Shown here: in pieces, positions 1 through 64,000 of the stretch
How the letters are laid out: the number at the start of each line of letters is the position of its first letter
Numbering within the stretch: position 1 is the stretch's first letter
NCBI GenBank assembly: GCA_040882355.1
Contig: JBBEBM010000057.1
Location: 6,823 to 70,822 of the forward strand
Length of the DNA stretch: 64,000 bases
Source: Dehalococcoidia bacterium
GTDB taxonomy: Bacteria > Chloroflexota > Dehalococcoidia > DSTF01 > RBG-16-68-14
Direction: 5' to 3'
The notes under the pieces: model-generated
The model's database searches: none
What the model was told of the DNA's origin: nothing
Seen by the model: only the letters and a program-made list of their open reading frames with translations
Program-made: the position numbers and the translations under genes

Positions 1-53
1 AGACTGAGATCGACACGGCGCGATCCACAGGCTGGCGCGACGAAAGGAGCACT

Positions 54-2003
54 ATGAAACGACGCATGGGACTGACGGACCGCGTTGAGGCGCGGAGACG
101 GTTGAGGTATACGGCCACGCTCCTGGCGCTCGTCGTAGTCGTTGGGTTGCTGGCCGTCCTGGTGCCGTGGCGCCAGGCTGAGGCCGAGACCATGACCGTC
201 ACGTTCGATCCGGCGCCGGCCCAGTTGCAGAGGCCGTTCGGCGGGCAGTACCCCGCGGGCGTGATCGACTGGGGCAGCGACGAGTGGTGGCTGTCGGCGC
301 CGTGGGAGCAGTTCACCACCAACAGTATCGGATTCAACGGGCGGGGCCGCACGACCGGCTCGTTCACCCTCCTGGACACGTGGTCGCTCGCTAGCGTAGA
401 CGTCGACAACGAATACCGCCAAACGACCCTGACCATCCGCTGCACAGGTCAGCCGGACAAGGTCGTCACGCTCGCGGCTCATGTCAAGACGACGGTGCAG
501 ACTGGTTGGACGGCGCCATGTTCGCCGGTGACGATCCTCAACACGAACGGGTGGGACACCAACTTCGACAACTTTGTGCTCGCCCGTGATGACGCTGGTG
601 GCGCGACTGCAACCGCCACGCAGACGCTGGAGCCAGGCGTGCCGACCGATACGCCAGCACCGACTGCCACGATTACGGCCACTCCCACGCCAACACCCAC
701 CCCGCCTCCGGCGGGCGTCCCGATGGCGATCAACATGGGTCAGCGTTTCCAAACGATCGACGGCTTCGGCGTGAACGTAAACCCTCTCAACTGGGAGGAC
801 GCTGAGCTGCAACCGGGGCTTGACCTCCTCTGGGAGATGGGAGCGCGCATCTTCCGCGTGGACCCGACGACCTTCAGCAACTGGGAAGACGAGAACGACA
901 ACGCCGACCCGGCTGTGATGGACACGACCTATTACAGCAGCGTCTACGAGCAACCCTGGGCCCATGAGCTCTGGGACACCATCGCCTACCTAAATGGCAA
1001 GGGCGCGACGGTGGTACTCGCGCCGTCCGGCATCGCGCCTGAGTGGATGGGCGGCCACTCCGTCAGTCCAGGAATGGAAGCGGAGTTCGCCGAGACGATC
1101 GTGTCCCTCCTGCGCTACGGGATGGTGGAGCGCGGACTGACCGTCCACTACCTGAGCCCGATGAACGAGACGAACACCTGCACGAACGAAGGCGTGTGCG
1201 CCAGCGCGACGCGCCACGCCGAGCTGGTGCGTGCCATCGCGGAGCGGCTTGATGCTGAGGGTCTGACCTCAGTGCGCCTGCTGGGGCCGGAGACCGCTGG
1301 CGTCGACGTAACCTACGCCGATGCCCTTTGCGCCGATCCGCTCATCGAGAGCAAACTGGACCATCTCACCTACCACCGGTACGACGGCGCGCCGTCCAGC
1401 GGCGCCGCGTGCGGGAAGAGCTTCTGGGTCTCCGAATGGTCGCAGTCGCAGACCGACGGCTTCCTCGACGACGGTCACCAGGTTGCCGACGAGTGGTCGT
1501 TCGCGCGCACCATGACGGCCAATCTCCTCCTCCACCTCTCCTTCGGGGTGGAGTCGGCACAGGCCTGGGACGCGTTCGACAACGTGCACCTGCACGCGGG
1601 CAACGGCCAGATCACGCGCTGGGGTCTCCTTGCGTACACGGGCGCCTGTCCGAACCCGCTCTCCTGCGAAGGGTCGTACGCGCCGAAGAAGCGCTACTGG
1701 ACGAACCGGCAGGTATTCGAGTTCGTTCCAGCCGGCGCGGAGCGCGTCGGCGTGGCTGAATCGGACGCCCAGTTGCAGGCCGTCGCGTTCGACGTCGCCG
1801 GCGAGCTGGTGATCGTGGGTCAGAACACGGGCCCGGCTCGGAACGTGACGATCACGGTGAACGGGGGCAGCGCGCCGCCGCTGCTGCGCCTCTACGAGAC
1901 GACGGCAACCGAGAACATGGCGCGCCGCGCCGACGTGGCCGCCTCCGACTCGACGTACACCGTGCCGGTTGCCTCGGATGGGTTCTTCACGCTCGTGCCG
2001 TAG
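54..2003 (+). CDS. Secreted clan GH-A glycoside hydrolase (GH30/GH5-like) with N-terminal unknown domain and Pro/Thr linker
   Basis: 649-aa ORF. N-terminal hydrophobic signal/anchor (LLALVVVVGLLAVLV) and a PT-rich linker (TPTPTPTPPPAG). The catalytic part shows QTIDGFG, MNETN (acid/base-like) and VSEWS (nucleophile-like) motifs. Confidence 0.6.
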   Translation: MKRRMGLTDRVEARRRLRYTATLLALVVVVGLLAVLVPWRQAEAETMTVTFDPAPAQLQRPFGGQYPAGVIDWGSDEWWLSAPWEQFTTNSIGFNGRGRTTGSFTLLDTWSLASVDVDNEYRQTTLTIRCTGQPDKVVTLAAHVKTTVQTGWTAPCSPVTILNTNGWDTNFDNFVLARDDAGGATATATQTLEPGVPTDTPAPTATITATPTPTPTPPPAGVPMAINMGQRFQTIDGFGVNVNPLNWEDAELQPGLDLLWEMGARIFRVDPTTFSNWEDENDNADPAVMDTTYYSSVYEQPWAHELWDTIAYLNGKGATVVLAPSGIAPEWMGGHSVSPGMEAEFAETIVSLLRYGMVERGLTVHYLSPMNETNTCTNEGVCASATRHAELVRAIAERLDAEGLTSVRLLGPETAGVDVTYADALCADPLIESKLDHLTYHRYDGAPSSGAACGKSFWVSEWSQSQTDGFLDDGHQVADEWSFARTMTANLLLHLSFGVESAQAWDAFDNVHLHAGNGQITRWGLLAYTGACPNPLSCEGSYAPKKRYWTNRQVFEFVPAGAERVGVAESDAQLQAVAFDVAGELVIVGQNTGPARNVTITVNGGSAPPLLRLYETTATENMARRADVAASDSTYTVPVASDGFFTLVP

Positions 2004-2509
2004 GTCGCCGGTGTGCCACGGGGCGCGTGCCTGGTGAAGTCTGGTCTGCGCCGATTGCGGGGAGGAGACGACGGTGCCGTTCGTGCCCCGGCTCAACCGG
2101 CCAGTGTACTGCGGTTCCTGCTTCCAACGGGACCGCTCCGGGGCGGTCGCCTGACCCGGCGCACGAGGTTCCTCCAAAAAACCGAAGGATCGCTGGCACG
2201 CTCGCAGTCGGGCTCGGCGACGTAACGGAGGACCTAAAGACGTTCAAGGAGATCATCGAGGACCAGGAGCCCGACAAGGACATCATGGTTCAGCGCGCGT
2301 CCGCCGGGTAACGCGGGGACGGACGGCACGCCACGGCACCGGGTGCCAGGAAACGAACCTCCCTCGTCGTTTGGCATTCGAATCCTTCGAGCGAGCCACA
2401 ATTGAATCTAGAGACCGCATGGATCAGGCGGCATGATTGAACATACGTTGAAATGAGTAGATAATTCAAAGGTAAATAGTTTATGGTCCCAGCTGAAGGG
2501 AGGGAGCCC

Positions 2510-3409
2510 ATGCTAAGTAACTGGCTCAAGCGGGCGGTCTTTGTGGGACTCGCCGCAGGAGCAGCGCTCTTTGCAGGTGCCTACCCGGCAGGCGCGGCAA
2601 CCGCGCCGTCATTGGGTTCGGCGCAGAGTTTCGCGGTCCTGGGTGGCACCACGGTGACCAATACCGGCCCGACCACCATCACCGGCGACCTCGGTGTCAG
2701 CCCGGGTTCCGCGATCACTGGCCAGGCGAGCATCACGCTCACGGGAGCGACGCACACAGCCGATGCGGTGGCTCTCCAGGCCCAGAACGATGTCACCGTT
2801 GCCTACGACGCGCTCACAAGCGAGCCGTGCACAGAGACGAACCTGGCGCTGAGCGGAGCGACGCTCACGCCGGGCGTGTATTGCTATACGTCGTCGGCTC
2901 AGTTGACCGGAACACTCACGCTCAACGGCGCTGGGGTCTACATTTTCAAGACAGTGAGCACGCTCACCACCGCAGTGGGCTCGACTGTGGCCTTGATCGG
3001 CGGCGCCCAGCCCTGCGACGTGTTCTGGCAGATCGGCAGCTCCGCGGACCTCTTTACAGACACGACGTTCGTAGGGAACATCCTCGCGCTCACGAGCATC
3101 AACCTGCAGAATGGCACAAGCATCGACGGTAGAGCCCTGGCACGAAATGGGGCCGTGACGATGGACAGCAACACCGTCTCCAACTCGAGCTGCGTCGCTG
3201 GGACAACGCCCACCACGACTCCGGCCGCGTCGACCCCTGGCGCGACCCCAACCGGCGCGACCCCGGCCGCCGGCTTCCCGCCCACCGGCGCAGGGGCCCA
3301 AGGGGATGATGGTATGCCCTGGGTAGAGGTCCTCGTCGCCTGGTCCCTGGCCGGCCTCGGCGTCCTGGCCCTGGCCCTCCGCCGTAGAGTGCGTAGCCAC
3401 CGCGCGTAG
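2510..3409 (+). CDS. Ice-binding-like (DUF3494) beta-solenoid surface protein with LPXTG-like sorting signal
   Basis: An internal ATG at 2510 follows a GGGAGGGAG Shine-Dalgarno. The signal peptide ends AGA/ATAP. Hallmark motifs are SAQSFAVLGGTTVTNTGPTTITGDLGVSPGSAITG and GRALARNGAVTM. The C-terminus is FPPTG, then a TM helix, then an RRRVRSHRA tail. Confidence 0.7.
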   Translation: MLSNWLKRAVFVGLAAGAALFAGAYPAGAATAPSLGSAQSFAVLGGTTVTNTGPTTITGDLGVSPGSAITGQASITLTGATHTADAVALQAQNDVTVAYDALTSEPCTETNLALSGATLTPGVYCYTSSAQLTGTLTLNGAGVYIFKTVSTLTTAVGSTVALIGGAQPCDVFWQIGSSADLFTDTTFVGNILALTSINLQNGTSIDGRALARNGAVTMDSNTVSNSSCVAGTTPTTTPAASTPGATPTGATPAAGFPPTGAGAQGDDGMPWVEVLVAWSLAGLGVLALALRRRVRSHRA

Positions 3410-3599
3410 GACGCGCCAGCGGCCAAGAACGATGTCGAGGATCAAGAGGCCGTAGAGGACATCAGGCTTCGGCTCGTCTCCGCAATGTAGGCCGGCGACG
3501 CTCGAGATGGGCCATTCCCTACTCACCTCAGTAGCTGGAACAGCTCGGTGCGCAGGCGGCGCGCACATTAGTGAAGGGATCCGTAGGGCCGAGACGCGC

Positions 3600-4307
3600 C
3601 TAGCGGGGTGCCGCCTCGGCAGGAGCCGGCAACTCGACAGCGTAGCCGGCGACCCAGGCGCCGTCGCCGTCCTCCCAGATCTCCTTCTTCCAGATCGGCA
3701 CGACCTGCTTGATCCGGTCGACGGCGTAGTGGCACGCCTCGAACGCCTCGCGCCGGTGCGGCGCGGAGACGGCGACGAGCAGGCTCGCCTCGCCGACGGC
3801 CAGCCGGCCGGTGCGGTGGTGGACGGCGATGGCGGTGATCGGGAAGTTGGCCTTCACCTCGTCCGCCACCTCGCGCAGCTTCTTCTCAGCCATCGAGGGA
3901 TAGGCGTCGTATTCAAGCGCCACGACGCGCCGGCCCTCGCTGTTATTGCGGGCGACGCCGTGAAACAAGACGACAGCGCCCGCCTCATCGACGCGCACGG
4001 CATCGAACAGCCGCTGCTGGTCGAGCGGGTCGGGCGTCACCAGAAACGCGTCGCCCTCACCGGCGCCGCCGCTGACGGGCGGGATGAGCGCGATGTCGTC
4101 GCCGTCGCTCAGCGGGTGCTCGGAGGGCACGAACTCCTCACCCACAGCGCAGACGAGCGTCGGCAGAAACGGCGTCACGATAGGGTACTGCTCACTGAGC
4201 CGGTCGCGCAGATCGGCCACAGTAGCGCCTTCTTTCAGCTCCAGCGTCACTTTGGGCTGGCCGAGCAGCTCCTTGAGACCGGCGAAGAGCGCAACTTCCA
4301 CCTTCAT
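3600..4307 (-). CDS. moaE: Molybdopterin synthase MoaD-MoaE fusion protein
   Basis: The N-terminal ~80 aa is ThiS/MoaD-like and ends in the diglycine motif PPVSGG. The remainder is MoaE-like (VVLFHGVARN..., AVHHRTGRLAVGEASLLVAVSAPHRREAFEACHYAVDRIKQVVPIWKKE). Confidence 0.85.
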   Translation of the reverse strand: MKVEVALFAGLKELLGQPKVTLELKEGATVADLRDRLSEQYPIVTPFLPTLVCAVGEEFVPSEHPLSDGDDIALIPPVSGGAGEGDAFLVTPDPLDQQRLFDAVRVDEAGAVVLFHGVARNNSEGRRVVALEYDAYPSMAEKKLREVADEVKANFPITAIAVHHRTGRLAVGEASLLVAVSAPHRREAFEACHYAVDRIKQVVPIWKKEIWEDGDGAWVAGYAVELPAPAEAAPR

Positions 4308-4311
4308 CGCA

Positions 4312-4785
4312 TCAGTCCGGCCGGAGCTGGCGGAGCAGGTTCGCCGTCTCGATCGCGCCCAAGGCCGCGTCGTAGCCTCGGTTGCCGATCTTGCCGCCGG
4401 AGCGCTCCATCGCCTGCTCCAGCGTGTTCGGCGTGACGACGCCGAACATCACCGGCACGCCCGTCTCCAGGGCCACCTGGGTGACGCCGCGCGCTGCCTC
4501 GCCCGCGACGAAGTCGAAGTGAGCGGTCTCGCCTCGAATCACTGCGCCCAGGCAGACGATTGCATCGTAGCGGCGGCTCTCTGCGAGCCTCTTCGCGATC
4601 AAGGGCAACTCGAAGGCGCCGGGCACCCAGGCGACGTCGACGTCCTCGTCGCGCACGCCATGCCGTTCGAGCGCCGTTCGCGCGCCTTCCAGCAGGCGCG
4701 TCGTGATCACCTCGTTGAAGCGCGCGACGATCACGCCGATGCGCAGGCCTGCGCCATGCAGTTCACCCTTGAATGTGGCGCCCAT
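4312..4785 (-). CDS. ribH: 6,7-dimethyl-8-ribityllumazine synthase
   Basis: 157 aa. The RIGVIVARFNEVIT...VPGAFELP...VICLGAVIRGETAHFDFV motif set is typical of RibH. Confidence 0.95.
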   Translation of the reverse strand: MGATFKGELHGAGLRIGVIVARFNEVITTRLLEGARTALERHGVRDEDVDVAWVPGAFELPLIAKRLAESRRYDAIVCLGAVIRGETAHFDFVAGEAARGVTQVALETGVPVMFGVVTPNTLEQAMERSGGKIGNRGYDAALGAIETANLLRQLRPD

Positions 4786-5216
4786 TGCGCGCTCAGCGTA
4801 TCACCCGCGTCCTGAGCGCGGCAACCAGGGCGGTCAGGAACCAGGACCCAGGAACCAGGAGCCCAGGCCCGCTCCGCCTCATCGTCGCGCGCCCACCGGC
4901 GCACGCCGCCGGTAGCGGCGACCTTCAGGTCGCCACCAGCGCCGCCCGCGCTCGCTGCGCCGCTCAGGCGCGACGGGCGCTTCTCCCGCGGGTCACGCGC
5001 ACCCCGCAGCTGCCGTCTGTCCGCAGCCGTCAGATGGCCGAGAGGAGCCTCGGAGAGTCCTCCCCTGCCGTGTAGCGGTGTGCGGTTAGGGGGATGGGGT
5101 GGGCCGGTTCATCGCTCGGCGTCCTTGAGAGGCATGACGTCGTTACTCCTGCAGCCGGCCCACACCCCTTCCTGGTCGCGCATGTCCTAGAAGGTGGGCG
5201 ATAATAGCCTCGCGGA

Positions 5217-6398
5217 CTAGGGGCCGATGCTCCATTTGATGATCAGCGGATCAAAGTCGGCGTCATAGCCCTCGTATACAACGAACTGCGGCGCCACGCC
5301 TTCGGGCACCTCAAAGGTAACCCAACCCCGGACGCAGTCATTAGCTAGAAGGTTCGTGCTGTTCAGCTCGGGCTCCTTCGCAGAGATGCCTGGCTCTAGG
5401 CGGCTGTTGTCTGGCATCTGCAAGCGAAAATCAAACGGGTTGACGGAGGCGGACTCTGGAGGATTGGCGCCAGTGCACATTTCGACGTCAATGGCCGCGA
5501 AGATGTTACCGGGATCTGGTCTGGAGAACTCGTTGGCCGAGGTCACGGGAGCGTCGTAGGAATAGACTATCAGGCTGATTCCTCCACTCGCCTCGACCTT
5601 GTCGCCGATGCTTGGCTGTTCCGCCACCGTCGGAGAGGCCGTCGGCGCAGCAACTGGAATATCTTCAGGGCTGCCTTGCTCGTCGTCGGCCTTTGAGCCC
5701 GAGGCAGCCAATCGTTCACGCACTCGCGACTCCACCAACGAGACGTATCCATCGAGCTCATCGCTGTCGAACGGGGAGAACACACTCTGGGCCTGGACAG
5801 CAAAACCAACTCGATCGATGAGGACGTTTACAACGTCGATGTACACGTCAGCCTCGCTGCCAAAGCCGGTCTCTCCCCTCGCGGCTACGTGGACCTTCAA
5901 GCGGTACGCGTCTGTTCTGTCTCCATGCGCTGGAAAAGACAGTGGGCTGAACGATGCGTCCGAGTAGGCGGCTTCCTGGTCGTCGAGACGACCGGCCTCA
6001 ACGACTTCTACCAGACAATCGCCGATTGACGATCTGTCGTCCTCTGCAGCGTTGGCCTGATCAGGGGTCTCAAACGTAGCTAGGCTCTGGGATATCGAGT
6101 CCGAGCCGCCGCTAGAGAAGCTTCCCGTTGCCGCCCTGCCCATTCGCCCGGCGGGCGTGTCAGGGGTGCAATCGTCGAATGGGCTGTCCTCATCGCTTTC
6201 AGGTTCCTCCGCCCATCCCGTAGGGAAGTCGCTCAGCAGAAGCAGCATTGACTCGGCTAGTTGATCTTCGTTGCTCGGCTCAGAAGTCTGGTCGTCACCA
6301 GGAGTTGTCTTGGCGCTGTCATTGCCGCCGCTTGTGCAGCCGATAAGTCCGCTCGCAATAGTCAGCATGACCGCCAATGAGATTAGCATCGTTCGCAT
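5217..6398 (-). CDS. Lipoprotein of unknown function (C-terminal DUF4352-like beta-sandwich)
   Basis: Signal peptide with lipobox LIGC. Acidic low-complexity N-terminal region. The C-terminal pattern (FAAIDVEMCTG...NPFDFRLQMPDNSRLEP...GWVTFEVPEG) resembles DUF4352. GC looks lower than in neighbouring genes. Confidence 0.65.
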   Translation of the reverse strand: MRTMLISLAVMLTIASGLIGCTSGGNDSAKTTPGDDQTSEPSNEDQLAESMLLLLSDFPTGWAEEPESDEDSPFDDCTPDTPAGRMGRAATGSFSSGGSDSISQSLATFETPDQANAAEDDRSSIGDCLVEVVEAGRLDDQEAAYSDASFSPLSFPAHGDRTDAYRLKVHVAARGETGFGSEADVYIDVVNVLIDRVGFAVQAQSVFSPFDSDELDGYVSLVESRVRERLAASGSKADDEQGSPEDIPVAAPTASPTVAEQPSIGDKVEASGGISLIVYSYDAPVTSANEFSRPDPGNIFAAIDVEMCTGANPPESASVNPFDFRLQMPDNSRLEPGISAKEPELNSTNLLANDCVRGWVTFEVPEGVAPQFVVYEGYDADFDPLIIKWSIGP

Positions 6399-6417
6399 GG
6401 ATCGCTCACCCTCTTGT

Positions 6418-6570
6418 TCACTTCCAAAGCCGACGCCAGAAACCGACCCTGCCCAGCGTCCGTCCCACCAGCTTGTTCTTGGCGCGACGGCCGATCTTCT
6501 TCGGGTCGCCAGACGCGACAGCCTTCGTGTCGGCCGACAGGCGGGCCAGCCGGTAGAGCCAGCTAGTCAT
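6418..6570 (-). CDS. Small basic hypothetical protein (~50 aa)
   Basis: The internal ATG at 6570 lies 2 nt after the stop of the upstream gene (TGAGCATG coupling). The peptide is [50 protein letters not shown]. Confidence 0.45.
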
Positions 6571-6572
6571 GC

Positions 6573-6962
6573 TCACGGGTTGGCCCGTTCGAATCCGCAC
6601 TCCACTCCGCTACCAGTGCCGTCGAGTATGAAGTCCACGCAAGCCCGGACTCTGGCATCGCTTCCCTGAATCTGTTCAAACGGCCTGGCTTGACCCCAAC
6701 TGGTTATTGCGAACATTGCCACAAGGCGAGTGAGCGCGGCGTCGCGCGGCGCGGTGCTTGGGTTCGACAGCTGGGTGAGCTGACTGCCAAGTGTGTCGGC
6801 TCGGTTCTGGAGAGCAACGATGTCCGACCGGATCTCGGTCAGATCCGGCTCCGTTTGTTCCTCTATGACCCAGTGTGTGACCTTCGCATCGACAGCCACG
6901 ATTGCTAGAGCGATGACGGCTCCTGCGACCGCGGCAATAACAACGCTCACAGCGTTCGTCAT
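6573..6962 (-). CDS. Membrane-anchored hypothetical protein
   Basis: 129-aa ORF preceded by an AAGGAGGAG SD. One N-terminal TM helix ([18 protein letters not shown]) followed by a coiled-coil-like segment. Confidence 0.6.
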
Positions 6963-6983
6963 GAATCCTACTCCTCCTTCGCA

Positions 6984-7408
6984 CTACTCGCCGACTCGGC
7001 CGTCACGATCCCGGTCGAGGTCGAACACGTCCGGTCCCACGACCTGCACCGGCCCCGTGTAGAGCGGGCCATTCCCTGAGCCACCAGCGCAGTCATAGTC
7101 GCTGGCACTCGGGTCGAGGCAAGCGCCCGCGTAGGACGGATGACAGTTTTGATTGCTGTGCGGGTGGCTGTGTCGGCTGAGGAGGCGGCGGAGCCGGCGT
7201 GTCCGTAGCAGCAGGTGGCGGCGGGACAGGCGTATCGGTAGCCGCCGGTGGTGGCTGAGCGTCCGCCGGTTCCTCCGTATCCGTCACCTCGACCGCCGTT
7301 CCTTCGGTGGCAGTAGGTCCCTCATCCGTCGAAGTCTCATCGTCACACGCGGCGGCGATGAAGAACAGGACCTAGGACGAGGATGAGTGAGAATAAGCGC
7401 GCCAGCAT
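6984..7408 (-). pseudogene. Lipoprotein with Pro/Thr-rich linker and Excalibur-like Ca-binding C-terminal domain, split over three reading frames
   Basis: Frame A encodes MLARLFSLILVLGPVL. Frame B encodes FFIAAAC-DDETS... plus the PT-rich tract of ORF 7093..7287. Frame C encodes NCHPSYAGACLDPSASDYDCAGGSGNGPLYTGPVQVVGPDVFDLDRDRDGRVGE and stops at 6984. Confidence 0.45.
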
Positions 7409-7655
7409 GGGCCGCTCCCCCTTTCGACCAAGATTCTGGCTCCGATTGTACTCCTTCGGCCAGAAAGGTCAAAGGGCGTTGCGATCCGTCCTGCTCCCGC
7501 CACCGCGGTCGCTCGAACTTCGAACCTCGAGAACCGTGCCACCCGCCCCTTCGCGCTCTGCCGCCCTGGCTCTACCCTGGACCTCCATGGCCCGTCCAGG
7601 GCAACCACGCCGAGACCGCCCGGACGCCAGAATCAAATCGAGGAGGAGATCAGTC

Positions 7656-8267
7656 GTGAGCGACGCAGAAAACACGATTTTGCCGAACCAACTGCCAGCT
7701 CCGGCGCAGCAGGACGAGCTGCCCGCGCCTCAAAGCAACCGGACCGGAGGCCCTGCCACCCCGCAGGGCAAAGCCACCAACTGGATCAAGCATCTCAGTC
7801 ACGGCCTCCGCTCCAACCGCCCCGTCATCCCCCACATGGAGGACGAGGGCGCCTGGTATCGCCATCTCGATGGCGTTCGCACCAGCCTCGCTCCGGAGGG
7901 CGCCATGGAGCACCTCTTCGTCGAGCGTATCGCCAGCCTCACCTGGCGCCTGTACCGCGTCATCCGGTACGAAGTGGTCGCCACCATGCACCACATCGGC
8001 GAGACGGAGACTGACCTCGCCATCGCGCAGGCCTACCTCTCGCGCAAGAAGGGCCCCCGCGAGGTCGACCCCGATCGGCTCCGCGCCCACCAGCAGAAGC
8101 GCATCGTGCCCGCATCGCCGGAGCTGGACAAGATCATGCGCTACGAGACCCACCTGCATCGCCAGTTCCTCCAGACCTTGCACGAACTCGAAGCCCTCCA
8201 GTCCCGCCGCAAGGGCGAGCCCGTCCACCTCGCCCGCGTCGATGTCGGCGCTGCCGCGCCGGACTAG
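7656..8267 (+). CDS. Hypothetical protein
   Basis: A GTG at 7656 is preceded by a strong AGGAGGAG SD. The upstream part of ORF 7383..8267 is Arg-rich and looks non-coding. The C-terminal region is helical (RYETHLHRQFLQTLHELEALQ). Confidence 0.55.
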   Translation: MSDAENTILPNQLPAPAQQDELPAPQSNRTGGPATPQGKATNWIKHLSHGLRSNRPVIPHMEDEGAWYRHLDGVRTSLAPEGAMEHLFVERIASLTWRLYRVIRYEVVATMHHIGETETDLAIAQAYLSRKKGPREVDPDRLRAHQQKRIVPASPELDKIMRYETHLHRQFLQTLHELEALQSRRKGEPVHLARVDVGAAAPD

Positions 8268-8368
8268 GCGCGTTGCGACACGAAAGGAGACCGCCCCCCA
8301 CTCGGGGATCGCGCCAGGTCGGCTCGCGGCAGCGTAGGGGCGGGTCTCAGACCCGCCCAGACAGGCGT

Positions 8369-8427
8369 CAGGAGACGATGCTGCGAAAGCGACGCGTGGC
8401 GAGCGTGAGGGTGACGGCGGCCAGGCC
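8369..8427. repeat. 59-bp direct repeat: relic copy of the 3' end of the ABC-2 permease gene
   Basis: Matches 9405-9463 with 2 mismatches. It encodes the same C-terminal peptide, LAAVTLTLATRRFRSIVS-stop, on the minus strand. Confidence 0.85.
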
Positions 8428-8444
8428 GACCAAGAAGGCCCTTC

Positions 8445-9191
8445 TCACTGCGCCCCTCCGAGAGCGAACGACCTGATAATGGCCTCCACGGTGGCTAGGT
8501 TGACATTCCCTTTCGGCACGACGTATCCAGTGAGCTTGATTACGGTGTCGGGCGAGAAGTCGATAATGTAGGACAAGCCGAGCCACTGCGCCCGCGAAGT
8601 AGGATTAATCCCCGACTGCCGGCACTCCACGGCGCGGTGCCCCAGAAGGGTGACGATGCCAGCCGTGTCGGGCCGGTCGGTCGGGAGCGACAGTGGGTCC
8701 GGGCGCTCGCAGTTTTCGATAATCGCATTCACAGGGAATCCGTCCGACCTCTCGAAGCTCACCTCGACGTCTGCCATGCCAGGTGTGCTGCCTTCGCCAG
8801 GCTGACCCGCGCTCCGCACGACTTCTGGGCTGATGACGCTGAGAGGCGGCTCCTCCTCCAGTGTCCAGTCCGGCGGGTACTTGAAGCTGTATCCATCGGG
8901 GCTGGTGTAGGTCTTCCAGTCCGACGTGTCGATGCCCGTGGGCGGCGTCGGGCTGGGCGCGAGGACATAGGTGGGGGTAATCGTTGGCTTGGCTGTAGGC
9001 CTGACCACCTGGTTCGGGGGCGAGAGGGCGGTGGAGGTGGCGGCGGGCGTGTCGCCGGTCTGGGCGCGGTCCGCGTCCTCTTCCTGACCAACCTGGACCG
9101 CGAGGTAGATGCCGGTCGCAAGCCCGCCTGCCGTCAGCGCAACCGCACCGACTTTGAGTAGTCCAGCCAATGCACTCGATAACATCGCCAC
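8445..9191 (-). CDS. Membrane-anchored extracytoplasmic protein (paralogue of 46565..47317)
   Basis: The N-terminal ~90 aa are nearly identical to ORF 46565..47317 (MAMLS.ALAGLLKVGAVALTAGGLATGIYLAVQVG.EEDA.RAQT...). DNA differences between the two copies are mostly synonymous. The C-terminal domains differ. Confidence 0.8.
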   Translation of the reverse strand: MAMLSSALAGLLKVGAVALTAGGLATGIYLAVQVGQEEDADRAQTGDTPAATSTALSPPNQVVRPTAKPTITPTYVLAPSPTPPTGIDTSDWKTYTSPDGYSFKYPPDWTLEEEPPLSVISPEVVRSAGQPGEGSTPGMADVEVSFERSDGFPVNAIIENCERPDPLSLPTDRPDTAGIVTLLGHRAVECRQSGINPTSRAQWLGLSYIIDFSPDTVIKLTGYVVPKGNVNLATVEAIIRSFALGGAQ

Positions 9192-9402
9192 CCGCTCCTT
9201 AACGCCATATCTGCCATGTGGCCCTCATCTCTGAGAGAGTAGCTACTATAGCACTATTGAGGGCGGGCCCGTCAACCCCCCGCGAGCGTCGTTTTTCGCG
9301 CGGTTCTTCCCTACGAACGCCTCGATCTCACCCACCTCGCCGTGCCGGAGGGGCGGGCGCTCTGGCGCGAAGCTGGCGTCACGCAGGAGGCGTCGATGTC
9401 CT

Positions 9403-10296
9403 TTAGGAGACGATGCTGCGAAAGCGACGCGTCGCGAGCGTGAGCGTGACGGCGGCCAGGCCGCCGAGGATCGCGAGCGCCTGGAGCATGACGATGCCCA
9501 CGCTGTCGCCGCCCGCCGCGGCGGGGCCGTTCAGCAGGACGCGCATCGCCTCGATCGTGTAGGTGACGGGGTTGAGGTGGGCGACCGTTTGCATCCACTG
9601 CGGCAGCAGCTCGATGGGGAGCTGGGCGGAGCTGGTGAAGAGCAGCGGCAGCGTGAGGAAGTTGCCGATGATGAAGGTCGCCTCGGTGCTCCGCGTGGCC
9701 AATGCGATGTAGACGTTGAGCCCGGCCAGCACCAGCGCGAAGAGCAGCGCGATGGCTATCGCCCCCAGGACGCCGGCGATGTTGTAGTAGAACGAGACCT
9801 CGGGCGTCTGGAAGCGGCCGATCCCCCAGCCGATGCCGACGACGAGCACCGTCTGGATCGCCATACGCGTCATATCGCCGAGCAGCCGGCCGAGGAGGAT
9901 GGCGAGGCGATTGATCGGCGTCGTGAGCAGCTTATCCAGGAAGCCGCTATCGATGTCGGTGATCATGCCCACGCCCGACTGGCCAGCGCCGAACAGGACC
10001 GACTGCAGCATCACGGTCGGGATGAAGAACTGCAGATAGCTGACGTTCCCGAAGTCGTCGGCGGCGCCGGGAAAGCGCACGATGCGGGCGAACATCTGGC
10101 CAAAGAGGACGAGCCAGATCAGCGGCTGAACGAGCGAGAAGAAGACGACCGTGGACTGTCGCGACAGGCGCTTGATCTGGCGGACATAGAGCGTCTGCGT
10201 CTCGCTCCAGAGCTTGGGCAGGCCGCGAGGCATCGCCTCGAGCGTGACGAGGCTGCCTGCGTGCGGCGAAACGACGGGCTTGTCGGCGACTTCCAC
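9403..10296 (-). CDS. ABC-2 type transporter permease
   Basis: 297 aa with about 6 TM segments and the ABC-2 family pattern. Lies directly downstream of its ATPase gene. Confidence 0.9.
   Translation of the reverse strand: MEVADKPVVSPHAGSLVTLEAMPRGLPKLWSETQTLYVRQIKRLSRQSTVVFFSLVQPLIWLVLFGQMFARIVRFPGAADDFGNVSYLQFFIPTVMLQSVLFGAGQSGVGMITDIDSGFLDKLLTTPINRLAILLGRLLGDMTRMAIQTVLVVGIGWGIGRFQTPEVSFYYNIAGVLGAIAIALLFALVLAGLNVYIALATRSTEATFIIGNFLTLPLLFTSSAQLPIELLPQWMQTVAHLNPVTYTIEAMRVLLNGPAAAGGDSVGIVMLQALAILGGLAAVTLTLATRRFRSIVS
9405..9463. repeat. 59-bp direct repeat: functional copy, 3' end of the ABC-2 permease
   Basis: Partner of 8369-8427. Confidence 0.85.
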
Positions 10297-10302
10297 CGAC
10301 GG

Positions 10303-11340
10303 TCAGCCCCGGCGCGGCCGGCCAGGGCCCGGCCGCATGAACATCATCCGCTGGTTGCGCCAGTTCTGGACAGGCGCGTCCTCGCGGATGCGCTCGCCCG
10401 TGTACTTGAGGAAGACGTCGTCCAGCGTGGGGCTGGTGAGGGTGAGGTCGTCGACGTAGATCTCCGCCTCGTCCAGGGCGCGCAGGATCTTGGGCAGGGC
10501 GCGGCCGCCTTCGTGCGCGGTGAGCACGAGCTTGCCATCGTCCTGGTTGATCGCCCCGACGAACTGCAGCGGCCGGAGCACCTCGGCGGCGCGCGTGCGC
10601 TGCGCGCTCGTCTGCGTCTCGTCGCCGCGGAACGCCAGGCTGATCACGTCGCCGCCCAGCTCCGCCTTCAGCTCGGTCGGGCTGCCGCTCGCGATGATCC
10701 GCCCGTGGTCGATGATCGCGAGGCGGTCGCAGAGCTTGTCGGCCTCCTCCAGGTAGTGTGTGGTGAGGAAGAGCGTGAGCCCCTCACGCTTGTTCAGGTC
10801 CTCCAGGTAGCTCCAGATGCCCGCGCGGTTCTGCGGGTCGAGGCCTGTCGTCGGCTCATCAAGGAAGAGGAGCTGCGGCCGGTGGATCAGGCCCGTCGCG
10901 AGGTCGAGCCGCTTGCGCATGCCGCCCGAATATGAGCCGGCCATGCGATCGGCATCGGCCTCCAGGTCGACCAGCTCGAGGAGCTCATCGATGCGCCGAC
11001 GGAGCAGGCCCCGGTCCATGTGGTAGAGCTGGCCTTGAAGCATCAGGTTCTCGCGCCCGCTCAGCTCGTCGTCGACGCCGACCTCTTGGGCTGTGTAGCC
11101 GATCAGCACGCGGATCGTGTCCGGGTCCGCGTTGATGTCGTAGCCGAAGACGCGGGCGCGGCCGGCGGTGGCGGCGAGGAGCGTGATCAGAATCTTGATC
11201 GTCGTCGACTTGCCGGCGCCGTTCGGCCCGAGAAAGCCGAAGAACTCACCCTGCTCCACGTTGAAGGAGATGCCGCGCAGCGCTTCGGCGCCATCCGGAT
11301 ACGTCTTGTGGAGGTCTTCGACTTCGACGACGGGGCTCAT
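10303..11340 (-). CDS. ABC transporter ATP-binding protein (DrrA-like)
   Basis: Walker A GPNGAGKST, signature YSGGMRKRL, Walker B LLFLDEPTTGLD, H-loop TTHYLEEA. Confidence 0.95.
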   Translation of the reverse strand: MSPVVEVEDLHKTYPDGAEALRGISFNVEQGEFFGFLGPNGAGKSTTIKILITLLAATAGRARVFGYDINADPDTIRVLIGYTAQEVGVDDELSGRENLMLQGQLYHMDRGLLRRRIDELLELVDLEADADRMAGSYSGGMRKRLDLATGLIHRPQLLFLDEPTTGLDPQNRAGIWSYLEDLNKREGLTLFLTTHYLEEADKLCDRLAIIDHGRIIASGSPTELKAELGGDVISLAFRGDETQTSAQRTRAAEVLRPLQFVGAINQDDGKLVLTAHEGGRALPKILRALDEAEIYVDDLTLTSPTLDDVFLKYTGERIREDAPVQNWRNQRMMFMRPGPGRPRRG

Positions 11341-11425
11341 GGACGGGCGACGCGCAGGTCATCGCCGCCGAGGCGCGCGGCCCGGCGAAGCGGACGAAGG
11401 CGGGGGACTGAATGCATCGGAAGGG

Positions 11426-12670
11426 CTAGAAGCTGCCTTCCTTAGGCGGCTCGAGGTGGTGGCCGAGCTTCGTCCGCTTCGTCTCCAGGTAGCGGATGTT
11501 GTGCTCGTTCGGCTGGATGACGATGGGAACCCGTTCGACCATGCGCAGGCCGAAACCTTCCAGACCGGCGCGCTTCGCCGGATTGTTCGTGAGAATGCGA
11601 ACGTCGCTCAGGCCCAGGTCGACCAGGATCTGCATGCCGATGCCGTAGTCACGCCGGTCGGCGGGGAAGCCCAGCGCCTCGTTCGCCTCAACGGTGTCGA
11701 GGCCCGTGTCCTGCAGCGCGTAGGCCCGCAGCTTGTTGTGGAAGCCGATGCCCCGGCCCTCCTGGCGCATGTAGACGATCACGCCGCTGCCGGCGTTCGC
11801 TATCATCTGCATCGAAGCCCTGAGCTGCTCCCCGCAGTCGCAACGCTGGCTGCCGAAGACATCGCCCGTGAGGCACTGGCTGTGCACGCGCACCAGCGTC
11901 GGTTCGCGGTCCGAGACGTCGCCCAGCACCAGCGCCACATGTTCGTCCGCATCGATCGGGCTGCGGTAGGCGACCGCCCGCCACTCGCCGAACTCGGTCG
12001 GCAGCACCGTCTCGGCCACGCGTTGCACCAGCTTCTCCTTCTCCATCCGGTAGGCGATGAGCTGGTCAACGCTGATGATCTTGAGCTTGTGGCGGCCGGC
12101 GAAGCGCTTCAGGTCGGGCAGACGGGCCATGGTGCCGTCCGCCTTCATGATCTCGCAGAGGACGCCGGCCGGGTACAGCCCGGCGAGCTTGCAGAGGTCG
12201 ACGACGGCCTCGGTCTGGCCAGCCCGTACTAGGACGCCGCCGTCGCGCGCGCGCAGCGGAAACGTGTGACCGGGCATCACGAGGTCTTCAGGTCGCGTCT
12301 TCGGGTCGATCAGCACCTGCACGGTGCGGGCGCGGTCGGCCGCCGAGATACCGGTGCTGACGCCGGAGCGCGCCTCCACCGAGACCGTAAACGGCGTGCC
12401 GAAGTGCGAGTCGTTGCGGCCGACCATCATCGGGATGCCCAGCCGGTCGACCCGCTCCGCCGTCATCGGCATGCAGATCAGCCCACGGCCGTACTTGGCC
12501 ATGAAGTTGATCGCCTCGGCGTCGACGAACTGGGCGGGCAGGCAGAGGTCGCCCTCGTTCTCGCGCTCCTGGTCGTCGATGATGATCACGAAGCGGCCGT
12601 GGCGATAGTCCTCGATCGCTTCTTCGACTGTCGCCAGGCCCTTCTCAGGCCGCTCGCTCTTGGCTTTCAT
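11426..12670 (-). CDS. ribBA: Bifunctional 3,4-dihydroxy-2-butanone-4-phosphate synthase / GTP cyclohydrolase II
   Basis: Motifs [18 protein letters not shown] and [19 protein letters not shown]...EGRGIG. Confidence 0.95.
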
Positions 12671-12713
12671 TGCGTCCCCCTTGCGGTGCCCGCCCTGGTG
12701 AGTCGAGCCCGCA

Positions 12714-13304
12714 CTACTGGGTAGCCAGACGTTCCTCTAGCAGTTGCTCGACATACCGCGCCAGGATGTCCGATTCCAAGTTTACCCGATCGCCGGGGCG
12801 CCTGCGAGTGAGGTTGGTGTGCTCCTGCGTGAACTGGACCAGCGAAACGGCCAGGCTGTTCGGTGTCTTGTCGATCACGGTCAGGCTCGCGCCGTCGATG
12901 GTGATCGGGCCCTTGACGATGACGTAGCGGAGGATCTCGGGCGGCGCGTGGTAGCGGGCAATGATCGCGTCGCCCTCCCGCGTGAACGATTCGAGCGTGC
13001 CGGTGTGCTCGACGACGCCGCGCACCAGGTGCCCGCCGATGCGCTGCGCGAGCGTCATCGCGCGCTCCAGGTTGACGACAGCGCCTGGCTGGAGGTCGCT
13101 CAAGTTCGTACGCCGGTAGCTCTCCGGCATCACGTTGGAGTGGAAGCCGGTCTCCTCCAGGTAGGTGCAGGTGAGATCACAACCGTTCACGGCGATGCTG
13201 TCGCCGAGGTTGGTGCCCCAGAGCACCTTCGCGGCGTTGATGATCAGCCGGCCCTCTTCCGCCTCGCGGACCGTGCCCAGCTCTTCGATGATGCCGGTGA
13301 ACAT
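12714..13304 (-). CDS. ribE: Riboflavin synthase alpha subunit
   Basis: [12 protein letters not shown]...[12 protein letters not shown]...GASLTV internal duplication pattern. Confidence 0.95.
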
Positions 13305-13358
13305 GCGTCAGTATACCCTGTCACGCGCACGACATCTGCCCTACAATGGAGCGCCAAC

Positions 13359-14591
13359 ATGCCCGCCGCGCGACAACAGCCCAAGCCGGCTCACCAGCTC
13401 AGCGCCGACGAGGCGCGCCTGCTGGCCGTGCAGGCGCAGGGCCTGACGGGCGCGGTCAAGAAAGGGCACGGCGTGCCTGAACTGCTGCGCCACGTCGGCG
13501 CGGTGCAGCTCGACACCATCTCCGTACTCGCGCGCTCACACGAGTTGGTCGCCTATGCCCGCCTCGGCGCGGTCGGGCGCCAGGCGGTGGAGCAGGCGTA
13601 CTGGGGCGAGCCGGCGCGCGCGTTCGAATACTATGCGCACGCAGGCTGCATCTTGCCGATTGAGATGTGGCCGCACTTTGCGTTCCGGCGCGAGCAGCTC
13701 GGCCAGCACATCGTCCCGGACCACGCCGCAAGCAAGAAGATGCTCAACGAGGTGCAAGCGCGGCTGAGGGACGGGCCCGTCACGGCGACCGACCTGGGCG
13801 GCGCGCGCAAGAGCGCCGCGGGGTGGTGGAACTGGTCGGATGCGAAGCGCGCGCTCGAGGTCCTGTACCGGCGCGGCGAGGCGATCTGCGTCACGCGGCG
13901 CAACTGGAAGCGCGTCTACGACCTGCCGAAGCGCGTTCTGCCGCAGGAGCTGCTGCACAAGGAGTACTCGGCGGAAGAGAGCTATCGACATCTCACTCGC
14001 GCTGCCGGGAAGGCGCTGGGCGTCGGCACGGCACGCGACATCGCCGGGTATTATCACCTGCTGACGCCCTACATGGCGCGGACGCTCGATCGAAAGCGCC
14101 TGCTCGCCGATGCGCTCGCCGAGAGTGGGCTCGTGCCGGTTGAAGTCGAAGGCTGGAAAGAGGCCGCGTTCGCTGATCCCGCAGCGATGAAGGCCCGCGC
14201 GCCGCGCGGCTACCGCACGACGCTCCTTTCGCCTTTCGATTCGTTGGTCTGGGCCGACCCTCCGCCGCCCGGCGAGGCGCCGCGCGAACGCACGAGGCGA
14301 TTGTTCGGCTACGACATGACGCTCGAGGTGTACCTGCCGAAGGCGAAACGCGTACACGGCTACTTCACGATGCCGCTACTCGCGGAGGGCCGTCTCGTCG
14401 GGCACGTCGATCCTGCCCGCGAGGGCCGAACGCTGGTGGCGCGGCGCGTCTCCCTCGACGACGCGTCTGCCGTCGATGCAATGGCGTCCGCGCTACGCGA
14501 GGCGGCGACGTGGGTCGGCTGCGACGATGTTCGGGTCGAGCAGGCCGAGCCGCGCGGCGTGGCGAAGGCGCTGCGTAAGGCTGTGAGGTAG
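13359..14591 (+). CDS. YcaQ-like winged-helix DNA glycosylase family protein (HTH_42/DUF1006)
   Basis: In-frame ATG at 13359. The N-terminus ARLLAVQAQGL and the GAVQLDTISVLARSHELVAYARL (Q-x-D) motif are typical of the YcaQ/AlkZ family. The gene lies on the opposite strand between ribD and ribE. Confidence 0.75.
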   Translation: MPAARQQPKPAHQLSADEARLLAVQAQGLTGAVKKGHGVPELLRHVGAVQLDTISVLARSHELVAYARLGAVGRQAVEQAYWGEPARAFEYYAHAGCILPIEMWPHFAFRREQLGQHIVPDHAASKKMLNEVQARLRDGPVTATDLGGARKSAAGWWNWSDAKRALEVLYRRGEAICVTRRNWKRVYDLPKRVLPQELLHKEYSAEESYRHLTRAAGKALGVGTARDIAGYYHLLTPYMARTLDRKRLLADALAESGLVPVEVEGWKEAAFADPAAMKARAPRGYRTTLLSPFDSLVWADPPPPGEAPRERTRRLFGYDMTLEVYLPKAKRVHGYFTMPLLAEGRLVGHVDPAREGRTLVARRVSLDDASAVDAMASALREAATWVGCDDVRVEQAEPRGVAKALRKAVR

Positions 14592-14600
14592 GCGGAGCGC

Positions 14601-15692
14601 CTAGCTCACGTAGCCCGCTACAAGCAGATCGTCGCCCAGGTGGTCGACCGCCACGTCCCGCAGTCGGAGCGCGTCCGCCATTCGTGTCGCGCCCTGGCCA
14701 GCGACGGCGGTGGGCGCGGTCGCGCCACCGATGATCATCGGCGCGACGACGGCGTGCACTTTGTCGACGAGGCGCTGGTCGAAGAACGAGCCGAGCAGCA
14801 CGCCGCCGCCCTCGATGAGCAGGGTCAGCACGTCGGACTTGCCGAGCAACGCCAGCAGCGCCGGCAAATCGACGCGGCCCGCCTGGTTCGCGGGCAGCAC
14901 GGCGAGCTGCGCGCCCGCCGCCTCCATCTCGGCCCTCCAGGCTTCGCTCGATGCCTCAGTGGTGGCGACGAGGGTCTTCGTGCCACAGGCGAGGGCCTTC
15001 GCGTCGCGCGGCGTCCGTCCGCGCGAGTCGATCACCACGCGCAGTGGCTGGCGCTCGGCGACGCGACCCTCCGGGCGAGCCGTGAGCTGCGGGTCGTCCA
15101 CCAGCACGGTGTTCACCCCGACGGCGATGGCGTCGATGCGCGTTCGCAGCTCGTGCGACCAGGCGAGCGTCTGCGGCCCGCTCACCCAGCGCGAGTCGCC
15201 GCTGGTGGCCGCGATCTTGCCGTCGAGGCTGGCGGCGAACTTCGCGACGACGAAGGGCAGGCCGGTCGCGCGGTGCTTCAGGTACGCCTCGTTGATCCGG
15301 CGCGCCTCCGCCTCGCCCTCACCCACGACGACGCGGACGCCTGCGGCTTCGAGCTTCGCCCGGCCCTGCCCCGAGACGCGCGGGTCGGGGTCGAGGTGCG
15401 GAAAGCGCACCTCCGCGGCCCCGGCGGCGAGGACCGCCTCCACACACGGAGGTGTGCGACCGTGATGGCTGCAGGGCTCGAGGGTGACATAGAGTGTTGC
15501 GCCGCGGGCGGCCGCGCGGGCGGCCGCCAGGGCGGCCGCCTCGCCGTGCGGCGAGCCGGGGCCGCGATGCGCCCCTTCGCCGACGACTCGACCGTCGCGA
15601 ACGACGACGGCGCCTACCGTGGGGTTCGGACTCGTGCGCCCGGCCTGCTCACGGGCGAGGTCGAGCGCGCGCGCCATGTAGCCGGCGTTCAC
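14601..15692 (-). CDS. ribD: Bifunctional riboflavin biosynthesis deaminase/reductase
   Basis: Deaminase motif HGEAAAL...TLEPCSHHGRTPPC, plus a C-terminal reductase domain. Confidence 0.95.
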   Translation of the reverse strand: MNAGYMARALDLAREQAGRTSPNPTVGAVVVRDGRVVGEGAHRGPGSPHGEAAALAAARAAARGATLYVTLEPCSHHGRTPPCVEAVLAAGAAEVRFPHLDPDPRVSGQGRAKLEAAGVRVVVGEGEAEARRINEAYLKHRATGLPFVVAKFAASLDGKIAATSGDSRWVSGPQTLAWSHELRTRIDAIAVGVNTVLVDDPQLTARPEGRVAERQPLRVVIDSRGRTPRDAKALACGTKTLVATTEASSEAWRAEMEAAGAQLAVLPANQAGRVDLPALLALLGKSDVLTLLIEGGGVLLGSFFDQRLVDKVHAVVAPMIIGGATAPTAVAGQGATRMADALRLRDVAVDHLGDDLLVAGYVS

Positions 15693-16354
15693 GCCTCGCC
15701 GTCCTTCCCTTCGACAGGCTCAGGACGGGGCTCAATGAAGAGGCCGGCCTGCATACCCTGGTGCAGGCCTTCCTCCTCCAGCTCGTCGTCCAGCTCCTCC
15801 CAGATGCCGCTGGCGAGCGGCCCGCCCTGGCCCTGGTACTTGGTCTTGCCCGAACCGTAGGGCCGCTCGACGGGCGACGACATGCGCTCGAACGTGAAAC
15901 AGCAGATGCGCATGCGCGGGTAGAGCGCGACCGGCATCACGCCCAGGTTACCCAGCTCCATCGTCGCGGTGCCGTCCCAGCCCGGGTGGAAGACGCTGGC
16001 CGTGCTGTGCACGATGATCCCCAGCCGGCCCAGGCTGCTCCGGCCTTCGAGCCGGCCGAGCAGGTCGTCCGGCAGCGTGAGCCGCTCCAGCGTGGTGGCG
16101 AGCACCAGCTCGTGCGGGTGGATGATGAACGGCTCGCCGGTCTTGACGACAACGGGGCGCGTCGTGCCTTTCGCTGTCTCCGCCCGACGCGGGTCGATGT
16201 AGGCCTGCTTGTTGCGCTCGAAGACGAGGAACGTGAAGCCGAGCCGCAGGTCCACGCCGTCCGGCCCGATCCGGCTGTCCAGCCCATCGGTGGGCATGAT
16301 CTTGATCCGGCCCTCCTTCAGGGACTGGCGGATGTCGCGGTCGGACAGGATCAC
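15689..16354 (-). CDS. dcd: dCTP deaminase with acidic C-terminal extension
   Basis: GTG start. MILSDRDIRQ...IDPRR...GRSSLGRLGI pattern. Overlaps the ribD start by 4 nt. Confidence 0.9.
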   Translation of the reverse strand: MILSDRDIRQSLKEGRIKIMPTDGLDSRIGPDGVDLRLGFTFLVFERNKQAYIDPRRAETAKGTTRPVVVKTGEPFIIHPHELVLATTLERLTLPDDLLGRLEGRSSLGRLGIIVHSTASVFHPGWDGTATMELGNLGVMPVALYPRMRICCFTFERMSSPVERPYGSGKTKYQGQGGPLASGIWEELDDELEEEGLHQGMQAGLFIEPRPEPVEGKDGEA

Positions 16355-16401
16355 GGGGCTCGGCGCTCCAGGGCGTTCGATGTGGGGGTCATGAGCGCTT
16401 C

Positions 16402-16444
16402 ATTCTAGCATGGCCGGAATCGCAGCCGAAGCCCATGCTATAAA
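16402..16444. promoter_or_regulatory. Mirror-image divergent extended -10 elements (dcd/ribD to the left, MFS to the right)
   Basis: Minus strand: CCATGCTAGAAT, with -10 at 16402-16407. Plus strand: CCATGCTATAAA, with -10 at 16439-16444, only 8 nt before the ATG at 16453. That spacing implies a leaderless or near-leaderless mRNA. Confidence 0.4.
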
Positions 16445-16452
16445 GCGACGAT

Positions 16453-17730
16453 ATGCGCACGCGACCGACGAGCCTGGTGGCCTACATCGCGACGGTGCAC
16501 GGTCTGATCCACACCATCGAGATGACGTACGCCGCCCTCCTCTCGCGGATCGACGACGAGTTCGGCGCGGGGCTGTTCGTGCTGGGCATCGTCGCCAACG
16601 TGTTCGCGTTCGGCTTCGGCTTCAGCGCCCTCCCGTCCGGCTTCCTCGTCGACCGGCTCGGCAGCCAGCGCGTGCTCACGATCGCCTTCGGCCTCGCCGC
16701 CGTCGCCGCGCTCCTCGTCGCCACGTCGCCTAACACGGTGACGCTCGCCGTCTTCTTGGGCCTGCTCGGGCTCAGCATCGGCCTCTACCATCCGGCTGGC
16801 ATCTCCCTCATCGCGCAGGCCACCGCCGGACCCGAAGGCGGTCGCGGGCTGGCACTCGGCTGGCACGGCGTCGTGGGCAACCTGGGTGTCGCCGTGGCGC
16901 CGGTGCTCGCGATCGGCGTCGCCGAGGCGCTCGACTGGCGCTGGGCGTACGTGCTGCTGGCGATCCTCGCTCTGCTCGCCGCGCTCTCGCTGCGGCTCGT
17001 CCGGCTGCCGCGCGCCGGGCCGTTCGGCGTCGAGGTGCGAGACGTTGAATCGCCTGGCGAGCCCGCGCTACCCGAACGCGACGCGGCACCGCCCGCCACC
17101 GGCCTGCGTCCGTTCGCACCGCTGCTGTTGGTCTACGGCGTCTTCGTGCTGAACGGCTTCGTCTATCGAGGCAGCCTGACGTTCCTGCCGGTGCACATCG
17201 AGGACAACGTGAGCGTCTCGTGGTTCGGCCTGGACGAGGCGTGGCTGGCCGGCTCACTCACGACGCTGGCGCTGCTGGCGGGCGCAGTCGGGCAGCTCTT
17301 CGGCGGAGCGATGTCGGAGCGACACCGGCTGGAGCGGCTCGCGGTGCCGCTCACGTTCAGCATGCTGCCGTTCCTCCTCCTAATGGGGCTGACGACCGGC
17401 CTGCCGCTCGTGCTCTTCTCGGCGCTCTTCATCTTCGCGAACTTCAGCGGCCAGCCTGTCTACACCGGTCTCATCGCCGACTACTCGCCGGAGCGGGCGC
17501 TGGGCCGCAGCTATGGCATCCCATTCTTTGCGGCGTTCGGCATCGGCTCGGCGGCCGCATCGTTCGCGGGCTTCTTCGCCGACCGCTGGGGCACCGACGC
17601 CGTCTATCAAACGCTCGCCGGCTTCGTTCTCGTGACGCTGACGCTCTCGGTGGCGATCTGGCGCCTGAGCGAGCGTCGTGAGGCGCCGCCGCACCACGAG
17701 CCGTCCGCCGCCGCGTGGGGAGGCGAGTAG
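16453..17730 (+). CDS. MFS transporter
   Basis: 425 aa, about 12 TM segments, with the typical D-R-x-G-x-R-like loop (VDRLGSQR). Confidence 0.85.
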   Translation: MRTRPTSLVAYIATVHGLIHTIEMTYAALLSRIDDEFGAGLFVLGIVANVFAFGFGFSALPSGFLVDRLGSQRVLTIAFGLAAVAALLVATSPNTVTLAVFLGLLGLSIGLYHPAGISLIAQATAGPEGGRGLALGWHGVVGNLGVAVAPVLAIGVAEALDWRWAYVLLAILALLAALSLRLVRLPRAGPFGVEVRDVESPGEPALPERDAAPPATGLRPFAPLLLVYGVFVLNGFVYRGSLTFLPVHIEDNVSVSWFGLDEAWLAGSLTTLALLAGAVGQLFGGAMSERHRLERLAVPLTFSMLPFLLLMGLTTGLPLVLFSALFIFANFSGQPVYTGLIADYSPERALGRSYGIPFFAAFGIGSAAASFAGFFADRWGTDAVYQTLAGFVLVTLTLSVAIWRLSERREAPPHHEPSAAAWGGE

Positions 17731-17865
17731 GCCCTTCGCGAGATCGTCGCGCCCGATCTCTCGGGGACCTGTCGATCTGGCGGTCGCCGTTTCGTCGTAG
17801 AGATGAAGCGAGGTCGAAGCTGCTGGCCTCGCACCGAATGCGACCGAGAGAAAGGAGTCACCACG

Positions 17866-18291
17866 ATGCGATTCATCATGCTGATGCTACCGGAGGGGTA
17901 CGAGGACGCACCTCCGGGCGCCGTACCAGATGCCAAGGCGGTCGAGCCGATGATGGCCTACAACGAGGCGTTGCAGAAGGCGGGCGTGCTGCTGGCCCTG
18001 GACGGCCTCCACCCGCCGTCCATGGGCACCCGCGTTTCGTTCAAGGGAGGCACGGCCATGGTCACCGACGGCCCTTTCCCCGAAACGAAGGAGGTGGTAG
18101 GCGGCTACTGGATCATCGACGTGCCCTCGAAGGAGGAGGCGGTTGCCTGGGCCGCGCGCTGTCCTGGCTCGGACAGCGAGGTGATCGAGGTCCGCCAGAT
18201 CCAGGAGATGTCCGACTTTCCGCCCGATGTCCAGGAGGCGGCAGCAGGGTTTGACGAACTGCAGCGAAGGGCTGGTCAGCGCGGCACCTAA
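17866..18291 (+). CDS. YciI-family (DGPF domain) protein
   Basis: The ATG at 17866 follows a GAGAAAGGAG SD. Motifs VTDGPFPETKEVVGGYWIIDV and EEAVAWAARCP. Confidence 0.8.
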   Translation: MRFIMLMLPEGYEDAPPGAVPDAKAVEPMMAYNEALQKAGVLLALDGLHPPSMGTRVSFKGGTAMVTDGPFPETKEVVGGYWIIDVPSKEEAVAWAARCPGSDSEVIEVRQIQEMSDFPPDVQEAAAGFDELQRRAGQRGT

Positions 18292-18373
18292 CCGATCACC
18301 GCCTCGGCGCCGCCGACAGGCGGCGGCAGCACCATCTGTGGCTGAGAAAGGGCAGGACAGGATAGGATACTGC

Positions 18374-18862
18374 ATGCCCTTCAAAGTCACCGTCGAACGG
18401 AACACGCTGCGCTTCGCGGCGGCGCACTTCGCCACCTTCGAGGGCCGGTGCGAGCCGCTCCACGGCCACAACTACGCGGTGACGGTCGACGTGGAGGGTG
18501 AGCTGACGGAGGACTCATGGGTGATCGACTTCTCGGCGCTGAAGTCAATGGCCCGCGATCTCTGCAAGCAGCTCGACCACAAGTTCCTGCTCCAGCGCGA
18601 CAGCAAGGTGCTCGGGATCGACGAAGGGCCGAGCAACTGGAAGGTGCGCTTCCTGGAGCGCGGCTGGGTGTTCCCCAAGTCCGACGTGCTCCCGCTGCCC
18701 ATCGACAACACGACAGCGGAGCGGCTCGCCGAGTGGTTCGGGCGGCGCCTGCTCGAGCAGATTGCCGCTCGGGGCGCGACGAACGTCACGACGATCACCG
18801 TGGGTATCGAGGAGATGCCGGGCCAGGCGGGCTGGTGGAGCGGGTCGGTTGCTGGTAGCTAA
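18374..18862 (+). CDS. 6-pyruvoyl-tetrahydropterin / 6-carboxytetrahydropterin synthase family protein (QueD-like)
   Basis: The internal ATG at 18374 gives MPFKVTV...AAAHF...CEPLHGHNYAVTVDVEG..., the PTPS zinc-site pattern. Confidence 0.8.
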   Translation: MPFKVTVERNTLRFAAAHFATFEGRCEPLHGHNYAVTVDVEGELTEDSWVIDFSALKSMARDLCKQLDHKFLLQRDSKVLGIDEGPSNWKVRFLERGWVFPKSDVLPLPIDNTTAERLAEWFGRRLLEQIAARGATNVTTITVGIEEMPGQAGWWSGSVAGS

Positions 18863-19104
18863 TCGCCGGCCGCCGGTACCGTGCCCTTGACGGCCCGGTC
18901 TCGGACGGTTGAGTCCAGACGAAACGCCGCCTCCATCAGCGTACGCGCCAGCCAGGAGCGGACGGCGCTCCCGCGCCGCGCATGGTCCGTGAGCGACGCG
19001 CGCATCAACTCCGCTTCGCGCGCTCGCTCCTCGGTGATGGCCTGCGACATCGCCTCCAGCATGATCGGATGCGTCAGCATGGCTTGTGTGCTCGCTTCCT
19101 CCAT
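18859..19104 (-). CDS. Hypothetical small helical protein
   Basis: 81-aa ORF convergent with the queD-like gene. No recognisable motif. Confidence 0.35.
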   Translation of the reverse strand: MEEASTQAMLTHPIMLEAMSQAITEERAREAELMRASLTDHARRGSAVRSWLARTLMEAAFRLDSTVRDRAVKGTVPAAGD

Positions 19105-19189
19105 TCGCGTCTTTTGCCGCGGCTCTCGTCGCCGCTCACTAAGACGACGACAGGCCGGCGCGATAACCGACAGCTCAGTCGCGTCGCGG

Positions 19190-19741
19190 CTACGACCGCC
19201 TCTTTGGAGCGGCGAGATCCACGCCCTCGATGCGTAGCAGCGAACGCTTCATCTCCAGGCCACCGCCGTAGCCGCCTAGCGTGCCGTCGGAGGCGAGCAC
19301 GCGATGGCAGGGCAGGATGATCGGTACCGGGTTGCGCGCCATCACCGAGCCGACCGCTCGGGCCGCGCCGGGGTGGCCGACAACCGCGGCCAGCTCGCCG
19401 TAGCTGAGGGTCGTGCCGGGCCCGGCCAGCGCTCGCAGCGTGGTGAGCACACGGCGATGGAAGTCGCTCTGCACGCCCGACAGGTCTACCTGCAGACCGT
19501 CGAGCGCGTGGGCGTCGCCCGCGAAGTAGCGGTCAAACGCGCGGGCGATCGCGCGCTGCGCGGGAGGCGTCGCGGACGCGGGAGCGTCGCGGCCCGCTGC
19601 CTTCATCGATCCGTTGAGGAGGACGGACGTCACTCCCGTTGGCCCTGCCGAGATGATGAGCGTCCCGACTGGTGTCTTCTGCTTCCAGGTGTGGGTGGCG
19701 GCTGCGTTGTTGTTCTTCATAACACCAGGAGTATGCGCCAC
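19190..19741 (-). CDS. ogt: Methylated-DNA-protein-cysteine methyltransferase
   Basis: Active-site motif IILPCHRVLASDGTLGGYGGGLEMKRSLL. The true start may be the internal Met (MKNNN). Confidence 0.9.
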   Translation of the reverse strand: MAHTPGVMKNNNAAATHTWKQKTPVGTLIISAGPTGVTSVLLNGSMKAAGRDAPASATPPAQRAIARAFDRYFAGDAHALDGLQVDLSGVQSDFHRRVLTTLRALAGPGTTLSYGELAAVVGHPGAARAVGSVMARNPVPIILPCHRVLASDGTLGGYGGGLEMKRSLLRIEGVDLAAPKRRS

Positions 19742-19755
19742 CAGCGGCGTGCCTG

Positions 19756-19800
19756 CTAGTCAGATCCGGACACTGGGGTAGCTTGTCCGGATCTGACTAG
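19756..19800. promoter_or_regulatory. Perfect 17-bp inverted repeat (11-nt spacer) in the ogt / ada-alkA divergent intergenic region
   Basis: CTAGTCAGATCCGGACA-n11-TGTCCGGATCTGACTAG. Sits between two start codons, so it is not a terminator position. Confidence 0.5.
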
Positions 19801-19832
19801 TCAGCCTCGCGGGCGGGAGCTACCATTGGGCC

Positions 19833-21284
19833 ATGACGACATCGGCCGTGCTCACCACCGGCATCTATTGTCGCGCCGGCTGTCCGGCAACTCCCAACGA
19901 GCGGAACGTCGTCCGCTACCGCTCGCCGGTCGCGGCGGAGGCGGCCGGGTTCCGGCCATGCCTTCGCTGCCGCCCTGACCGCCTGCCGCCCGCGTTCACC
20001 GCCAACGGCGCGCCGGAGCCCGTACATCGGGCGCTGATGCTAATCGGTGAGGGCGCCCTGGACGAGACCGGCGAGGACGAGCTTGGCGGACGGGTCGGGC
20101 TAAGCGGGCGGCAGCTCCGGCGCGTGTTCCTCGATCACGTCGGCGCGACGCCGGCCTTCGTCGCCCGCTCGCGACGCGCGCACTTCGCGCGGAGGCTGCT
20201 GGACGAGACCGACCTGACGGTGACGGAGATCGCGTTCGCCGCCGGGTTCAACAGCGTCCGGCAGATGAACCGCGTCGTGCTCGATACGTTCCACTTCTCG
20301 CCGACCGAGCTGCGCGCCAAGCGTCGCCAACGAGACCGTCTCGTGGCCGACGGTGGGCTGCCGCTGCGCGCGCCCTACGCGGGCGCGCTCTCGTTCGACG
20401 AGATGCTCGCGTTTCTCGGCGCACGAGCCGTGCCCGGCGTCGAGGCCGTCGGCGGCGAGACGTACCGCCGCACGATCACCGCCTGCGGGCATCCGGGCGT
20501 GATCGAGGTCTCCGACCTGGGCGACGGCCGTCACCTGCAGGTCATCGCCCACCTGCCGACGTTCAACGCGCTGATCGATGACGTCACGAGGGTGCGGCGC
20601 ATCTTCGGGCTGGACCATCCGCCCGCCGACAAGATCCCGGCGCTCGCGGAGGACCCGTGGCTGAAGCCACTGATCGCTGCGCGGCCGGGGCTCCGGCTCG
20701 TCGGCTCGTGGGACCGCTTCGAGACAGCGATTCGGATTGTCGTCAGCCAGCAGATCTCGCTGCGCGGGGCGCGCACGATCCTGGGGCGGCTGGTGCGCGA
20801 GTTCGGCTCGCCGGTGCCCGGCGTGGAAGCGCTCGGCCTGACGCACGTCTTCCCTTCGGCCGAACGCCTCGCCGCAGCGAGCGAAGGCGAGATCGCCGCG
20901 CTGGGCATGCCGGGCGCGCGCGCAACGACGATCCGCAGTCTGGCGCGAGCTTACGCTGCGGAAGAGATCTCGCTGGAGCCGCGCCGCGACCTCAATCGAA
21001 TCGTCGAACAGCTCGAAGCGCTGCCTGGCATCGGTTCGTGGACGGCGCAGTGCATCGCTATGCGCGCCGCCGGCCACCTCGACGCGTTTCCGGCGGGCGA
21101 CCTGGGCCTGCGCCGGGTAGCGAGCAACCTAGCCGGGCACAGCGTAACCGCGGCGGAGCTAGCGGAACGGGCCGAGGCCTGGCGACCCTATCGCGCGCTG
21201 GCGGCGATGCACCTGTGGGCGCGCCACCCCACGACCGCCCCTTGGGTCAAGGGTCGAGGGTCAGGGGTCAAGGAAACTCAGTAG
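19833..21284 (+). CDS. alkA: Ada-type Zn-finger / AraC HTH / AlkA DNA-3-methyladenine glycosylase II fusion
   Basis: N-terminal YCRAGCPA...AGFRPCLRCRPD (Ada metal-binding domain). AraC HTH (IAFAAGFNSVRQMNR). C-terminal HhH-GPD glycosylase (LEALPGIGSWTAQCIAMR). Confidence 0.9.
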   Translation: MTTSAVLTTGIYCRAGCPATPNERNVVRYRSPVAAEAAGFRPCLRCRPDRLPPAFTANGAPEPVHRALMLIGEGALDETGEDELGGRVGLSGRQLRRVFLDHVGATPAFVARSRRAHFARRLLDETDLTVTEIAFAAGFNSVRQMNRVVLDTFHFSPTELRAKRRQRDRLVADGGLPLRAPYAGALSFDEMLAFLGARAVPGVEAVGGETYRRTITACGHPGVIEVSDLGDGRHLQVIAHLPTFNALIDDVTRVRRIFGLDHPPADKIPALAEDPWLKPLIAARPGLRLVGSWDRFETAIRIVVSQQISLRGARTILGRLVREFGSPVPGVEALGLTHVFPSAERLAAASEGEIAALGMPGARATTIRSLARAYAAEEISLEPRRDLNRIVEQLEALPGIGSWTAQCIAMRAAGHLDAFPAGDLGLRRVASNLAGHSVTAAELAERAEAWRPYRALAAMHLWARHPTTAPWVKGRGSGVKETQ

Positions 21285-21380
21285 CGTCGTTCGGTCGAAG
21301 CCGCGCCTCGCCTGCGGCGGGCAAACGCTTATGTCATTACGTTTTGCAGAATCGCCTTTTTCGTCAAAACACGGGGGTTT

Positions 21381-21433
21381 CCTTTCCCAGGGCGAATCTG
21401 GGAACGTGGCGCGAAGGCGCGCCTTCCCACGTC
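21381..21433 (+). repeat. Degenerate relative of the GC-rich dispersed element
   Basis: CCTTTCCCAGGGCGAATCTGGGAAC followed by the palindrome GAAGGCGCGCCTTC. Same 5' architecture as the copies at 21569, 22027 and 31762. Confidence 0.4.
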
Positions 21434-21568
21434 GGGTTGTCGAGGACGATGGTAAGGCTGCGCGACGAGAGCGCCAAGGGACGGGTGGCGGTCAGCGGAT
21501 GCGAAGCGGATAAGCGGATGGCGCGGCGGTGGTTGAGACCCAGCTGGGTTGCAAAGAACGGAGGTCAT

Positions 21569-21655
21569 CTTTCCCACCCACCCGCCCAGAGAGGAAATTT
21601 GAATCTGGGGGACACCCCCAGACCCCCGGCAGGGGCGCTGCGCCCCCTGCACCCC
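21569..21655 (+). repeat. Dispersed GC-rich ~90-nt element, copy A
   Basis: CTTTCCCACCCACCCGCCCAG-n-GAATCTGGGGGACACCCCCAGACCCCCGGCAGGGGCGCTGCGCCCCCTGCACCCC. Contains two tandem GC hairpins. Confidence 0.85.
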
Positions 21656-21702
21656 GGCTCTTTCAGGGCGCTCATGGTAGTCGCTACCTGCCTATGGTGC
21701 TA

Positions 21703-21966
21703 CTAGTCAAGCCGCGCCACGCTGCGCTCCAGCACTTCGGCGTTCTGCTCCTCGCGGCCGGCGGCGGCCAGCAGCTCCGCTTTCGCCGACGCGTCCGGCT
21801 CGTTTGCGGCCATCGAGCGGTAGACGGCGGCGCCAGCGCGTTCGAGGGCGGCGAGCAGCGCCTTCTGCTCCGCCGGCGACTTGCCTTCGAAGAGCCTGGC
21901 CATCGATTCGACGGCGGATGCGATGTCCTGGTCGGTTGTCATGACACGTTTCACCTCCAGCGCCAC
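21703..21966 (-). CDS. Hypothetical small helical protein
   Basis: 87-aa ORF with sensible composition. Bracketed by element copies A and B. Confidence 0.5.
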   Translation of the reverse strand: MALEVKRVMTTDQDIASAVESMARLFEGKSPAEQKALLAALERAGAAVYRSMAANEPDASAKAELLAAAGREEQNAEVLERSVARLD

Positions 21967-22026
21967 GAGTGTCGCACAGATCTCGCGCTGTGTGAACTAG
22001 CAGTGTGCTGAAGGCAGACGATTTTG

Positions 22027-22132
22027 CTTTCCCACCCACCCGCCCAGGAAAATCGAATCTGGGGGACACTCCTTCGGCATTGCTCAGGACAGGCCCCAGA
22101 CCCCCGCCAGGCGCCTCCGGCGCCCTGCACCC
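22027..22132 (+). repeat. Dispersed GC-rich element, copy B (with ~25-nt internal insertion)
   Basis: Same 5' half as copy A. The second hairpin is variant (CCAGGCGCCTCCGGCGCCCTG). Confidence 0.8.
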
Positions 22133-22202
22133 TTGCCTCCTGACGGCTCCGCGGCGACGCGGGCGCAAGGCTCTTGACGATCCTCCAGTTCTGTGGTAGT
22201 CT

Positions 22203-22223
22203 TTAGTGTACTAGGTACACTAA
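22203..22223. promoter_or_regulatory. Perfect 21-bp palindrome upstream of nadA (candidate NAD-regulon operator)
   Basis: TTAGTGTAC-TAG-GTACACTAA, 24 nt upstream of the nadA ATG. Contains a GT-N7-AC core. Confidence 0.5.
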
Positions 22224-22246
22224 TTCGCCTGGAAACGGAGCGCGCC

Positions 22247-23449
22247 ATGGGTATCGCCACCGCACCAAGCCCCCTCCCCGTCCTCCCCGGCATCGCCTGC
22301 GAGTCCGACAGCACCGTGACGGTGCCGCTGACCGAGGAGCGCTCGTTCGCCTACTGGCAGCAGGACATTCCCAGGGCCTACTGGGCGCTCGAACCGACGG
22401 AGATCATCGAGCGGATCGCGGTGGCGCGGGCGCGGCTCGGCCAGCGGCTGATCATCCTGGGCCACCACTATCAGCGCCAGGACATCATCGAGTTCGCCGA
22501 CTTCAAGGGCGACTCGCTCAAGCTCTCGCAGTGGGCGGCGGAGCACACCGAGGCGGAGTACATCGTCTTCTGCGGCGTCCACTTCATGGCTGAGGCCGCC
22601 GACATCTTGAGCGCGCCCCACCAGAAGGTCGTCCTGCCGAACATGGCGGCCGGCTGCTCGATGGCTGACATGGCCGACCCGGACGATGTCCTCGCTGCGT
22701 GGGAGGAGCTGGAGGAGGCGGGCATCGCGCAGGAGACCGTGCCGATCACCTACATGAACTCCGCTGCGGCGCTGAAGGCGTTCGTCGGCGAGCACGGCGG
22801 CGCTGTCTGCACGTCGAGCAACGCCGCGAAGGTGCTGGAGTGGGCGTTCGCGCAGAAGCGGCGGGCGCTCTTCTTCCCGGACCAGCACCTGGGCCGCAAC
22901 ACCGGCGTGAAGATGGGCGTCCCGCTCGACGAGATGCCGCTCTGGGACTACACCCGGCCCTATGGCTCGCTCGGCGGCATGAGCGACGAAGGCCTCCAGC
23001 GGGCGCGCGTGTTGCTGTGGAAGGGGCACTGCTCCGTCCACCAGCGCTTCACCGTCGACCAGATCAACGGCGTCCGCGAGCGCTACCCCGGCGCGAAGGT
23101 CGTCGTGCATCCGGAGTGCCGGCTCGAAGTGGTACAGGCCGCCGACTGCGACGGCTCGACGGAGTTCATCGCGCGCACGATCACCGACTCGCCGCCGGGC
23201 AGCGTGTGGGGCGTCGGCACCGAGATCAACCTCGTGAGCCGCCTCGCGAAGGAGAACCCGGAGAAGACGGTGTTCTGCCTGGACCCGGTCGTCTGCCCGT
23301 GCTCGACGATGTACCGCGTCCACCCGGCCTACCTCTGCTGGACGCTCGAGTCGCTCGCAGAGGGTCACGTCGTCAACCAGATCGTCGTGCCGGACGACCA
23401 CAAGCGCTGGGCGAAGGTGGCGCTCGACCGCATGCTGGAGATCGTCTGA
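22247..23449 (+). CDS. nadA: Quinolinate synthase
   Basis: The ATG at 22247 follows a GGAG SD. Motifs ILGHHYQRQDIIEFADFKGDSL, VFCGVHFMAEAADIL and the Cys ligand pattern. Confidence 0.93.
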   Translation: MGIATAPSPLPVLPGIACESDSTVTVPLTEERSFAYWQQDIPRAYWALEPTEIIERIAVARARLGQRLIILGHHYQRQDIIEFADFKGDSLKLSQWAAEHTEAEYIVFCGVHFMAEAADILSAPHQKVVLPNMAAGCSMADMADPDDVLAAWEELEEAGIAQETVPITYMNSAAALKAFVGEHGGAVCTSSNAAKVLEWAFAQKRRALFFPDQHLGRNTGVKMGVPLDEMPLWDYTRPYGSLGGMSDEGLQRARVLLWKGHCSVHQRFTVDQINGVRERYPGAKVVVHPECRLEVVQAADCDGSTEFIARTITDSPPGSVWGVGTEINLVSRLAKENPEKTVFCLDPVVCPCSTMYRVHPAYLCWTLESLAEGHVVNQIVVPDDHKRWAKVALDRMLEIV

Positions 23450-23494
23450 GGGCCGTCCCCACACCAGGGTCGCGGCCCGGCCACACCACGCCGA

Positions 23495-23514
23495 GGGCGG
23501 CTCGCGAGCCGCCC
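23495..23514. terminator. Perfect 20-bp GC palindrome downstream of nadA
   Basis: GGGCGGCTCGCGAGCCGCCC followed by CTACAT. No U-tract. A near-identical copy at 30365-30384 abuts the nth stop codon. Confidence 0.4.
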
Positions 23515-23623
23515 CTACATGCTCGCTAGAGAGGAGCGCGCCATTATCATCGTGAGTGGCAAGAGCCTCGAACGGCTCGACAGACACTAGATATAGGCGC
23601 TCCTTGCGCCGTACTTCGGGCGC

Positions 23624-24187
23624 GTGTCGCTGGACATCGGAACCGGCGACGGACGCGCCGTGTACGAGCGCGCCCAGCGCGAGGCGTCTCGATTCTTCAT
23701 CGGGCTGGACCCGGCGCCGGGCATCGAGTACTCGCGGCGGGCGGGTCGCAAGCCGGCGAAGGGCGGCGTGGCGAACGCGCTGTTTGCAGTCGGGTCGGTG
23801 GAGTCGCCGCCCGCTGAGTTGGCAGGCGTCGCGGGTGAGCTAACGGTCCTCTTTCCCTGGGGTACGCTGCTGCGCGCGTTCGCGCTGCCCGATGTCGATG
23901 CGCTCCGCAACGTGCGGCGCTTGTGCCGCGACGGCGCGTCGCTGGAGGTGGTGCTGTCGTACGCGGAGCGCGACCGCGGTGAGCTGGCGCGGCTCGGGCT
24001 GCCGGGGCTGTCTCAGGCGCACCTCGAGGGCGCCCTGACGCGGGGCTATCGAGACGCCGGCTTCCGCGTGGCCAGCGTCGAGACGCTCACGCGCGACGAG
24101 CTGCGCGCGCTGCCGTCGACGTGGGCGAAGCGGCTGGCGTTCGGCCGGCCGCGTGAGGCGTGGCGGGTGCGGGCCGTCGCCGGGTAG
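23624..24187 (+). CDS. NpmA/KamB-family 16S rRNA (adenine1408-N1)-methyltransferase homologue (N-terminally short)
   Basis: Matches the family along its whole length: DIGTGDGR, FFIGLDP, KPAKGGVANALF, ELAGVAGELTVLFPWGTLL, GLPGLS, FRVASVE, STWAKRLAFGRPRE.WRV. Both A1408-stacking Trp positions are present. GTG start with an in-frame stop 30 nt upstream. Confidence 0.72.
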   Translation: MSLDIGTGDGRAVYERAQREASRFFIGLDPAPGIEYSRRAGRKPAKGGVANALFAVGSVESPPAELAGVAGELTVLFPWGTLLRAFALPDVDALRNVRRLCRDGASLEVVLSYAERDRGELARLGLPGLSQAHLEGALTRGYRDAGFRVASVETLTRDELRALPSTWAKRLAFGRPREAWRVRAVAG

Positions 24188-24244
24188 GCGGAGGCGAAAG
24201 CCGAGGACAGCTCCGCCGGCTGGCTGTTGCGCGAAGGAGGCTGA

Positions 24245-24435
24245 GGGCCATAATGCGGGAGGTGGCTGGACCGAGGCCACCGTTAGACGGCCGTAGTACA
24301 CGGCTGGGGCGGTCTGTTAGCGATCAGCGCGGCGTCGACATCTCGACCAAGCGGAAGGCGGCTCCCGCCGCACATCGCGGGGGTCATCGCTCTCGTTCTC
24401 CTCGCCTTCCTGTTGCGGGTGGCCTGGGTGGCCGC
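24245..24435 (+). repeat. 191-bp block shared by GT-C paralogues 1 and 2 (copy 1)
   Basis: Identical to 26438-26628 except one base (24282 g versus c). Spans the SD-ATG at 24253, the G5 run at 24379-24383 and the first TM helix of the enzyme. Confidence 0.95.
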
Positions 24436-26050
24436 GGTCGACCTAGACCCGTTCTCTCCAGAGCCGCACAACGTCACCTTCTACGACGGCGCCTTCTACT
24501 ACAACGCAGGGCGCGGGCTCGCTGACGGCGCGGGTTATACGGGCCTGAACGGCGAGGCCACAAACCTGTTCCCGCCGGGCTATCCGCTGGTCCTTGCCGG
24601 CTCATTCCTGCTGTTTGGCGACGGTCTGATGGTTGGCAAGCTTGTAAACGCATTCTTGGGCGCGGTGACGGTCGTGCTCGTCTACGCACTGGCGACGAAG
24701 GTGGTAGATCGCCGCGTCGGCCTGGTGGCGGCCGCCATCATGGCGGTCTACCCCGCGCAGATCCTCTCCTCCGCTCTGCTGATGACCGAAGTCCTCTTCA
24801 CCGGCCTCGCCGCGCTTCTCTTGCTCCTCCTGGTTGCCTGGACGGCTGAGCGACGGGCATCGACCTGGCAACTGCTGACCCTGGGCCTGTTGGTCGGCTT
24901 CATGACCCTGGTGCGCACAGAGGCCCTGCTGCTCATCCCGGCGCTTCTGGTGCTTTGGAAGCTCCTCACGCCTTCTTGGCAAGAGACCGGGCGATACGCC
25001 GCGCTCCTCCTGATCGCGGCGCTCCCGCTGCTGCTCGCGTGGTCGATGCGCAACTATGTCGAGCTGGGCGACCTAGAGCTGCGTTCTGGTGGAGGGACCG
25101 CCCTACGTATGGGCATCAGCCCGAACTTCGATGCGCACCTGACGGCGTGGTACTTTGGCGTGGCGCCGCCACCCATCGCCGATACGCTCCGCCACTTCGC
25201 GACCCATCCCTGGGATGTGGGCGTTCTCGCGCTCCGGAAGCTGGCCTTCCTGTTTCGAGACGACGCGGACGTTGTCAAGGAGACTCAGAAGTACGTGCCT
25301 CAGCCGCTCTCGGACGGAGCGGGGGCTCGTTGGTCGGCCCTGACCAACTGGTACTACTACGCCGTTGGCGTGTTAGCGATGATTGGCATCGCGGCGTGGC
25401 TCCGAACTCTGGACAGGCGGCGCCTGGTCGTGCTCTGGTTCGTCGCGAGCTGGAGTCTTATCTACCTGCTCTTCGTGCCCCAAGGGCGGTACCACCTTCC
25501 CGTCGTCCCGGTCCTTGCCACCACGGCCGCCTTCGCGGCAGTCAGTGCGTGGCAGTTCGCGCAGGACGGAGGCGTTGCGCGCGCCGTGGCCTCGCTCCGC
25601 CACGAGCTCCTGCCGCCACAACCAGCGCTCGCGCCGGTGCTTGCGTTCGCCGTCCTGGTCGTCGCCATAGCGACGACGATCGCTCAAGGGCGCCCCGACG
25701 CCATCGCCCCTTACCGAGACATCGCGCGCCGAAACGATCTCTTGAAGCTCGCCGGATCGGTCAGCGACTTCTCGCAAAGATTCGGCGGCTTCCCCTCCAC
25801 CGGCGGGCTTGACCAGAGCGAGCCGCTCTGTGTGTCTGACAGCGATCTTGGTTGCGTCTTGCGGGCCGTCATGCGAGATGAAGACCTCCCTGTCGATCCA
25901 TTTGGTGACCCCGAGAAGAACGGCTACTGGTTCGCCTCTGACGGCCAAACGGTTGTCCTCTACGCGCTCCGGGAAACCGGCGCGTATCCCTCCTGTCCGA
26001 GTCCGCCGCTACTCGGCAAGAAGGACCTCCAGTGTCTTCGCCTACCTTAG
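24413..26050 (+). CDS. GT-C fold membrane glycosyltransferase (GT39/PMT_2, ArnT-like) with C-terminal TM + pseudopilin (GspG)-like domain, paralogue 1
   Basis: Multi-TM ORF with FYDGAFYYNAGRGLADGAGY loop 1 and PPGYPLVLAG...VLVYALA. The C-terminus shows LAGSVSDFSQRFGGFPSTGG...LPVDPFGDPEKNGYWFASDGQTVVLYA. The ORF-track start is a TTG, and TM1 continues in frame upstream without a canonical start. Confidence 0.75.
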   Translation: MRVAWVAAVDLDPFSPEPHNVTFYDGAFYYNAGRGLADGAGYTGLNGEATNLFPPGYPLVLAGSFLLFGDGLMVGKLVNAFLGAVTVVLVYALATKVVDRRVGLVAAAIMAVYPAQILSSALLMTEVLFTGLAALLLLLLVAWTAERRASTWQLLTLGLLVGFMTLVRTEALLLIPALLVLWKLLTPSWQETGRYAALLLIAALPLLLAWSMRNYVELGDLELRSGGGTALRMGISPNFDAHLTAWYFGVAPPPIADTLRHFATHPWDVGVLALRKLAFLFRDDADVVKETQKYVPQPLSDGAGARWSALTNWYYYAVGVLAMIGIAAWLRTLDRRRLVVLWFVASWSLIYLLFVPQGRYHLPVVPVLATTAAFAAVSAWQFAQDGGVARAVASLRHELLPPQPALAPVLAFAVLVVAIATTIAQGRPDAIAPYRDIARRNDLLKLAGSVSDFSQRFGGFPSTGGLDQSEPLCVSDSDLGCVLRAVMRDEDLPVDPFGDPEKNGYWFASDGQTVVLYALRETGAYPSCPSPPLLGKKDLQCLRLP

Positions 26051-26079
26051 TAGCCCGCTGCGACTGAGACAGCGCGCAC

Positions 26080-26322
26080 CTAATCAGGGGACTTGGCCAG
26101 CCCCGGCTGGAACACCGCGGCCGAAGGGCACTCCTTGCGCAACGGGCACACGTCGCACTTGGGGCGCTGGGCGTGGCAGGTGCGACGGCCGTGCTTGATG
26201 AGCTGGATGTGGAACGGGTAGACGAGGTCGGGCGGGACGAGGGCTTCGAGCCAGACATGCGCCTGCTCCGCCGTCGACTTGTCGGGCACGAGGCCGAGGC
26301 GCCGGGCGACGCGATGGACGTG
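26080..26322 (-). pseudogene. 3'-terminal fragment of endonuclease III (nth) left at a duplication junction
   Basis: Encodes HVHRVARRLGLVPDKSTAEQAH..HIQLIKHGRRTCHAQRPKCDVCPLR, near-identical to the C-terminus of the full nth at 30385..31086. It lacks the N-terminal two thirds. Confidence 0.8.
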
Positions 26323-26437
26323 GGCGAAGCGGCTGGCGTTCGGCCGGCCGCGAGACGTCTGGCGCCTGCGCGCGGTGGCCACGTAGCCGGGCGCTGCCGG
26401 AGCGGACGGGCGCGCGACTAGCCGTTGCGAAGAAGGC

Positions 26438-26628
26438 GGGCCATAATGCGGGAGGTGGCTGGACCGAGGCCACCCTTAGACGGCCGTAGTACACGGCTGG
26501 GGCGGTCTGTTAGCGATCAGCGCGGCGTCGACATCTCGACCAAGCGGAAGGCGGCTCCCGCCGCACATCGCGGGGGTCATCGCTCTCGTTCTCCTCGCCT
26601 TCCTGTTGCGGGTGGCCTGGGTGGCCGC
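26438..26628 (+). repeat. 191-bp block shared by GT-C paralogues 1 and 2 (copy 2)
   Basis: See 24245-24435. Here the SD-ATG is at 26446 and the G5 run at 26572-26576. Confidence 0.95.
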
Positions 26629-28246
26629 CGTCAACCCCGATCCCTTGCCGGAGGATCCGTACGACGCGGCCTTCTACTACAACGCCGCTCGCAGCCTTGC
26701 CGGCGGTGACGGCTACGTTCGCCTGGACGGCGAGACCACGAACCTCTACGCCCCCGGCTACCCGCTCCTGCTCGCCGGCGCCATCTCCGTGTACGGCGAT
26801 GATCTGCTCTCCGCCAAGCTGCTCAACGTCTTTTTCGGCGCGGCGACGGTCGGGCTCGTCTATGTGATCGGCGCTCGGGTGGCGACGCGCGCGGTCGGCC
26901 TCACCGCAGCGGCGATCCTGGCCGTCCTTCCCGGACAGATCATCTTCACGACCGTGCTCATGACTGAGGTTGTCTTCGCCGCGCTGGCCTCGATGCTGGT
27001 GCTCCTGATCATGCTCTGGACGGCGGACCGGCGGCCTTCAAGCTTGCAGGTCCTGGCCCTGGGCCTGCTGATCGGCGCGATGGCGCTGATCCGGACGGAA
27101 ACGCTGCTCCTGGTACCCGCGCTCGCCGCGCTCTGGCTGTTCTTCGCGCCGAGCCCGCGCGAGCTCGCGCGCTGGCTCGCGGTCCTCGCCGTCGGCGTGA
27201 CGCTGCCGCTGGTCCCGTGGCTGGCGCGCAACTACGTCGAGTTCGACACCCTGACGCTGCGCGAAGGCGCCCCGGCGGCGCTGCGCATCGGGCTCAGTCC
27301 GGACTTCGACGAGCAGCTCGCCGGCGCGTTCTTCGCGCAGGAGCCGCCGTCGTACGCGGAGCTTGCCCGGTACTATCGCGACTACCCGCTGGACGCGGGC
27401 ATCTTCGTGTTGCGAAAGTGGGCGTACCTCTTTGGCCACGAGGACGACCTCATCCGGTGGCTGCAGTGGCACCAGCCACCACCACTTTCGTCGGACGCCG
27501 CGGCGCGCTGGGCGGACGCGTCGGTGTGGTCCTACTACGCCGTCGGGCTGCTCGCAGTCGGGGGAACGGCGGGGTGGCTCGCGCGGCTGGACCGGCGTCG
27601 CGCGGTTATCCTCTGGTTCGTCCTGAGCTGGGCCTCGGTCTTCCTGCTCTTCGCGCCGCAGGGCCGCTATCACTTCCCGCTCGTCCCCATGCTCTCGATC
27701 CTCGCCGCCTACACGCTGGCCGGCTGTTGGGGATTCGTTCGCCGGCAGATCGCCGCCCGGACGGCGAACGTCGCCGCACCCGAAAGGCCAGCGCTGCGCT
27801 GGCGCGCTGTGCTGCCCGTGCTTGCCTTCGCGTTGCTCGTCATTGCGCTGGCGACGACGATCCTTCGCGGCTTCCCGGACTCCGAGGCGCGCACTCGAGA
27901 CCTCCTGCGCCAGGCGGACCTTTCGCGGCTCAGCCAGGCGCTCACAGACTACTCGAGCGAACACGATGGCTTCCCTTCGACCGGCGGGCTCGACCGGGGC
28001 GAGCCGCTGTGCGCGCTGGGCGCGGGGGCAGGCTGCGAGCTGCGAGACGTGCTCAAGCACGACCCTCCCAGCGATCCGCTCGGAACGGCGGAGGAGCACG
28101 GCTACTGGTACGCGTCCGACGGCGACACGGCCATCATCTACGCGCGGCGCGAGACCGACGAACCGTGGGCCGGGCCGGCCTGCGCCTCACCTTCGGCGCT
28201 CAGCGATCGCGGCGAGCTCCAGTGTGTGGTGGTTTCGAGGGACTAG
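26606..28246 (+). CDS. GT-C fold membrane glycosyltransferase with C-terminal pseudopilin-like domain, paralogue 2
   Basis: Collinear with paralogue 1, with roughly half the residues identical by eye. C-terminus: LSQALTDYSSEHDGFPSTGG...PPSDPLGTAEEHGYWYASDGDTAIIYA. Confidence 0.75.
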   Translation: MRVAWVAAVNPDPLPEDPYDAAFYYNAARSLAGGDGYVRLDGETTNLYAPGYPLLLAGAISVYGDDLLSAKLLNVFFGAATVGLVYVIGARVATRAVGLTAAAILAVLPGQIIFTTVLMTEVVFAALASMLVLLIMLWTADRRPSSLQVLALGLLIGAMALIRTETLLLVPALAALWLFFAPSPRELARWLAVLAVGVTLPLVPWLARNYVEFDTLTLREGAPAALRIGLSPDFDEQLAGAFFAQEPPSYAELARYYRDYPLDAGIFVLRKWAYLFGHEDDLIRWLQWHQPPPLSSDAAARWADASVWSYYAVGLLAVGGTAGWLARLDRRRAVILWFVLSWASVFLLFAPQGRYHFPLVPMLSILAAYTLAGCWGFVRRQIAARTANVAAPERPALRWRAVLPVLAFALLVIALATTILRGFPDSEARTRDLLRQADLSRLSQALTDYSSEHDGFPSTGGLDRGEPLCALGAGAGCELRDVLKHDPPSDPLGTAEEHGYWYASDGDTAIIYARRETDEPWAGPACASPSALSDRGELQCVVVSRD

Positions 28247-28425
28247 ACAGTCGCATCGCCATGGTGTGGTGTTTCACACCAACGGCCGACGGGCCTTCGC
28301 GGCGGCTTCAGGACTGACCGGCCCTGACAGCGAGCAGCTTGCGGGGCCGCGGCGCAATGACATAAAGTAGGCCGCTGGCTGACATTCAGCCGCCAGCCGT
28401 CCATCGCACGCAGATAGGGGGAATC

Positions 28426-30267
28426 GTGGCTGCTGCGGCTCCACACAGGGGGCTCCTACCACAGTTCCGGCCTGCGCCCGAACTGCGCTGGCTCGTCGCA
28501 CTCTTCCTGCTCGCCTTCGCCTTGCGAGCGGCGTGGGTGGTGTCGGTGAACCCGGACCCGCTGCCCCGCTATCCCTACGACCCCGCGTTCTACTACAACG
28601 CGGCGCTGGGCCTTGCCGACGGCGAAGGCTATCGCGACGTCGATGACCAACAGACGAACCTTCTTCCGCCGGGCTATCCGCTGGTGCTGGCGGGCTCGTA
28701 CCTCCTGTTCGGCGACGACTTGCTTGTCGGCAAGCTGATGAACGCGTTCTTCGGCGCGGCGACGGTCGTGCTTGTCTACGCGCTCGCGACCAGGGTCGCC
28801 GACCGGCGGGTGGGCCTCGTTGCGGCGGGCATCATGGCGCTCTTTCCAGGCCAGATCTTCTTCACCACCGTGCTTATGACCGAGACCTTCTTCGTGGCCC
28901 TGACCGTCCTCTTCCTCCTCCTGGTCTTGATCTCGACGGTGGAGAGGCAACCAGCGAACTGGGAGCTCCTGGCGCTTGGCGAGCTCGTCGGCTTCATGGC
29001 GCTCGTTCGGGCGGAAGCGATGTTGCTGGTGCTGGCGCTCGCGGTGCTCTGGATGGTGCTGACCGCCTCGTGGCGGGACCTCGGGCGTTACATGGCTGTG
29101 TTCCTGATCGGAGTGCTCCCCCTGCTGTTGGTGTGGTCGGTGCGGAACTACACGGAGCTCGGCGACGTTGAGGTGCGTTCAGGGGGCGGGACCGCGTTGG
29201 CTATGGGTCTCAGTCCGAACTTCGACGAGCAATTGGCGGGCACGTTTGTCGGCGGGACGGCTCCGCCCCTCAGCGACACCTTCCGCCACTATGGAACGCA
29301 TCCCCAGGACATTGCGCTCGTACCGCTCCAGAAATTGTCCTACCTGTTTGGGGGCGAAAACGACGTTTTCACCTGGATCCAGTGGCACGTCCCGCGGCCG
29401 CTTTCGCCCGGCGCGGCGGCTCGCTGGTCAGACCTCGTCAACGGCTACTACTACGCGGTCGGCGTGCTGGCTGCGCTTGGCATCGCGGCCTGGCTGGCGG
29501 CGCCGAACAGGGCACGCATGACCGTCCTCTGGCTCCTGGCCGCCTGGAGCGGCTTCTATCTGATCTTCGTCCCTCAGGAGCGGTACCACTTTCCGGTCAT
29601 TCCCCTGCTCTCGGTCGCTGCGGCGTTCGCTCTGGTCCACGGGCTGCGGTTCGTGAGAGACGGAGGTGCCCGCCGTACACTGGCAACGCTCCGAACAGGC
29701 GGCTTCGCGGCCGCATTCGCGCCGGAGGCGCTGAACCCATCTGGCCGCGGCACGGCGAGGAGGAGCCGCGACGAAGCGGGGCCGGCCAAAGCCCCGGTGC
29801 TCTCGCGCCGGAGCCTCGTCCTGCTGTTCGGGTTCACCGTGCTGGTGCTGGCCATGACGGCCGTGGTTCTTCAAGGCTTTGTCGACTCCGCAGCCGCGTA
29901 TCGGGACTTCCGACGCCAGGTCGATCTCCAGACGCTCGGCAAGACCATCGACAACTACCACACGCTGTACGGCGGCCTGCCTTCGACCGGCGGGATCGAC
30001 CAGAGCGAGCCGTTCTGCGTCTCGGAAGGGAACAAGGCATGCGAGTTCCGAGCACTCTGGCCCGGGCCTGACTTCCCGGTTGACCCTTCGGGCGAACAGA
30101 ACGGCTACTGGTACGGCTCGGACGGCCAGTCGGCCGTCGTGTATGCGCTGCGGGAAACCGACACGTGGTCAGGCCCTCTCTGTGAGTGGGCGCCGCCGCA
30201 GCTCGCCGGCAGGGGCGACTTGCAGTGCCTCCGTCTGCCCCTACCTGCAGCCGGCGAGAACGAATGA
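28426..30267 (+). CDS. GT-C fold membrane glycosyltransferase with C-terminal pseudopilin-like domain, paralogue 3
   Basis: GTG start after an AGGGGGA SD. Intact N-terminus MAAAAPHRG...LRWLVALFLLAFALRAAWV. Longer linker. C-terminus: LGKTIDNYHTLYGGLPSTGG...FPVDPSGEQNGYWYGSDGQSAVVYA. Confidence 0.8.
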   Translation: MAAAAPHRGLLPQFRPAPELRWLVALFLLAFALRAAWVVSVNPDPLPRYPYDPAFYYNAALGLADGEGYRDVDDQQTNLLPPGYPLVLAGSYLLFGDDLLVGKLMNAFFGAATVVLVYALATRVADRRVGLVAAGIMALFPGQIFFTTVLMTETFFVALTVLFLLLVLISTVERQPANWELLALGELVGFMALVRAEAMLLVLALAVLWMVLTASWRDLGRYMAVFLIGVLPLLLVWSVRNYTELGDVEVRSGGGTALAMGLSPNFDEQLAGTFVGGTAPPLSDTFRHYGTHPQDIALVPLQKLSYLFGGENDVFTWIQWHVPRPLSPGAAARWSDLVNGYYYAVGVLAALGIAAWLAAPNRARMTVLWLLAAWSGFYLIFVPQERYHFPVIPLLSVAAAFALVHGLRFVRDGGARRTLATLRTGGFAAAFAPEALNPSGRGTARRSRDEAGPAKAPVLSRRSLVLLFGFTVLVLAMTAVVLQGFVDSAAAYRDFRRQVDLQTLGKTIDNYHTLYGGLPSTGGIDQSEPFCVSEGNKACEFRALWPGPDFPVDPSGEQNGYWYGSDGQSAVVYALRETDTWSGPLCEWAPPQLAGRGDLQCLRLPLPAAGENE

Positions 30268-30276
30268 GCCCGGGCG

Positions 30277-30346
30277 TCGCGGAGCGGGCAGGCGCCGCAC
30301 CTGGGGCGCTGGGCGCTGCAGGTGCGGCGGCCATGCTTGATGGGGT
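30277..30346 (-). pseudogene. Second short relic of the nth 3' end
   Basis: ~70 nt, roughly 80% identical by eye to 30408-30477. Encodes ...IKHGRRTCSAQRPRCGACPLRDA. Confidence 0.6.
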
Positions 30347-30384
30347 GGTGCACCCCCCCGCCCAGGGCGGCTCGCGCGCCGCCC

Positions 30385-31086
30385 CTACATCGCGTCAGCC
30401 GATGGGCACGCATCGCGCAGCGGGCAGGCGTCGCACTTCGGCCGCTGGGCGTGGCAGGTGCGACGGCCGTGCTTGATGAGCTGGATGTGGAACGAGTAGA
30501 CGAGGCCCGGCGGCACCATCGCCTCCAGGAGGTCGTGCGCCTGCTCCGCCGTCGACTTGTCGGGCACGAGGCCGAGGCGCTTCGCCACGCGGTGGACGTG
30601 CGTGTCGACGGGCAACGCAGGCCGCCCGAGCGCGAAGAGCAGCACGCAGGCCGCCGTCTTCGGGCCGACGCCGGGCAGGCTGCGAAGCCACGCCCGCGCT
30701 TCGTCCATCGGCAGCTCGCGCAGGAACGACAGGTCGAACGAGCCGACGCGCGTCCACACCTCGCGCAGCATCGCCTGGAGGCGGGGCGCTTTCGTCGGGG
30801 CGAGGCCGCCCGGCTGGATGGCGGCCTCGATCGCCTTCACGTCGGCGTCGAGGAGGGAGGGCCAGTTGGGGAAGGCGTCGAGCAGGCGGATGAAGGCGCG
30901 TCCTGAGTTGGTGTCGGACGTGTTCTGCGAGAGCAGCGTGAGGACGAGCTCGGCGATGGGGTCGCCGTGGGGCCGCCAGGGCACGGTGCCGTAGGTGGCG
31001 TCGAGCACGTCGACGACGCGTTGCGGCGTGGGGGCCCCGGGCGGGCGGCGGCGGGGTCTGGTGGTGGCGGGCGCGCGGCGGGGCAT
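30385..31086 (-). CDS. nth: Endonuclease III (HhH-GPD, 4Fe-4S)
   Basis: The internal ATG at 31086 gives 233 aa. Motifs LPGVGPKTAACVLLFALGRPALPVDTHVHRV and C-x6-C-x2-C-x5-C. Confidence 0.9.
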   Translation of the reverse strand: MPRRAPATTRPRRRPPGAPTPQRVVDVLDATYGTVPWRPHGDPIAELVLTLLSQNTSDTNSGRAFIRLLDAFPNWPSLLDADVKAIEAAIQPGGLAPTKAPRLQAMLREVWTRVGSFDLSFLRELPMDEARAWLRSLPGVGPKTAACVLLFALGRPALPVDTHVHRVAKRLGLVPDKSTAEQAHDLLEAMVPPGLVYSFHIQLIKHGRRTCHAQRPKCDACPLRDACPSADAM

Positions 31087-31103
31087 GCGCGAGTTAGGAT
31101 AGC

Positions 31104-31712
31104 ATGGAGGCGATGCGGGTCGAAGACCACCCTCGGCCCGACCCTCGGCGGCAAGCTGCTCGACATCGACGTGGCGCCGGACGGCGCGTGTGTGGCAGTG
31201 TGCGAGGCAGACGGCCAGCAGTTCCTGTCGTTTGGGGGGAAGCGCGTGGAGGTGCCAAGAACCTTCCAGCGCCCTTTGATTCGGGGCCTCAACGATGGCG
31301 TCGCGGTGGCTGTCGAAACCTGGGACCCAGATGGAGACCTGTCGATCGTGTCCGGCACCGGCGAAGTGCAGGCGAGCTTCAACGTGGGAGAAGGCATCAC
31401 CGGCGTACTCGCGTCTTACAACTGGATCGCCGTGACCTACTCGCTCGAACAGCAACTCAAGAAGTCTGGCCGACGCCGGAGGTCCTGCACCTATCAGATG
31501 GGATCACCTCGTTGGGCGGCGTCATGCTCGTGCGCAACCCGCATCAGAACGGCGGAGACATTTTCGCCTGGCGGCTCGGCGAAACGGCCGTAAAGGTCAT
31601 CGCGAACTATGAGGAGTATATTAGGGCCTTGTCGGGCGGCCGCTTCCTGGCCGTGCGTGACGATGGCTACTCGATCCTCTCGTTTGACGAGAGCGATATC
31701 GCGGGGCTTTAG
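31104..31712 (+). pseudogene. Hypothetical gene apparently broken by frameshift(s)
   Basis: Protein-like sequence runs in the frame of ORF 30967 (..LLDIDVAPDGACVAVCEADGQQF...WIAVTYSLEQQLKK). Near 31470 it switches to the frame of ORF 31104 (WPTPEVLHLSDGITSLGG...ILSFDESDIAGL). No clean start is present. Confidence 0.4.
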
Positions 31713-31761
31713 GCGCGGCGTTGAACGCCGGCCGACAAGGTGCCCAGAAAGAAGCGTCTGC

Positions 31762-31844
31762 CTGCCCGCCCACCCGCCCAGGGAAGAAGAATCTGGGGGA
31801 CACCCCCAGACCCCCGGCAGGGGCGCTGCGCCCCCTGCACCCCC
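31762..31844 (+). repeat. Dispersed GC-rich element, copy C
   Basis: The 3' 55 nt are identical to copy A. Lies just 3' of the DUF72 gene stop. Confidence 0.85.
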
Positions 31845-31859
31845 GCCTGTTGGCTCCAG

Positions 31860-32786
31860 CTAAGACATCGCCACCCCCAGCAGCTTCTGCAGCTTGGCGG
31901 CGTTGACGACGCTCTGGTCCTCGGCTTTGGTGTTGAAGGCGAGGTAGAGCTCGTCTGCCTCTGACGCGAGCTGGTCGATGCGGGGCAGCCACTCAGAGAG
32001 CTCCTCGTCCGTGTACCACCAGTTCAGCTTCTCTTCGGTGCTGGCGCCCTTCTCCTCCCAGCGCTCGGCGTTGCGCCCGCGAAAGCGCACGGCGGCGACG
32101 GGCGCCGTCACCGCGACGGCGGGCGGGAAGCTGGACTTCAGGCCCTGCGGCTCGTCGACGCAGACGAAGCCGCAGCGCAGCTCGCGCAGCAGGTCGAAGG
32201 TGGCGGCGGCGGTGGCGTCGTCGGCGACCCAGAGAGCGTTGCGGAACTCGACGATGACGTTGTCGTCGGGCAGACGCTCGCGGGCGTGGGCGATGTACGC
32301 GCGGTTGTCGTCGTTGGGCACCCACCAGGGCGGAAAGTCGATGAGGACAGCGCCCAGCTTACCGGTCTCGCGCAGGGGCCGGAGGGCGCCCCGAAAGATC
32401 CCCCACAGCTCGTCGCGCAGCTCCTCGGGCACGTCTTTGTAGTAGAGGCGCGCCTTGCCGCGGGCGTCCTCGGGCAGCGATTCGTGGAAGCTCTTCGGGA
32501 TGGAGGAGAGGCGCGTCGGGTGCTGGGTGAAGAGGGCGAACGCCTTCACGTTGAAGCGGAAGCCGTCGGGGACGGCGTTCGCCCAGCGCTCGGCGTTCTT
32601 GCGTGAGGGCAGCGCGTAGTAGGTGCTATCGACTTCCGCCAGGTTGAAGCGCTCCGCGTAGAAGCCGAGGCGGCCTTCCGTGTCCTTCAGCTCGGGCGGG
32701 TAGAAGCGCCCGGATTCGACGAGGGAGCGCTCGGCCCAGGACGAGGCGCCGATGTAGAGCTTTCCCTTACGCGATGAAGCTGCCAC
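31860..32786 (-). CDS. DUF72 (UPF0759) family protein
   Basis: LYIGASSWAE...FYPP...LGFYAERFNLAEVDSTYYALP...FRFNVKA pattern. Confidence 0.85.
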   Translation of the reverse strand: MAASSRKGKLYIGASSWAERSLVESGRFYPPELKDTEGRLGFYAERFNLAEVDSTYYALPSRKNAERWANAVPDGFRFNVKAFALFTQHPTRLSSIPKSFHESLPEDARGKARLYYKDVPEELRDELWGIFRGALRPLRETGKLGAVLIDFPPWWVPNDDNRAYIAHARERLPDDNVIVEFRNALWVADDATAAATFDLLRELRCGFVCVDEPQGLKSSFPPAVAVTAPVAAVRFRGRNAERWEEKGASTEEKLNWWYTDEELSEWLPRIDQLASEADELYLAFNTKAEDQSVVNAAKLQKLLGVAMS

Positions 32787-32865
32787 GAATACGCAGGATA
32801 GCAGATAGGGCGCGGCAGGCGATGCCGCGGCATGGTAACGGGGTGCTTAAGCTCAGGAGCCAGTG

Positions 32866-32906
32866 CCCCCCAGGCCCCCCGGCATGGGGCGCCGCCCCCT
32901 GCACCT
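32866..32906 (+). repeat. Dispersed GC-rich element, partial copy D (3' hairpin half)
   Basis: CCCCCCAGGCCCCCCGGCATGGGGCGCCGCCCCCTGCACC. Confidence 0.6.
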
Positions 32907-33085
32907 CCATTCTTCAGCAGGCTGCTGGGCGATACCACGGCTTCATCGTGGCGCCGCGCGGCGCTGGCGCCGGTGGGGCCGGATGTGCTACCGTATGGAA
33001 AACGACCGAGTCCTCGAACTGCCGCGAAGTCAACCTTTCGTTCCGCACTCGACGACCGGGAAGCAAAGACCAAGGAGGTCGTCAA

Positions 33086-33400
33086 GTGCCCTATACCGAC
33101 AAGACCCTGACCTGCGCCGATTGCGGCGCAGGTTTCACGTTCTCGGCGGAGGACCAGGAGTACCACGCCAGCCGAGGGTTCCAGAACGAGCCGCGCCGCT
33201 GTCCGTCGTGCCGCCAGCAGCGGCGAGCGGAGAAGGGCGAGGGCGGAGGAGGAGGCGGCGGCGGGTATCGCCAGCTCTTCGCCGTCGTCTGCGGCGACTG
33301 CGGCCGTGACACCGAAGTGCCCTTCGAGCCACGCGGCGACAGGCCGGTGTACTGCCGGTCCTGCTTCGCGAAGCACGCGCCGGCCCGGAGCAGCTACTAA
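33086..33400 (+). CDS. Double CxxC-x17-CxxC zinc-ribbon protein
   Basis: The GTG at 33086 follows an AAGGAGG SD. Two repeats, CADCGAGFTFS...RCPSCR and CGDCGRDTEVPFEPRGDRPVYCRSCF, are separated by a Gly tract. Confidence 0.75.
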   Translation: MPYTDKTLTCADCGAGFTFSAEDQEYHASRGFQNEPRRCPSCRQQRRAEKGEGGGGGGGGYRQLFAVVCGDCGRDTEVPFEPRGDRPVYCRSCFAKHAPARSSY

Positions 33401-33418
33401 GAGGAAGGCGGACCTACA

Positions 33419-33616
33419 TTGATCGTCGAACGGCGAGAAGGCGAATCGCAGGACCAGCTCCTGTCCCGTTTTCGCACGCTGGTGCAGCGGACGGGCATCC
33501 TGCGCGAGATCAAGAAGCGACGCCACTTCATCTCCAAGTCGGAAGCTCGACGCATGGCCCAGGCGCGCGCGGCGCGTCGAGCGCGCAAACGCGCCAAGAC
33601 AACCCCCACACGCTAG
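33419..33616 (+). CDS. rpsU: 30S ribosomal protein S21
   Basis: TTG start. ESQDQLLSRFRTLVQRTGILREIKKRRHFISKSEARR pattern. Confidence 0.9.
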   Translation: MIVERREGESQDQLLSRFRTLVQRTGILREIKKRRHFISKSEARRMAQARAARRARKRAKTTPTR

Positions 33617-33656
33617 GAAGCAGCAGGCAGCCGCGCCACGCGGCAAGGAGGTCTAC

Positions 33657-33872
33657 ATGGCAACAGGCACCATCACACGCATCGTCCGCGACCGAGGGTT
33701 CGGTTTCATCCAGCCCGCCGGCGCTTCGCAGGAGGTCTTCTTCCACAGCAGCGCCGTCGATCAGCCGACGTTCGATGAGCTGAACGAGGGTCAGGCGGTC
33801 GAGTTCGACACCGAGCCGGACCCGCGCCAGCCGCAGCGCAGTCGCGCGGTCCACGTCCGGCTCTCGGCGTAG
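33657..33872 (+). CDS. Cold-shock domain protein
   Basis: RNP motifs RGFGFIQP and VFFHSSAV. Confidence 0.9.
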   Translation: MATGTITRIVRDRGFGFIQPAGASQEVFFHSSAVDQPTFDELNEGQAVEFDTEPDPRQPQRSRAVHVRLSA

Positions 33873-33879
33873 GACCGGC

Positions 33880-34158
33880 GTGAGCACGGTTTTCGTTGGC
33901 AACTTATCGCCAGAGGTAACGGACACCGACCTACGCGAGGCCTTCGGGGCCTTCGGCAAGATCCGCTCCCTCCGCCTGATTTCGCGGCGCGGTCTCGCCT
34001 TCATCGAAATGAAGCCGGAACACGCCGACGCGGCCGTTGAGGCGCTGCGCGGCACGGAGTTCAAAGGCCGCCCAATCGACGTGACGGTGGAACAGGGAGG
34101 CGGAGGCCGCCCCAAGGGGGGTGGCCGGCGCGGAGGAGGCGGGCGGCGGCGGCGCTAG
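33880..34158 (+). CDS. RRM-type RNA-binding protein with RGG tail
   Basis: RNP-2 VFVGNL, RNP-1 RGLAFIEM, and a C-terminal GGGRPKGGGRRGGGGRRRR tail. Confidence 0.85.
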   Translation: MSTVFVGNLSPEVTDTDLREAFGAFGKIRSLRLISRRGLAFIEMKPEHADAAVEALRGTEFKGRPIDVTVEQGGGGRPKGGGRRGGGGRRRR

Positions 34159-34311
34159 CGTCCGCCACCTGTCGAGGTCGAGTCTCGAGTACCCTGCGAG
34201 GAGGACGGCGCAATTCGACTAGGGACCCGGCGCCCGGGAACATCCACTGCCTTCGTCGACTCGTCGACCGGCGAGACGCTGCTGCGCTTCGCCTCTGACG
34301 AGAACGGCGCG

Positions 34312-34560
34312 GTGTCCATCGCCTTCTGCCTCTACGATGCGCAGGGCAGGCAGGTGGCTGAATCGGACCTGGTAGACCTGCCAGCGAAGGGGCTGACCGT
34401 TCGCTGTAAGGGCGGCGAGTTGCTCCTCAAGCTGCCGGCGAACCTGGAGGCGGCGATCCAGTACCGGCTCTACAACAGTGAAGGCCAGCTCCTCACCTTC
34501 TCCGACGGCGAACGCACGATGATCTACGGCTCGTTGCGCATGGAAGGAAGCAAGCGCTAG
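34312..34560 (+). CDS. Hypothetical protein (N-terminus uncertain)
   Basis: 82-aa ORF from a GTG. Protein-like sequence (AFVDSSTGETLLRFASDENGA) continues in frame upstream to 34159 without a canonical start. Confidence 0.4.
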   Translation: MSIAFCLYDAQGRQVAESDLVDLPAKGLTVRCKGGELLLKLPANLEAAIQYRLYNSEGQLLTFSDGERTMIYGSLRMEGSKR

Positions 34561-34583
34561 GCCTGTCGTATACTTGACGGAGC

Positions 34584-35090
34584 GTGAGCGCACAACCCAC
34601 CACCACCTCACAACGCGATACCTGGCTCCGCCTGAACGACGCGGCGCTGCTGCGCCAGTGCAGCGAGGAGCGCTATCGCGCGAGCGGGCCCGGCGGCCAG
34701 CGGCGCAACAAGGTAGAGACGGCGCTTCGCCTGCGCCATCCCCCCAGCGGCGTGGTGGCGCAGGCCGAGGAGTCGCGGTCGCTGGAGGAGAACCGCGTTC
34801 GAGCGCTCCGTCGCGTTCGTGAGCGGATCGCCCTCGAAGTTCGGGCGGCTTTCGATCTCGCATCGCCAGCGCTACCGGCGGAGCTGCTGGCGCAGCGCGG
34901 GGCGAAGGGCGAGCTATCGATCAACCCGCGCAACGCCGTCTACCCGATCGTGCTGGCCACGGCCCTCGACGCTCTGGCTGCGGCGGGGGGCAGCTACGCG
35001 AAGGCGGCGCGCGCGCTGGGCGTGACCACCAGCCAGCTCCTGCGCTTGCTCAAGTCCGACGCGCAGGCATGGCGGGCGCTCTCAATGTGA
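34584..35090 (+). CDS. RF-1 domain (GGQ) peptidyl-tRNA hydrolase, ArfB-like with atypical C-terminal region
   Basis: YRASGPGGQRRNKVETALRLRH... The GGQ motif is present. The C-terminus is not the usual basic ArfB tail. Confidence 0.7.
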   Translation: MSAQPTTTSQRDTWLRLNDAALLRQCSEERYRASGPGGQRRNKVETALRLRHPPSGVVAQAEESRSLEENRVRALRRVRERIALEVRAAFDLASPALPAELLAQRGAKGELSINPRNAVYPIVLATALDALAAAGGSYAKAARALGVTTSQLLRLLKSDAQAWRALSM

Positions 35091-35369
35091 GCCGCCGCGC
35101 GTAAGACGCATGATCCCACGCGCTAACGAGATGACGGCGATCCCCGTGCCAAACACCACGACCACGAACACGAGCAACAGCGCCCGGAACGCCACCATCA
35201 GCATGCCGCCCAGGAAGACAAGCGGCCCGAATGGCAGGCGCGGCAGCGCCGCGAATGCGATACCCGCCGCTCCGGCGATCATGCGGGCCTCGCTCCCCAC
35301 CATCTGCGCGAAGTCGCCCAGATTGACCGCGCTCAGGAACTGCGGTATGCCGAGTCTTCGCTGCTCCAT
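35082..35369 (-). CDS. Small integral membrane protein
   Basis: 95 aa with 2-3 hydrophobic helices. Confidence 0.5.
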   Translation of the reverse strand: MEQRRLGIPQFLSAVNLGDFAQMVGSEARMIAGAAGIAFAALPRLPFGPLVFLGGMLMVAFRALLLVFVVVVFGTGIAVISLARGIMRLTRGGSH

Positions 35370-35571
35370 GTCTCGCCTCCTTGCCTCGCCTATGGACGAG
35401 CCTAGCGCAGCCGGGCGGCGCCCTCAAGCGCGGCCGTTGCGCCTTCGCCCGGCACTCGCTACTCTGGCTGCGATAGCAGGGGAGTAGCCCCCGACCCCCT
35501 GGGGTCGGGCCACGGGCCGTCAGCACGTCCGCGCCACGCGGACCGGTCCCCGGGACGAACGACGTCCGGCA

Positions 35572-35608
35572 AGACCTGCGGCAGATGAGCCGCGGGTCTT
35601 TCTGTTTT
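35572..35608 (+). terminator. Intrinsic terminator-like hairpin inside a divergent intergenic region
   Basis: AGACCTGCGG-CAGATGAG-CCGCGGGTCT: a 10-bp stem with one G-U pair, followed by TTCTGTTTT. Lies 32 nt upstream of the ATG at 35640. Confidence 0.6.
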
Positions 35609-35639
35609 GCCCGCGGCGCCAAGGACCGGAGGAGGGGAC

Positions 35640-35897
35640 ATGCGCTGCCCACTGTGTGACGTATCGATGAAGGAAATTGACCGGCGGGGTGTCGAGGTCG
35701 ACATTTGCCCCGAGTGCAAGGGCGTCTGGCTGGACCGGGGCGAGCTGGACAAGTTGCTGGCGGCCGCGCCCCAGTACGAGCGCGAGTACGCGGGGAGGCG
35801 CGACCGCGACCGGCGTCGCGATGATGACGACGGCGACGACGATGAAGGCGGCGGTCTGGGCGGCCTGCTTTCTAATCTCTTCAACCTCGGCGACTGA
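35640..35897 (+). CDS. TFIIB-type zinc-ribbon protein with acidic/Gly tail
   Basis: The ATG at 35640 follows a GGAGGAGGGG SD. MRCPLCDVSMKEIDRRGVEVDICPECKGVWLDRGELDKL. Confidence 0.75.
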   Translation: MRCPLCDVSMKEIDRRGVEVDICPECKGVWLDRGELDKLLAAAPQYEREYAGRRDRDRRRDDDDGDDDEGGGLGGLLSNLFNLGD

Positions 35898-35898
35898 G

Positions 35899-38619
35899 CT
35901 AGCGGTACGGCCGCAGCACGAGCCGCGCCGGGACGCCCGACGTGTCGGTGACGCCGACGGTCCCGCCCGCGAACGGCCCGCGCGTCATGCGAAAGCGGAC
36001 CTCGATGGCATGGTCGCCGGCAGCGAGCGGCAGCAGGTAGACGTACTGTGTGTAGCTGCCATCGGGCGCGGGGTTGACAAGGCCCTGCACGACACGTCCG
36101 TCGACCGTGAGCTGCACGTCGCTGCCGGGCGAGTCGACCTTCACGACGTACCGGGCCGGCGTCGAGACGCGCCAGAGCGCCGACCAGGTGTCGTCCCAGA
36201 GCACCCAGCCGCCTTCCGGCGGCGGCAGGCGGAGCAGCGCGCGGGCCGCCGTCTCGTGCGCGACGTGAGGCTCGAAGTCGAAGCGAGCGACGGTCTTCGT
36301 CGGGCCGGTGGCATCGCCGAAGCTGCGCGTGTGCAACCAGCCGTTCACGTCCGGCAGCGCGAAGAAGTCGTTGCGAGTGAGCGGCAGCGGCGGCCCGCCG
36401 TCGGACGCGACCCAGCGAAGGCGCGCGCCTTCGCCGGCCCGCTGGAGCGTCGCCTCGACGACGTGCCAGCCTTCGGCGAGCGACATCGCCGTGGTGGTAA
36501 ACGACAGCGCGAACGACGCGGATGTCCTCTGCCCGTCGATTCGCACCTCGCCCTCCGTGCCGGAAAGCGCCAGCGCCCAACCCTCCTCCGCCTGTGCGGG
36601 CACGCGGACGAGCGCCCGAAGCTCCACAGCGCCTGCCGGGGGCCTTTCGAAGGTCATGTTCGTGGGATCGACCACTTCGGTGACGGCCTGGCCGGCTGCG
36701 TCGGTGTAGCTCGCGGTGACGCCTCGACGTTCATCCAGGTCCTCCGGCGCCAGCTCGTAGCCGGCGATGTCGAACGCCCCGGCCGGGCCGTGCAGCTCGT
36801 AGTCCGGCGCGCCCAAGCCTGGCATCGCCCGCGCGAGCGATGCGCTCCAGCGGACGACGTTCTGCGGCGTGCCGGTCAGCACGATCGTCGCCGGGCGCTC
36901 CGAGGTGGCCGGCGGCGGCCAGACCTCCTCGCCGGAGGGCGAAAGGGTGCCCTCCAGGCCGCGGCAGACGAAGTAGTGGTTCTGCCACGCCACCCGCTGC
37001 TCCGTCTCGGTGACCAGGGGTAGCGCGAAGCCGTTGCCCTGCTGCGACCACTGCGCCGCGTACGCGAAGTCGTCGTCAGGGCGGCCGCGCAGATAGTGGC
37101 AGGCCGCGTACGTCTCCGAGTCCGGGATCGAGTACGCCGCAAGCACGCCGGGGTCGGTGGCGTTCGCGCGCTGGATGAAGACGTTCGTTGTGAAGACAAA
37201 GCAGACCGCCGCGATCAGCCCGAAGACGAGCACCGGCAGCACCGCCGAGCCTCGACGTTGCACGAGCGTCCATGCGTCGTCGGCGAGCAGGCCGATCAGC
37301 ACGATGCCCGGCACCAGGAACGGCACCAGCTTCCACGCGCCGAAGTTCTGCACCAGCAGCGGCAGCGCGACCGACGCGCCAACAAACCAGGCCAGGAACA
37401 GCAGCCGCCACGGCCGCCAGAAGCCCAGCGCGGCGACCCCCACCGAGAGCAGCAGCAGCACGCTCGTGCCCCGGTCGATCACGCCGCGCGCGTCGATCGA
37501 CCCGGTGAGGGGGAACGTGGGTCCGACGAACGGCGTGTAGATCTCGCCCACCCAGCGGAGCTGCTTCTCCCACTGCGGCGAGAGGTAGCGATCGAGGCCC
37601 GTCGCCTCGCGGCCCTGCTGCTGGCGCTTGAGCGACGCGGCGTAGATGTGCTCGCCGTGATGACGGCGAGCCATCATCGGCGTGATCGCGATGCCGATCG
37701 CCAGTACGAAGACGATCGCGGGTAACCACGCGCGTCTGGCGATCGCCCAGGCCCGCTCGCCCAGGGCGCGGGGCGCGGCCGGCGGCCAGACGAGCGCCCA
37801 CAGCAGCGCCATCGCGACGAACAGCGCGGCTGCGAGAGGCACCGCCTTGAACGACTCGTATTCGTACGAGAGCGCCGCTGCCAGGACGCCGACGAGCATC
37901 CACCAGAGAGGATTCGCTGTCTTCAGCCCGCGCACCAGCGCGAGGGCGAAGACCACGGATGCGAAGATGCCCGGCTGAAAGTGCACGCTGGTATCGGCCA
38001 GCGTGTGCACTGAGCCGAAGATCGCAGTCGTGAAGAGCGCGACGGGCGGCCGCACCAGCTCGCGCATGAGGAGGTAGAACGGTACAAGGGACGCAATGCC
38101 GAGGATGACGAAGGGCAAACGCAGACCATTCGTGTCGTCCCCGAACGCCCAGATGCCGAAGACCGTCGAGTAGCGCACGAGGGGGTAGCTGAGCGGGCGC
38201 GCGCCGCCTTCGATCGCCGAGGCCACGCCCGCGTTGATCCCTTCCTCGCAGCAGAGGAGGTTTGACGGCGGCAGCGTCCCGTAACGCCAGACGCGCACGA
38301 AGACGCCCATGGCGACGACGCCGGCCAGCAACGCCATCTCCAGGGGGTGCGCGCGCGCGTAGGCGAGGGCGCGGCCCGGCCAGCTCAGCACATCGAGCAG
38401 CGAGCGATTGGCCGCGCCCGTGAAGAGCAAGAGGAACGAGAGCGCATACCAGGGCAGCACATCGTCGAAGGCGTGCTGATCGCCGTAGTAGACACGGTAC
38501 GCGTGATAGCCGGTGAACGCCGCTCCCGCGAGCAGCGCGCCCCGTCCGAGCCAGAGTAAGACGTCGGGCGCGCTCAGGTGGCCGGCAGACCAGAGGCGGC
38601 TGAGCCGTTCGATAAGCAC
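35899..38619 (-). CDS. Large GT-C (ArnT/PMT-like) membrane glycosyltransferase with two C-terminal PA14-like modules
   Basis: 906 aa. The N-terminal ~480 aa are polytopic (about 12 TM) with a CCEEGINAG loop-1 acidic motif. C-terminal segments include EVRIDGQRTS...LAEGWHVVEATLQRAGEGARLRW and DVQLTVDGRVV...LAAGDHAIEVRF. Confidence 0.65.
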   Translation of the reverse strand: MLIERLSRLWSAGHLSAPDVLLWLGRGALLAGAAFTGYHAYRVYYGDQHAFDDVLPWYALSFLLLFTGAANRSLLDVLSWPGRALAYARAHPLEMALLAGVVAMGVFVRVWRYGTLPPSNLLCCEEGINAGVASAIEGGARPLSYPLVRYSTVFGIWAFGDDTNGLRLPFVILGIASLVPFYLLMRELVRPPVALFTTAIFGSVHTLADTSVHFQPGIFASVVFALALVRGLKTANPLWWMLVGVLAAALSYEYESFKAVPLAAALFVAMALLWALVWPPAAPRALGERAWAIARRAWLPAIVFVLAIGIAITPMMARRHHGEHIYAASLKRQQQGREATGLDRYLSPQWEKQLRWVGEIYTPFVGPTFPLTGSIDARGVIDRGTSVLLLLSVGVAALGFWRPWRLLFLAWFVGASVALPLLVQNFGAWKLVPFLVPGIVLIGLLADDAWTLVQRRGSAVLPVLVFGLIAAVCFVFTTNVFIQRANATDPGVLAAYSIPDSETYAACHYLRGRPDDDFAYAAQWSQQGNGFALPLVTETEQRVAWQNHYFVCRGLEGTLSPSGEEVWPPPATSERPATIVLTGTPQNVVRWSASLARAMPGLGAPDYELHGPAGAFDIAGYELAPEDLDERRGVTASYTDAAGQAVTEVVDPTNMTFERPPAGAVELRALVRVPAQAEEGWALALSGTEGEVRIDGQRTSASFALSFTTTAMSLAEGWHVVEATLQRAGEGARLRWVASDGGPPLPLTRNDFFALPDVNGWLHTRSFGDATGPTKTVARFDFEPHVAHETAARALLRLPPPEGGWVLWDDTWSALWRVSTPARYVVKVDSPGSDVQLTVDGRVVQGLVNPAPDGSYTQYVYLLPLAAGDHAIEVRFRMTRGPFAGGTVGVTDTSGVPARLVLRPYR

Positions 38620-38760
38620 TCGCCCTTCCGGCGCCCGCCTGAACGCGGGCTAGCCTGCGATGCGGGGCACGCCTCGGCCCTCCGCTCGCATCGATTGTAG
38701 GCCCTGCGGGGTTCTAGCGCCGCATCGAAGGGGATCAACGGCCGTCAGGTCGTCGAACGA

Positions 38761-40218
38761 TCAGCCCCGATGTGGGAGGCGGGCCGTGAGCACGAGCTGG
38801 CCGTCGCGCAGTTCCGCGTCGAGCTTGCCGCCGTGCAGCTCGACGAGCTCGCGGGCGATGGGCAGGCCGAGGCCGGAGCCAGCGCCGTTTCGCTCCGCCC
38901 GCGCCCGGTCGTGCCGGTAGAAGCGCTCGAAGAGGCGCGGCAGCTCTTCGGGCGTGAGGTCAGGCGCCGTGTTCGCGACTTCGATGCAGGCGTCGCCCGT
39001 TGCGCCGCTTTCGCTGAAGGCGCGGACGCGCAGCTCACCGTTCGCGGGTGTGTACTTGCGGGCGTTGTCCAGCAGGTTCTCGATGGCGCGCTCCAGCTTC
39101 GGACCGTCCGCGCTCACGGCGACCTCGCCGTCGAGATCGACGTCGAGGCGCACGCCGCGTTCGCGCACGTCAGGCTCGATGCGCTCGACGGCGCTCTGCA
39201 CCAGCTTGCGCAGGTCGATCTCGTCGCGCTGGAGCAGCGTCTGGCCCGCCTCAATCTCGGAGAGCAGCAGCAGGTCGTTGAGGCGCGTGGTCAGCCGCGC
39301 CGCTTCGTCGTGGATCACCTCGCCCATGCGCCGTGACTCGGCATCGTCTGCGCCGGCGCCGTCGCGGAGCGCCTGCGAGAAGCCCAGGATCGACGTCAGC
39401 GGCGTCTTCAGGTCGTGCGAGACGTTGGCGACGAGCGAGCGCATCTGCGTGTGGGCATCGCCCACGCGGCGCGCCATGCTGGTAAACGCCTGCGCCAGCC
39501 GGCCCACCTCGTCCCGCCGGTCGACGGAGACGGCGACATCGTAGTCGCCCTGCGCGATTCGCTGGGAGGCGATCGTGAGCTGGCGGAGCGGGCCGGAGAT
39601 GTACTGCGAGACGAGGATGCCGAGCACGACGGCCACCGGCATCGCGATCGCGGCGGCGACGAAGAGCCCTGGCAGCAGCCCCTGCCACGCACGGCGAATC
39701 GTCGATTCGGGCACGGCAAGCACCAACCAGTAATCGTCCTGAAGCCGGGGAAACGGCTCAGAACTGGGAAGCGTTGCGACCATCACCAGGTCGCTGCCCG
39801 GCGTCCCGTCCTCCGGCCCCCAGGAGATGTAGGCTCTTCCGCGGAGGTCACGCCCGGAGAGCTTGGCCTGTTCGGGCACGACGAATGTCTCGTCGGTCAG
39901 GTCACCCTGGGTGTCGGTCACTACCGAGAGGTCCGTCAGGTTGACGAGGAGAATACGCACGTCGTACTGCGTTGCGGCGGCCTCCGCGTACTCCACGAGT
40001 GTCTCTTCCGCTTCGCCACGGACCTGGTACCCGGTGAAGCCCGCGTAGATAGAGGGCGAGTTTGCTATGACGTGGTCGAGCGCCTGCTGTTCCTGCTCGC
40101 CACGCCGGATGGCGACGAAGACCGCGCCCGCCAGCACCACTGCCACCAGCACGACGACAACGAAGGTCGCGATGAGCTTGGTCTGGAGGCTGAAGAGGAT
40201 GCTCCCCGGTGTCTTCAC
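38761..40218 (-). CDS. Sensor histidine kinase (HAMP-HisKA-HATPase)
   Basis: H-box VSHDLKTPLTSI, N-box LDNARKYTP, G-box GAGSGLGLPIAREL. Two TM segments flank a periplasmic domain. Confidence 0.92.
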   Translation of the reverse strand: MKTPGSILFSLQTKLIATFVVVVLVAVVLAGAVFVAIRRGEQEQQALDHVIANSPSIYAGFTGYQVRGEAEETLVEYAEAAATQYDVRILLVNLTDLSVVTDTQGDLTDETFVVPEQAKLSGRDLRGRAYISWGPEDGTPGSDLVMVATLPSSEPFPRLQDDYWLVLAVPESTIRRAWQGLLPGLFVAAAIAMPVAVVLGILVSQYISGPLRQLTIASQRIAQGDYDVAVSVDRRDEVGRLAQAFTSMARRVGDAHTQMRSLVANVSHDLKTPLTSILGFSQALRDGAGADDAESRRMGEVIHDEAARLTTRLNDLLLLSEIEAGQTLLQRDEIDLRKLVQSAVERIEPDVRERGVRLDVDLDGEVAVSADGPKLERAIENLLDNARKYTPANGELRVRAFSESGATGDACIEVANTAPDLTPEELPRLFERFYRHDRARAERNGAGSGLGLPIARELVELHGGKLDAELRDGQLVLTARLPHRG

Positions 40219-40925
40219 GCCTTGTCCTCAACCACCAAGCGATACCCGGTGCCCCAGACTGTCTCGATGCGTAGCGACCGGCCCTTGAGCTTGTCGCGCA
40301 GCCGCGCCACGTGGACGTCGACGGTGCGGATCGCGTAGAAGGACGTGCCCCAGACGAGATCGAGGAGCTGCTCGCGGTCGAGCGCGACGTTCGGAAAACG
40401 CGCGAAGGTCACGAGCAGGTCGAACTCCTTGGGAGTGAGGGCTACTTCCTTGCCCGCGACCGAGGCCGTGCGCTGGCTCAGGTCCAGCTCGAGACCGTCC
40501 ACGCTCACCTTCTCCCCGACCGCCACCTCCGAAGAGCCGTTGCGGGCGCGGCGGAGCACCGCCTCGACGCGCGCGACCAGCTCGTCCGGGTTGAACGGCT
40601 TCGTCACGTAGTCGTCAGCGCCGATGCGCAGGCCGGCGATCTTGTCGATATCCGACGTGCGGGCCGTGAGCAGGATGATCGGAATGTCGCCTTTGCGGCT
40701 GAGCGCGCGGCAGACCTGCAGCCCGTCCGGCCCCGGCATCATGATGTCGAGGACGAGCAGGCTGGGCTTCAGCTCGCGGGCCTTGCGCAGCGCCTCGTTC
40801 CCATCCAGCGCGGCCTCCACATCGTAGCCGGCGCGTTTCAGGTAGAGGGAGACGAGCTCAACGATGTGCTCGTCGTCATCCGCCACCAGGATCAACGGCG
40901 TCTCTTCAGACATGTCTCTCACCAA
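40215..40925 (-). CDS. OmpR-family response regulator
   Basis: Receiver domain (LVADDDEH...LDIMMPGPDG) plus a winged-helix output (VWGTGYRL). Overlaps the kinase start by 4 nt. An alternative ATG lies at 40913. Confidence 0.93.
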   Translation of the reverse strand: MVRDMSEETPLILVADDDEHIVELVSLYLKRAGYDVEAALDGNEALRKARELKPSLLVLDIMMPGPDGLQVCRALSRKGDIPIILLTARTSDIDKIAGLRIGADDYVTKPFNPDELVARVEAVLRRARNGSSEVAVGEKVSVDGLELDLSQRTASVAGKEVALTPKEFDLLVTFARFPNVALDREQLLDLVWGTSFYAIRTVDVHVARLRDKLKGRSLRIETVWGTGYRLVVEDKA

Positions 40926-40979
40926 CTAGCCTATCAGCGTTTCGACGCGGGGCAAGTTCGTCCGCGAGCCTCGACGCCA

Positions 40980-42263
40980 TCAGTCGTCTGTGTCCGGGGC
41001 GAGGTACGCGATCCGGTCGCCGGAGAACTCGGCGATGTAGAGCGTGCCATCCGGCCCCATAGTAATGTCGACAGAGCCTTCCATGTCCGCGGCCACCTCC
41101 TCACGTTCGTCCACTGCGTCGCCGTCCCGCGAGAGGACGATCCGGGTCACCACGTCTGTGGACCACGAGACAACGAAGAGGTCCCCCTCGAAGTCGCCAT
41201 CATGGGCGTCCGAGGTGTACTCGACCAGCCCGTCCGCGGAGATTGGCAGCAGCGTGAGAGGGGCGGTCCAGTCCTGGCCGCTCTCCTCCTCGGGAGAATG
41301 GAAGATGCACTGGCGCGGGTCCAGGCGGGCGCGGTTGCGGTTCGGGTGGCCGTAGTAGGCGCCCTCCACGATCAGGTTCAGCTCGTCCAGGGTCCAGGGG
41401 GAGACGCCCTGGGTGGCACAGCCGGTGGACGCCGGCCCGGTCTCGTCCGGGTTCGGGCCGTTGTCCGTTCCATAGATCTGTCCGTTGCTGTGGACGACGA
41501 TGTCGTACGGGTTGCGCATCCCGAAGGCGAAGACGTGCACGTCACCCCCCGCCTGGTTGACGGTGTCGCCGGCCACGCCCGGCGGATCGTAGGTTACGCG
41601 GCCGTCGAACCCTCGAGCGTTGACATCCGCAACCAGCGTCGCGCCGGAGAGCGGCGTCTCTGCGCGGAAGCCCGCCGCAGCGACGCCGGCATTCGTCGTG
41701 CTGCCCTGCTGGATGTAGAGGAGCCCGTCCTCGTCGAACGCCAGGCCGTTCGTGCCGTGGATGATGGTCGACGAAGGCAAGCCGGTGATGATGTCCTCGC
41801 GCTCGGTAAAGCCCTCGCCGGTGAGGCGCGTCACCTTCCCCATGTACGGATCTTCCAACGGTCCGCCGTTCATCTTCGTGCTCGAGACGTACAGGGTGAC
41901 AGGGTCCTCGTCATCGACCGGATTGAAGGCGATGCCAAGCACGTTCTCGAAGGCATCTTGCGTGGCTACGACCTCCACATCCGTTACCTCCCGGCCTTCG
42001 CCGTCCAGCGTGAGAGCGAAGATGGCGCCGTCCACCTGCGCCACGTACAGCCGCCCGTCAGGCCCGACTGCAACCGATGTTGGATCGGGCACCGTGAACC
42101 CGCCGAGGACGCCGCGGATGAAGTCCGGTGATTGGGAGTCGCCGGCTACCCCTGAGACTCTTGCAGACTCGTCTCCACCGTTCCAGACGACGGTGATACC
42201 GACGACAATGCCGACGATCATGACGCTGGCCAGGACAACACCCAGCCCGATACGGATAACCAT
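40980..42263 (-). CDS. Membrane-anchored PQQ-dependent sugar (glucose/sorbosone) dehydrogenase-like beta-propeller
   Basis: N-terminal TM helix. Motifs GPDGRLYVAQ, HGTNGLAFDEDGLLYIQQG, FGMRNPYDI, GPDGTLYIAEF. Confidence 0.7.
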   Translation of the reverse strand: MVIRIGLGVVLASVMIVGIVVGITVVWNGGDESARVSGVAGDSQSPDFIRGVLGGFTVPDPTSVAVGPDGRLYVAQVDGAIFALTLDGEGREVTDVEVVATQDAFENVLGIAFNPVDDEDPVTLYVSSTKMNGGPLEDPYMGKVTRLTGEGFTEREDIITGLPSSTIIHGTNGLAFDEDGLLYIQQGSTTNAGVAAAGFRAETPLSGATLVADVNARGFDGRVTYDPPGVAGDTVNQAGGDVHVFAFGMRNPYDIVVHSNGQIYGTDNGPNPDETGPASTGCATQGVSPWTLDELNLIVEGAYYGHPNRNRARLDPRQCIFHSPEEESGQDWTAPLTLLPISADGLVEYTSDAHDGDFEGDLFVVSWSTDVVTRIVLSRDGDAVDEREEVAADMEGSVDITMGPDGTLYIAEFSGDRIAYLAPDTDD

Positions 42264-42277
42264 GCTTCGCTGCCTCC

Positions 42278-42574
42278 CTAACCTCCTGACATGCGCACGA
42301 TCCGCCCGTCGCTCATCTCGAGGATCGCATTGGCATTGGCGGCGATGTCCGCGTCGTGCGTCGCGATCAGTACTGTCCGGTCCTCGCTCCGCAAGCCGAC
42401 CAAAAGTCCGATGATGCGCCTGCCTGTCTTCGAGTCCAGGTTAGCAGTTGGCTCGTCTGCGAGCACGATAGGGGGGCCGCCGACTGAAGCCTCGCTGCCG
42501 CATCGTGCATGCTCTCCGTCATGTCCCTGTCTCCCATGATGCGAGGTGGAGGAGACCCGGCGGGCCTCCTTCAC
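42278..42574 (-). pseudogene. C-terminal remnant of a MacB/LolD-type ABC ATPase
   Basis: Only the Walker B to H-loop to end region is present (PPIVLADEPTANLDSKTGRRII...VLIATHDADIAANA...EMSDGRIV). No Walker A, Q-loop or signature motif. Confidence 0.7.
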
Positions 42575-42600
42575 CCTTCACCCCGTAGCGGGGAGTACTG

Positions 42601-43401
42601 CTAGAAGGTCAACCCGCTGGTGTCCGTCTCCGTCTCGTCTCCAGCACCATCGTCACCAGGACCGAACCGCCCGGGCCCGAAGTGGCGGCCGGGATGGTCC
42701 GGTAGCCCCTCGCGGTCGACCAGGTCGTTGATGCGCTCCCCGGCGTTCGCAAGCATCTCGTCCGCCTGCGCCTGCGTGATCCGCTCGTTCGCAACGGCCT
42801 CGTTCGCGCGCTCCGTCGCCTGTTCCAGGAGGAAGGCGACCAGCGCATCGCGGCTGCTGCCGTTCGCCTCGGCGATCTGAGCGAGGCTCTGTTCGTTCTG
42901 CAGGCCGTCGATTACGACCTGGCGGTCGACGCCCAAGAACTCGGCGATCTCTTCCAGGTTGGCGCCCACCATGAAGCCGTGCCGGAAGCCGCCGGGGCCC
43001 CCGTGGTGGCCGGGAAAGAACGGGAAGAGGCCTTCGCCGGACTCGATACGCTCCCGGATGTTCGCAGCCTCGTCTTCCGTGATGCGGCCGTCGGCGACGG
43101 CCTGGTCGAGCAGGTCGAGGCCGGTCTGCTGGAGCGCCGCGTCGAGCTCTTCGCGGCTGACGCCCAGGTTGCCGGCCAGCGAGTCCAGGTAGTTGTCCTT
43201 CAGCTCTGTCTTGTCGGTGTCTGCGTCCTCAGCATCGTCGGCCGGCGCCCCGTTGGCGTCGTCGCTGGGGGTGGCTTCGTCTTCCGCCGTCGGCGAAGGC
43301 GTCGTGTCCTCACCGCTCTGGGCAGCGACGATCCCAACCGCCGTGCCCGCGAGCACCAGGCCGGTGATGGTCACTACGATGAATTTCCACAGGTCGTGCA
43401 T
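42601..43401 (-). CDS. Membrane-anchored acidic helical-repeat protein, unknown function
   Basis: N-terminal TM helix, an acidic linker, and repeated LGVSREELDAAL-type helices. Confidence 0.6.
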   Translation of the reverse strand: MHDLWKFIVVTITGLVLAGTAVGIVAAQSGEDTTPSPTAEDEATPSDDANGAPADDAEDADTDKTELKDNYLDSLAGNLGVSREELDAALQQTGLDLLDQAVADGRITEDEAANIRERIESGEGLFPFFPGHHGGPGGFRHGFMVGANLEEIAEFLGVDRQVVIDGLQNEQSLAQIAEANGSSRDALVAFLLEQATERANEAVANERITQAQADEMLANAGERINDLVDREGLPDHPGRHFGPGRFGPGDDGAGDETETDTSGLTF

Positions 43402-43564
43402 TGCTTCCTACCTCCGTTGGCGTTCGTTTTCTACTCTGAGTCTACGCCCGGAGCCGCCGGAAGTCGTTTCCGAAGTGTAACGGCTCCGGTGGAGAGGGAC
43501 GGGCCCGGAGATAGGGCTGGAGGCAGGAAGCTCGAAGCTGGAGGGCCTCGTCAGCTCATTTGCG

Positions 43565-44041
43565 TCAGCCGACGGAGTCGCCGGGGTCTGACCAGACTTC
43601 GAGGGCCTCGAACAAAGAGCGCTCGTCGAAGGGCTGGAGGAGGCCAGAGCGGGTAGCGAAGATGTGGTCGAGGAGGGCGGCGACGGCTCGGCGCTGGTCG
43701 GGCGTACAGCGCGCCCAGCGGGCATTGTGGGCGCCGTCGTAGGCGAAGTGGAAGAAGAGCTGCGGCCCGTACCAGCCCCACTGCGGGTGCTCCGGCGCCA
43801 GGGCGAGGCGGGCGAGCGCCGGAAGATAGTAAGCGAAGCCCTCTGGTGTTATGAAGCAGACCGGGTCCCAGCCGGGCGAGCCCACGTCATCGTGGTCCAG
43901 CGTCTCGACGTCCCTGGAGAGAAGGGTAGCGTCGTGCTCGGCGCACTCGCAGCAGTGGACGCGGTCCGTGAAGTGCTCCGGGCGCGGGCAGCCGGCAAAC
44001 GCCGCTGCTATCGAATCGAGGATCTCGGTGTCCGTGGCCAT
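43565..44041 (-). CDS. Hypothetical Cys-motif protein
   Basis: 158 aa. GCPRPEHFTDRVHCCECAEHD motif. No confident family assignment. Confidence 0.55.
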   Translation of the reverse strand: MATDTEILDSIAAAFAGCPRPEHFTDRVHCCECAEHDATLLSRDVETLDHDDVGSPGWDPVCFITPEGFAYYLPALARLALAPEHPQWGWYGPQLFFHFAYDGAHNARWARCTPDQRRAVAALLDHIFATRSGLLQPFDERSLFEALEVWSDPGDSVG

Positions 44042-44149
44042 GCTACTCTCATCTTCGGCATCTGCTGCTTAGAGCGAACGCTGCTGTGCCAGCGGGTTCT
44101 CCCTCCACGTATAATCGATCTGTGATCTCCAAATGGAAAGGGCCGACGC

Positions 44150-45199
44150 ATGACGACTGAACAGGTTCGTTTGACCAGCCTGGCGAACTGCGCCGGCTGC
44201 GCCGGGAAGGCGGGCATCGCCACGCTGGCGCAGGTGTTGCGACCGTTGCAGGAGACCTTCCGCGCCGACGACTTCCCCAACCTCCTCGCCGGCATCGACG
44301 GGCCGGACGACGCCGCCGTCTACCGCCTGGACGACGACACCGCCATCGTCCAGACCGTCGACTTCTTCCCGCCCGTCGTCGATGACCCGTATACGTTCGG
44401 AGCGGTGGCGGCGGCGAACGCGATGAGCGACGTCTATGCGATGGGCGGCGACGTGCTCTTTGCGCTGCAGGTGGCCGGCTTTCCTGAGGACCAGCCGCCG
44501 GAGACGCTCGCCGAGATCTTTCGCGGGGGCGCCGCGAAGGTGGCCGAGGCGGGCGGCGTCATCGCCGGAGGGCACACGCTGATCGATGCGGAGCCGAAGT
44601 ACGGCCTGTGCGTGACCGGCCTCGTCCGGCCCGACGCCATCCTGCGGAAAGGCGGCGCCCGCCCGGGCGACGTGCTGCTGCTGACGAAACCGCTCGGCAC
44701 GGGCATCGTGCTGACGGCGGCGCGCGCGGACGAGTGCGCGCCGGAGCACCTGCAGGCCGCCATCGACAGCATGCTGCGCCTCAACCGCCACGCCTCGCAT
44801 CTGGCGCGCGACGCGGGCGTCCTCGGCTGCACGGACGTGACAGGCTTCAGCCTGCTCGGCCACGCCGAAGAGATGGCGCGCGCCGCCGGGCTGCAGATCG
44901 TGATCGATGCCTCATCTCTGCCCACCCTGCCGGGCGCGCTCGACTACGCGCGGCAGGGCCACGTCACGGGCGGCGCGAACCGCAACCGACAGGGGTTGGA
45001 GGGCAAGGTCTCGCTGCCTAGCGGCCTGGCGGAAGATGTCGAGCACCTACTCTTCGATCCGCAGACGTCGGGCGGGCTGCTCATCGCCATCCCAGCGGAG
45101 CGCGCCGACGGCCTCGCCCGCGCCCTCGAGGCGGACGGCCTCCTGGGCGCGCGCGTCGGGCGCGTCGAGGCAGGCGCGGCCGTGGTAGTGGAGGGATGA
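44150..45199 (+). CDS. selD: Selenide, water dikinase (Cys-type)
   Basis: N-terminal LTSLANCAGCAGK motif, DDAAVY, FFPPVVDDPY.FGAVAAANAMSDVYAMGG, and a PurM-like fold pattern. Confidence 0.9.
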   Translation: MTTEQVRLTSLANCAGCAGKAGIATLAQVLRPLQETFRADDFPNLLAGIDGPDDAAVYRLDDDTAIVQTVDFFPPVVDDPYTFGAVAAANAMSDVYAMGGDVLFALQVAGFPEDQPPETLAEIFRGGAAKVAEAGGVIAGGHTLIDAEPKYGLCVTGLVRPDAILRKGGARPGDVLLLTKPLGTGIVLTAARADECAPEHLQAAIDSMLRLNRHASHLARDAGVLGCTDVTGFSLLGHAEEMARAAGLQIVIDASSLPTLPGALDYARQGHVTGGANRNRQGLEGKVSLPSGLAEDVEHLLFDPQTSGGLLIAIPAERADGLARALEADGLLGARVGRVEAGAAVVVEG

Positions 45200-45702
45200 G
45201 CGACCTCTCGATTAGGCCGTACGAGCCGCGCGACCTCGAAGCGTGTCGCGGGCTGTGGCGAGAGCTGACGCAGCGCCATCGCGACATCTACGAGGACCAG
45301 ACGATCGGCGGCGACGATCCGGGCCCTTACTTCGATACCTACATCGAACGCTCCGACCTCGCCGGCGCATGGGTCGTGGAGGTCGAGGGAGCGGTCGCCG
45401 GCCTGACCGGGCTGCTGGTGAACGACGACGAGGCCGAGGTCGAGCCGGTCGTCGTCACGGCCGCGTTGCGCTCGCGGGGCATTGGGCGGCGTCTGCTCGA
45501 GCGGATGATCGAGGAGGCGCGGTCGCGGTCGATCCGCTTCCTCAGCATCCGGCCTGTCGCCCGCAACGTGGAGGCGATCGCGCTCTTCCACGAGGCGGGC
45601 TTCCGAACGCTGGGCCACCTCGACATGTTCATGCACCTGGGCAACGACGAGCGCGAGTTCAAGCAAGGCGTCACCGTACACGGGCGGGACTTCAGCTACT
45701 GA
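45196..45702 (+). CDS. GNAT family N-acetyltransferase
   Basis: Acetyl-CoA motif VVVTAALRSRGIGRRLL. The ATG overlaps the selD stop (ATGA). Confidence 0.85.
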   Translation: MSDLSIRPYEPRDLEACRGLWRELTQRHRDIYEDQTIGGDDPGPYFDTYIERSDLAGAWVVEVEGAVAGLTGLLVNDDEAEVEPVVVTAALRSRGIGRRLLERMIEEARSRSIRFLSIRPVARNVEAIALFHEAGFRTLGHLDMFMHLGNDEREFKQGVTVHGRDFSY

Positions 45703-46463
45703 TGGCGGGGCCGAAGCTCTACGGCAAGCTCGCGCCGTGGTTCCACCTGCTCACCGCGCCCGAGGACTACGACGAGGAGGCGGCGCTCTACAGCCGGGCG
45801 CTCATCGACGCATGCGACGAGCCGCCGAAGACGGTGCTGGAGCTGGGGAGCGGCGGCGGCAACAACGCTTCGCACATGAAGACGCGCTTCGAGCTGACGC
45901 TCGTCGACCTTTCGCCGCGGATGCTGGCGCTGAGCCGCACGCTCAACCCGGAGTGCGAGCACCGCCGGGGCGACATGCGCACGGTGCGCCTGGGGCGCCA
46001 GTTCGACGCGGTGTTCGTTCACGACGCCGTCGCCTACATCACGACCGAGGACGACCTGCGCGCGACGATGGAGACGGCCTTCGTCCACTGCCGGACGGGC
46101 GGCGCAGCGCTGTTCGTGCCGGACTGCGTGCGCGAAACATTCCGGCCGGCGACGGAGCACGGCGGCCACGACAGCGCGCCCTCCCCCGGACGGGTGCCCG
46201 TCCGGGGGAGGGCGTTGCGCTACGTCTCGTGGGTGCACGACCCGGACCCGGACGACACGACCTACACCGTCGACTTCGCCTACCTGCTGCGCGATGCCGA
46301 CGGCTCGGTGCGCGTCGAGCGCGACCGGCACGTCTGCGGCGTCTTCCCGCGCGCCACCTGGCGCCGCCTCCTGCGCGACGCCGGCTTCACGGCGAAGCGC
46401 CTCGCATTGCCGCACAGCGAGGTGGGCACAATCGACGTGCTCGTGGGGAAGAAGAAAGCGTGA
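45702..46463 (+). CDS. Class I SAM-dependent methyltransferase (TylM1-like fold pattern)
   Basis: The ATG at 45702 overlaps the GNAT stop. VLELGSGGGNNASHM motif I, GDMRTVRLGRQFDAVFV. Confidence 0.8.
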   Translation: MAGPKLYGKLAPWFHLLTAPEDYDEEAALYSRALIDACDEPPKTVLELGSGGGNNASHMKTRFELTLVDLSPRMLALSRTLNPECEHRRGDMRTVRLGRQFDAVFVHDAVAYITTEDDLRATMETAFVHCRTGGAALFVPDCVRETFRPATEHGGHDSAPSPGRVPVRGRALRYVSWVHDPDPDDTTYTVDFAYLLRDADGSVRVERDRHVCGVFPRATWRRLLRDAGFTAKRLALPHSEVGTIDVLVGKKKA

Positions 46464-46564
46464 AAATAGTCGGCCAAGGTCGTGACATCCCCCCCCCCTA
46501 GTCGGTGCTATAATATCCACACCGGACCGGCTAGGCGGACTGGCTGGACGGCTAGCAGGAGCGG

Positions 46565-47317
46565 TTGGCGATGCTATCGGGTGCATTGGCAGGATTACTC
46601 AAGGTCGGCGCGGTCGCGCTGACCGCAGGCGGGCTTGCCACCGGCATCTACCTCGCTGTGCAGGTCGGTGAAGAAGAGGACGCGAACCGAGCCCAGACCG
46701 TCGAGACGCCCTCGACGATCTCCACCGCGCTCTCGCCGCCGAACCAGGTCGTCAGGCCGACGATCACCCCTACGTACGTCCTCGCGCCGAGCCCAACGCC
46801 GCCCACCGGCGTCGACACGTCAGACTGGAAGACGTACGAGAGCCCGCTGGGGTTCACGCTGAAGTATCCGCCGGGTTGGGCGATCAAGGACTACCAGTCA
46901 GAGGGACTGGCGCCCGGAACCGTGAAGATCCTGAACGAGGCCGCGACCCGCGGCTTTGCCGCCCGGTTGGGTGCCGGAGAGTTGGAAGGAGCGGAGAGCG
47001 GAGAGGCGTGGCTAGACATCTCACCTGACGCCTTCCCTACATTCGATGCCGCCGGAATCATCCACGCCTGCGCCCCTGAGCGTGTCTTGGAGGACCCGCG
47101 GGAGGTTTCACTAGGGGGCCAGCCCGCCGTCCACTGTGTGCAAGAGGGCGCCTCGCCATTCGCGCCAGAGACGACGCTCCGCACGGATACTTACTGGGTT
47201 CGTCTGCCTTCCGGCAGGGTTGCGGGCATCAGTGCCTACACAGTTGATGGCGACGCAGCAACGATTCAGATCGTGGGTGCTGCGGCGGCGACGTTCTGGG
47301 TGCAGGCGAAACCGTGA
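46565..47317 (+). CDS. Membrane-anchored extracytoplasmic protein (paralogue of 8445..9191)
   Basis: See 8445..9191. Preceded by the extended -10 TGCTATAAT at 46506-46514. Confidence 0.8.
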   Translation: MAMLSGALAGLLKVGAVALTAGGLATGIYLAVQVGEEEDANRAQTVETPSTISTALSPPNQVVRPTITPTYVLAPSPTPPTGVDTSDWKTYESPLGFTLKYPPGWAIKDYQSEGLAPGTVKILNEAATRGFAARLGAGELEGAESGEAWLDISPDAFPTFDAAGIIHACAPERVLEDPREVSLGGQPAVHCVQEGASPFAPETTLRTDTYWVRLPSGRVAGISAYTVDGDAATIQIVGAAAATFWVQAKP

Positions 47318-48342
47318 GGATGGGGAAGCTTCGGCTTGCCGCCTTCGTTTGCGCGGTGCTAGCCACGACGCTACTCGGTCTTGGCGCCGCCAGAGCCGAC
47401 CAGGGTGATGGTGCTGTTCATTACAATCGGATACCCTGGCTCGACGGCAACGCACATTCCATCACTCAGGGCTGGGGAGCATGCAGCCCCAGCCATTGCT
47501 CCACCAATCCTGTGGACCGATATGCCGTGGACTGGGGCGGGTCTTTCGCGATCCACGCGGTCGCAGAGGGCGAAGCGACCTGCGCCTTTGACAACGGTTG
47601 GGGCAATCGCGTGCTCATCGACCGCTCCGATGACAGCCTTACGGACCGTTATGCACACCTTCCGAGTTGCCCCTTCACTGGAACGTACCATTACGAGCAG
47701 GGCGATTTCATGAGCAACACTGGATGCACCGGCTCGTGCACCGGAACGCATCTGCACTATCAGAGAGAGAGTGGGAGCCCCAGCAATCCCCAGAGTCAGA
47801 GCTTCGGACTGTCAGGCCTAACCAATTTCTGCGACCACACTATCTCGGGCTTCTGCACCGGGTCATACGATGGTGTCAGCTTCACGTCTGACAACGCTGG
47901 GCCTGGACAGGGCGCGGGCAGCGTGCCTATAGGCGCGAACATGGCGCTCACGTACCGCACCAAGGGTCATCAGTGGCCTTGCAGCAACAACCGCGCCTGG
48001 GACTGCATCGGCTCCAGCAACGCCTACTACGGGGGCACGGAGAAAGCCTGGTACAGCACCCAGGCCGGAGGCAGCGCCTGGCACCAGCAGTTCCAGAACT
48101 CCGGGAACCTGCAGAGCAACCTCTCGTCACCCAACGCCTGCGGCGGGACGGCGTACCTGGTGCCCCACGCCAACTTCATGGACTGGCTGGGCCTCGCATC
48201 GCAGTTGGGTCATCCGCGCTCGGCGTACATGCCGTTCGGAGCCAACGATTGGATCCAGTACTTCGCGAACGGGCGCATGATTGCTGACACGTTCGGCGGA
48301 GATCCTATCGTGATCTACCCGAACCCGAACCCCTGCTACTGA
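47314..48342 (+). CDS. Secreted M23-like peptidase domain protein with C-terminal LGFP-like region
   Basis: Signal peptide. GWGNRVLIDRSD...RYAHL...GCTGSCTGTHLHYQ (M23 HxH region). The first HxxxD motif appears degenerate (RYAVDW). GTGA overlap with the upstream gene. Confidence 0.6.
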   Translation: MRMGKLRLAAFVCAVLATTLLGLGAARADQGDGAVHYNRIPWLDGNAHSITQGWGACSPSHCSTNPVDRYAVDWGGSFAIHAVAEGEATCAFDNGWGNRVLIDRSDDSLTDRYAHLPSCPFTGTYHYEQGDFMSNTGCTGSCTGTHLHYQRESGSPSNPQSQSFGLSGLTNFCDHTISGFCTGSYDGVSFTSDNAGPGQGAGSVPIGANMALTYRTKGHQWPCSNNRAWDCIGSSNAYYGGTEKAWYSTQAGGSAWHQQFQNSGNLQSNLSSPNACGGTAYLVPHANFMDWLGLASQLGHPRSAYMPFGANDWIQYFANGRMIADTFGGDPIVIYPNPNPCY

Positions 48343-48354
48343 TCCGGGGCGGGG

Positions 48355-49203
48355 CTACCCCTGACGCTTCAGCTTGCCGGTGCGCTTGGCGTAGCCTTCG
48401 GCCCAGACGAAGACGGCCAGGCTCGCCGGCACTAAGACGACCGCGAAGATGACGAGGGCGCCCAGGATGCCGGCGACGTCGCTCAGCGAATCGCCGTCGA
48501 TGAGGGCGCCGCGGATACCGTCGAGGATGTACGTCGCCGGCGAGAGGAAGGAGAACGCCTGCAGCCACGCCGGCAGCACGTCGACCTCGTAGTAGACGCC
48601 GGAGACGAGCAGCAGCGACGCCTGCACCATCAGCGTCATCTGCGAGCCGCGCTCCGGGTACAGCAGCGGCAGCACGCCAGCGAGCACCGCCAGCCCCGCG
48701 ACGCTCACACTGCCCACCAGCAGCACCGACGTGGCGCTGAGCCAGTCGGCGTTCGAGAAGTCGACGTCGAAGAAGAGCAGCGCGATGCCGAAGATGAGCA
48801 GCGTGCGCACCATGCCGTGGAGCACGGCGAAGACGCACATGCCCAGCAGGTGCAACGACCGCGGCACGGGCGCCATCAGCGTGTGCTCGATCGTGCCCTC
48901 CCAGCGCTCCCATCCAATCACCAGGCCGATGTCGTCCAGCACGGCCGAGAGGTACGCCCACACCAGTGTGCCGATGAGCAGGAACAGCACGAGCTTCTGC
49001 GCCACCTCCGCTTCGGCGCTGCCCTGCCGGCTGAGCTGCTCGGCGATGAGCGTTACGGCGAGTGTGTTGACGACGCCGTAGACCAGCCAGACCAGCTCCC
49101 ACGCCCAATAGCGCTTCCAGAGGTTCGTCTGACGCTCCACGAACGCCATCGGGATCGACCAGCCGGGGCTCCCGGCAACGACTCGTTCAGTCATGCTAGC
49201 CAT
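48355..49203 (-). CDS. ABC-2 type transporter permease
   Basis: 282 aa with 6 TM segments. Overlaps the ATPase gene by 8 nt. Confidence 0.88.
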   Translation of the reverse strand: MASMTERVVAGSPGWSIPMAFVERQTNLWKRYWAWELVWLVYGVVNTLAVTLIAEQLSRQGSAEAEVAQKLVLFLLIGTLVWAYLSAVLDDIGLVIGWERWEGTIEHTLMAPVPRSLHLLGMCVFAVLHGMVRTLLIFGIALLFFDVDFSNADWLSATSVLLVGSVSVAGLAVLAGVLPLLYPERGSQMTLMVQASLLLVSGVYYEVDVLPAWLQAFSFLSPATYILDGIRGALIDGDSLSDVAGILGALVIFAVVLVPASLAVFVWAEGYAKRTGKLKRQG

Positions 49204-50038
49204 GGACCATCACCTCCTCGTCTTCTTCGATGCGGCGCCCGGTCAGCTCCAGGAACACCGTCTCCAGCGATACGTCTTCGATGGGCCGCCCGTTCGCGAC
49301 GCGCTCCCGCAGGTCCAGCGACGTCCCCTCAGCGACCAGCCGCCCGCCCGCCAGGAAGCCGATCCGCCCGCAGAGGCGGTCCGCCTCGTCCATGTCGTGG
49401 GTCGTCAGCAGGATCGTCGCGTCGTGCTCGTCGCGGACGCGTTCGACGAACTGCTGCACCTCGCGCTTGCTCGACGGGTCGAGGCCCGTCGTCGGCTCGT
49501 CGAGCAGCATGAGCACGGGCGACGTGAGGAACGCCCGCGCGACGGCGACCTTCTGCTGCTGGCCGCGCGAGAGGTGGATCATCGGCTCGTAGAGCCTGTC
49601 GCCCAGGTCGAGCCGGTCCAGGATCTCCCGGGCGTGACGCTTGATCTGCGCGCGGGGCACGCCGTAGATGCCGGCGAAGAAGATCAGGTTCTCCATGGCC
49701 GACATGTTTCGAAAGAACGACGGGTCGGGCGAGACGCGGTTCATCAGGCGCCGCACGGGCAGCTCGTCCCTGCGCGTGTCGAGGCCAAAGACGCGCACCG
49801 AGCCGGCGTCGGGCGTGAGCAGCGTGCTGATCATACGCACCAGCGTCGACTTGCCGGAGCCGTTCGCGCCGATGAGGCCGTAGATCTCGTTCCGCTCGAT
49901 GCGAAAGGAGACGTCTCGCACGGCCGGCACCGGCTCCTTGGCCTGACGCCAGAGCAGCTGCGTGTGCCCGCCGAACGACTTGCTGAGGTGCACGACCTCC
50001 AGCGGTATGGAATTCGTTTCGAGTTCGTTCGCTTTCAT
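49196..50038 (-). CDS. ABC transporter ATP-binding protein
   Basis: Walker A GANGSGKST, signature LSRGQQQKV, Walker B LMLLDEPTTGLD. Confidence 0.93.
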   Translation of the reverse strand: MKANELETNSIPLEVVHLSKSFGGHTQLLWRQAKEPVPAVRDVSFRIERNEIYGLIGANGSGKSTLVRMISTLLTPDAGSVRVFGLDTRRDELPVRRLMNRVSPDPSFFRNMSAMENLIFFAGIYGVPRAQIKRHAREILDRLDLGDRLYEPMIHLSRGQQQKVAVARAFLTSPVLMLLDEPTTGLDPSSKREVQQFVERVRDEHDATILLTTHDMDEADRLCGRIGFLAGGRLVAEGTSLDLRERVANGRPIEDVSLETVFLELTGRRIEEDEEVMVHG

Positions 50039-50122
50039 ACGATCACTCCTACCCTACTCCGGACCTGTGACGGCGAGATGTCAGTAGCGTCTGGGGGCGG
50101 GGCCCCGGCTCCGGACGCACGA

Positions 50123-50151
50123 AACCCACTATCGACTCACGATAGTGGGTT
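50123..50151 (-). other. Perfect 12-bp stem hairpin in the leader of the ABC exporter operon
   Basis: AACCCACTATCG-n5-CGATAGTGGGTT. On the minus strand it is followed only by UUU, so it is a weak terminator at best. Confidence 0.5.
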
Positions 50152-50180
50152 GGGATGACTGGCAGCCGAGGCTTGCTAAC

Positions 50181-50309
50181 TCAGTGGCGTGTACCTTCGC
50201 TCTCAAGAGCGCCCGTCTGGGCGTTGGGCACACTCATCCCACCCACTGCACGAACGTCACCCCCCGCGGGGCGGGCGCCGTCCGTGTTCATCGCGCTGCC
50301 GTTACTCAT
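50181..50309 (-). CDS. Candidate 42-aa leader/small ORF (MSNGSAMNTDGARPAGGDVRAVGGMSVPNAQTGALESEGTRH)
   Basis: The ATG lies 9 nt after a GGAGAG SD, immediately downstream of the predicted promoter. Third-position GC looks lower than in neighbouring genes. Below the ORF-track length cutoff. Confidence 0.25.
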   Translation of the reverse strand: MSNGSAMNTDGARPAGGDVRAVGGMSVPNAQTGALESEGTRH

Positions 50310-50334
50310 CAATCAATGCTCTCCAGGTGCGGCT

Positions 50335-50364
50335 ATCGTACAGGGTCGCGGCGGGAGATGTCAA
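50335..50364 (-). promoter_or_regulatory. Sigma-70-like promoter TTGACA-N18-TACGAT
   Basis: -35 at 50364-50359 and -10 at 50340-50335 on the minus strand. Points toward the small ORF and the ABC operon. Confidence 0.5.
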
Positions 50365-50517
50365 GGCGAGGTTGCCTTCGCTTCGTTCGAGGGCAGGCAT
50401 GGGTCGAGGGTCGGGGTCGAGGAGAGGAGCGAGGAACAGGGAACGCGGAACGAGGCCACCCCGCCCCGGAGCGCGGGTAGTGTAATTCGCGGCCGGCTCC
50501 CGTATGCTTGATTCGCC

Positions 50518-52182
50518 ATGCGGCGACGTGGACGGCCACCTCATCCCGACATCCTCACGCCCCGTGAGTGGGAGGTGCTCGACCTGCTGCGCGAGGGTCT
50601 CACGAACGAGCAGATCGCCGAGCGGCTTGGCATCAGCAAGGATGGCGCGAAGTACCACGTCGCGGAGATCCTCTCGAAGCTCGGCGTGAGCAGCCGTCAG
50701 GAGGCCGCCCAGTGGTCCGCCGCGGGCGAAAGGCCTCGACCCTGGTGGGCGGCGCTCCCCGTGCTGGGCCGGCTCTGGAAGCACACCCGAAGCGCCACCG
50801 GCTCACCCGCGCTGGGCCACGCCGCCCTCGCCTCGTCCGGCGTGATCCTCACGGCCACGCTGGCGGTGCTCGGCCTGATCGCGTTCCTGCTGCTGCGCAA
50901 CGGCGACGCCCCGACTCGATCTGTGGGCGACGCACTGCCGCTTAATGCGGCGATCGTTGCTACCTTGTCCGACCTCACCTCGCCGACGGTCTCCTGGTCG
51001 CCCCAGGGGGACGCGTTCGCGCTGCAACGGGAGGACGGGCTGTATCTCGCAGAAAGGCCAACGTTTGAGCTGACGCTCGTGACTCACGGCGGCTCGCGAG
51101 AAGCACTTGCGGGATCGTTTCCTCGCGTTGTGTGGTCTCCGGATGGAACGCGACTGGCGTTCGCGGCAGCTCCCATAAACACCAGTGCCAGCATGTTCAT
51201 CGCGGACACGATCTACGTCACCAAACGCGACGGGAGCGACTTGCGTGACGTGCTCGGTGTTCAGGCTCACGTCGCTGATGGAGAAGATTCGCGGCTTAAC
51301 CCAAATGCCTGGCTCGACAATAAAACGCTGGCATTCGACGCAGGCCGAGGAGATGGCTACTGGACACCGATGACAGTCGATGTCGAGAGCGGGCAGGTGC
51401 AGGAGGTAGTAAGGGAAGCGGCAGGCCAAACTCCGAGCGCCTGGGCTCGTATCTCCTGGTCGCCTAACGGTGAGCGGGTCGCACTGGATTCCAGCCCGTC
51501 GCCACCGCTTGAGAGCATCGTCCGCATCGTGAAGAGAGCTGGCGGAGAGTCCTGGGATCTAGCCGGCTATCTCGATGCCGGCTTGCCCTCCCCTGTCGAG
51601 GCGTGGCTGTCGGACAGTTCGGGAGTCCTCTATCACCCAGCGGAGGGGCAAGCCGTGCTCAACCTGGCGATTCCCGAAAGCCATCGCGTGGTGGAGCTGG
51701 CGAACGCCGCCGACCCGGCCGCGAGCACTCCGGGCTACACGGCGAGCTGGGTTTCGCCCGACGGCCGATTCGTAGCTACGGACGGGCTGGCTTTCGGAGG
51801 CTGCCCAACTCGTGGGGAGACGTCTGCGGCGCAGTGCGTTAGCTTCACGGACACAGCGAAGAGGAGGTTGGTCTCCAGCCTGGCCTTCCTGCCCGGCGAA
51901 GTCACCGTCGGCAGCGGGCCCTACGGTCTACTGGGTTGGGTAGGCAGCGATGCGGTCGCGTTCATCGGCATGTACGAAAAGACGCCTTACCGCGTGCTGT
52001 GGCTCGTTCGTAACCCGGAAGACCCGCGCGCGCTCGTTTGGCAGGAGGAAACCCCAGGCGAAGGTTGGATGGGCATGGACGCCTCGCCGAACGGGCGCTA
52101 CGCCGTCGTAACGATGCCCACGTCAGAGAATCTGTTTCCCGCCACGAACTTCTGGGAGGCGCGCGTCTACGAGATGCCCTAG
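50518..52182 (+). CDS. Membrane-tethered LuxR/GerE-type HTH protein with extracytoplasmic TolB-like (PD40) beta-propeller
   Basis: N-terminal LTPREWEVLDLLREGLTNEQIAERLGISKDGAKYHVAEILSKLGV. One TM helix (VILTATLAVLGLIAFLLL). Repeated WSPxG/SPDG motifs (WSPQGDAF, WSPDGTRLAF, WSPNGERVAL, VSPDGRFVAT, SPNGRYAVV). Confidence 0.75.
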   Translation: MRRRGRPPHPDILTPREWEVLDLLREGLTNEQIAERLGISKDGAKYHVAEILSKLGVSSRQEAAQWSAAGERPRPWWAALPVLGRLWKHTRSATGSPALGHAALASSGVILTATLAVLGLIAFLLLRNGDAPTRSVGDALPLNAAIVATLSDLTSPTVSWSPQGDAFALQREDGLYLAERPTFELTLVTHGGSREALAGSFPRVVWSPDGTRLAFAAAPINTSASMFIADTIYVTKRDGSDLRDVLGVQAHVADGEDSRLNPNAWLDNKTLAFDAGRGDGYWTPMTVDVESGQVQEVVREAAGQTPSAWARISWSPNGERVALDSSPSPPLESIVRIVKRAGGESWDLAGYLDAGLPSPVEAWLSDSSGVLYHPAEGQAVLNLAIPESHRVVELANAADPAASTPGYTASWVSPDGRFVATDGLAFGGCPTRGETSAAQCVSFTDTAKRRLVSSLAFLPGEVTVGSGPYGLLGWVGSDAVAFIGMYEKTPYRVLWLVRNPEDPRALVWQEETPGEGWMGMDASPNGRYAVVTMPTSENLFPATNFWEARVYEMP

Positions 52183-52619
52183 CCGCCGGGGCGGGGCGGG
52201 GTGGGGCGGCCGCGTCGGCCGCGCTTCTCCGCGACGCGCAGGCGCGCCATCGCTCGCCGCAGGGAGGCCTCGACCTGCACGAGGTCGACGAGCTCCTCGC
52301 GCTCTTGCAGGGCCTGCTCCGCCTTCTGGCGGGCCTCTTCGGCGCGGGCGATGTCGATCTCCTCGACGCGTTCGGCGGCGTCGGCGAGGATGACGACGCG
52401 GTCGTTGCGCACCTCGAAGAAGCCGCCGGTGATCGCCATCGCCTCCTCGTCACCGCCCTTGATGATGCGCATCTCGCCCGGTGCGAGCGTGGTGATGAAG
52501 GCAGCGTGCTCGGGTAGCACGGCGAACTCGCCGTCGCTGCCCGGCGCGACGATCTCGTCGACGCCCTCCTGGGAGTAGACGACCTTTTCGGCGGTGACGA
52601 TCTCGACGGTGAGGGGCAT
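52179..52619 (-). CDS. atpC: ATP synthase F1 epsilon subunit
   Basis: 146 aa with the typical N-terminal beta-sandwich and C-terminal helices. Last gene of the atp operon. Confidence 0.9.
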   Translation of the reverse strand: MPLTVEIVTAEKVVYSQEGVDEIVAPGSDGEFAVLPEHAAFITTLAPGEMRIIKGGDEEAMAITGGFFEVRNDRVVILADAAERVEEIDIARAEEARQKAEQALQEREELVDLVQVEASLRRAMARLRVAEKRGRRGRPTPPRPGG

Positions 52620-52621
52620 GG

Positions 52622-54214
<1,593 letters not shown>

Positions 54215-55081
54215 CTAAACCTTGAGTCCCTCGACGCCGCCCACGATGTCCAGCAGCTCCTTCGTGATCTGCTCCTGGCGGGCCTTGTTGTACGTGAGCG
54301 TAAGCTCTTCGATCATCTCGTCCGCGGCGTCGGTGGCGTTGCGCATCGCCACCATGCGCGCCGACTGCTCGCTCGCGACGCCCTCCAGGATCGCCTCGTA
54401 GATCTGCATCTCGATGTAGCGGGGCAGGATCTCGGCGAGCACCGTCTCGCGGTCGGGCTCGTAGAGGTAGTCGACGCCATGCGTCGCCGCCTCTTGCGGG
54501 GGCTCGATCGGCAGGAGCTGGCGCGCCTCCGGCTGCTGGGTCATCGTGTTGACGAAGTACGGATAGACCAGGAAGACCTTGTCGAACGTGCCCGCGAGAT
54601 AGTCGTCGATGACGACGCGCGCGATTGGCAGCACCTCCTGGTATTCGGGGTAGTCGCCGAGCTCCGTGAACTCCGCCACGATGGGCACGTTCGTGCGGTG
54701 GAGGAAGTCGCGGCCCTTGCGCCCGACGGCGACGAACTTCACCGGCACGCCGGCTTCGACGGCGATCGCGCTCGCGCGCCGGTTCATGTTCGCCGGCAGG
54801 CCGCCGCAGAGGCCGCGGCCCGGCGTGATGAAGACCACGCCCGCCGTCTGCACCTCGCGGCGGCGGAGCAAGGGATGCATCGTGTCGGGGTCGAGCAGGG
54901 GCAGTGTCTCGGCGAGGTCGGCGAGCACCCAGTTCATTCGCTCGGCGTAAGGGCGACCAGCGAGCGCGCGCTGCTGGGCGCGTCGCATCTTCGACGCAGC
55001 GACCAGCTCCATCGCCTTCGTGATCTTGGCGGTGCTCTGGACCGACTTGATGCGTCTGCGGATCTGTCGGATCGTCGCCAT
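54215..55081 (-). CDS. atpG: ATP synthase F1 gamma subunit
   Basis: MATIRQIRRRIKSVQSTAKITKAMELVAASKMRRAQ and the C-terminal ITKELLDIVGG. Confidence 0.95.
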   Translation of the reverse strand: MATIRQIRRRIKSVQSTAKITKAMELVAASKMRRAQQRALAGRPYAERMNWVLADLAETLPLLDPDTMHPLLRRREVQTAGVVFITPGRGLCGGLPANMNRRASAIAVEAGVPVKFVAVGRKGRDFLHRTNVPIVAEFTELGDYPEYQEVLPIARVVIDDYLAGTFDKVFLVYPYFVNTMTQQPEARQLLPIEPPQEAATHGVDYLYEPDRETVLAEILPRYIEMQIYEAILEGVASEQSARMVAMRNATDAADEMIEELTLTYNKARQEQITKELLDIVGGVEGLKV

Positions 55082-55129
55082 CAGCGGACTCTTGAACGGA
55101 TCAGCGAATGCGTCATGGCGCCAATCAGG

Positions 55130-56641
55130 TTAGTAGGCCGCCGTTTGCTTGAAGGCCGCGATGGCGGCATTGGCCTTCTGCTGCAGCTCCGGCGGGAACT
55201 CGTGTGTCTCCATGATCGACTTGCCGATGTCGGCGTGGCTCGCGTCCATGTACTGGAAGAGCGCCTGCTCGAAGTCGCGCACTTTCTCCGCGGGCACGTC
55301 GTCCAGCAGGCCGGTGTTGCCGGCGAAGATGATCAGCACCTCCTTGTCCAGCGAGAGCGGCTGGTACTGCGGCTGCTTCAGGACCTCCTGGAGCCGCAGC
55401 CCCCGCTCGAGCTGGCGCCGCGTGCCAGGGTCGAGGTCGGATGCGCCGAACTGAGCGAACGCCTGTAGCTCGCGGAACTGCGCCATGTCCAGCCGGAGCT
55501 GGCGCGCGACGGCCTTCATCGCCGAGCGCTGGGCGGCGCTCCCGACACGCGAGACGGAGTTACCGGCGTTGATCGCCGGGCGCAAGCCTGAGGCGAAGAG
55601 GTCGCCCTCCAGGAAGAGCTGGCCGTCGGTGATGGACCAGACGTTGGACGGGATGTAGGCGGACACGTCGCCCGCCTGCGTCTCGACGATCGGCAGTGCC
55701 GTAAGCGAGCCGCCGCCGTGCGCGTCATCGAGCTTCGCCGCGCGCTCCAGGAGACGGCTGTGAAGGTAGAAGACGTCACCCGGATAGGCTTCGCGGCCGG
55801 GCGGGCGGCGGAGCAGGAGCGAGACCTGGCGGTAGGCCCAGCCGTGCTTCGAGAGGTCGTCGTAGACGATCAGGGCGTCCTTCCCTTGCGCCATGAACTC
55901 CTCGCCCATCGCGCAGCCGGCGTAGGGCGCCATGTACTGGAGCGCCGCTGACTCGGCGGCCGAGGAGGCGACGATGATCGTGTGCTCCATCGCGCCGTGC
56001 TCTTCCAGCACGTCGACGATCTGCGCCACCTTCGAGGCCTTCTGCCCGATAGCGACGTAGATGCAGGTCAGGTCGCCGCCCTTCTGGTTGATGATCGAGT
56101 CGATCGCGATCGTCGTCTTGCCCGTCGATCGGTCGCCGATGATGAGCTGGCGCTGCCCGCGCCCGATCGCCGTCATGGCGTCGATCGCCTTGATGCCGGT
56201 CTGCACGGGCGTGTCGACGCTCTTGCGTTCCGTCACGTCGGGCGCGATGCGCTCCACCGGACGGGTCTTGTCGGTGCTGATCGGGCCCTTGCCGTCGATC
56301 GGGTTGCCGAGCGGGTCGACGACGCGGCCGATGAGCGCGTCGCCAACGGGGACCTCGGCGATGCGGCCCGTCGAGCGGACTTCGTCGCCCTCTTTGATCT
56401 GCGTGTAGTCGCCCAGCACCATCACGCCCACGCTCTCCTCTTCGAGGTTGAGCGCGAGGCCGATGGTCCCGTTCGGGAACTCGACGAGCTCGCTCGCCAT
56501 CACGTTCGCGAGGCCGTGGACGCGCGCGATGCCGTCGCCGGCCTCGACGACGGTGCCGACGTCGGTGGTGACGGCCTCCGCGCCGAACTTCTCGATCTGC
56601 TCCTTGAGGATCGATGTAATCTCTTCGGGTCGTACTGCCAT
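55130..56641 (-). CDS. atpA: ATP synthase F1 alpha subunit
   Basis: GDRSTGKT P-loop and the typical alpha-subunit pattern. Confidence 0.97.
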
Positions 56642-56662
56642 CTCGTAACCCCCGATGTATCG

Positions 56663-57202
56663 TTAGCCGGCGCTGCCGGCCAGACGTCGCTTGAGCGCGA
56701 TCAACTTCGTGCGCGTGCTGCCGTCGATGAGGCGGTCGCCGATGCGGGCGACCAGCCCCCCTAGCAGCTCCGGGTCTTCGTTCACCTCTATCTGCACCTG
56801 CTTGCCCGTCAGCTCCGAGAGCTTTCGCGCGAGCGCCTCGCGCTCGTCGCTGCTCAGCGCGACCGCCGTGGTCACCCGCGCGTGAGCGATGCCCCGGTGC
56901 TCGTCGAGGAGCTCCTGGAAGGCCTCGGCGATCTGCGGCAGCAGCGCCAGCCGCGATTTCGCGGCGAGGAGCCGGACCAGGTTCCAGACCAGCGGTGTCA
57001 TCTCGCCGGCGATCCGCTGGAGGAACTCTGCCTTCTGCTCCGGACCGACGTGGCGGCTGCTGACGAAGGCGACCGCCTCCGGCATCGAGAGCGAGGCGGC
57101 GAGGGAGTGCAGGTCGCGCTCCCAGGCCTCGAGCTCGCTCTTGTCGCGGGCCAGCTCGAACGCGGCCTGGGCGTAGCGCCTGGCGGCCAGGTCGCGCAGC
57201 AC
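56663..57202 (-). CDS. atpH: ATP synthase F1 delta (OSCP) subunit
   Basis: 179 aa, RYAQAAFELA... pattern, and operon position. Confidence 0.85.
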   Translation of the reverse strand: MLRDLAARRYAQAAFELARDKSELEAWERDLHSLAASLSMPEAVAFVSSRHVGPEQKAEFLQRIAGEMTPLVWNLVRLLAAKSRLALLPQIAEAFQELLDEHRGIAHARVTTAVALSSDEREALARKLSELTGKQVQIEVNEDPELLGGLVARIGDRLIDGSTRTKLIALKRRLAGSAG

Positions 57203-57700
57203 TTAGTTCTCCCGGAACGTCGACTCCGCCAGCGTCTCATCGATGAGGCGCCGGTGGGCCTGCTTGTCGAGCGACTGGCCGATCACCTTCTCGGCGGCGC
57301 TGACGGTGATGTCGGCGAACTCCTTGCGCAGCTCGCCGATCGCCTGATCGCGTTCGAGTTGGATCTCGCTGCGCGCGCGCTCCAGCAGCGCGTCCGCGTC
57401 GCGGCGGGCCTGGGCGCGCGACTCCTCCTGGATGCGGTTCGCCGCCTCCTGCGCCTGGGCGATCAGCGCCTGCCCCTGCTGGCGAGCCTGGTCGAGCTGC
57501 TGCGAGACCTCCTGCTCGGCCTGCGTCGCCCTCTGCTGCGATTGCTCCGCCGCGTCCAGTCCTTCGCGAACGCGCTGGGCGCGCCGGTCGAGCATGGCGA
57601 GTACGGGCTTGTACAGGAAGAGCCGCAACACCAACAGCACGATGAAGAAGTTGATCACCTGCGCTATCAGCAGCGGGAGGTTGATGCCTAGCTGTTCCAT
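57203..57700 (-). CDS. atpF: ATP synthase Fo b subunit
   Basis: N-terminal TM helix followed by a long charged coiled coil. Confidence 0.85.
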   Translation of the reverse strand: MEQLGINLPLLIAQVINFFIVLLVLRLFLYKPVLAMLDRRAQRVREGLDAAEQSQQRATQAEQEVSQQLDQARQQGQALIAQAQEAANRIQEESRAQARRDADALLERARSEIQLERDQAIGELRKEFADITVSAAEKVIGQSLDKQAHRRLIDETLAESTFREN

Positions 57701-57733
57701 GGTCAGTCCTTGCTTTCGACAGGCGCGCCCTCG

Positions 57734-59171
<1,438 letters not shown>

Positions 59172-59175
<4 letters not shown>

Positions 59176-59450
59176 TCGTCGTCCTTTTTGGATCGTCGCT
59201 GGCCTATGACCAGCGTGTCTACCAGCATGCGGTAACCGCCGTAGAAGGCGACCACCAGTCCCAGCAGCATTCCTAGCAGCGTCAGCAGCGGGCGGCTGCC
59301 CGCAACCTGATCAAGAAGCAAGCCGCCGAATGTCCCGGCGATGATGCATACCGCGAAGTACCAGCCGATGCCGATGAGCCGCGCGGCAGGCGGCAAACGA
59401 TCCATCGCCAGCCTCCACCGGCCTTTCTCAGACTTTGAGAATCCTATCAC
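59172..59450 (-). CDS. atpZ: AtpZ/AtpI-family small membrane protein
   Basis: 92 aa with two TM helices. First gene of the atp operon, overlapping atpB by 4 nt. Confidence 0.7.
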
Positions 59451-59523
59451 ATACTTTGGCCACGATCAACAATGAAAAGAGCGCCCCACGACGGGCGCCC
59501 TACACGGTAGAAGCGGATTCGAG

Positions 59524-60066
59524 CTAGGACTTGCGCTTGTCGAAGTCGTCCAGGTCCAGGCTCTCGATGAAGTCGCGGAAGGCGGACATGCGCTGGAGCT
59601 CCTCCTCGTCCACCTTGCCGATCGGCTCCTGGTCCATCGTCGCTCCGGCGATCGGCTCGCCTTCCTTATCGAGCAGCACGCCGGCCCGTTCCAGGACGCC
59701 GTCCTCGGCAAAGATCGGCACCTGGGCGCGCACGGCCAGGGCGATGGCATCGCTGGGGCGGGAGTCGATCTCCATCTGCTCCCCGTTCACGACGAGCATG
59801 ATGCGGGCGAAGAAGGTGTCATTTGCCAGGTCGTTGACAATAATGTACTCGACGGTGGCGCCCAGCTTGTCGAGCACGTCCCTGAGCAGATCGTGGGTGA
59901 GGGGGCGGGGAACGGAGACCTCCTGAAGCCGGACTGCGATGGCGTCAGCTTCAGCGGGGCCGATCCAGATAGGGAGATAGCGGTCGGCGTCCTTCTCCTT
60001 CAAGATGACCACCCGCTGGTAGTTCATCAGGCTGACGCGGATGCCCTCGATGGTCATCTCGACCAC
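59524..60066 (-). CDS. Bifunctional nuclease (BFN/DUF151) family protein
   Basis: VVILKEKDADRYLPIWIGPAEADAIA...RPLTHDLL...DSRPSDAIALAVR pattern. Confidence 0.85.
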   Translation of the reverse strand: MVEMTIEGIRVSLMNYQRVVILKEKDADRYLPIWIGPAEADAIAVRLQEVSVPRPLTHDLLRDVLDKLGATVEYIIVNDLANDTFFARIMLVVNGEQMEIDSRPSDAIALAVRAQVPIFAEDGVLERAGVLLDKEGEPIAGATMDQEPIGKVDEEELQRMSAFRDFIESLDLDDFDKRKS

Positions 60067-60110
60067 GGTGTGCGTTTCCCTCCTGTGTGAATCCAGTCTA
60101 GCCCGATGCT

Positions 60111-61526
60111 TCAGGTGGTGTCAATTGAACCTGACACAGCCTGGTGTGGCGCCGCCCATTCAGGACTGCTGCCCCCCGAGGTGGGTGGCCGGCCGCGCAA
60201 CCAGCGCTGCTCCAGATAGAGACTCAGCGCCCCCGCGAAGGCGATCAGCACCGCGATCGCGAGCACCACACGGCTTACCCCATATTGATCGGCAATTCCG
60301 CCGACCACCACTAGTGGGATGAGGGCTACCCCGTTCGCCAGCACCATCTGGGACGCGAAGATGCGCCCGCGCATCTCTGTCGGGGTCCTCTCATGGAGGA
60401 GGGTCTGGGCCGGCGCGTTGAGCAGCGCGTAGAAGACCCCCATGGGGCCGGCGACCAAGACGGTAATCGAAACCAGGATCGACTGGCCGAAGATCTGCTC
60501 CGTCCCGAACGGGTTGAAGCGGTCCGTTCGCTCCAACGCGTCCGCGATCAGCTCGACAGAGCCGAACGCGGCGAGACAGATCGCGAGCCCGAACAGCCCC
60601 AGCGCAACCGTCTTGGTGTGGCCCAGCCGCGGCACGATCCAGGGCACGGCGCGCAGGCCGAGCAACGCCCCGAACGCCACCGGCGCGAAGACGGCGACCG
60701 CGTCCTCCGGCGGCCGCTGCAGCACCTCTTGCATGTAGCCGGGCACCAGCACCGCAAAGATCAGGACCATCGTACTGCTGATCGCGATGTGCGCCATCGC
60801 CAGGTAGGCGATTGGATCAGCGCGCAAGGTGTTGAGCGCCTTCATCAGCTCGGAGACCGCCCCGCGCAGTTCGGCCCGGCCCGGCAGCACGCCATCCCCC
60901 TCCTGCTCTCCGTCGTGGCCGATTGGCGGCAGCAGACGGGCGAGCAGCGTCGCGACCAGGAAGGCGATCATGCAGATGATGAAAAGCTGGGCGACTCCTG
61001 TCGTCTTCAGGATCAGGGGCGCGAGGAAGATCAGTCCGGCAATCTGCGCGATCGTGAAACCGAGGCTGAAGAGGCTGTTCGCGCTGATGAGCTGCTGCCG
61101 CGACACCATGTACGGGATCGACGCGGCGTTCGTCGTCGTGAAGAGCTGGCTGAAGCTGGCGAACACGACGGTGATCGTATAGAGCGCCCAGACGTGGTCG
61201 CGCCCGAAGAAGAAGGCCAGCGCCGCGATGGCGCGGCCGGCGTTGGTGATGATCAAAATGCGCCGCTTGCTCCACCGGTCCACCAGCACACCCGAGAAGA
61301 TCCCAAACACGACCGTCGGCACGACGAAGGCAAGCACCACGCCGCTCGTCGTGGCCGTGGACCCGGTGAGGTCGATCACGCGAATGATGAGCGTGTAGAG
61401 GATCGCGTTCTGCGCCGTCTGCGAGATGATCTGCGCCAGCCAGAGGTGCAGGAAGCCCTGGTTGGTGAGGACGGGAGGAACGCGCTCCTCCAGCTCCCGG
61501 GCCCTTGTCTCAGCTCGCTTCAGCAT
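60111..61526 (-). CDS. MFS transporter (EntS/MFS_3-like)
   Basis: 471 aa, about 12 TM, with a DRWSKRR loop motif. Confidence 0.85.
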   Translation of the reverse strand: MLKRAETRARELEERVPPVLTNQGFLHLWLAQIISQTAQNAILYTLIIRVIDLTGSTATTSGVVLAFVVPTVVFGIFSGVLVDRWSKRRILIITNAGRAIAALAFFFGRDHVWALYTITVVFASFSQLFTTTNAASIPYMVSRQQLISANSLFSLGFTIAQIAGLIFLAPLILKTTGVAQLFIICMIAFLVATLLARLLPPIGHDGEQEGDGVLPGRAELRGAVSELMKALNTLRADPIAYLAMAHIAISSTMVLIFAVLVPGYMQEVLQRPPEDAVAVFAPVAFGALLGLRAVPWIVPRLGHTKTVALGLFGLAICLAAFGSVELIADALERTDRFNPFGTEQIFGQSILVSITVLVAGPMGVFYALLNAPAQTLLHERTPTEMRGRIFASQMVLANGVALIPLVVVGGIADQYGVSRVVLAIAVLIAFAGALSLYLEQRWLRGRPPTSGGSSPEWAAPHQAVSGSIDTT

Positions 61527-62877
61527 CTACCAACGGGCCCGGTCTGGCGGCGGCGCGGGCGAACGCCCAGCCCGCAGCGCCGACCATGATGATCACGAAC
61601 AGGAACAGCACGGCCTCTACGGTGAACACCTCCGCCAGCAGTCCAGCCAGGAGGATCGGCGGGATGGAGGCGAGGTTGATGAGCACGTTCTGCGCGGCGA
61701 AGATGCGGCCCTGCAGCTCCATCGGCATCCGCTGCTGCACGATCGAGCGGCTGGCGACACCCAGGACTGAGAAGGAGAAAGCGGCGGCGCTGGAGAAGAT
61801 GGCGGTGAGGATGATGCGGGCCGAGGTATCGCCGAACGGACCGGGGTCGAACATGCCGAACGCGTTCATGGCCTCCAGCCAGGAGCCTAGCGGTCGAATG
61901 AGGCCGAGCGCAAACAGCGACCCGGCGAGCATGGCGAACCCCCAGCCAAGCAGCCAACCGGCCGCCAACCGCCGGTCAAGCCACTGCACCAGCCGCAGGC
62001 CCGCCAGCACACCCACCGCCGCCGGCGCGAACACGTAGATCGCGTTTTGCACCTCCATGCCAAGCGGCCCGGTGACGAAGCGCGGCATGAGCGTCACCGC
62101 CACGAGCGACGCAGTGCTCGCCAGCACGACGATGATCACGGCCATGTACGCCACCAGGTCGCGGTTGAGCGTGTCCCAGGCCTGCGCGAACTGCTTCCGC
62201 ACCTGTTGCACGGCGTCGATCGTGCTGTCGATGTCGATCTGGCGCGAGCCCAGGTGATGGATGCTCAGGAAGACCAGCGCCCCCGCGCCGAAGAGCACGC
62301 CGGCGACGAAGAAGAGCGGCCGCTCGCCTACGGTGTTCAGGAACAACGCAGGCAGGACGGCGAACCCAACGATCTGACTGACGAGACCGCCGAGGTTGCT
62401 GATCGAGTTCGCCGAGGTGAGCTGATTCGAGCGCACGAGCTGGGGCAGCGCCGCCGCCTCCGCGGGCGTAGCGAACTGCGATGTGATCGCGATGAGGAGC
62501 GCCACGCCGTAGATCGTCCCGAGGCTCGGGTTGGACACGATCAGCAGGAACATCAGCGCCAGACGCGCGACGTTCACCGCCGCCAGCACGAGGTTCTTCG
62601 GCAGGCGGTCGACCAGCACGCCCGAGATCGTGCCCAACGTGGCCGTCGGCAGGATGTAGGCGGTGATGAAGAGGGCGCTCTTGATGCTGGAGCCGCTGCC
62701 GGAGTCGCCCACCGCCAGCACGAGCAGCGTATAGAGCACCATGTTGAGGCCGGTGTGCGAGAGCAGCCGGCCGAGCCAGAGCTGGCGAAAGCCGTCCTCG
62801 TGGAGCAGCGCGTGGCCACCCGTTAGCAGCTCCCAGCGCAGGCGGGGCAGCCGCGTCTCGACCACGTCGCCGGTCAC
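61510..62877 (-). CDS. MFS transporter (paralogue of 60111..61526)
   Basis: 455 aa with a VDRLPKN loop motif. Overlaps the downstream paralogue by 17 nt. Confidence 0.85.
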   Translation of the reverse strand: MTGDVVETRLPRLRWELLTGGHALLHEDGFRQLWLGRLLSHTGLNMVLYTLLVLAVGDSGSGSSIKSALFITAYILPTATLGTISGVLVDRLPKNLVLAAVNVARLALMFLLIVSNPSLGTIYGVALLIAITSQFATPAEAAALPQLVRSNQLTSANSISNLGGLVSQIVGFAVLPALFLNTVGERPLFFVAGVLFGAGALVFLSIHHLGSRQIDIDSTIDAVQQVRKQFAQAWDTLNRDLVAYMAVIIVVLASTASLVAVTLMPRFVTGPLGMEVQNAIYVFAPAAVGVLAGLRLVQWLDRRLAAGWLLGWGFAMLAGSLFALGLIRPLGSWLEAMNAFGMFDPGPFGDTSARIILTAIFSSAAAFSFSVLGVASRSIVQQRMPMELQGRIFAAQNVLINLASIPPILLAGLLAEVFTVEAVLFLFVIIMVGAAGWAFARAAARPGPLVDAEAS

Positions 62878-63104
62878 GCCGAAGGCACCTCATCCTCGCG
62901 GAAGATCAGTCGCGCCTTTTCCGGGTCGATCGGCTCGCCGCGGGAGACGAAGGTCTTGAGTCGCTTTTCGAGCGTCCGGCGCTCCAGGAGCACGCGCCGG
63001 CTACAGCTCCGGCAGCGCAGGCCGATGTCCGCCCCCAGGCGAACGACCTCCCACTCAAAGCTCCCACAGGGGTGAGGCTTGCGCAGCCGCAGCACGTCGC
63101 CCAT
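62874..63104 (-). CDS. DUF951 family protein
   Basis: The internal ATG at 63104 gives MGDVLRLRKPHPCGSFEWEVVRLGADIGLRCRSCSRRVLLERRTLEKRLK. Confidence 0.75.
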   Translation of the reverse strand: MGDVLRLRKPHPCGSFEWEVVRLGADIGLRCRSCSRRVLLERRTLEKRLKTFVSRGEPIDPEKARLIFREDEVPSA

Positions 63105-63123
63105 CAGGAACTCCAGCGGCACG

Positions 63124-63957
63124 TTAGCCCCGAGACTCCGCGGGTTGCGTTTCGCGCAGGTCCTCGATGGCCGCGCGCAGCGCCTCAGCCTGCTGACGGG
63201 CCGCCTGCGCGAAGTCGCTCCCAGGCGACGCATAGAGCACCGAACGCGAGGCGTTGACGACGATCCCCGCGCCGGCCGCGTCGAGTCCCGCTCGCACGGC
63301 CTCCTCCAGGGCGCCCTCTTGCGCGCCGACGCCGGGCACCAGGAAGGGCAGCTCCGGACAGAGAGCGCGAAGGCGGCGCGTTTCTTCGGGATAGGTCGCC
63401 CCGACAACCAGGCCGACGTTGCGGTGGCGGTCCCACGAGAGCGCCATCTCCGCTACAGCCTCGTACAGCGGCCGCGCTTGACCGGCGTCCTCCACCAGCA
63501 GGTCCTGCAGGTCGCGCGCGCCCGGGTTCGACGTGCGGCAGACGATGAAGACGCCGCGGTCCGCCCGGGCGACGAACGGCTCGACGGCGTCGCCGCCGAG
63601 GTACGGGTTCACCGTCGCCGCATCGAAGCCCAACTCATCGAACAGCGCGCGCGCATAGGCCTCGGCGGTATGGGCAACGTCGCCCCGCTTGGCGTCGGCG
63701 ATAACCGGGATGTCGTCCGGTATGGCCTGGAGCACGGCGCGCAGGGCAGCGTAACCCTGCTCGCCGAGCTGTTCGTAGAAGGCCAGGTTGGGCTTGTACG
63801 CGCAGACCAGGTCCTTCGTCGCCTCAACGACCGCGCAGAGGAAGTCGGCGACACCACCGTCCGGCAAGCGCGCCGGGTCGGGGTCGAGCCCGACGCAAAG
63901 CAGGCTGCGGTTGCGCTCCGCAGCGCGCGTCAGCTTCTCACGAAAGCTCATCGACAC
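63124..63957 (-). CDS. pyrF: Orotidine 5'-phosphate decarboxylase (type 2)
   Basis: LCVGLDPDP, DAKRGDV, and a ~277-aa long-form PyrF. Confidence 0.9.
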   Translation of the reverse strand: MSMSFREKLTRAAERNRSLLCVGLDPDPARLPDGGVADFLCAVVEATKDLVCAYKPNLAFYEQLGEQGYAALRAVLQAIPDDIPVIADAKRGDVAHTAEAYARALFDELGFDAATVNPYLGGDAVEPFVARADRGVFIVCRTSNPGARDLQDLLVEDAGQARPLYEAVAEMALSWDRHRNVGLVVGATYPEETRRLRALCPELPFLVPGVGAQEGALEEAVRAGLDAAGAGIVVNASRSVLYASPGSDFAQAARQQAEALRAAIEDLRETQPAESRG

Positions 63958-64000
63958 CCGACTGCCTGCTCCCTGGGATGGTAGCCCCGCGCGAGAAAGC

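What the first reader, a model, noticed from the sequence alone, without database searches (positions are those of the whole stretch)
24253..30267. Three tandem GT-C glycosyltransferases, each fused to a pseudopilin (GspG)-like C-terminal domain
Seen:
- Three collinear paralogues (24413..26050, 26606..28246, 28426..30267) have a polytopic GT39/PMT_2-type body. Loop 1 reads (Y/F)YD.AFYYNA...G.GY and is followed by PPGYPL.LAG.
- After the last core helix comes a linker and one further hydrophobic helix. A ~110-aa domain then follows, with the pattern D(L/F)..L...(I/L).(D/N)(Y/F)....(G)G(F/L)PSTGG .. C....C .. (L/F)P.DP.G....GYW(Y/F).SDG...V.YA.

Established: in type II secretion and type IV pilus major pseudopilins, a TM helix is followed by '..L..AL..Y....G.YP' and 'LP.DPWG..Y.Y.S.G'.

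Inference:
- A lipid-linked-sugar transferase carrying its own pilin-fold module on the outer face is an architecture I do not recognise as described.
- Triplication with divergence (about half the residues identical by eye) suggests three donor or acceptor specificities.
- The pilin-like module may bind the acceptor, for example pilins or envelope proteins, or scaffold a complex.
Basis: partly seen in the sequence, partly recalled or inferred. Interest (0 to 1): 0.78.

Follow-up and report, generated by a model that had tools for sequence, protein, structure and literature searches.

The report
Membrane glycosyltransferases carrying pseudopilin-head domains
Three neighbouring genes each encode a membrane sugar-transferring enzyme whose outer end is a domain descended from the head of a secretion-system pilin; this pairing recurs unnoticed across Chloroflexota bacteria, and what the pilin-derived part does is still unknown.

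Summary
Three collinear paralogues (51-57% identical, dN/dS 0.26-0.44) are PMT_2-type GT-C glycosyltransferases. Each ends in an Arg-rich cytoplasmic linker, an eleventh membrane helix and a ~115-aa outer domain with four invariant Cys.

That domain has no direct Pfam, NCBIfam or PDB sequence hit. Indirect evidence for pseudopilin descent is strong:
- A profile of it finds 1,128 proteins among 1.84 billion representatives, including a true GspG-type prepilin (E 9.5e-12).
- Many of these match Pfam T2SSG over the same stretch.
- A family profile hits only GspG/EpsG/PulG in the PDB (best E 2e-4).
- The AlphaFold model is a long helix plus beta-sheet, and its top Foldseek hits are pilins, though none is significant.

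The module lacks the prepilin cleavage motif, so it is pilin-derived, not a pilin.

The architecture is not unique. In Chloroflexota MAGs the same head is fused to at least 24 GT-C clusters, or sits on ~200-aa anchored proteins with Pro/Thr/Ser-rich stalks encoded beside GT-C genes. The window's form, with the helix abutting the head, is rare.

I found no annotation or literature. Acceptor or partner recognition is an inference. ORF1 and ORF2 have CTG where relatives have their start codon.

The parts
24314..26050 (+). Paralogue 1. GT-C (PMT_2) glycosyltransferase with a C-terminal membrane helix and pseudopilin-head domain. It is 545 aa from the first canonical start (TTG 24413), or 578 aa if the CTG at 24314 is used.
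   Evidence: ORF. PMT_2 E 5.1e-14. The in-frame TM1 lies upstream of the TTG. The CTG is homologous to the starts of ORF3, P0005 and P0007.
26507..28246 (+). Paralogue 2, same architecture. It is 546 aa from TTG 26606, or 579 aa from CTG 26507.
   Evidence: (PMT_2 E 1.6e-8).
28426..30267 (+). Paralogue 3, 613 aa. It has a canonical GTG start preceded by GGGGG-N4. This is the copy whose structure was predicted.
   Evidence: (PMT_2 E 2.6e-13). AF2 full length: pLDDT 90.7, pTM 0.89. Foldseek matches STT3, ArnT, AglB, PglB and Pmt4.
24485..24487 (+). Conserved Asp of the first outer loop of paralogue 1 (D25). The equivalents are 26663-26665 (D20) and 28579-28581 (D52). This is the presumed catalytic or donor-binding acid of GT-C enzymes.
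   Evidence: Invariant and nearly invariant in 41 relatives. Positions. The catalytic role is inferred from knowledge of GT-C enzymes.
25628..25690 (+). Extra (eleventh) membrane helix of paralogue 1, directly abutting the head.
25709..26047 (+). Pseudopilin-head domain of paralogue 1 (residues 433-545, Cys 473, 481, 528, 541).
27806..27871 (+). Eleventh membrane helix of paralogue 2.
27890..28234 (+). Pseudopilin-head domain of paralogue 2 (residues 429-543, Cys 469, 477, 526, 540).
29812..29877 (+). Eleventh membrane helix of paralogue 3 (residues 463-484). It follows an Arg-rich, low-confidence linker at 412-460.
29896..30237 (+). Pseudopilin-head domain of paralogue 3 (residues 491-604, Cys 531, 539, 586, 601).
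   Evidence: AF2 of the module: pLDDT 84.1, a helix plus four strands. Top Foldseek hits are PulG, GspG, EpsG and type IV pilins. Profile hits.
24245..24437 (+). About 190 nt of leader plus the TM1 coding stretch. It is almost identical to 26438-26630 upstream of paralogue 2, while the rest of the two genes is about 70% identical. This is a gene-conversion tract that carries the CTG start position.
   Evidence: (D2). RNA folding is not unusual (z -0.30). No Rfam hit.
26085..26390 (.). Scar of the tandem duplication between paralogues 1 and 2. It holds a copy of the 3' end of the endonuclease III gene (26085-26322, 81% identical to 30363-30600) and of the 3' end of the upstream methyltransferase gene (26303-26390, 80% identical to 24104-24191).
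   Evidence: (D4, D6, D9).

Best explanation
**What the genes encode.** Each gene encodes a GT-C-fold membrane glycosyltransferase of the PMT_2 superfamily.
- The core has ten membrane helices.
- The conserved Asp of the first outer loop and an RYH motif lie on the outer face.
- The enzyme is presumed to take a sugar from a polyprenyl-phosphate carrier.

**Topology of the C-terminal module.** The core ends in the cytoplasm. An Arg-rich cytoplasmic linker follows, then an eleventh membrane helix that leads straight into a ~115-aa outer domain with probably two disulfides. This last part has the topology of an uncleaved prepilin.

**What the head is.** The head is homologous to the globular head of the type II secretion major pseudopilin GspG. 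It has lost the prepilin-peptidase / methylation motif and sits inside a 545-613-aa enzyme. It is therefore a pilin-derived accessory domain, not a filament subunit.

**Proposed role (inferred, not shown).** The head holds the acceptor or a partner protein next to the catalytic loop, much as TPR or MIR domains are thought to do in other PMT-type enzymes. Likely partners are the small membrane-anchored proteins of Chloroflexota that carry the same head on a Pro/Thr/Ser-rich stalk. The three old, selectively maintained paralogues would then serve different acceptors or donors.

**Origin.** The locus arose by two rounds of tandem duplication of a unit that ran from the 3' end of the upstream gene to the 3' end of nth.
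For: **Shown: the enzyme core**
- PMT_2 is above its gathering score in all three.
- The full-length AF2 model has pLDDT 90.7 and pTM 0.89. Foldseek gives 30 matches at E <= 1e-3, to the STT3, ArnT, AglB, PglB, Pmt and ALG families.
- Asp, T-E, R-x-E and RYH are conserved in all three paralogues and in relatives.

**Shown: the head is a GspG-head homologue**
- A profile of seven modules finds 1,128 proteins at E <= 1e-3 among 1.84 billion representatives.
- P0154 is hit at E 9.5e-12 from the membrane helix onward. It has KKGFTLIELVV, N_methyl at E 1.7e-15 and TIGR01710 GspG at 98 bits, above the 88.85 cut-off.
- 25 of 85 short hits and 7 of 33 long hits match Pfam T2SSG at E <= 1e-3, in the same region.
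- The family profile A8 hits only GspG, EpsG and PulG chains in the PDB (2e-4 to 9.6e-3).
- The AF2 module model (pLDDT 84.1) is a long helix plus a four-stranded sheet. 13 of its top 14 Foldseek hits are pseudopilins or type IV pilins.

**Shown: a link between heads and GT-C enzymes**
- 24 of 33 long hits carry PMT_2.
- In the ten Chloroflexota-type loci the head is fused to a GT-C core in L008, L009, L010, L012 (twice) and L016. Elsewhere a standalone head gene lies beside GT-C genes: L007, L009, L010 (3-nt gap), L012 and L013.
- Standalone heads have stalks of median 35 aa with 41% Pro/Thr/Ser.

**Shown: the paralogues are maintained**
- dN/dS is 0.26-0.44 in core and head, at dS about 1.

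**Inferred**
- Topology from the positive-inside rule applied to the sequence and the helices.
- Disulfides from the four invariant Cys.
- A lipid-linked donor, from family knowledge and from the GT2 + GT2_TM_C gene next to relative P0005.
Against: - None of the three heads hits T2SSG, GspG or any PDB chain directly. The link to pseudopilins is transitive.
- Foldseek E-values for the module are 0.19 or worse, and TM-scores are 0.4-0.5.
- No binding or catalytic function has been tested. The acceptor could be a lipid or a polysaccharide.
- No standalone head gene, GT2 donor synthase or pilus gene lies in the window.
- ORF1 and ORF2 have no canonical start codon that would include TM1, so their expression as full enzymes depends on CTG initiation.
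Confidence: 0.6

Rival explanations
1. The head is the thing that gets glycosylated, not a binding module. On this view the standalone anchored head proteins with Pro/Thr/Ser stalks are surface glycoproteins made by the neighbouring GT-C enzymes. The fused heads are then cis-substrates, or simply surface-exposed decorations that travel with the enzyme.
For: Standalone heads lie next to GT-C genes. Their stalks are 41% Pro/Thr/Ser, the kind of sequence that actinobacterial Pmt enzymes O-mannosylate (my own knowledge). Type B fusions also have such a linker before the head (L008).
Against: In the window's proteins the helix abuts the head with 0-3 residues and no Pro/Thr/Ser stalk, so there is no obvious acceptor segment. 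The head itself is under purifying selection in all three copies.
Confidence: 0.2
2. The helix plus head is an oligomerisation device. Pilin-like helices and heads would pair with each other to make homo- or hetero-oligomers of the three paralogues, as PMT enzymes work as dimers.
For: Pilin N-terminal helices associate in membranes and filaments (my own knowledge). There are three co-located paralogues. Pmt1-Pmt2 and Pmt4 dimers are among the fold matches.
Against: Most family members (types B and C) have the head without an abutting helix. The conserved unit is therefore the soluble head, which in pseudopilins contributes little to assembly. Nothing was tested.
Confidence: 0.12
3. The module is a working pseudopilin. 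A prepilin peptidase would cut it off at the helix and a pilus or secretion machine would polymerise it, with the glycosyltransferase acting as a carrier or modifying it first.
For: The topology is that of a prepilin. ORF3 has ...LLFG/FTVLV..., which faintly recalls G/FTLIE. The profile aligns the helix with that of a true prepilin.
Against: There is no N_methyl match. The Gly and the Glu at +5 are absent or not conserved among the seven close relatives. Six hydrophobic residues separate the basic stretch from the Gly in ORF3. No peptidase, ATPase or platform gene lies in the window.
Confidence: 0.03
4. ORF1 and ORF2 are decaying copies. They lost their start codon and only ORF3 is a working enzyme.
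For: There is no ATG, GTG or TTG between the upstream stop (TAG 24284 / 26477) and the middle of TM1. Public gene calls start inside TM1 (P0003 and P0006).
Against: dN/dS of 0.26-0.44 over core and head at dS about 1 shows long purifying selection. All conserved residues are kept. CTG sits at the homologous start position with the same GGGG-N4 spacing as ORF3's GTG. A recent conversion tract keeps the two 5' ends identical.
Confidence: 0.15
5. The pseudopilin resemblance is chance or convergence in a small Cys-rich domain.
For: There are no direct hits for the window's heads, and Foldseek E-values are not significant.
Against: The E-values are library-wide: 9.5e-12 to a true GspG-type prepilin, and 1e-9 to 1e-28 to family members that match T2SSG over the same stretch. 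The PDB profile search returns pseudopilins only.
Confidence: 0.02

Closest known systems
Type II secretion major pseudopilin GspG / PulG / EpsG (Pfam T2SSG PF08334, NCBIfam TIGR01710)
   Same: The head is homologous by profile searches. The motifs D(L/I)..(L/I)..AL..Y....G.YP.T and LP.DP.G..Y.Y.S.G are shared (alignment). A membrane helix leads into a long helix packed on an antiparallel sheet.
   Different: It has no G/FTLIE cleavage-methylation motif. It is not at the N-terminus of a small protein but at the end of a 545-613-aa enzyme. It has four invariant Cys. No secretion or pilus genes are nearby. It is not a member of the GspG family: TIGR01710 gives no hit at all for the head of ORF3.
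PMT_2-type GT-C enzymes with a C-terminal protein-binding domain (bacterial PMT_2 + TPR proteins; eukaryotic TMTC1-4, from my own knowledge)
   Same: The body plan is the same: a PMT_2 membrane core followed by an accessory domain on the non-cytoplasmic side. PMT_2 + TPR proteins appear among the relatives of the core (P0024, P0030, P0034, P0037, P0039).
   Different: The accessory domain here is a pseudopilin head reached through an extra membrane helix, not TPR repeats.
ArnT (GT83), STT3/AglB/PglB (GT66) and Pmt1/2/4 (GT39)
   Same: These are the best structural matches of the full-length model (E 5e-7 to 8e-4, probability 1.00). Public sources name relatives 'ArnT-like'.
   Different: TM-scores are only about 0.4. 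The window's proteins pass none of the curated cut-offs of these families. The likely host is Chloroflexota, where a lipid A acceptor is not expected (inference).
Pilin-specific membrane glycosyltransferases TfpW, TfpO/PilO and PglL (from my own knowledge; not tested here)
   Same: They are membrane enzymes that use lipid-linked sugars on the outer face and act on pilin-fold proteins. This is the nearest known functional link between the two protein classes.
   Different: They are separate proteins from their pilin substrates. PglL and PilO belong to the Wzy_C/O-antigen-ligase type, not PMT_2. No homology was tested here.
Actinobacterial protein O-mannosylation (Pmt with the Ppm1 polyprenyl-phosphate-mannose synthase; from my own knowledge)
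   Same: A GT-C enzyme glycosylates Pro/Thr-rich stretches of exported proteins. A GT2 + GT2_TM_C gene lies next to the relative P0005. Pro/Thr/Ser-rich stalks occur on the standalone head proteins.
   Different: The window's proteins have no PF02366 match. The actinobacterial enzymes have no pilin-like domain.

Membership tests
GT-C glycosyltransferases, PMT_2 superfamily (PF13231) | Match to the PMT_2 profile above Pfam's gathering score | tested here: met
   53.2, 35.4 and 50.9 bits against a cut-off of 26.1.
GT-C glycosyltransferases, PMT_2 superfamily (PF13231) | Polytopic GT-C fold | tested here: met
   AF2 pLDDT 90.7, pTM 0.89. Foldseek probability 1.00 to STT3, ArnT, AglB, PglB and Pmt4.
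GT-C glycosyltransferases, PMT_2 superfamily (PF13231) | Conserved acidic residue in the first outer loop just after TM1 | tested here: met
   D25, D20 and D52 in (Y)D.AFYY. The Asp is invariant in the three paralogues and nearly invariant in 41 relatives. Only its presence was tested, not catalysis.
GT-C glycosyltransferases, PMT_2 superfamily (PF13231) | Use of a polyprenyl-phosphate-linked sugar donor | not testable with these tools
   Only indirect evidence: a GT2 + GT2_TM_C gene next to relative P0005. There is none in the window.
GT39 protein O-mannosyltransferases (PF02366; NF058602) | Match to the PMT family profile or the NCBIfam equivalog | tested here: not met
   No PF02366 hit at E <= 1 for the three proteins. 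NF058602 scores 17.8 bits against a cut-off of 800. Some more distant head-bearing relatives do match PF02366 (P0077, 49.4 bits).
ArnT (GT83) | Match to a curated ArnT model; lipid A acceptor | tested here: not met
   No ArnT model appears among the NCBIfam hits. The similarity is at fold level only (5f15, E 2.4e-6, TM about 0.4). The acceptor is not testable.
Type IV pilin-like proteins / T2SS major pseudopilin GspG | N-terminal prepilin cleavage and methylation motif (G/FxxxE; PF07963, TIGR02532) | tested here: not met
   No N_methyl hit. The helix reads LAFAVLVVAIA, LAFALLVIALA or LFGFTVLVLAM, without a conserved Gly or Glu.
Type IV pilin-like proteins / T2SS major pseudopilin GspG | Direct match of the head to T2SSG (PF08334) or TIGR01710 | tested here: not met
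   No family at E <= 10 for the three modules. No NCBIfam hit for the ORF3 head. No PDB chain is hit by a single sequence or by the 7-sequence profile.
Type IV pilin-like proteins / T2SS major pseudopilin GspG | Homology of the head to GspG heads through profiles and intermediate sequences | tested here: met
   The A4 profile hits the GspG-type prepilin P0154 at E 9.5e-12. 32 of 118 family members match T2SSG at E <= 1e-3. The A8 profile hits only GspG, EpsG and PulG in the PDB, best E 2e-4.
Type IV pilin-like proteins / T2SS major pseudopilin GspG | Pilin fold: hydrophobic helix continuing into a long helix packed on an antiparallel sheet | tested here: inconclusive
   The AF2 secondary structure fits. 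The top Foldseek hits are PulG, GspG, EpsG and type IV pilins, but E is 0.19-3 and TM is 0.4-0.5.
Type IV pilin-like proteins / T2SS major pseudopilin GspG | Small free-standing subunit encoded with, and assembled by, a secretion or pilus machine | tested here: not met
   The module is the C-terminal part of a 545-613-aa enzyme. No pilin motif, ATPase, platform or peptidase gene was found in the window. The rest of the genome is unseen.

The most novel reading that the evidence does not exclude
GT-C enzyme plus pseudopilin head is a conserved, undescribed surface-glycosylation system of Chloroflexota. On this reading the pilin-derived head is a recognition handle. Head-bearing enzymes dock head-to-head onto small anchored proteins that carry the same head on a Pro/Thr/Ser stalk, and glycosylate them. 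A filament subunit would thus have been turned into an enzyme-substrate matching device. The window's form, with its full prepilin-like topology, would preserve the original fusion of a GT-C gene with a downstream pilin gene.
Probability: 0.2. Interest if true: 0.75.

Novelty: new variant of a known kind. Interest (0 to 1): 0.55.

Why it matters
GT-C enzymes choose their acceptors through appended domains that are poorly understood outside eukaryotes. Pilin-fold proteins are almost always thought of as filament subunits. A pilin head recruited as a fixed accessory domain of a glycosyltransferase, and repeatedly encoded beside such enzymes, would be a new use of the pilin fold. It would also give a concrete handle on envelope glycosylation in Chloroflexota, a large and mostly uncultured phylum whose surface biology is little known. 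In practical terms, the head family (1,128 detectable members) has no model in Pfam or NCBIfam that catches the window's version. These proteins are therefore currently annotated only as 'ArnT-like' or hypothetical.

Tried and rejected
**Searches that found nothing**
- Direct Pfam, NCBIfam and PDB sequence searches with the three modules and with the 7-sequence profile found nothing.
- The word-indexed protein search with the ORF3 module alone found nothing, not even itself. The exhaustive profile search was needed.

**The near-identical leader of ORF1 and ORF2**
- I considered an RNA element or a programmed frameshift from the out-of-frame ATG at 24253.
- Rfam finds nothing in the window.
- The fold is no better than shuffles (z -0.30).
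- No promoter-like site, and only one terminator-like site, which lies inside ORF3 and is fewer than shuffles give.
- The simplest reading is a gene-conversion tract with a CTG start.

**Other readings rejected**
- An assembly artefact or misjoined genes is rejected. The reading frame is continuous in seven independent sequences, and the copies differ by 43-49%.
- A lipoprotein or sortase-type anchor for the module was not pursued.

**Negative results in the window**
- A search for more heads in the window found only these three.
- A pilin-motif regex over all six frames found none.
- Six literature searches found nothing on this architecture.

**Not attempted or not possible**
- The viral fold library was not searched, because it is not relevant here.
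- Model coordinates are not exposed, so the position of the head relative to the active site and the disulfide geometry could not be measured.

Full report
**1. The observation**

The window holds three collinear ORFs at 24413..26050, 26606..28246 and 28426..30267 on the + strand, exactly as reported.
- All three match Pfam PMT_2 above its gathering score. NCBIfam gives only weak, sub-threshold similarity to archaeal STT3 and a putative glycosyltransferase family.
- The proteins are 51-57% identical.
- The two internal Cys are seven residues apart, and there are four invariant Cys in each head.

**2. Gene starts**

ORF3 has a GTG start preceded by GGGGG-N4. For ORF1 and ORF2 the first ATG/GTG/TTG after the upstream stop lies in the middle of the first membrane helix.
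- The helix IAGVIALVLLAFLLRVAWV is encoded in frame upstream.
- Aligned with ORF3 and with the relatives in L001 and L002, the start-codon position is CTG in both copies (24314 and 26507), with GGGG-N4 before it.
- About 190 nt around this point are almost identical between copies 1 and 2, whereas the genes are otherwise about 70% identical.
- I found no sign of an RNA element. I read this as a recent gene-conversion tract.
- Either the two genes start at CTG, or they have lost TM1. Long purifying selection (dN/dS 0.26-0.44 at dS about 1, in both core and head) favours working genes.

**3. Origin of the triplet**

- Between copies 1 and 2 lie an 81% copy of the 3' end of the endonuclease III gene and an 80% copy of the 3' end of the upstream methyltransferase gene. 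A further nth fragment follows copy 3.
- A relative (P0007, locus L002) has a single copy followed by nth, an RF-1-domain gene and a histidine kinase. The same neighbours occur in the window.
- The triplet therefore arose by tandem duplication of a unit reaching from one flanking gene into the other.

**4. The enzyme body**

- The full-length AlphaFold model of ORF3 is confident (pLDDT 90.7, pTM 0.89).
- Its best PDB matches are STT3 subunits, ArnT, AglB, PglB, Pmt4 and ALG enzymes, with probability 1.00 and TM-scores near 0.4. It is a GT-C enzyme, but I cannot assign it to GT39, GT83 or GT66.
- I applied the positive-inside rule to the helices. This gives a basic N-terminus inside, TM1, an acidic outer loop with the conserved Asp, and ten core helices. 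The last helix ends inside at RFVRDGGARR.
- An Arg-rich, low-confidence linker (412-460) follows, then helix 461-483 going out, then the head outside. This topology is an inference. It fits the four Cys.

**5. What the C-terminal module is**

Direct searches fail. Only four other proteins in 5.8 billion clusters share the whole architecture closely: P0002, P0004, P0005 and P0007.

A profile of the seven modules, run exhaustively against 1.84 billion representatives, finds 1,128 proteins at E <= 1e-3 and 132 at E <= 1e-10.
- One hit is P0154 (E 9.5e-12), aligned from the membrane helix onward. It begins KKGFTLIELVV, matches N_methyl, and passes NCBIfam's cut-off for GspG.
- Of 85 short hits, 25 match Pfam T2SSG at E <= 1e-3. 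Of 33 long hits, 7 do.
- In every protein I checked individually that had a T2SSG match, that match lies inside a stretch matched by my profile.
- A profile of 38 diverse heads, including the window's three, hits eight PDB sequences, all of them GspG, EpsG or PulG. The best E is 2e-4, and the alignment runs from the long helix to the ...DP.G..Y.Y.S.G strand.
- The AlphaFold model of the module (pLDDT 84.1) is helix, kink, long helix and four strands. 13 of its 14 best Foldseek matches are pseudopilins or type IV pilins, led by PulG, but none is significant.

I conclude that the head descends from a GspG-type pseudopilin head. This rests mainly on sequence profiles, with the fold consistent.

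**6. Why it is not a pilin**

- There is no cleavage-methylation motif, and neither Gly(-1) nor Glu(+5) is conserved among the seven close relatives.
- The module lies at the end of a large enzyme.
- The window has no pilin motif and no secretion or pilus gene.

**7. The wider family**

All ten loci found in species-representative genomes are from Chloroflexota / Dehalococcoidia MAGs. One exception is labelled Bathyarchaeia but has the same GC content. The head comes in three settings:
- Type A, the window's form: the core ends inside, then a membrane helix abuts the head with 0-3 residues between. Only two clusters at 50% identity score below 1e-30.
- Type B: a GT-C with an outer domain of about 140 aa, a short Pro/Thr linker and then the head. 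24 of the 33 long hits have PMT_2. In P0092 and P0093 both PMT_2 and T2SSG pass Pfam's gathering scores.
- Type C: proteins of about 200 aa with an N-terminal anchor, a stalk of median 35 aa that is 41% Pro/Thr/Ser, and then the head.

Type C genes lie beside GT-C genes in five of the six loci long enough to tell. In L010 the gap to a type B gene is 3 nt, and in L009 the head gene sits between two GT-C genes. Fusion in some genomes and adjacency in others is classic evidence of a functional link.

Public names for these proteins are only 'hypothetical protein' or 'ArnT-like glycosyltransferase'. Six literature searches found nothing on the combination.

**8. How it most likely works**

Shown:
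- The proteins are GT-C enzymes.
- The head is a pseudopilin-head homologue.
- All three copies are under purifying selection.
- Heads and GT-C enzymes are genomically coupled across a phylum.

Inferred:
- The enzymes use polyprenyl-phosphate sugars. A GT2 + GT2_TM_C gene lies next to relative P0005.
- The head sits on the outer face near the catalytic loop and recognises the acceptor or a partner, as accessory domains do in other PMT-type enzymes.
- The likeliest partners are the type C proteins.

Rivals: the heads are themselves the glycoprotein substrates; the module drives oligomerisation; the module is a cleavable pilin (unlikely); copies 1 and 2 are decaying.

**9. Verdict**

- The claim of an unrecognised architecture is half right: it is common in Chloroflexota metagenomes and partly visible to Pfam, but it is unnamed and unstudied.
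- The functional ideas are reasonable but untested.
- This is a new variant of a known kind, a GT-C enzyme with an unusual accessory domain, and is of moderate interest. The conserved enzyme-head partnership and the rare full-prepilin topology of the window's form raise that interest.

Noticed in passing
24245-24437 and 26438-26630: A tract of about 190 nt is almost identical upstream of and into paralogues 1 and 2, while the genes are otherwise about 70% identical. It carries CTG at the position where relatives have their start codon. It is probably recent gene conversion; no RNA structure signal was found.
   Followed up: partly
26085-26390 and 30274-30348: Duplication scars: fragments of the 3' end of the endonuclease III gene, and of the 3' end of the upstream methyltransferase gene, lie between and after the paralogues.
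   Followed up: partly
23624-24187 (+): The gene just upstream matches the NpmA family of 16S rRNA (adenine1408-N1) methyltransferases (E 2.9e-54). Members of this family confer aminoglycoside resistance. Here it is in an environmental, probably Chloroflexota, genome.
   Followed up: no
35902-38649 (-): A fourth, 916-aa GT-C-like protein has a weak PMT_2 match (25.0 bits, just under the cut-off) and no pseudopilin head. It lies next to a histidine kinase / response regulator pair.
   Followed up: partly
2480-3406 (+): A secreted or anchored protein with an Ice_binding-like domain (E 1.5e-52).
   Followed up: no
8448-9224 (-) and 46556-47314 (+): Two paralogous ~255-aa proteins share the N-terminus ML(S)(S/G)ALAGLLKVGAVALTAGGLATGIY. 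Neither has a Pfam match.
   Followed up: no
L007 6869-7453, L012 1717-2307, L015 9683-10339, and proteins P0058, P0060, P0062, P0065: Standalone head proteins share short motifs right after their membrane anchor, either ELCGRE(D/E) or FD(L/V)TTGG. These might be a processing or attachment signal of unknown kind.
   Followed up: no
L016 1531-4461: A 976-aa GT-C plus head lies on a contig binned as Candidatus Bathyarchaeia, with GC 65% like the Chloroflexota loci. It is possibly mis-binned, or else a transfer to archaea.
   Followed up: no
proteins P0154 and P0138 (not in the window): P0154 is a tandem of two complete GspG-like pilins in one 334-aa protein. P0138 (755 aa) has six matched stretches to the head profile behind a single N-terminal helix.
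   Followed up: no

Follow-up and report, generated by a model that had tools for sequence, protein, structure and literature searches.

A probable gene-conversion tract at the 5' ends of two tandem glycosyltransferase genes from a Dehalococcoidia bacterium, with a putative near-cognate or disabled start codon

In the 64,000 nucleotides of DNA that we analyzed (the window, from a sediment-metagenome contig of a Dehalococcoidia bacterium), two strongly diverged neighboring genes begin with almost the same 191 nucleotides, and the frame that encodes the enzyme has no ordinary start codon ahead of its first transmembrane helix (TM1). How did the two genes come to share this block, and where does their translation begin? 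An initial annotation, made from the sequence alone, attributed the shared block to recent gene conversion or to selection on an RNA-level signal. For the start, it proposed an assembly error in a homopolymer, programmed +1 frameshifting or transcriptional slippage, or a non-canonical start codon. Features are on the forward strand unless we state otherwise.

Copy 1 of the block (24245-24435) forms the 5' end of paralogue 1, and copy 2 (26438-26628) precedes paralogue 2. A base-by-base comparison of the two 191-nt copies confirmed that they differ only at 24282 (G/C), and that this change is synonymous (CCG/CCC, proline) in the frame of an ATG at 24253. The strong divergence of the coding regions downstream was confirmed as well: the bodies of the two genes are just 62% identical at the nucleotide level, with dS of about 0.9-1.0 and dN of about 0.4. 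The similarity ends abruptly, as ungapped identity is 30/30 within the block, 13/30 to the left of it, and 19-20/30 to the right. Given a background identity of 62-70%, the probability of 190/191 matches by chance is P < 1e-28. Silent sites cannot be held constant by selection, so this identity points to a recent gene-conversion tract, and two of the usual signs of conversion are present (excess similarity over the flanking paralogous sequence, and abrupt borders on both sides). Of the two explanations that had been offered for the block, gene conversion is thus the one that the data support, and we consider it very likely that the block is a recent conversion tract between two tandem paralogues. 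In this short event, the 5' end of one paralogue would have been replaced by that of the other. The copied piece would run from just 5' of a CATAAT hexamer, through the leader (about 59 nt) and the start region, to the codons for TM1.

Similar islands are known from rRNA operons and tuf genes (PMC6053082, PMC8022953), where near-identity with sharp borders also lies within diverged duplicates, and where variants are common to the copies, as may be the case here. Compared with those cases, the tract here is very short (191 bp), it spans the regulatory 5' end and only about 20 codons rather than the gene body, and it brings along an abnormal start.

Could the block's identity, or the run of five Gs within it (24379-24383, and 26572-26576 in copy 2; GCG GGG GTC, or Ala-Gly-Val, in the enzyme frame), have been produced by assembly or polishing, for example by the collapse of a repeat? 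The window is a metagenome contig, and a 191-bp repeat exceeds the usual k-mers. We checked the locus in independent Logan assemblies of four sediment runs (X1-X4). In X1, a 191-nt unitig ends at 24245 and 24435, which are exactly the borders of the block, and its depth is about twice that of the left flanks. X2 has a contig that covers 24348-24749; a contig from X3 is identical to 26438-26778 of the window, so it reproduces copy 2 and its right flank exactly; and X4 has a 203-nt contig that spans the block. Each of these contigs covers one or the other run of Gs, and none of them has an indel there. Because the five Gs recur across four independently assembled runs, an assembly error at this site is unlikely, and we take the run to be genuine; the suggestion of a homopolymer error finds no support.

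These assemblies also contain a second haplotype of the block (hapB: 24340 A>T, 24343 T>A, and 24347 C>G), which is carried by the 191-nt unitig of X1 and, next to the flank of copy 2, is found in X4. The window has the first haplotype (hapA) in both copies, and copy 2 is hapA in X3. Since the assemblers pop bubbles, which may mask small differences, the second haplotype implies that the copies may truly differ at one to four more sites that remain hidden. However, collapse could mask a few SNPs at most, as against the 60 or more differences that would be expected, and we find it scarcely credible that the identity of the block or the five Gs are artefacts. The two haplotypes occur in differing combinations of copy and sample (in contigs, not reads, and with phasing blurred by bubble popping), which fits ongoing conversion. 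Conversion between paralogues 1 and 2 is probably recurring.

A separate observation concerns the contig from X4, which has low depth (2.8x). It corresponds to 26430-26632 and to 24245-24439: the left flank of copy 2 and the C at 26475 are joined to the G at 24436 from the right flank of copy 1. Either the graph walk produced this join as an artefact, or the two blocks have undergone unequal exchange, of which this is a trace.

What are the two genes? The region is an old tandem triplication of a gene for a membrane glycosyltransferase of the PMT_2 (GT39-like, GT-C) type. Paralogue 1 (24314-26050; public protein P0001, 540 amino acids, from a GTG at 24428) and paralogue 2 (26507-28246; public protein P0005) match PF13231 with E = 5.8e-14 and E = 1.8e-8, respectively. 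Paralogue 3 (28426-30267) is intact and lies outside the conversion tract, with its own CATAAA box (28361-28366), a GGGGG run, and a GTG start codon. All three exceed the gathering cutoff of the PMT_2 profile (53, 35.2, and 50.9 bits vs. 26.1). For every pair, those with the closest foreign relative among them, dN/dS is 0.3-0.4, which indicates that paralogues 1 and 2 both spent most of their history as functional genes.

The family is rare, with 9 proteins at E <= 1e-10 among 5.8 billion. The closest relative, on ENA contig L001, is 57% identical at the amino acid level and is also present as tandem copies (L001a and L001b). In scans of metagenome and genome contigs, we found about 25 loci, mostly from Chloroflexota (Dehalococcoidia and Chloroflexia), whose identity was 26-41%; these scans yielded no closer relatives. 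Like ArnT and PMT, the paralogues have a PMT_2 domain, and they have the layout of this group: TM1, a loop in which acidic and aromatic residues are conserved (..DPDP..YD.AFYY..), and then many transmembrane helices. They differ from ArnT and PMT in that they score only 35-53 bits against PMT_2, have no solved relative that is detectable by sequence (a sequence search of the PDB gave no match), and carry an extra C-terminal soluble domain. An AlphaFold model built from 6 sequences was too poor for a fold search (mean pLDDT of 48.7).

The soluble domain comprises the C-terminal 110 or so amino acids (about 25720-26050, 27900-28246, and 29900-30267), with the motif ..GFPSTGG.D..EP.C....DP.G....NGYWY.SDG....YA... 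This domain reaches pLDDT of 65-84 in the AlphaFold model, and no other part does. It has no match in Pfam at E < 0.01, and its motif resembles that of the pseudopilin/GspG type.

The surroundings of the array record the duplication. Upstream is a gene for an NpmA/WarA/KamB-like 16S rRNA (adenine1408-N1) methyltransferase (23624-24187; PF24675, E = 2.9e-54), and an endonuclease-III-like gene (30385-31455, reverse strand; identified with Pfam) flanks the other side. Between paralogues 1 and 2 are 3' fragments of both genes, which mark the two sides of an old tandem-duplication junction: an endonuclease-III-like fragment (26085-26322, reverse strand) that is 81% identical to 30363-30600, and an NpmA-like fragment (26303-26390) that is 80% identical to 24104-24191.

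Three further observations bear on these neighbors. First, the methyltransferase directly 5' of the glycosyltransferase array belongs to a family of aminoglycoside-resistance enzymes, and its match to NCBIfam's WarA model is 145 bits, which is under the cutoff of 305 bits. Second, a 3' fragment of a methyltransferase-like gene from upstream (..NFDGSDLTIESPRTVLLAEKG*; positions 1-340 and 2213-2410 of L001) lies ahead of the second copy on L001. As this upstream gene differs from the window's, tandem duplication with remnants of the upstream gene seems to have occurred independently. Third, the same palindromic GC hairpin (GGGCGGCTCGCGAGCCGCCC) is found at 23495-23514 and 30365-30384, within a 35-nt repeat at 91% identity. 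It follows nadA and the endonuclease-III-like gene, and is a repeated terminator-like or REP-like element.

Where does translation of paralogues 1 and 2 begin? The obvious candidate is the ATG at 24253, which, as had been described, opens a frame that runs to 24525. It had also been described as having a Shine-Dalgarno (SD) sequence, since it follows AAGGAGG in copy 1 and GAAGAAGG in copy 2. Both of these are outside the identical block, and only AAGGAGG, which is located in the putative promoter's spacer and is unmatched in copy 2, is a good SD.

The ATG consists of the last two bases of a CATAAT hexamer (24249-24254, and 26442-26447 in copy 2) and a G. CATAAT matches 5 of the 6 bases of TATAAT, as expected for a -10 box of the sigma-70 type. 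A -35-like hexamer, TTGCGC (24227-24232, outside the block), lies 16 nt 5' of it in copy 1 and matches the consensus at 3 of 6 positions. The arrangement TTGnnn-16 nt-CATAA(T/A) is found upstream of paralogue 1, paralogue 3, L001a, and L001b (4 of the 5 5' regions in the window's clade). The exception is paralogue 2, where the spacer is 5 nt shorter (11 nt) due to a difference outside the tract. A scan for promoters and terminators with strict consensus rules gave no match near the block, and none of the RNA-seq runs contains the block.

More broadly, of the 23 upstream regions that we compared, 21 have kept the hexamer, as CATAAT, CATAAA, or TATAAT. In 16 or more distant loci from Chloroflexota, the invariant TGTATAAT (in full, GTGTATAATG(A/G)GGCCTCGGAGC) comes after a terminator hairpin that is GC-rich and has a T tail, and the enzyme frame across the box reads TAA TGA. 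Within the window, [CT]ATAAT occurs just 4 times in 128 kb (64 kb, both strands). Two of these are the blocks, and the other two are 34 nt and 50-56 nt 5' of gene starts that have SD sequences, so all four sites are 34-59 nt 5' of gene starts. Because CATAAT is conserved, rare in the window, and always just 5' of a gene, it is probably a -10 box. The ATG itself is not conserved, as the hexamer is followed by AGG in L001a (CATAATAGG) and is CATAAA in paralogue 3 (CATAAAGTA). We therefore consider it likely that the ATG at 24253 is part of a promoter and is not a start codon. From such a promoter, transcription would start about 7 nt after the box, which would leave the ATG out of the gene's own transcript; transcripts that read through from upstream would carry it.

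Two other upstream regions are worth recording. At 46482-46514 of the window, a run of ten Cs (46489-46498) lies in the 21-nt spacer between GTGACA and TATAAT, 5' of an open reading frame that starts at 46565 or 46571. Changes in the length of this run would shift the spacing of the -35 and -10 boxes, so this may be a phase-variable promoter. And in many of the distant loci (L002, L004-L011, L013-L016, L021, L022, and L027), the invariant TGTATAATG(A/G)GGCCTCGGAGC is followed by a very conserved stretch of about 200 nt that reaches to TM1. This stretch includes a conserved GGAG-N8-TTG, its enzyme frame is open for 55-75 codons with little third-position bias, and there is an optional 24-nt insert with hairpin-like covariation (CGAGC..GCTCG vs. 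CCGGGC..GCCGG). The stretch has no match in Rfam. It could encode a disordered N-terminal extension, form a structured leader, or both.

If the ATG is set aside, the start must be sought in the enzyme frame. Our list of codons confirmed the earlier description of this frame: it is closed by a TAG at 24284-24286, is open from 24287, has no ATG, GTG, or TTG before the TTG at 24413, and encodes TM1 ahead of that first canonical start. The codons for TM1 (VIALVLLAFLLRVAWVAAV, 24383-24439) correspond to the first helix of the entire family, as all relatives share the N-terminal motif ..(S/R)RLW..HLRWVLALxLLAxxLRxAWV. These codons score +8.3 bits over 17 codons in the enzyme frame. Since TM1 is universal in the family and is coding in this frame, a start upstream of 24383 is required.

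The public annotation instead begins both proteins at GTG codons (24428 and 26621), which omits TM1 and would leave everything upstream as leader. The GTG at 24428 and the TTG at 24413 are the first canonical starts in frame, the GTGs are what the gene caller chose (P0001 and P0005), and there is a weak GGTG about 6 nt before the start codon (3 nt upstream, excluding a 3-nt buffer). But every relative has TM1, the coding signal over TM1 is strong (+8 to +15 bits), and TM1 is identical at 12 of 16 positions to paralogue 3 and to L001 despite dS of about 1. Also, given what is generally known of GT-C topology, a protein without TM1 would need to export its first loop, with the acidic motif, as a free N-terminal tail. 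Because TM1 is present in all relatives, the annotated starts at 24428 and 26621 are very probably wrong, and a start at either of the canonical codons, with no TM1, seems quite improbable.

Upstream of TM1, the best candidate is a CTG at 24314-24316 (26507-26509 in copy 2). In position, it corresponds to the GTG of paralogue 3: from the -10 box it is 59 nt to the CTG in both copies, and 59 nt to the GTG at 28426 as well. From the start codon to TM1 there are 23 codons in paralogues 1 and 2, and 22 in paralogue 3, counted there to the codon that aligns with a GTC of paralogue 1. Four nucleotides before the CTG is an SD-like run, GGGG (24306-24309, and 26499-26502 in copy 2), and the GGGGG of paralogue 3 is just as far from its GTG (-8 to -5 vs. 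-9 to -5; GGGG-CGGT-CTG vs. GGGGG-AATC-GTG). L001 has a full SD, GGGGAGGTGATG, followed by GTG at the aligned place. Compared with L001, the SD before the CTG is degenerate (GGGGCGGT) and only 4 nt from the CTG.

The CTG is in frame, it is open to the conserved N-terminal domain, and it is at the position where homologues start, as expected for a near-cognate start. Other near-cognate starts include CUG, AUU, and AUC codons, such as the AUU of infC, and CUG initiates at about 1-2% of the efficiency of AUG in E. coli (bioRxiv 10.1101/063800). By this comparison the expected output would be a few percent of that from AUG. In contrast to infC, no autoregulatory logic is evident here, the SD is weak, and use of the CTG is proposed from its position. 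A non-canonical start is nevertheless the explanation that we favor among the three that had been offered. Translation of both genes would begin, if at all, at the in-frame CTG, which could be either a weak near-cognate start that gives low expression, or a start that was disabled by a single GTG>CTG change and then spread to the second copy by conversion. Paralogue 3 would remain the fully competent gene. We think that there is about an even chance that the enzyme frame is used from about 24314. The full account, which combines conversion, a -10 box, five genuine Gs, and a start at the CTG, strikes us as an even bet too.

The main competitor is a real +1 frameshift mutation. Deleting one G from the five does fuse the ATG and enzyme frames, as had been claimed, so both genes might once have begun at the ATG at 24253 or at a GTG at 24262, with a cytoplasmic extension of about 40 amino acids that ended in ...AAPAAHRG-VIALV. 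A later change from four Gs to five would have been copied to the other paralogue by conversion, and both genes would now be pseudogenes or would be expressed only by occasional spontaneous slippage. Several features of the locus fit this history. A single deletion yields one open reading frame with a canonical start; runs of Gs are generally known to be hotspots for indels; the GTG at 24262 is 7 nt after the -10 box, as in a leaderless layout; and L001's CGC TGG GTC and the CGC GGG (G) GTC of the window differ only by T>G and one extra G. Also, in distant relatives the N terminus is extended by a long segment that begins shortly after the -10 box, and L006 and L013 show that such extensions can be lost by frameshift.

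On the other hand, the ATG is within the conserved -10 hexamer and is missing there in L001a and paralogue 3, the good SD is outside the tract and is not in copy 2, and no homologue has the 43-amino-acid extension. Rare codons (TTA, AGT, ACA, TCT, and GTT) abound among the first 20 codons of the ATG frame, and the entire extension scores -18 bits for codon usage. The five Gs do not vary between the two copies, between the two haplotypes, or among the four samples.

The loss of extensions in L006 (about 1400-1530) and L013 (about 2830-2960) can be seen directly: in each, the extension has lost 1 nt and contains a TAG in frame. Next to TM1, both have an ATG (ALMSRLW), whereas the codon at this place in others is CTG or TTG. 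This is a natural relocation of the start within the family.

We tried several tests that might discriminate between the two frames. The family's N-terminal profile (an HMM) does not, as it gives 49.5 bits for the enzyme-frame tail and 48.9 bits for the tail that is fused at the run of Gs. By codon statistics, the ATG frame scores slightly better across 24314-24378 (+3.4 vs. -8.8 bits), and a clear signal for the enzyme frame appears only from about 24355-24384. When we scanned about 800 combinations for switch points, the best two-frame model was ahead of a single frame by only 7.7 bits, and the exact model from the initial annotation scored -8.4 bits. However, the genuine N-terminal tail of paralogue 3 scores -11.2 bits, as badly as either candidate tail (-11.3 bits for the one in the CTG frame), so the codon test has no power here and is not evidence against a start at the CTG. 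We also considered the substitutions in hapB (in the enzyme frame, the first two are synonymous and the third is P>A; in the ATG frame, they are I>F, S>T, and T>S), and discarded them as evidence because they are too few and too clustered (P of about 0.26 for a given frame).

The segment AAPAAHRG had been said to echo the N terminus of paralogue 3 (AAAAPHRG). The echo is rarer than chance: there were 5 unrelated matches of 6-of-8 or better in 128,000 positions, which corresponds to a region-wide chance of about 5e-3, computed post hoc. But it lacks support at the DNA level, and paralogue 3's version is 13 codons farther from TM1. Searches with nhmmer and local alignment found no significant DNA homology of the window's leader to the leaders of paralogue 3, L001, or the distant loci beyond short motifs. 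A likeness of the window to the distant clade's extension ("RST(T)RL") was dropped as due to chance. As neither the N-terminal profile nor the codon statistics can separate the frames, and the echo is rarer than chance, a change from four Gs to five stays a live rival, though an unlikely one.

Might the two frames instead be joined by programmed recoding? Translation would start in the frame of the ATG or GTG and then shift by +1 at GGG GGU, or RNA polymerase would slip on the five Gs, with the signal under selection. A tRNA-Gly in the P site could re-pair perfectly at +1 on GGGGG, the five Gs are fixed in all the data, and the bodies of both paralogues are intact (about 545 codons). As in prfB, the overlapping frames could be joined by a +1 shift, and the junction is G-rich. 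Unlike prfB, the site (CGC GGG GGU CAU) offers neither a stop, rare, or hungry codon for the A site nor an SD-like stimulator spaced at about 3 nt, so the combination that marks prfB-like frameshifting (a slippery codon, a stop or slow codon, and that stimulator) is absent. Also unlike prfB, the layout is not conserved in relatives, and the upstream start sits inside the putative promoter box. Transcriptional slippage usually involves runs of about 8-9 or more A or T (general knowledge), and five Gs are far shorter. No ortholog has the two-frame layout: L001a, L001b, paralogue 3, and the distant loci use a single frame (with a canonical start in L001 and paralogue 3), and L006 and L013 are frameshifted but have a new ATG.

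Finally, the block's identity extends to silent sites, which indicates conversion and not selection. Overall, the earlier proposal of programmed frameshifting or slippage has no positive support; the rarity of the AAPAAHRG echo keeps it in play, but we consider programmed recoding very unlikely. We think just as little of the broader idea that the two-frame layout is functional, with a leaderless GUG at 24262 or a read-through AUG at 24253, and a +1 shift at or just upstream of the five Gs that adds an extension of about 40 amino acids. If the layout were functional, then the output of enzyme would be set by the efficiency of frameshifting, and conversion would keep a recoding cassette identical in diverged paralogues.

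Nor did we find signs of an RNA-level signal that selection might have preserved. There were no matches to Rfam in the block (window region, E <= 1) or in five related loci. The fold of the block as a single sequence is no more stable than those of shuffled sequences (z = -0.34), and RNAalifold found no conserved structure in four leaders (-2.9 kcal/mol, with 1 covarying pair). A local GTCGA/TCGAC hairpin (24334-24347) is broken by hapB without compensation. We attribute the identity of the block to conversion, not to selection on the RNA.

This finding is ordinary in kind: it is not a new kind of system, and it opens no major question. Its main use is to correct the annotation of these genes, for which it also matters that, on the reading that we favor, the apparent ATG start belongs to a promoter box. 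It is also a clean and small case in which conversion would even out tandem paralogues at their regulatory 5' end only, and would carry along a non-canonical or disabled start. If the CTG is truly used, then it would be a natural near-cognate start in Chloroflexota. For the organism, to judge from these comparisons of sequence, two of the three copies of the glycosyltransferase are probably co-regulated and weakly translated.
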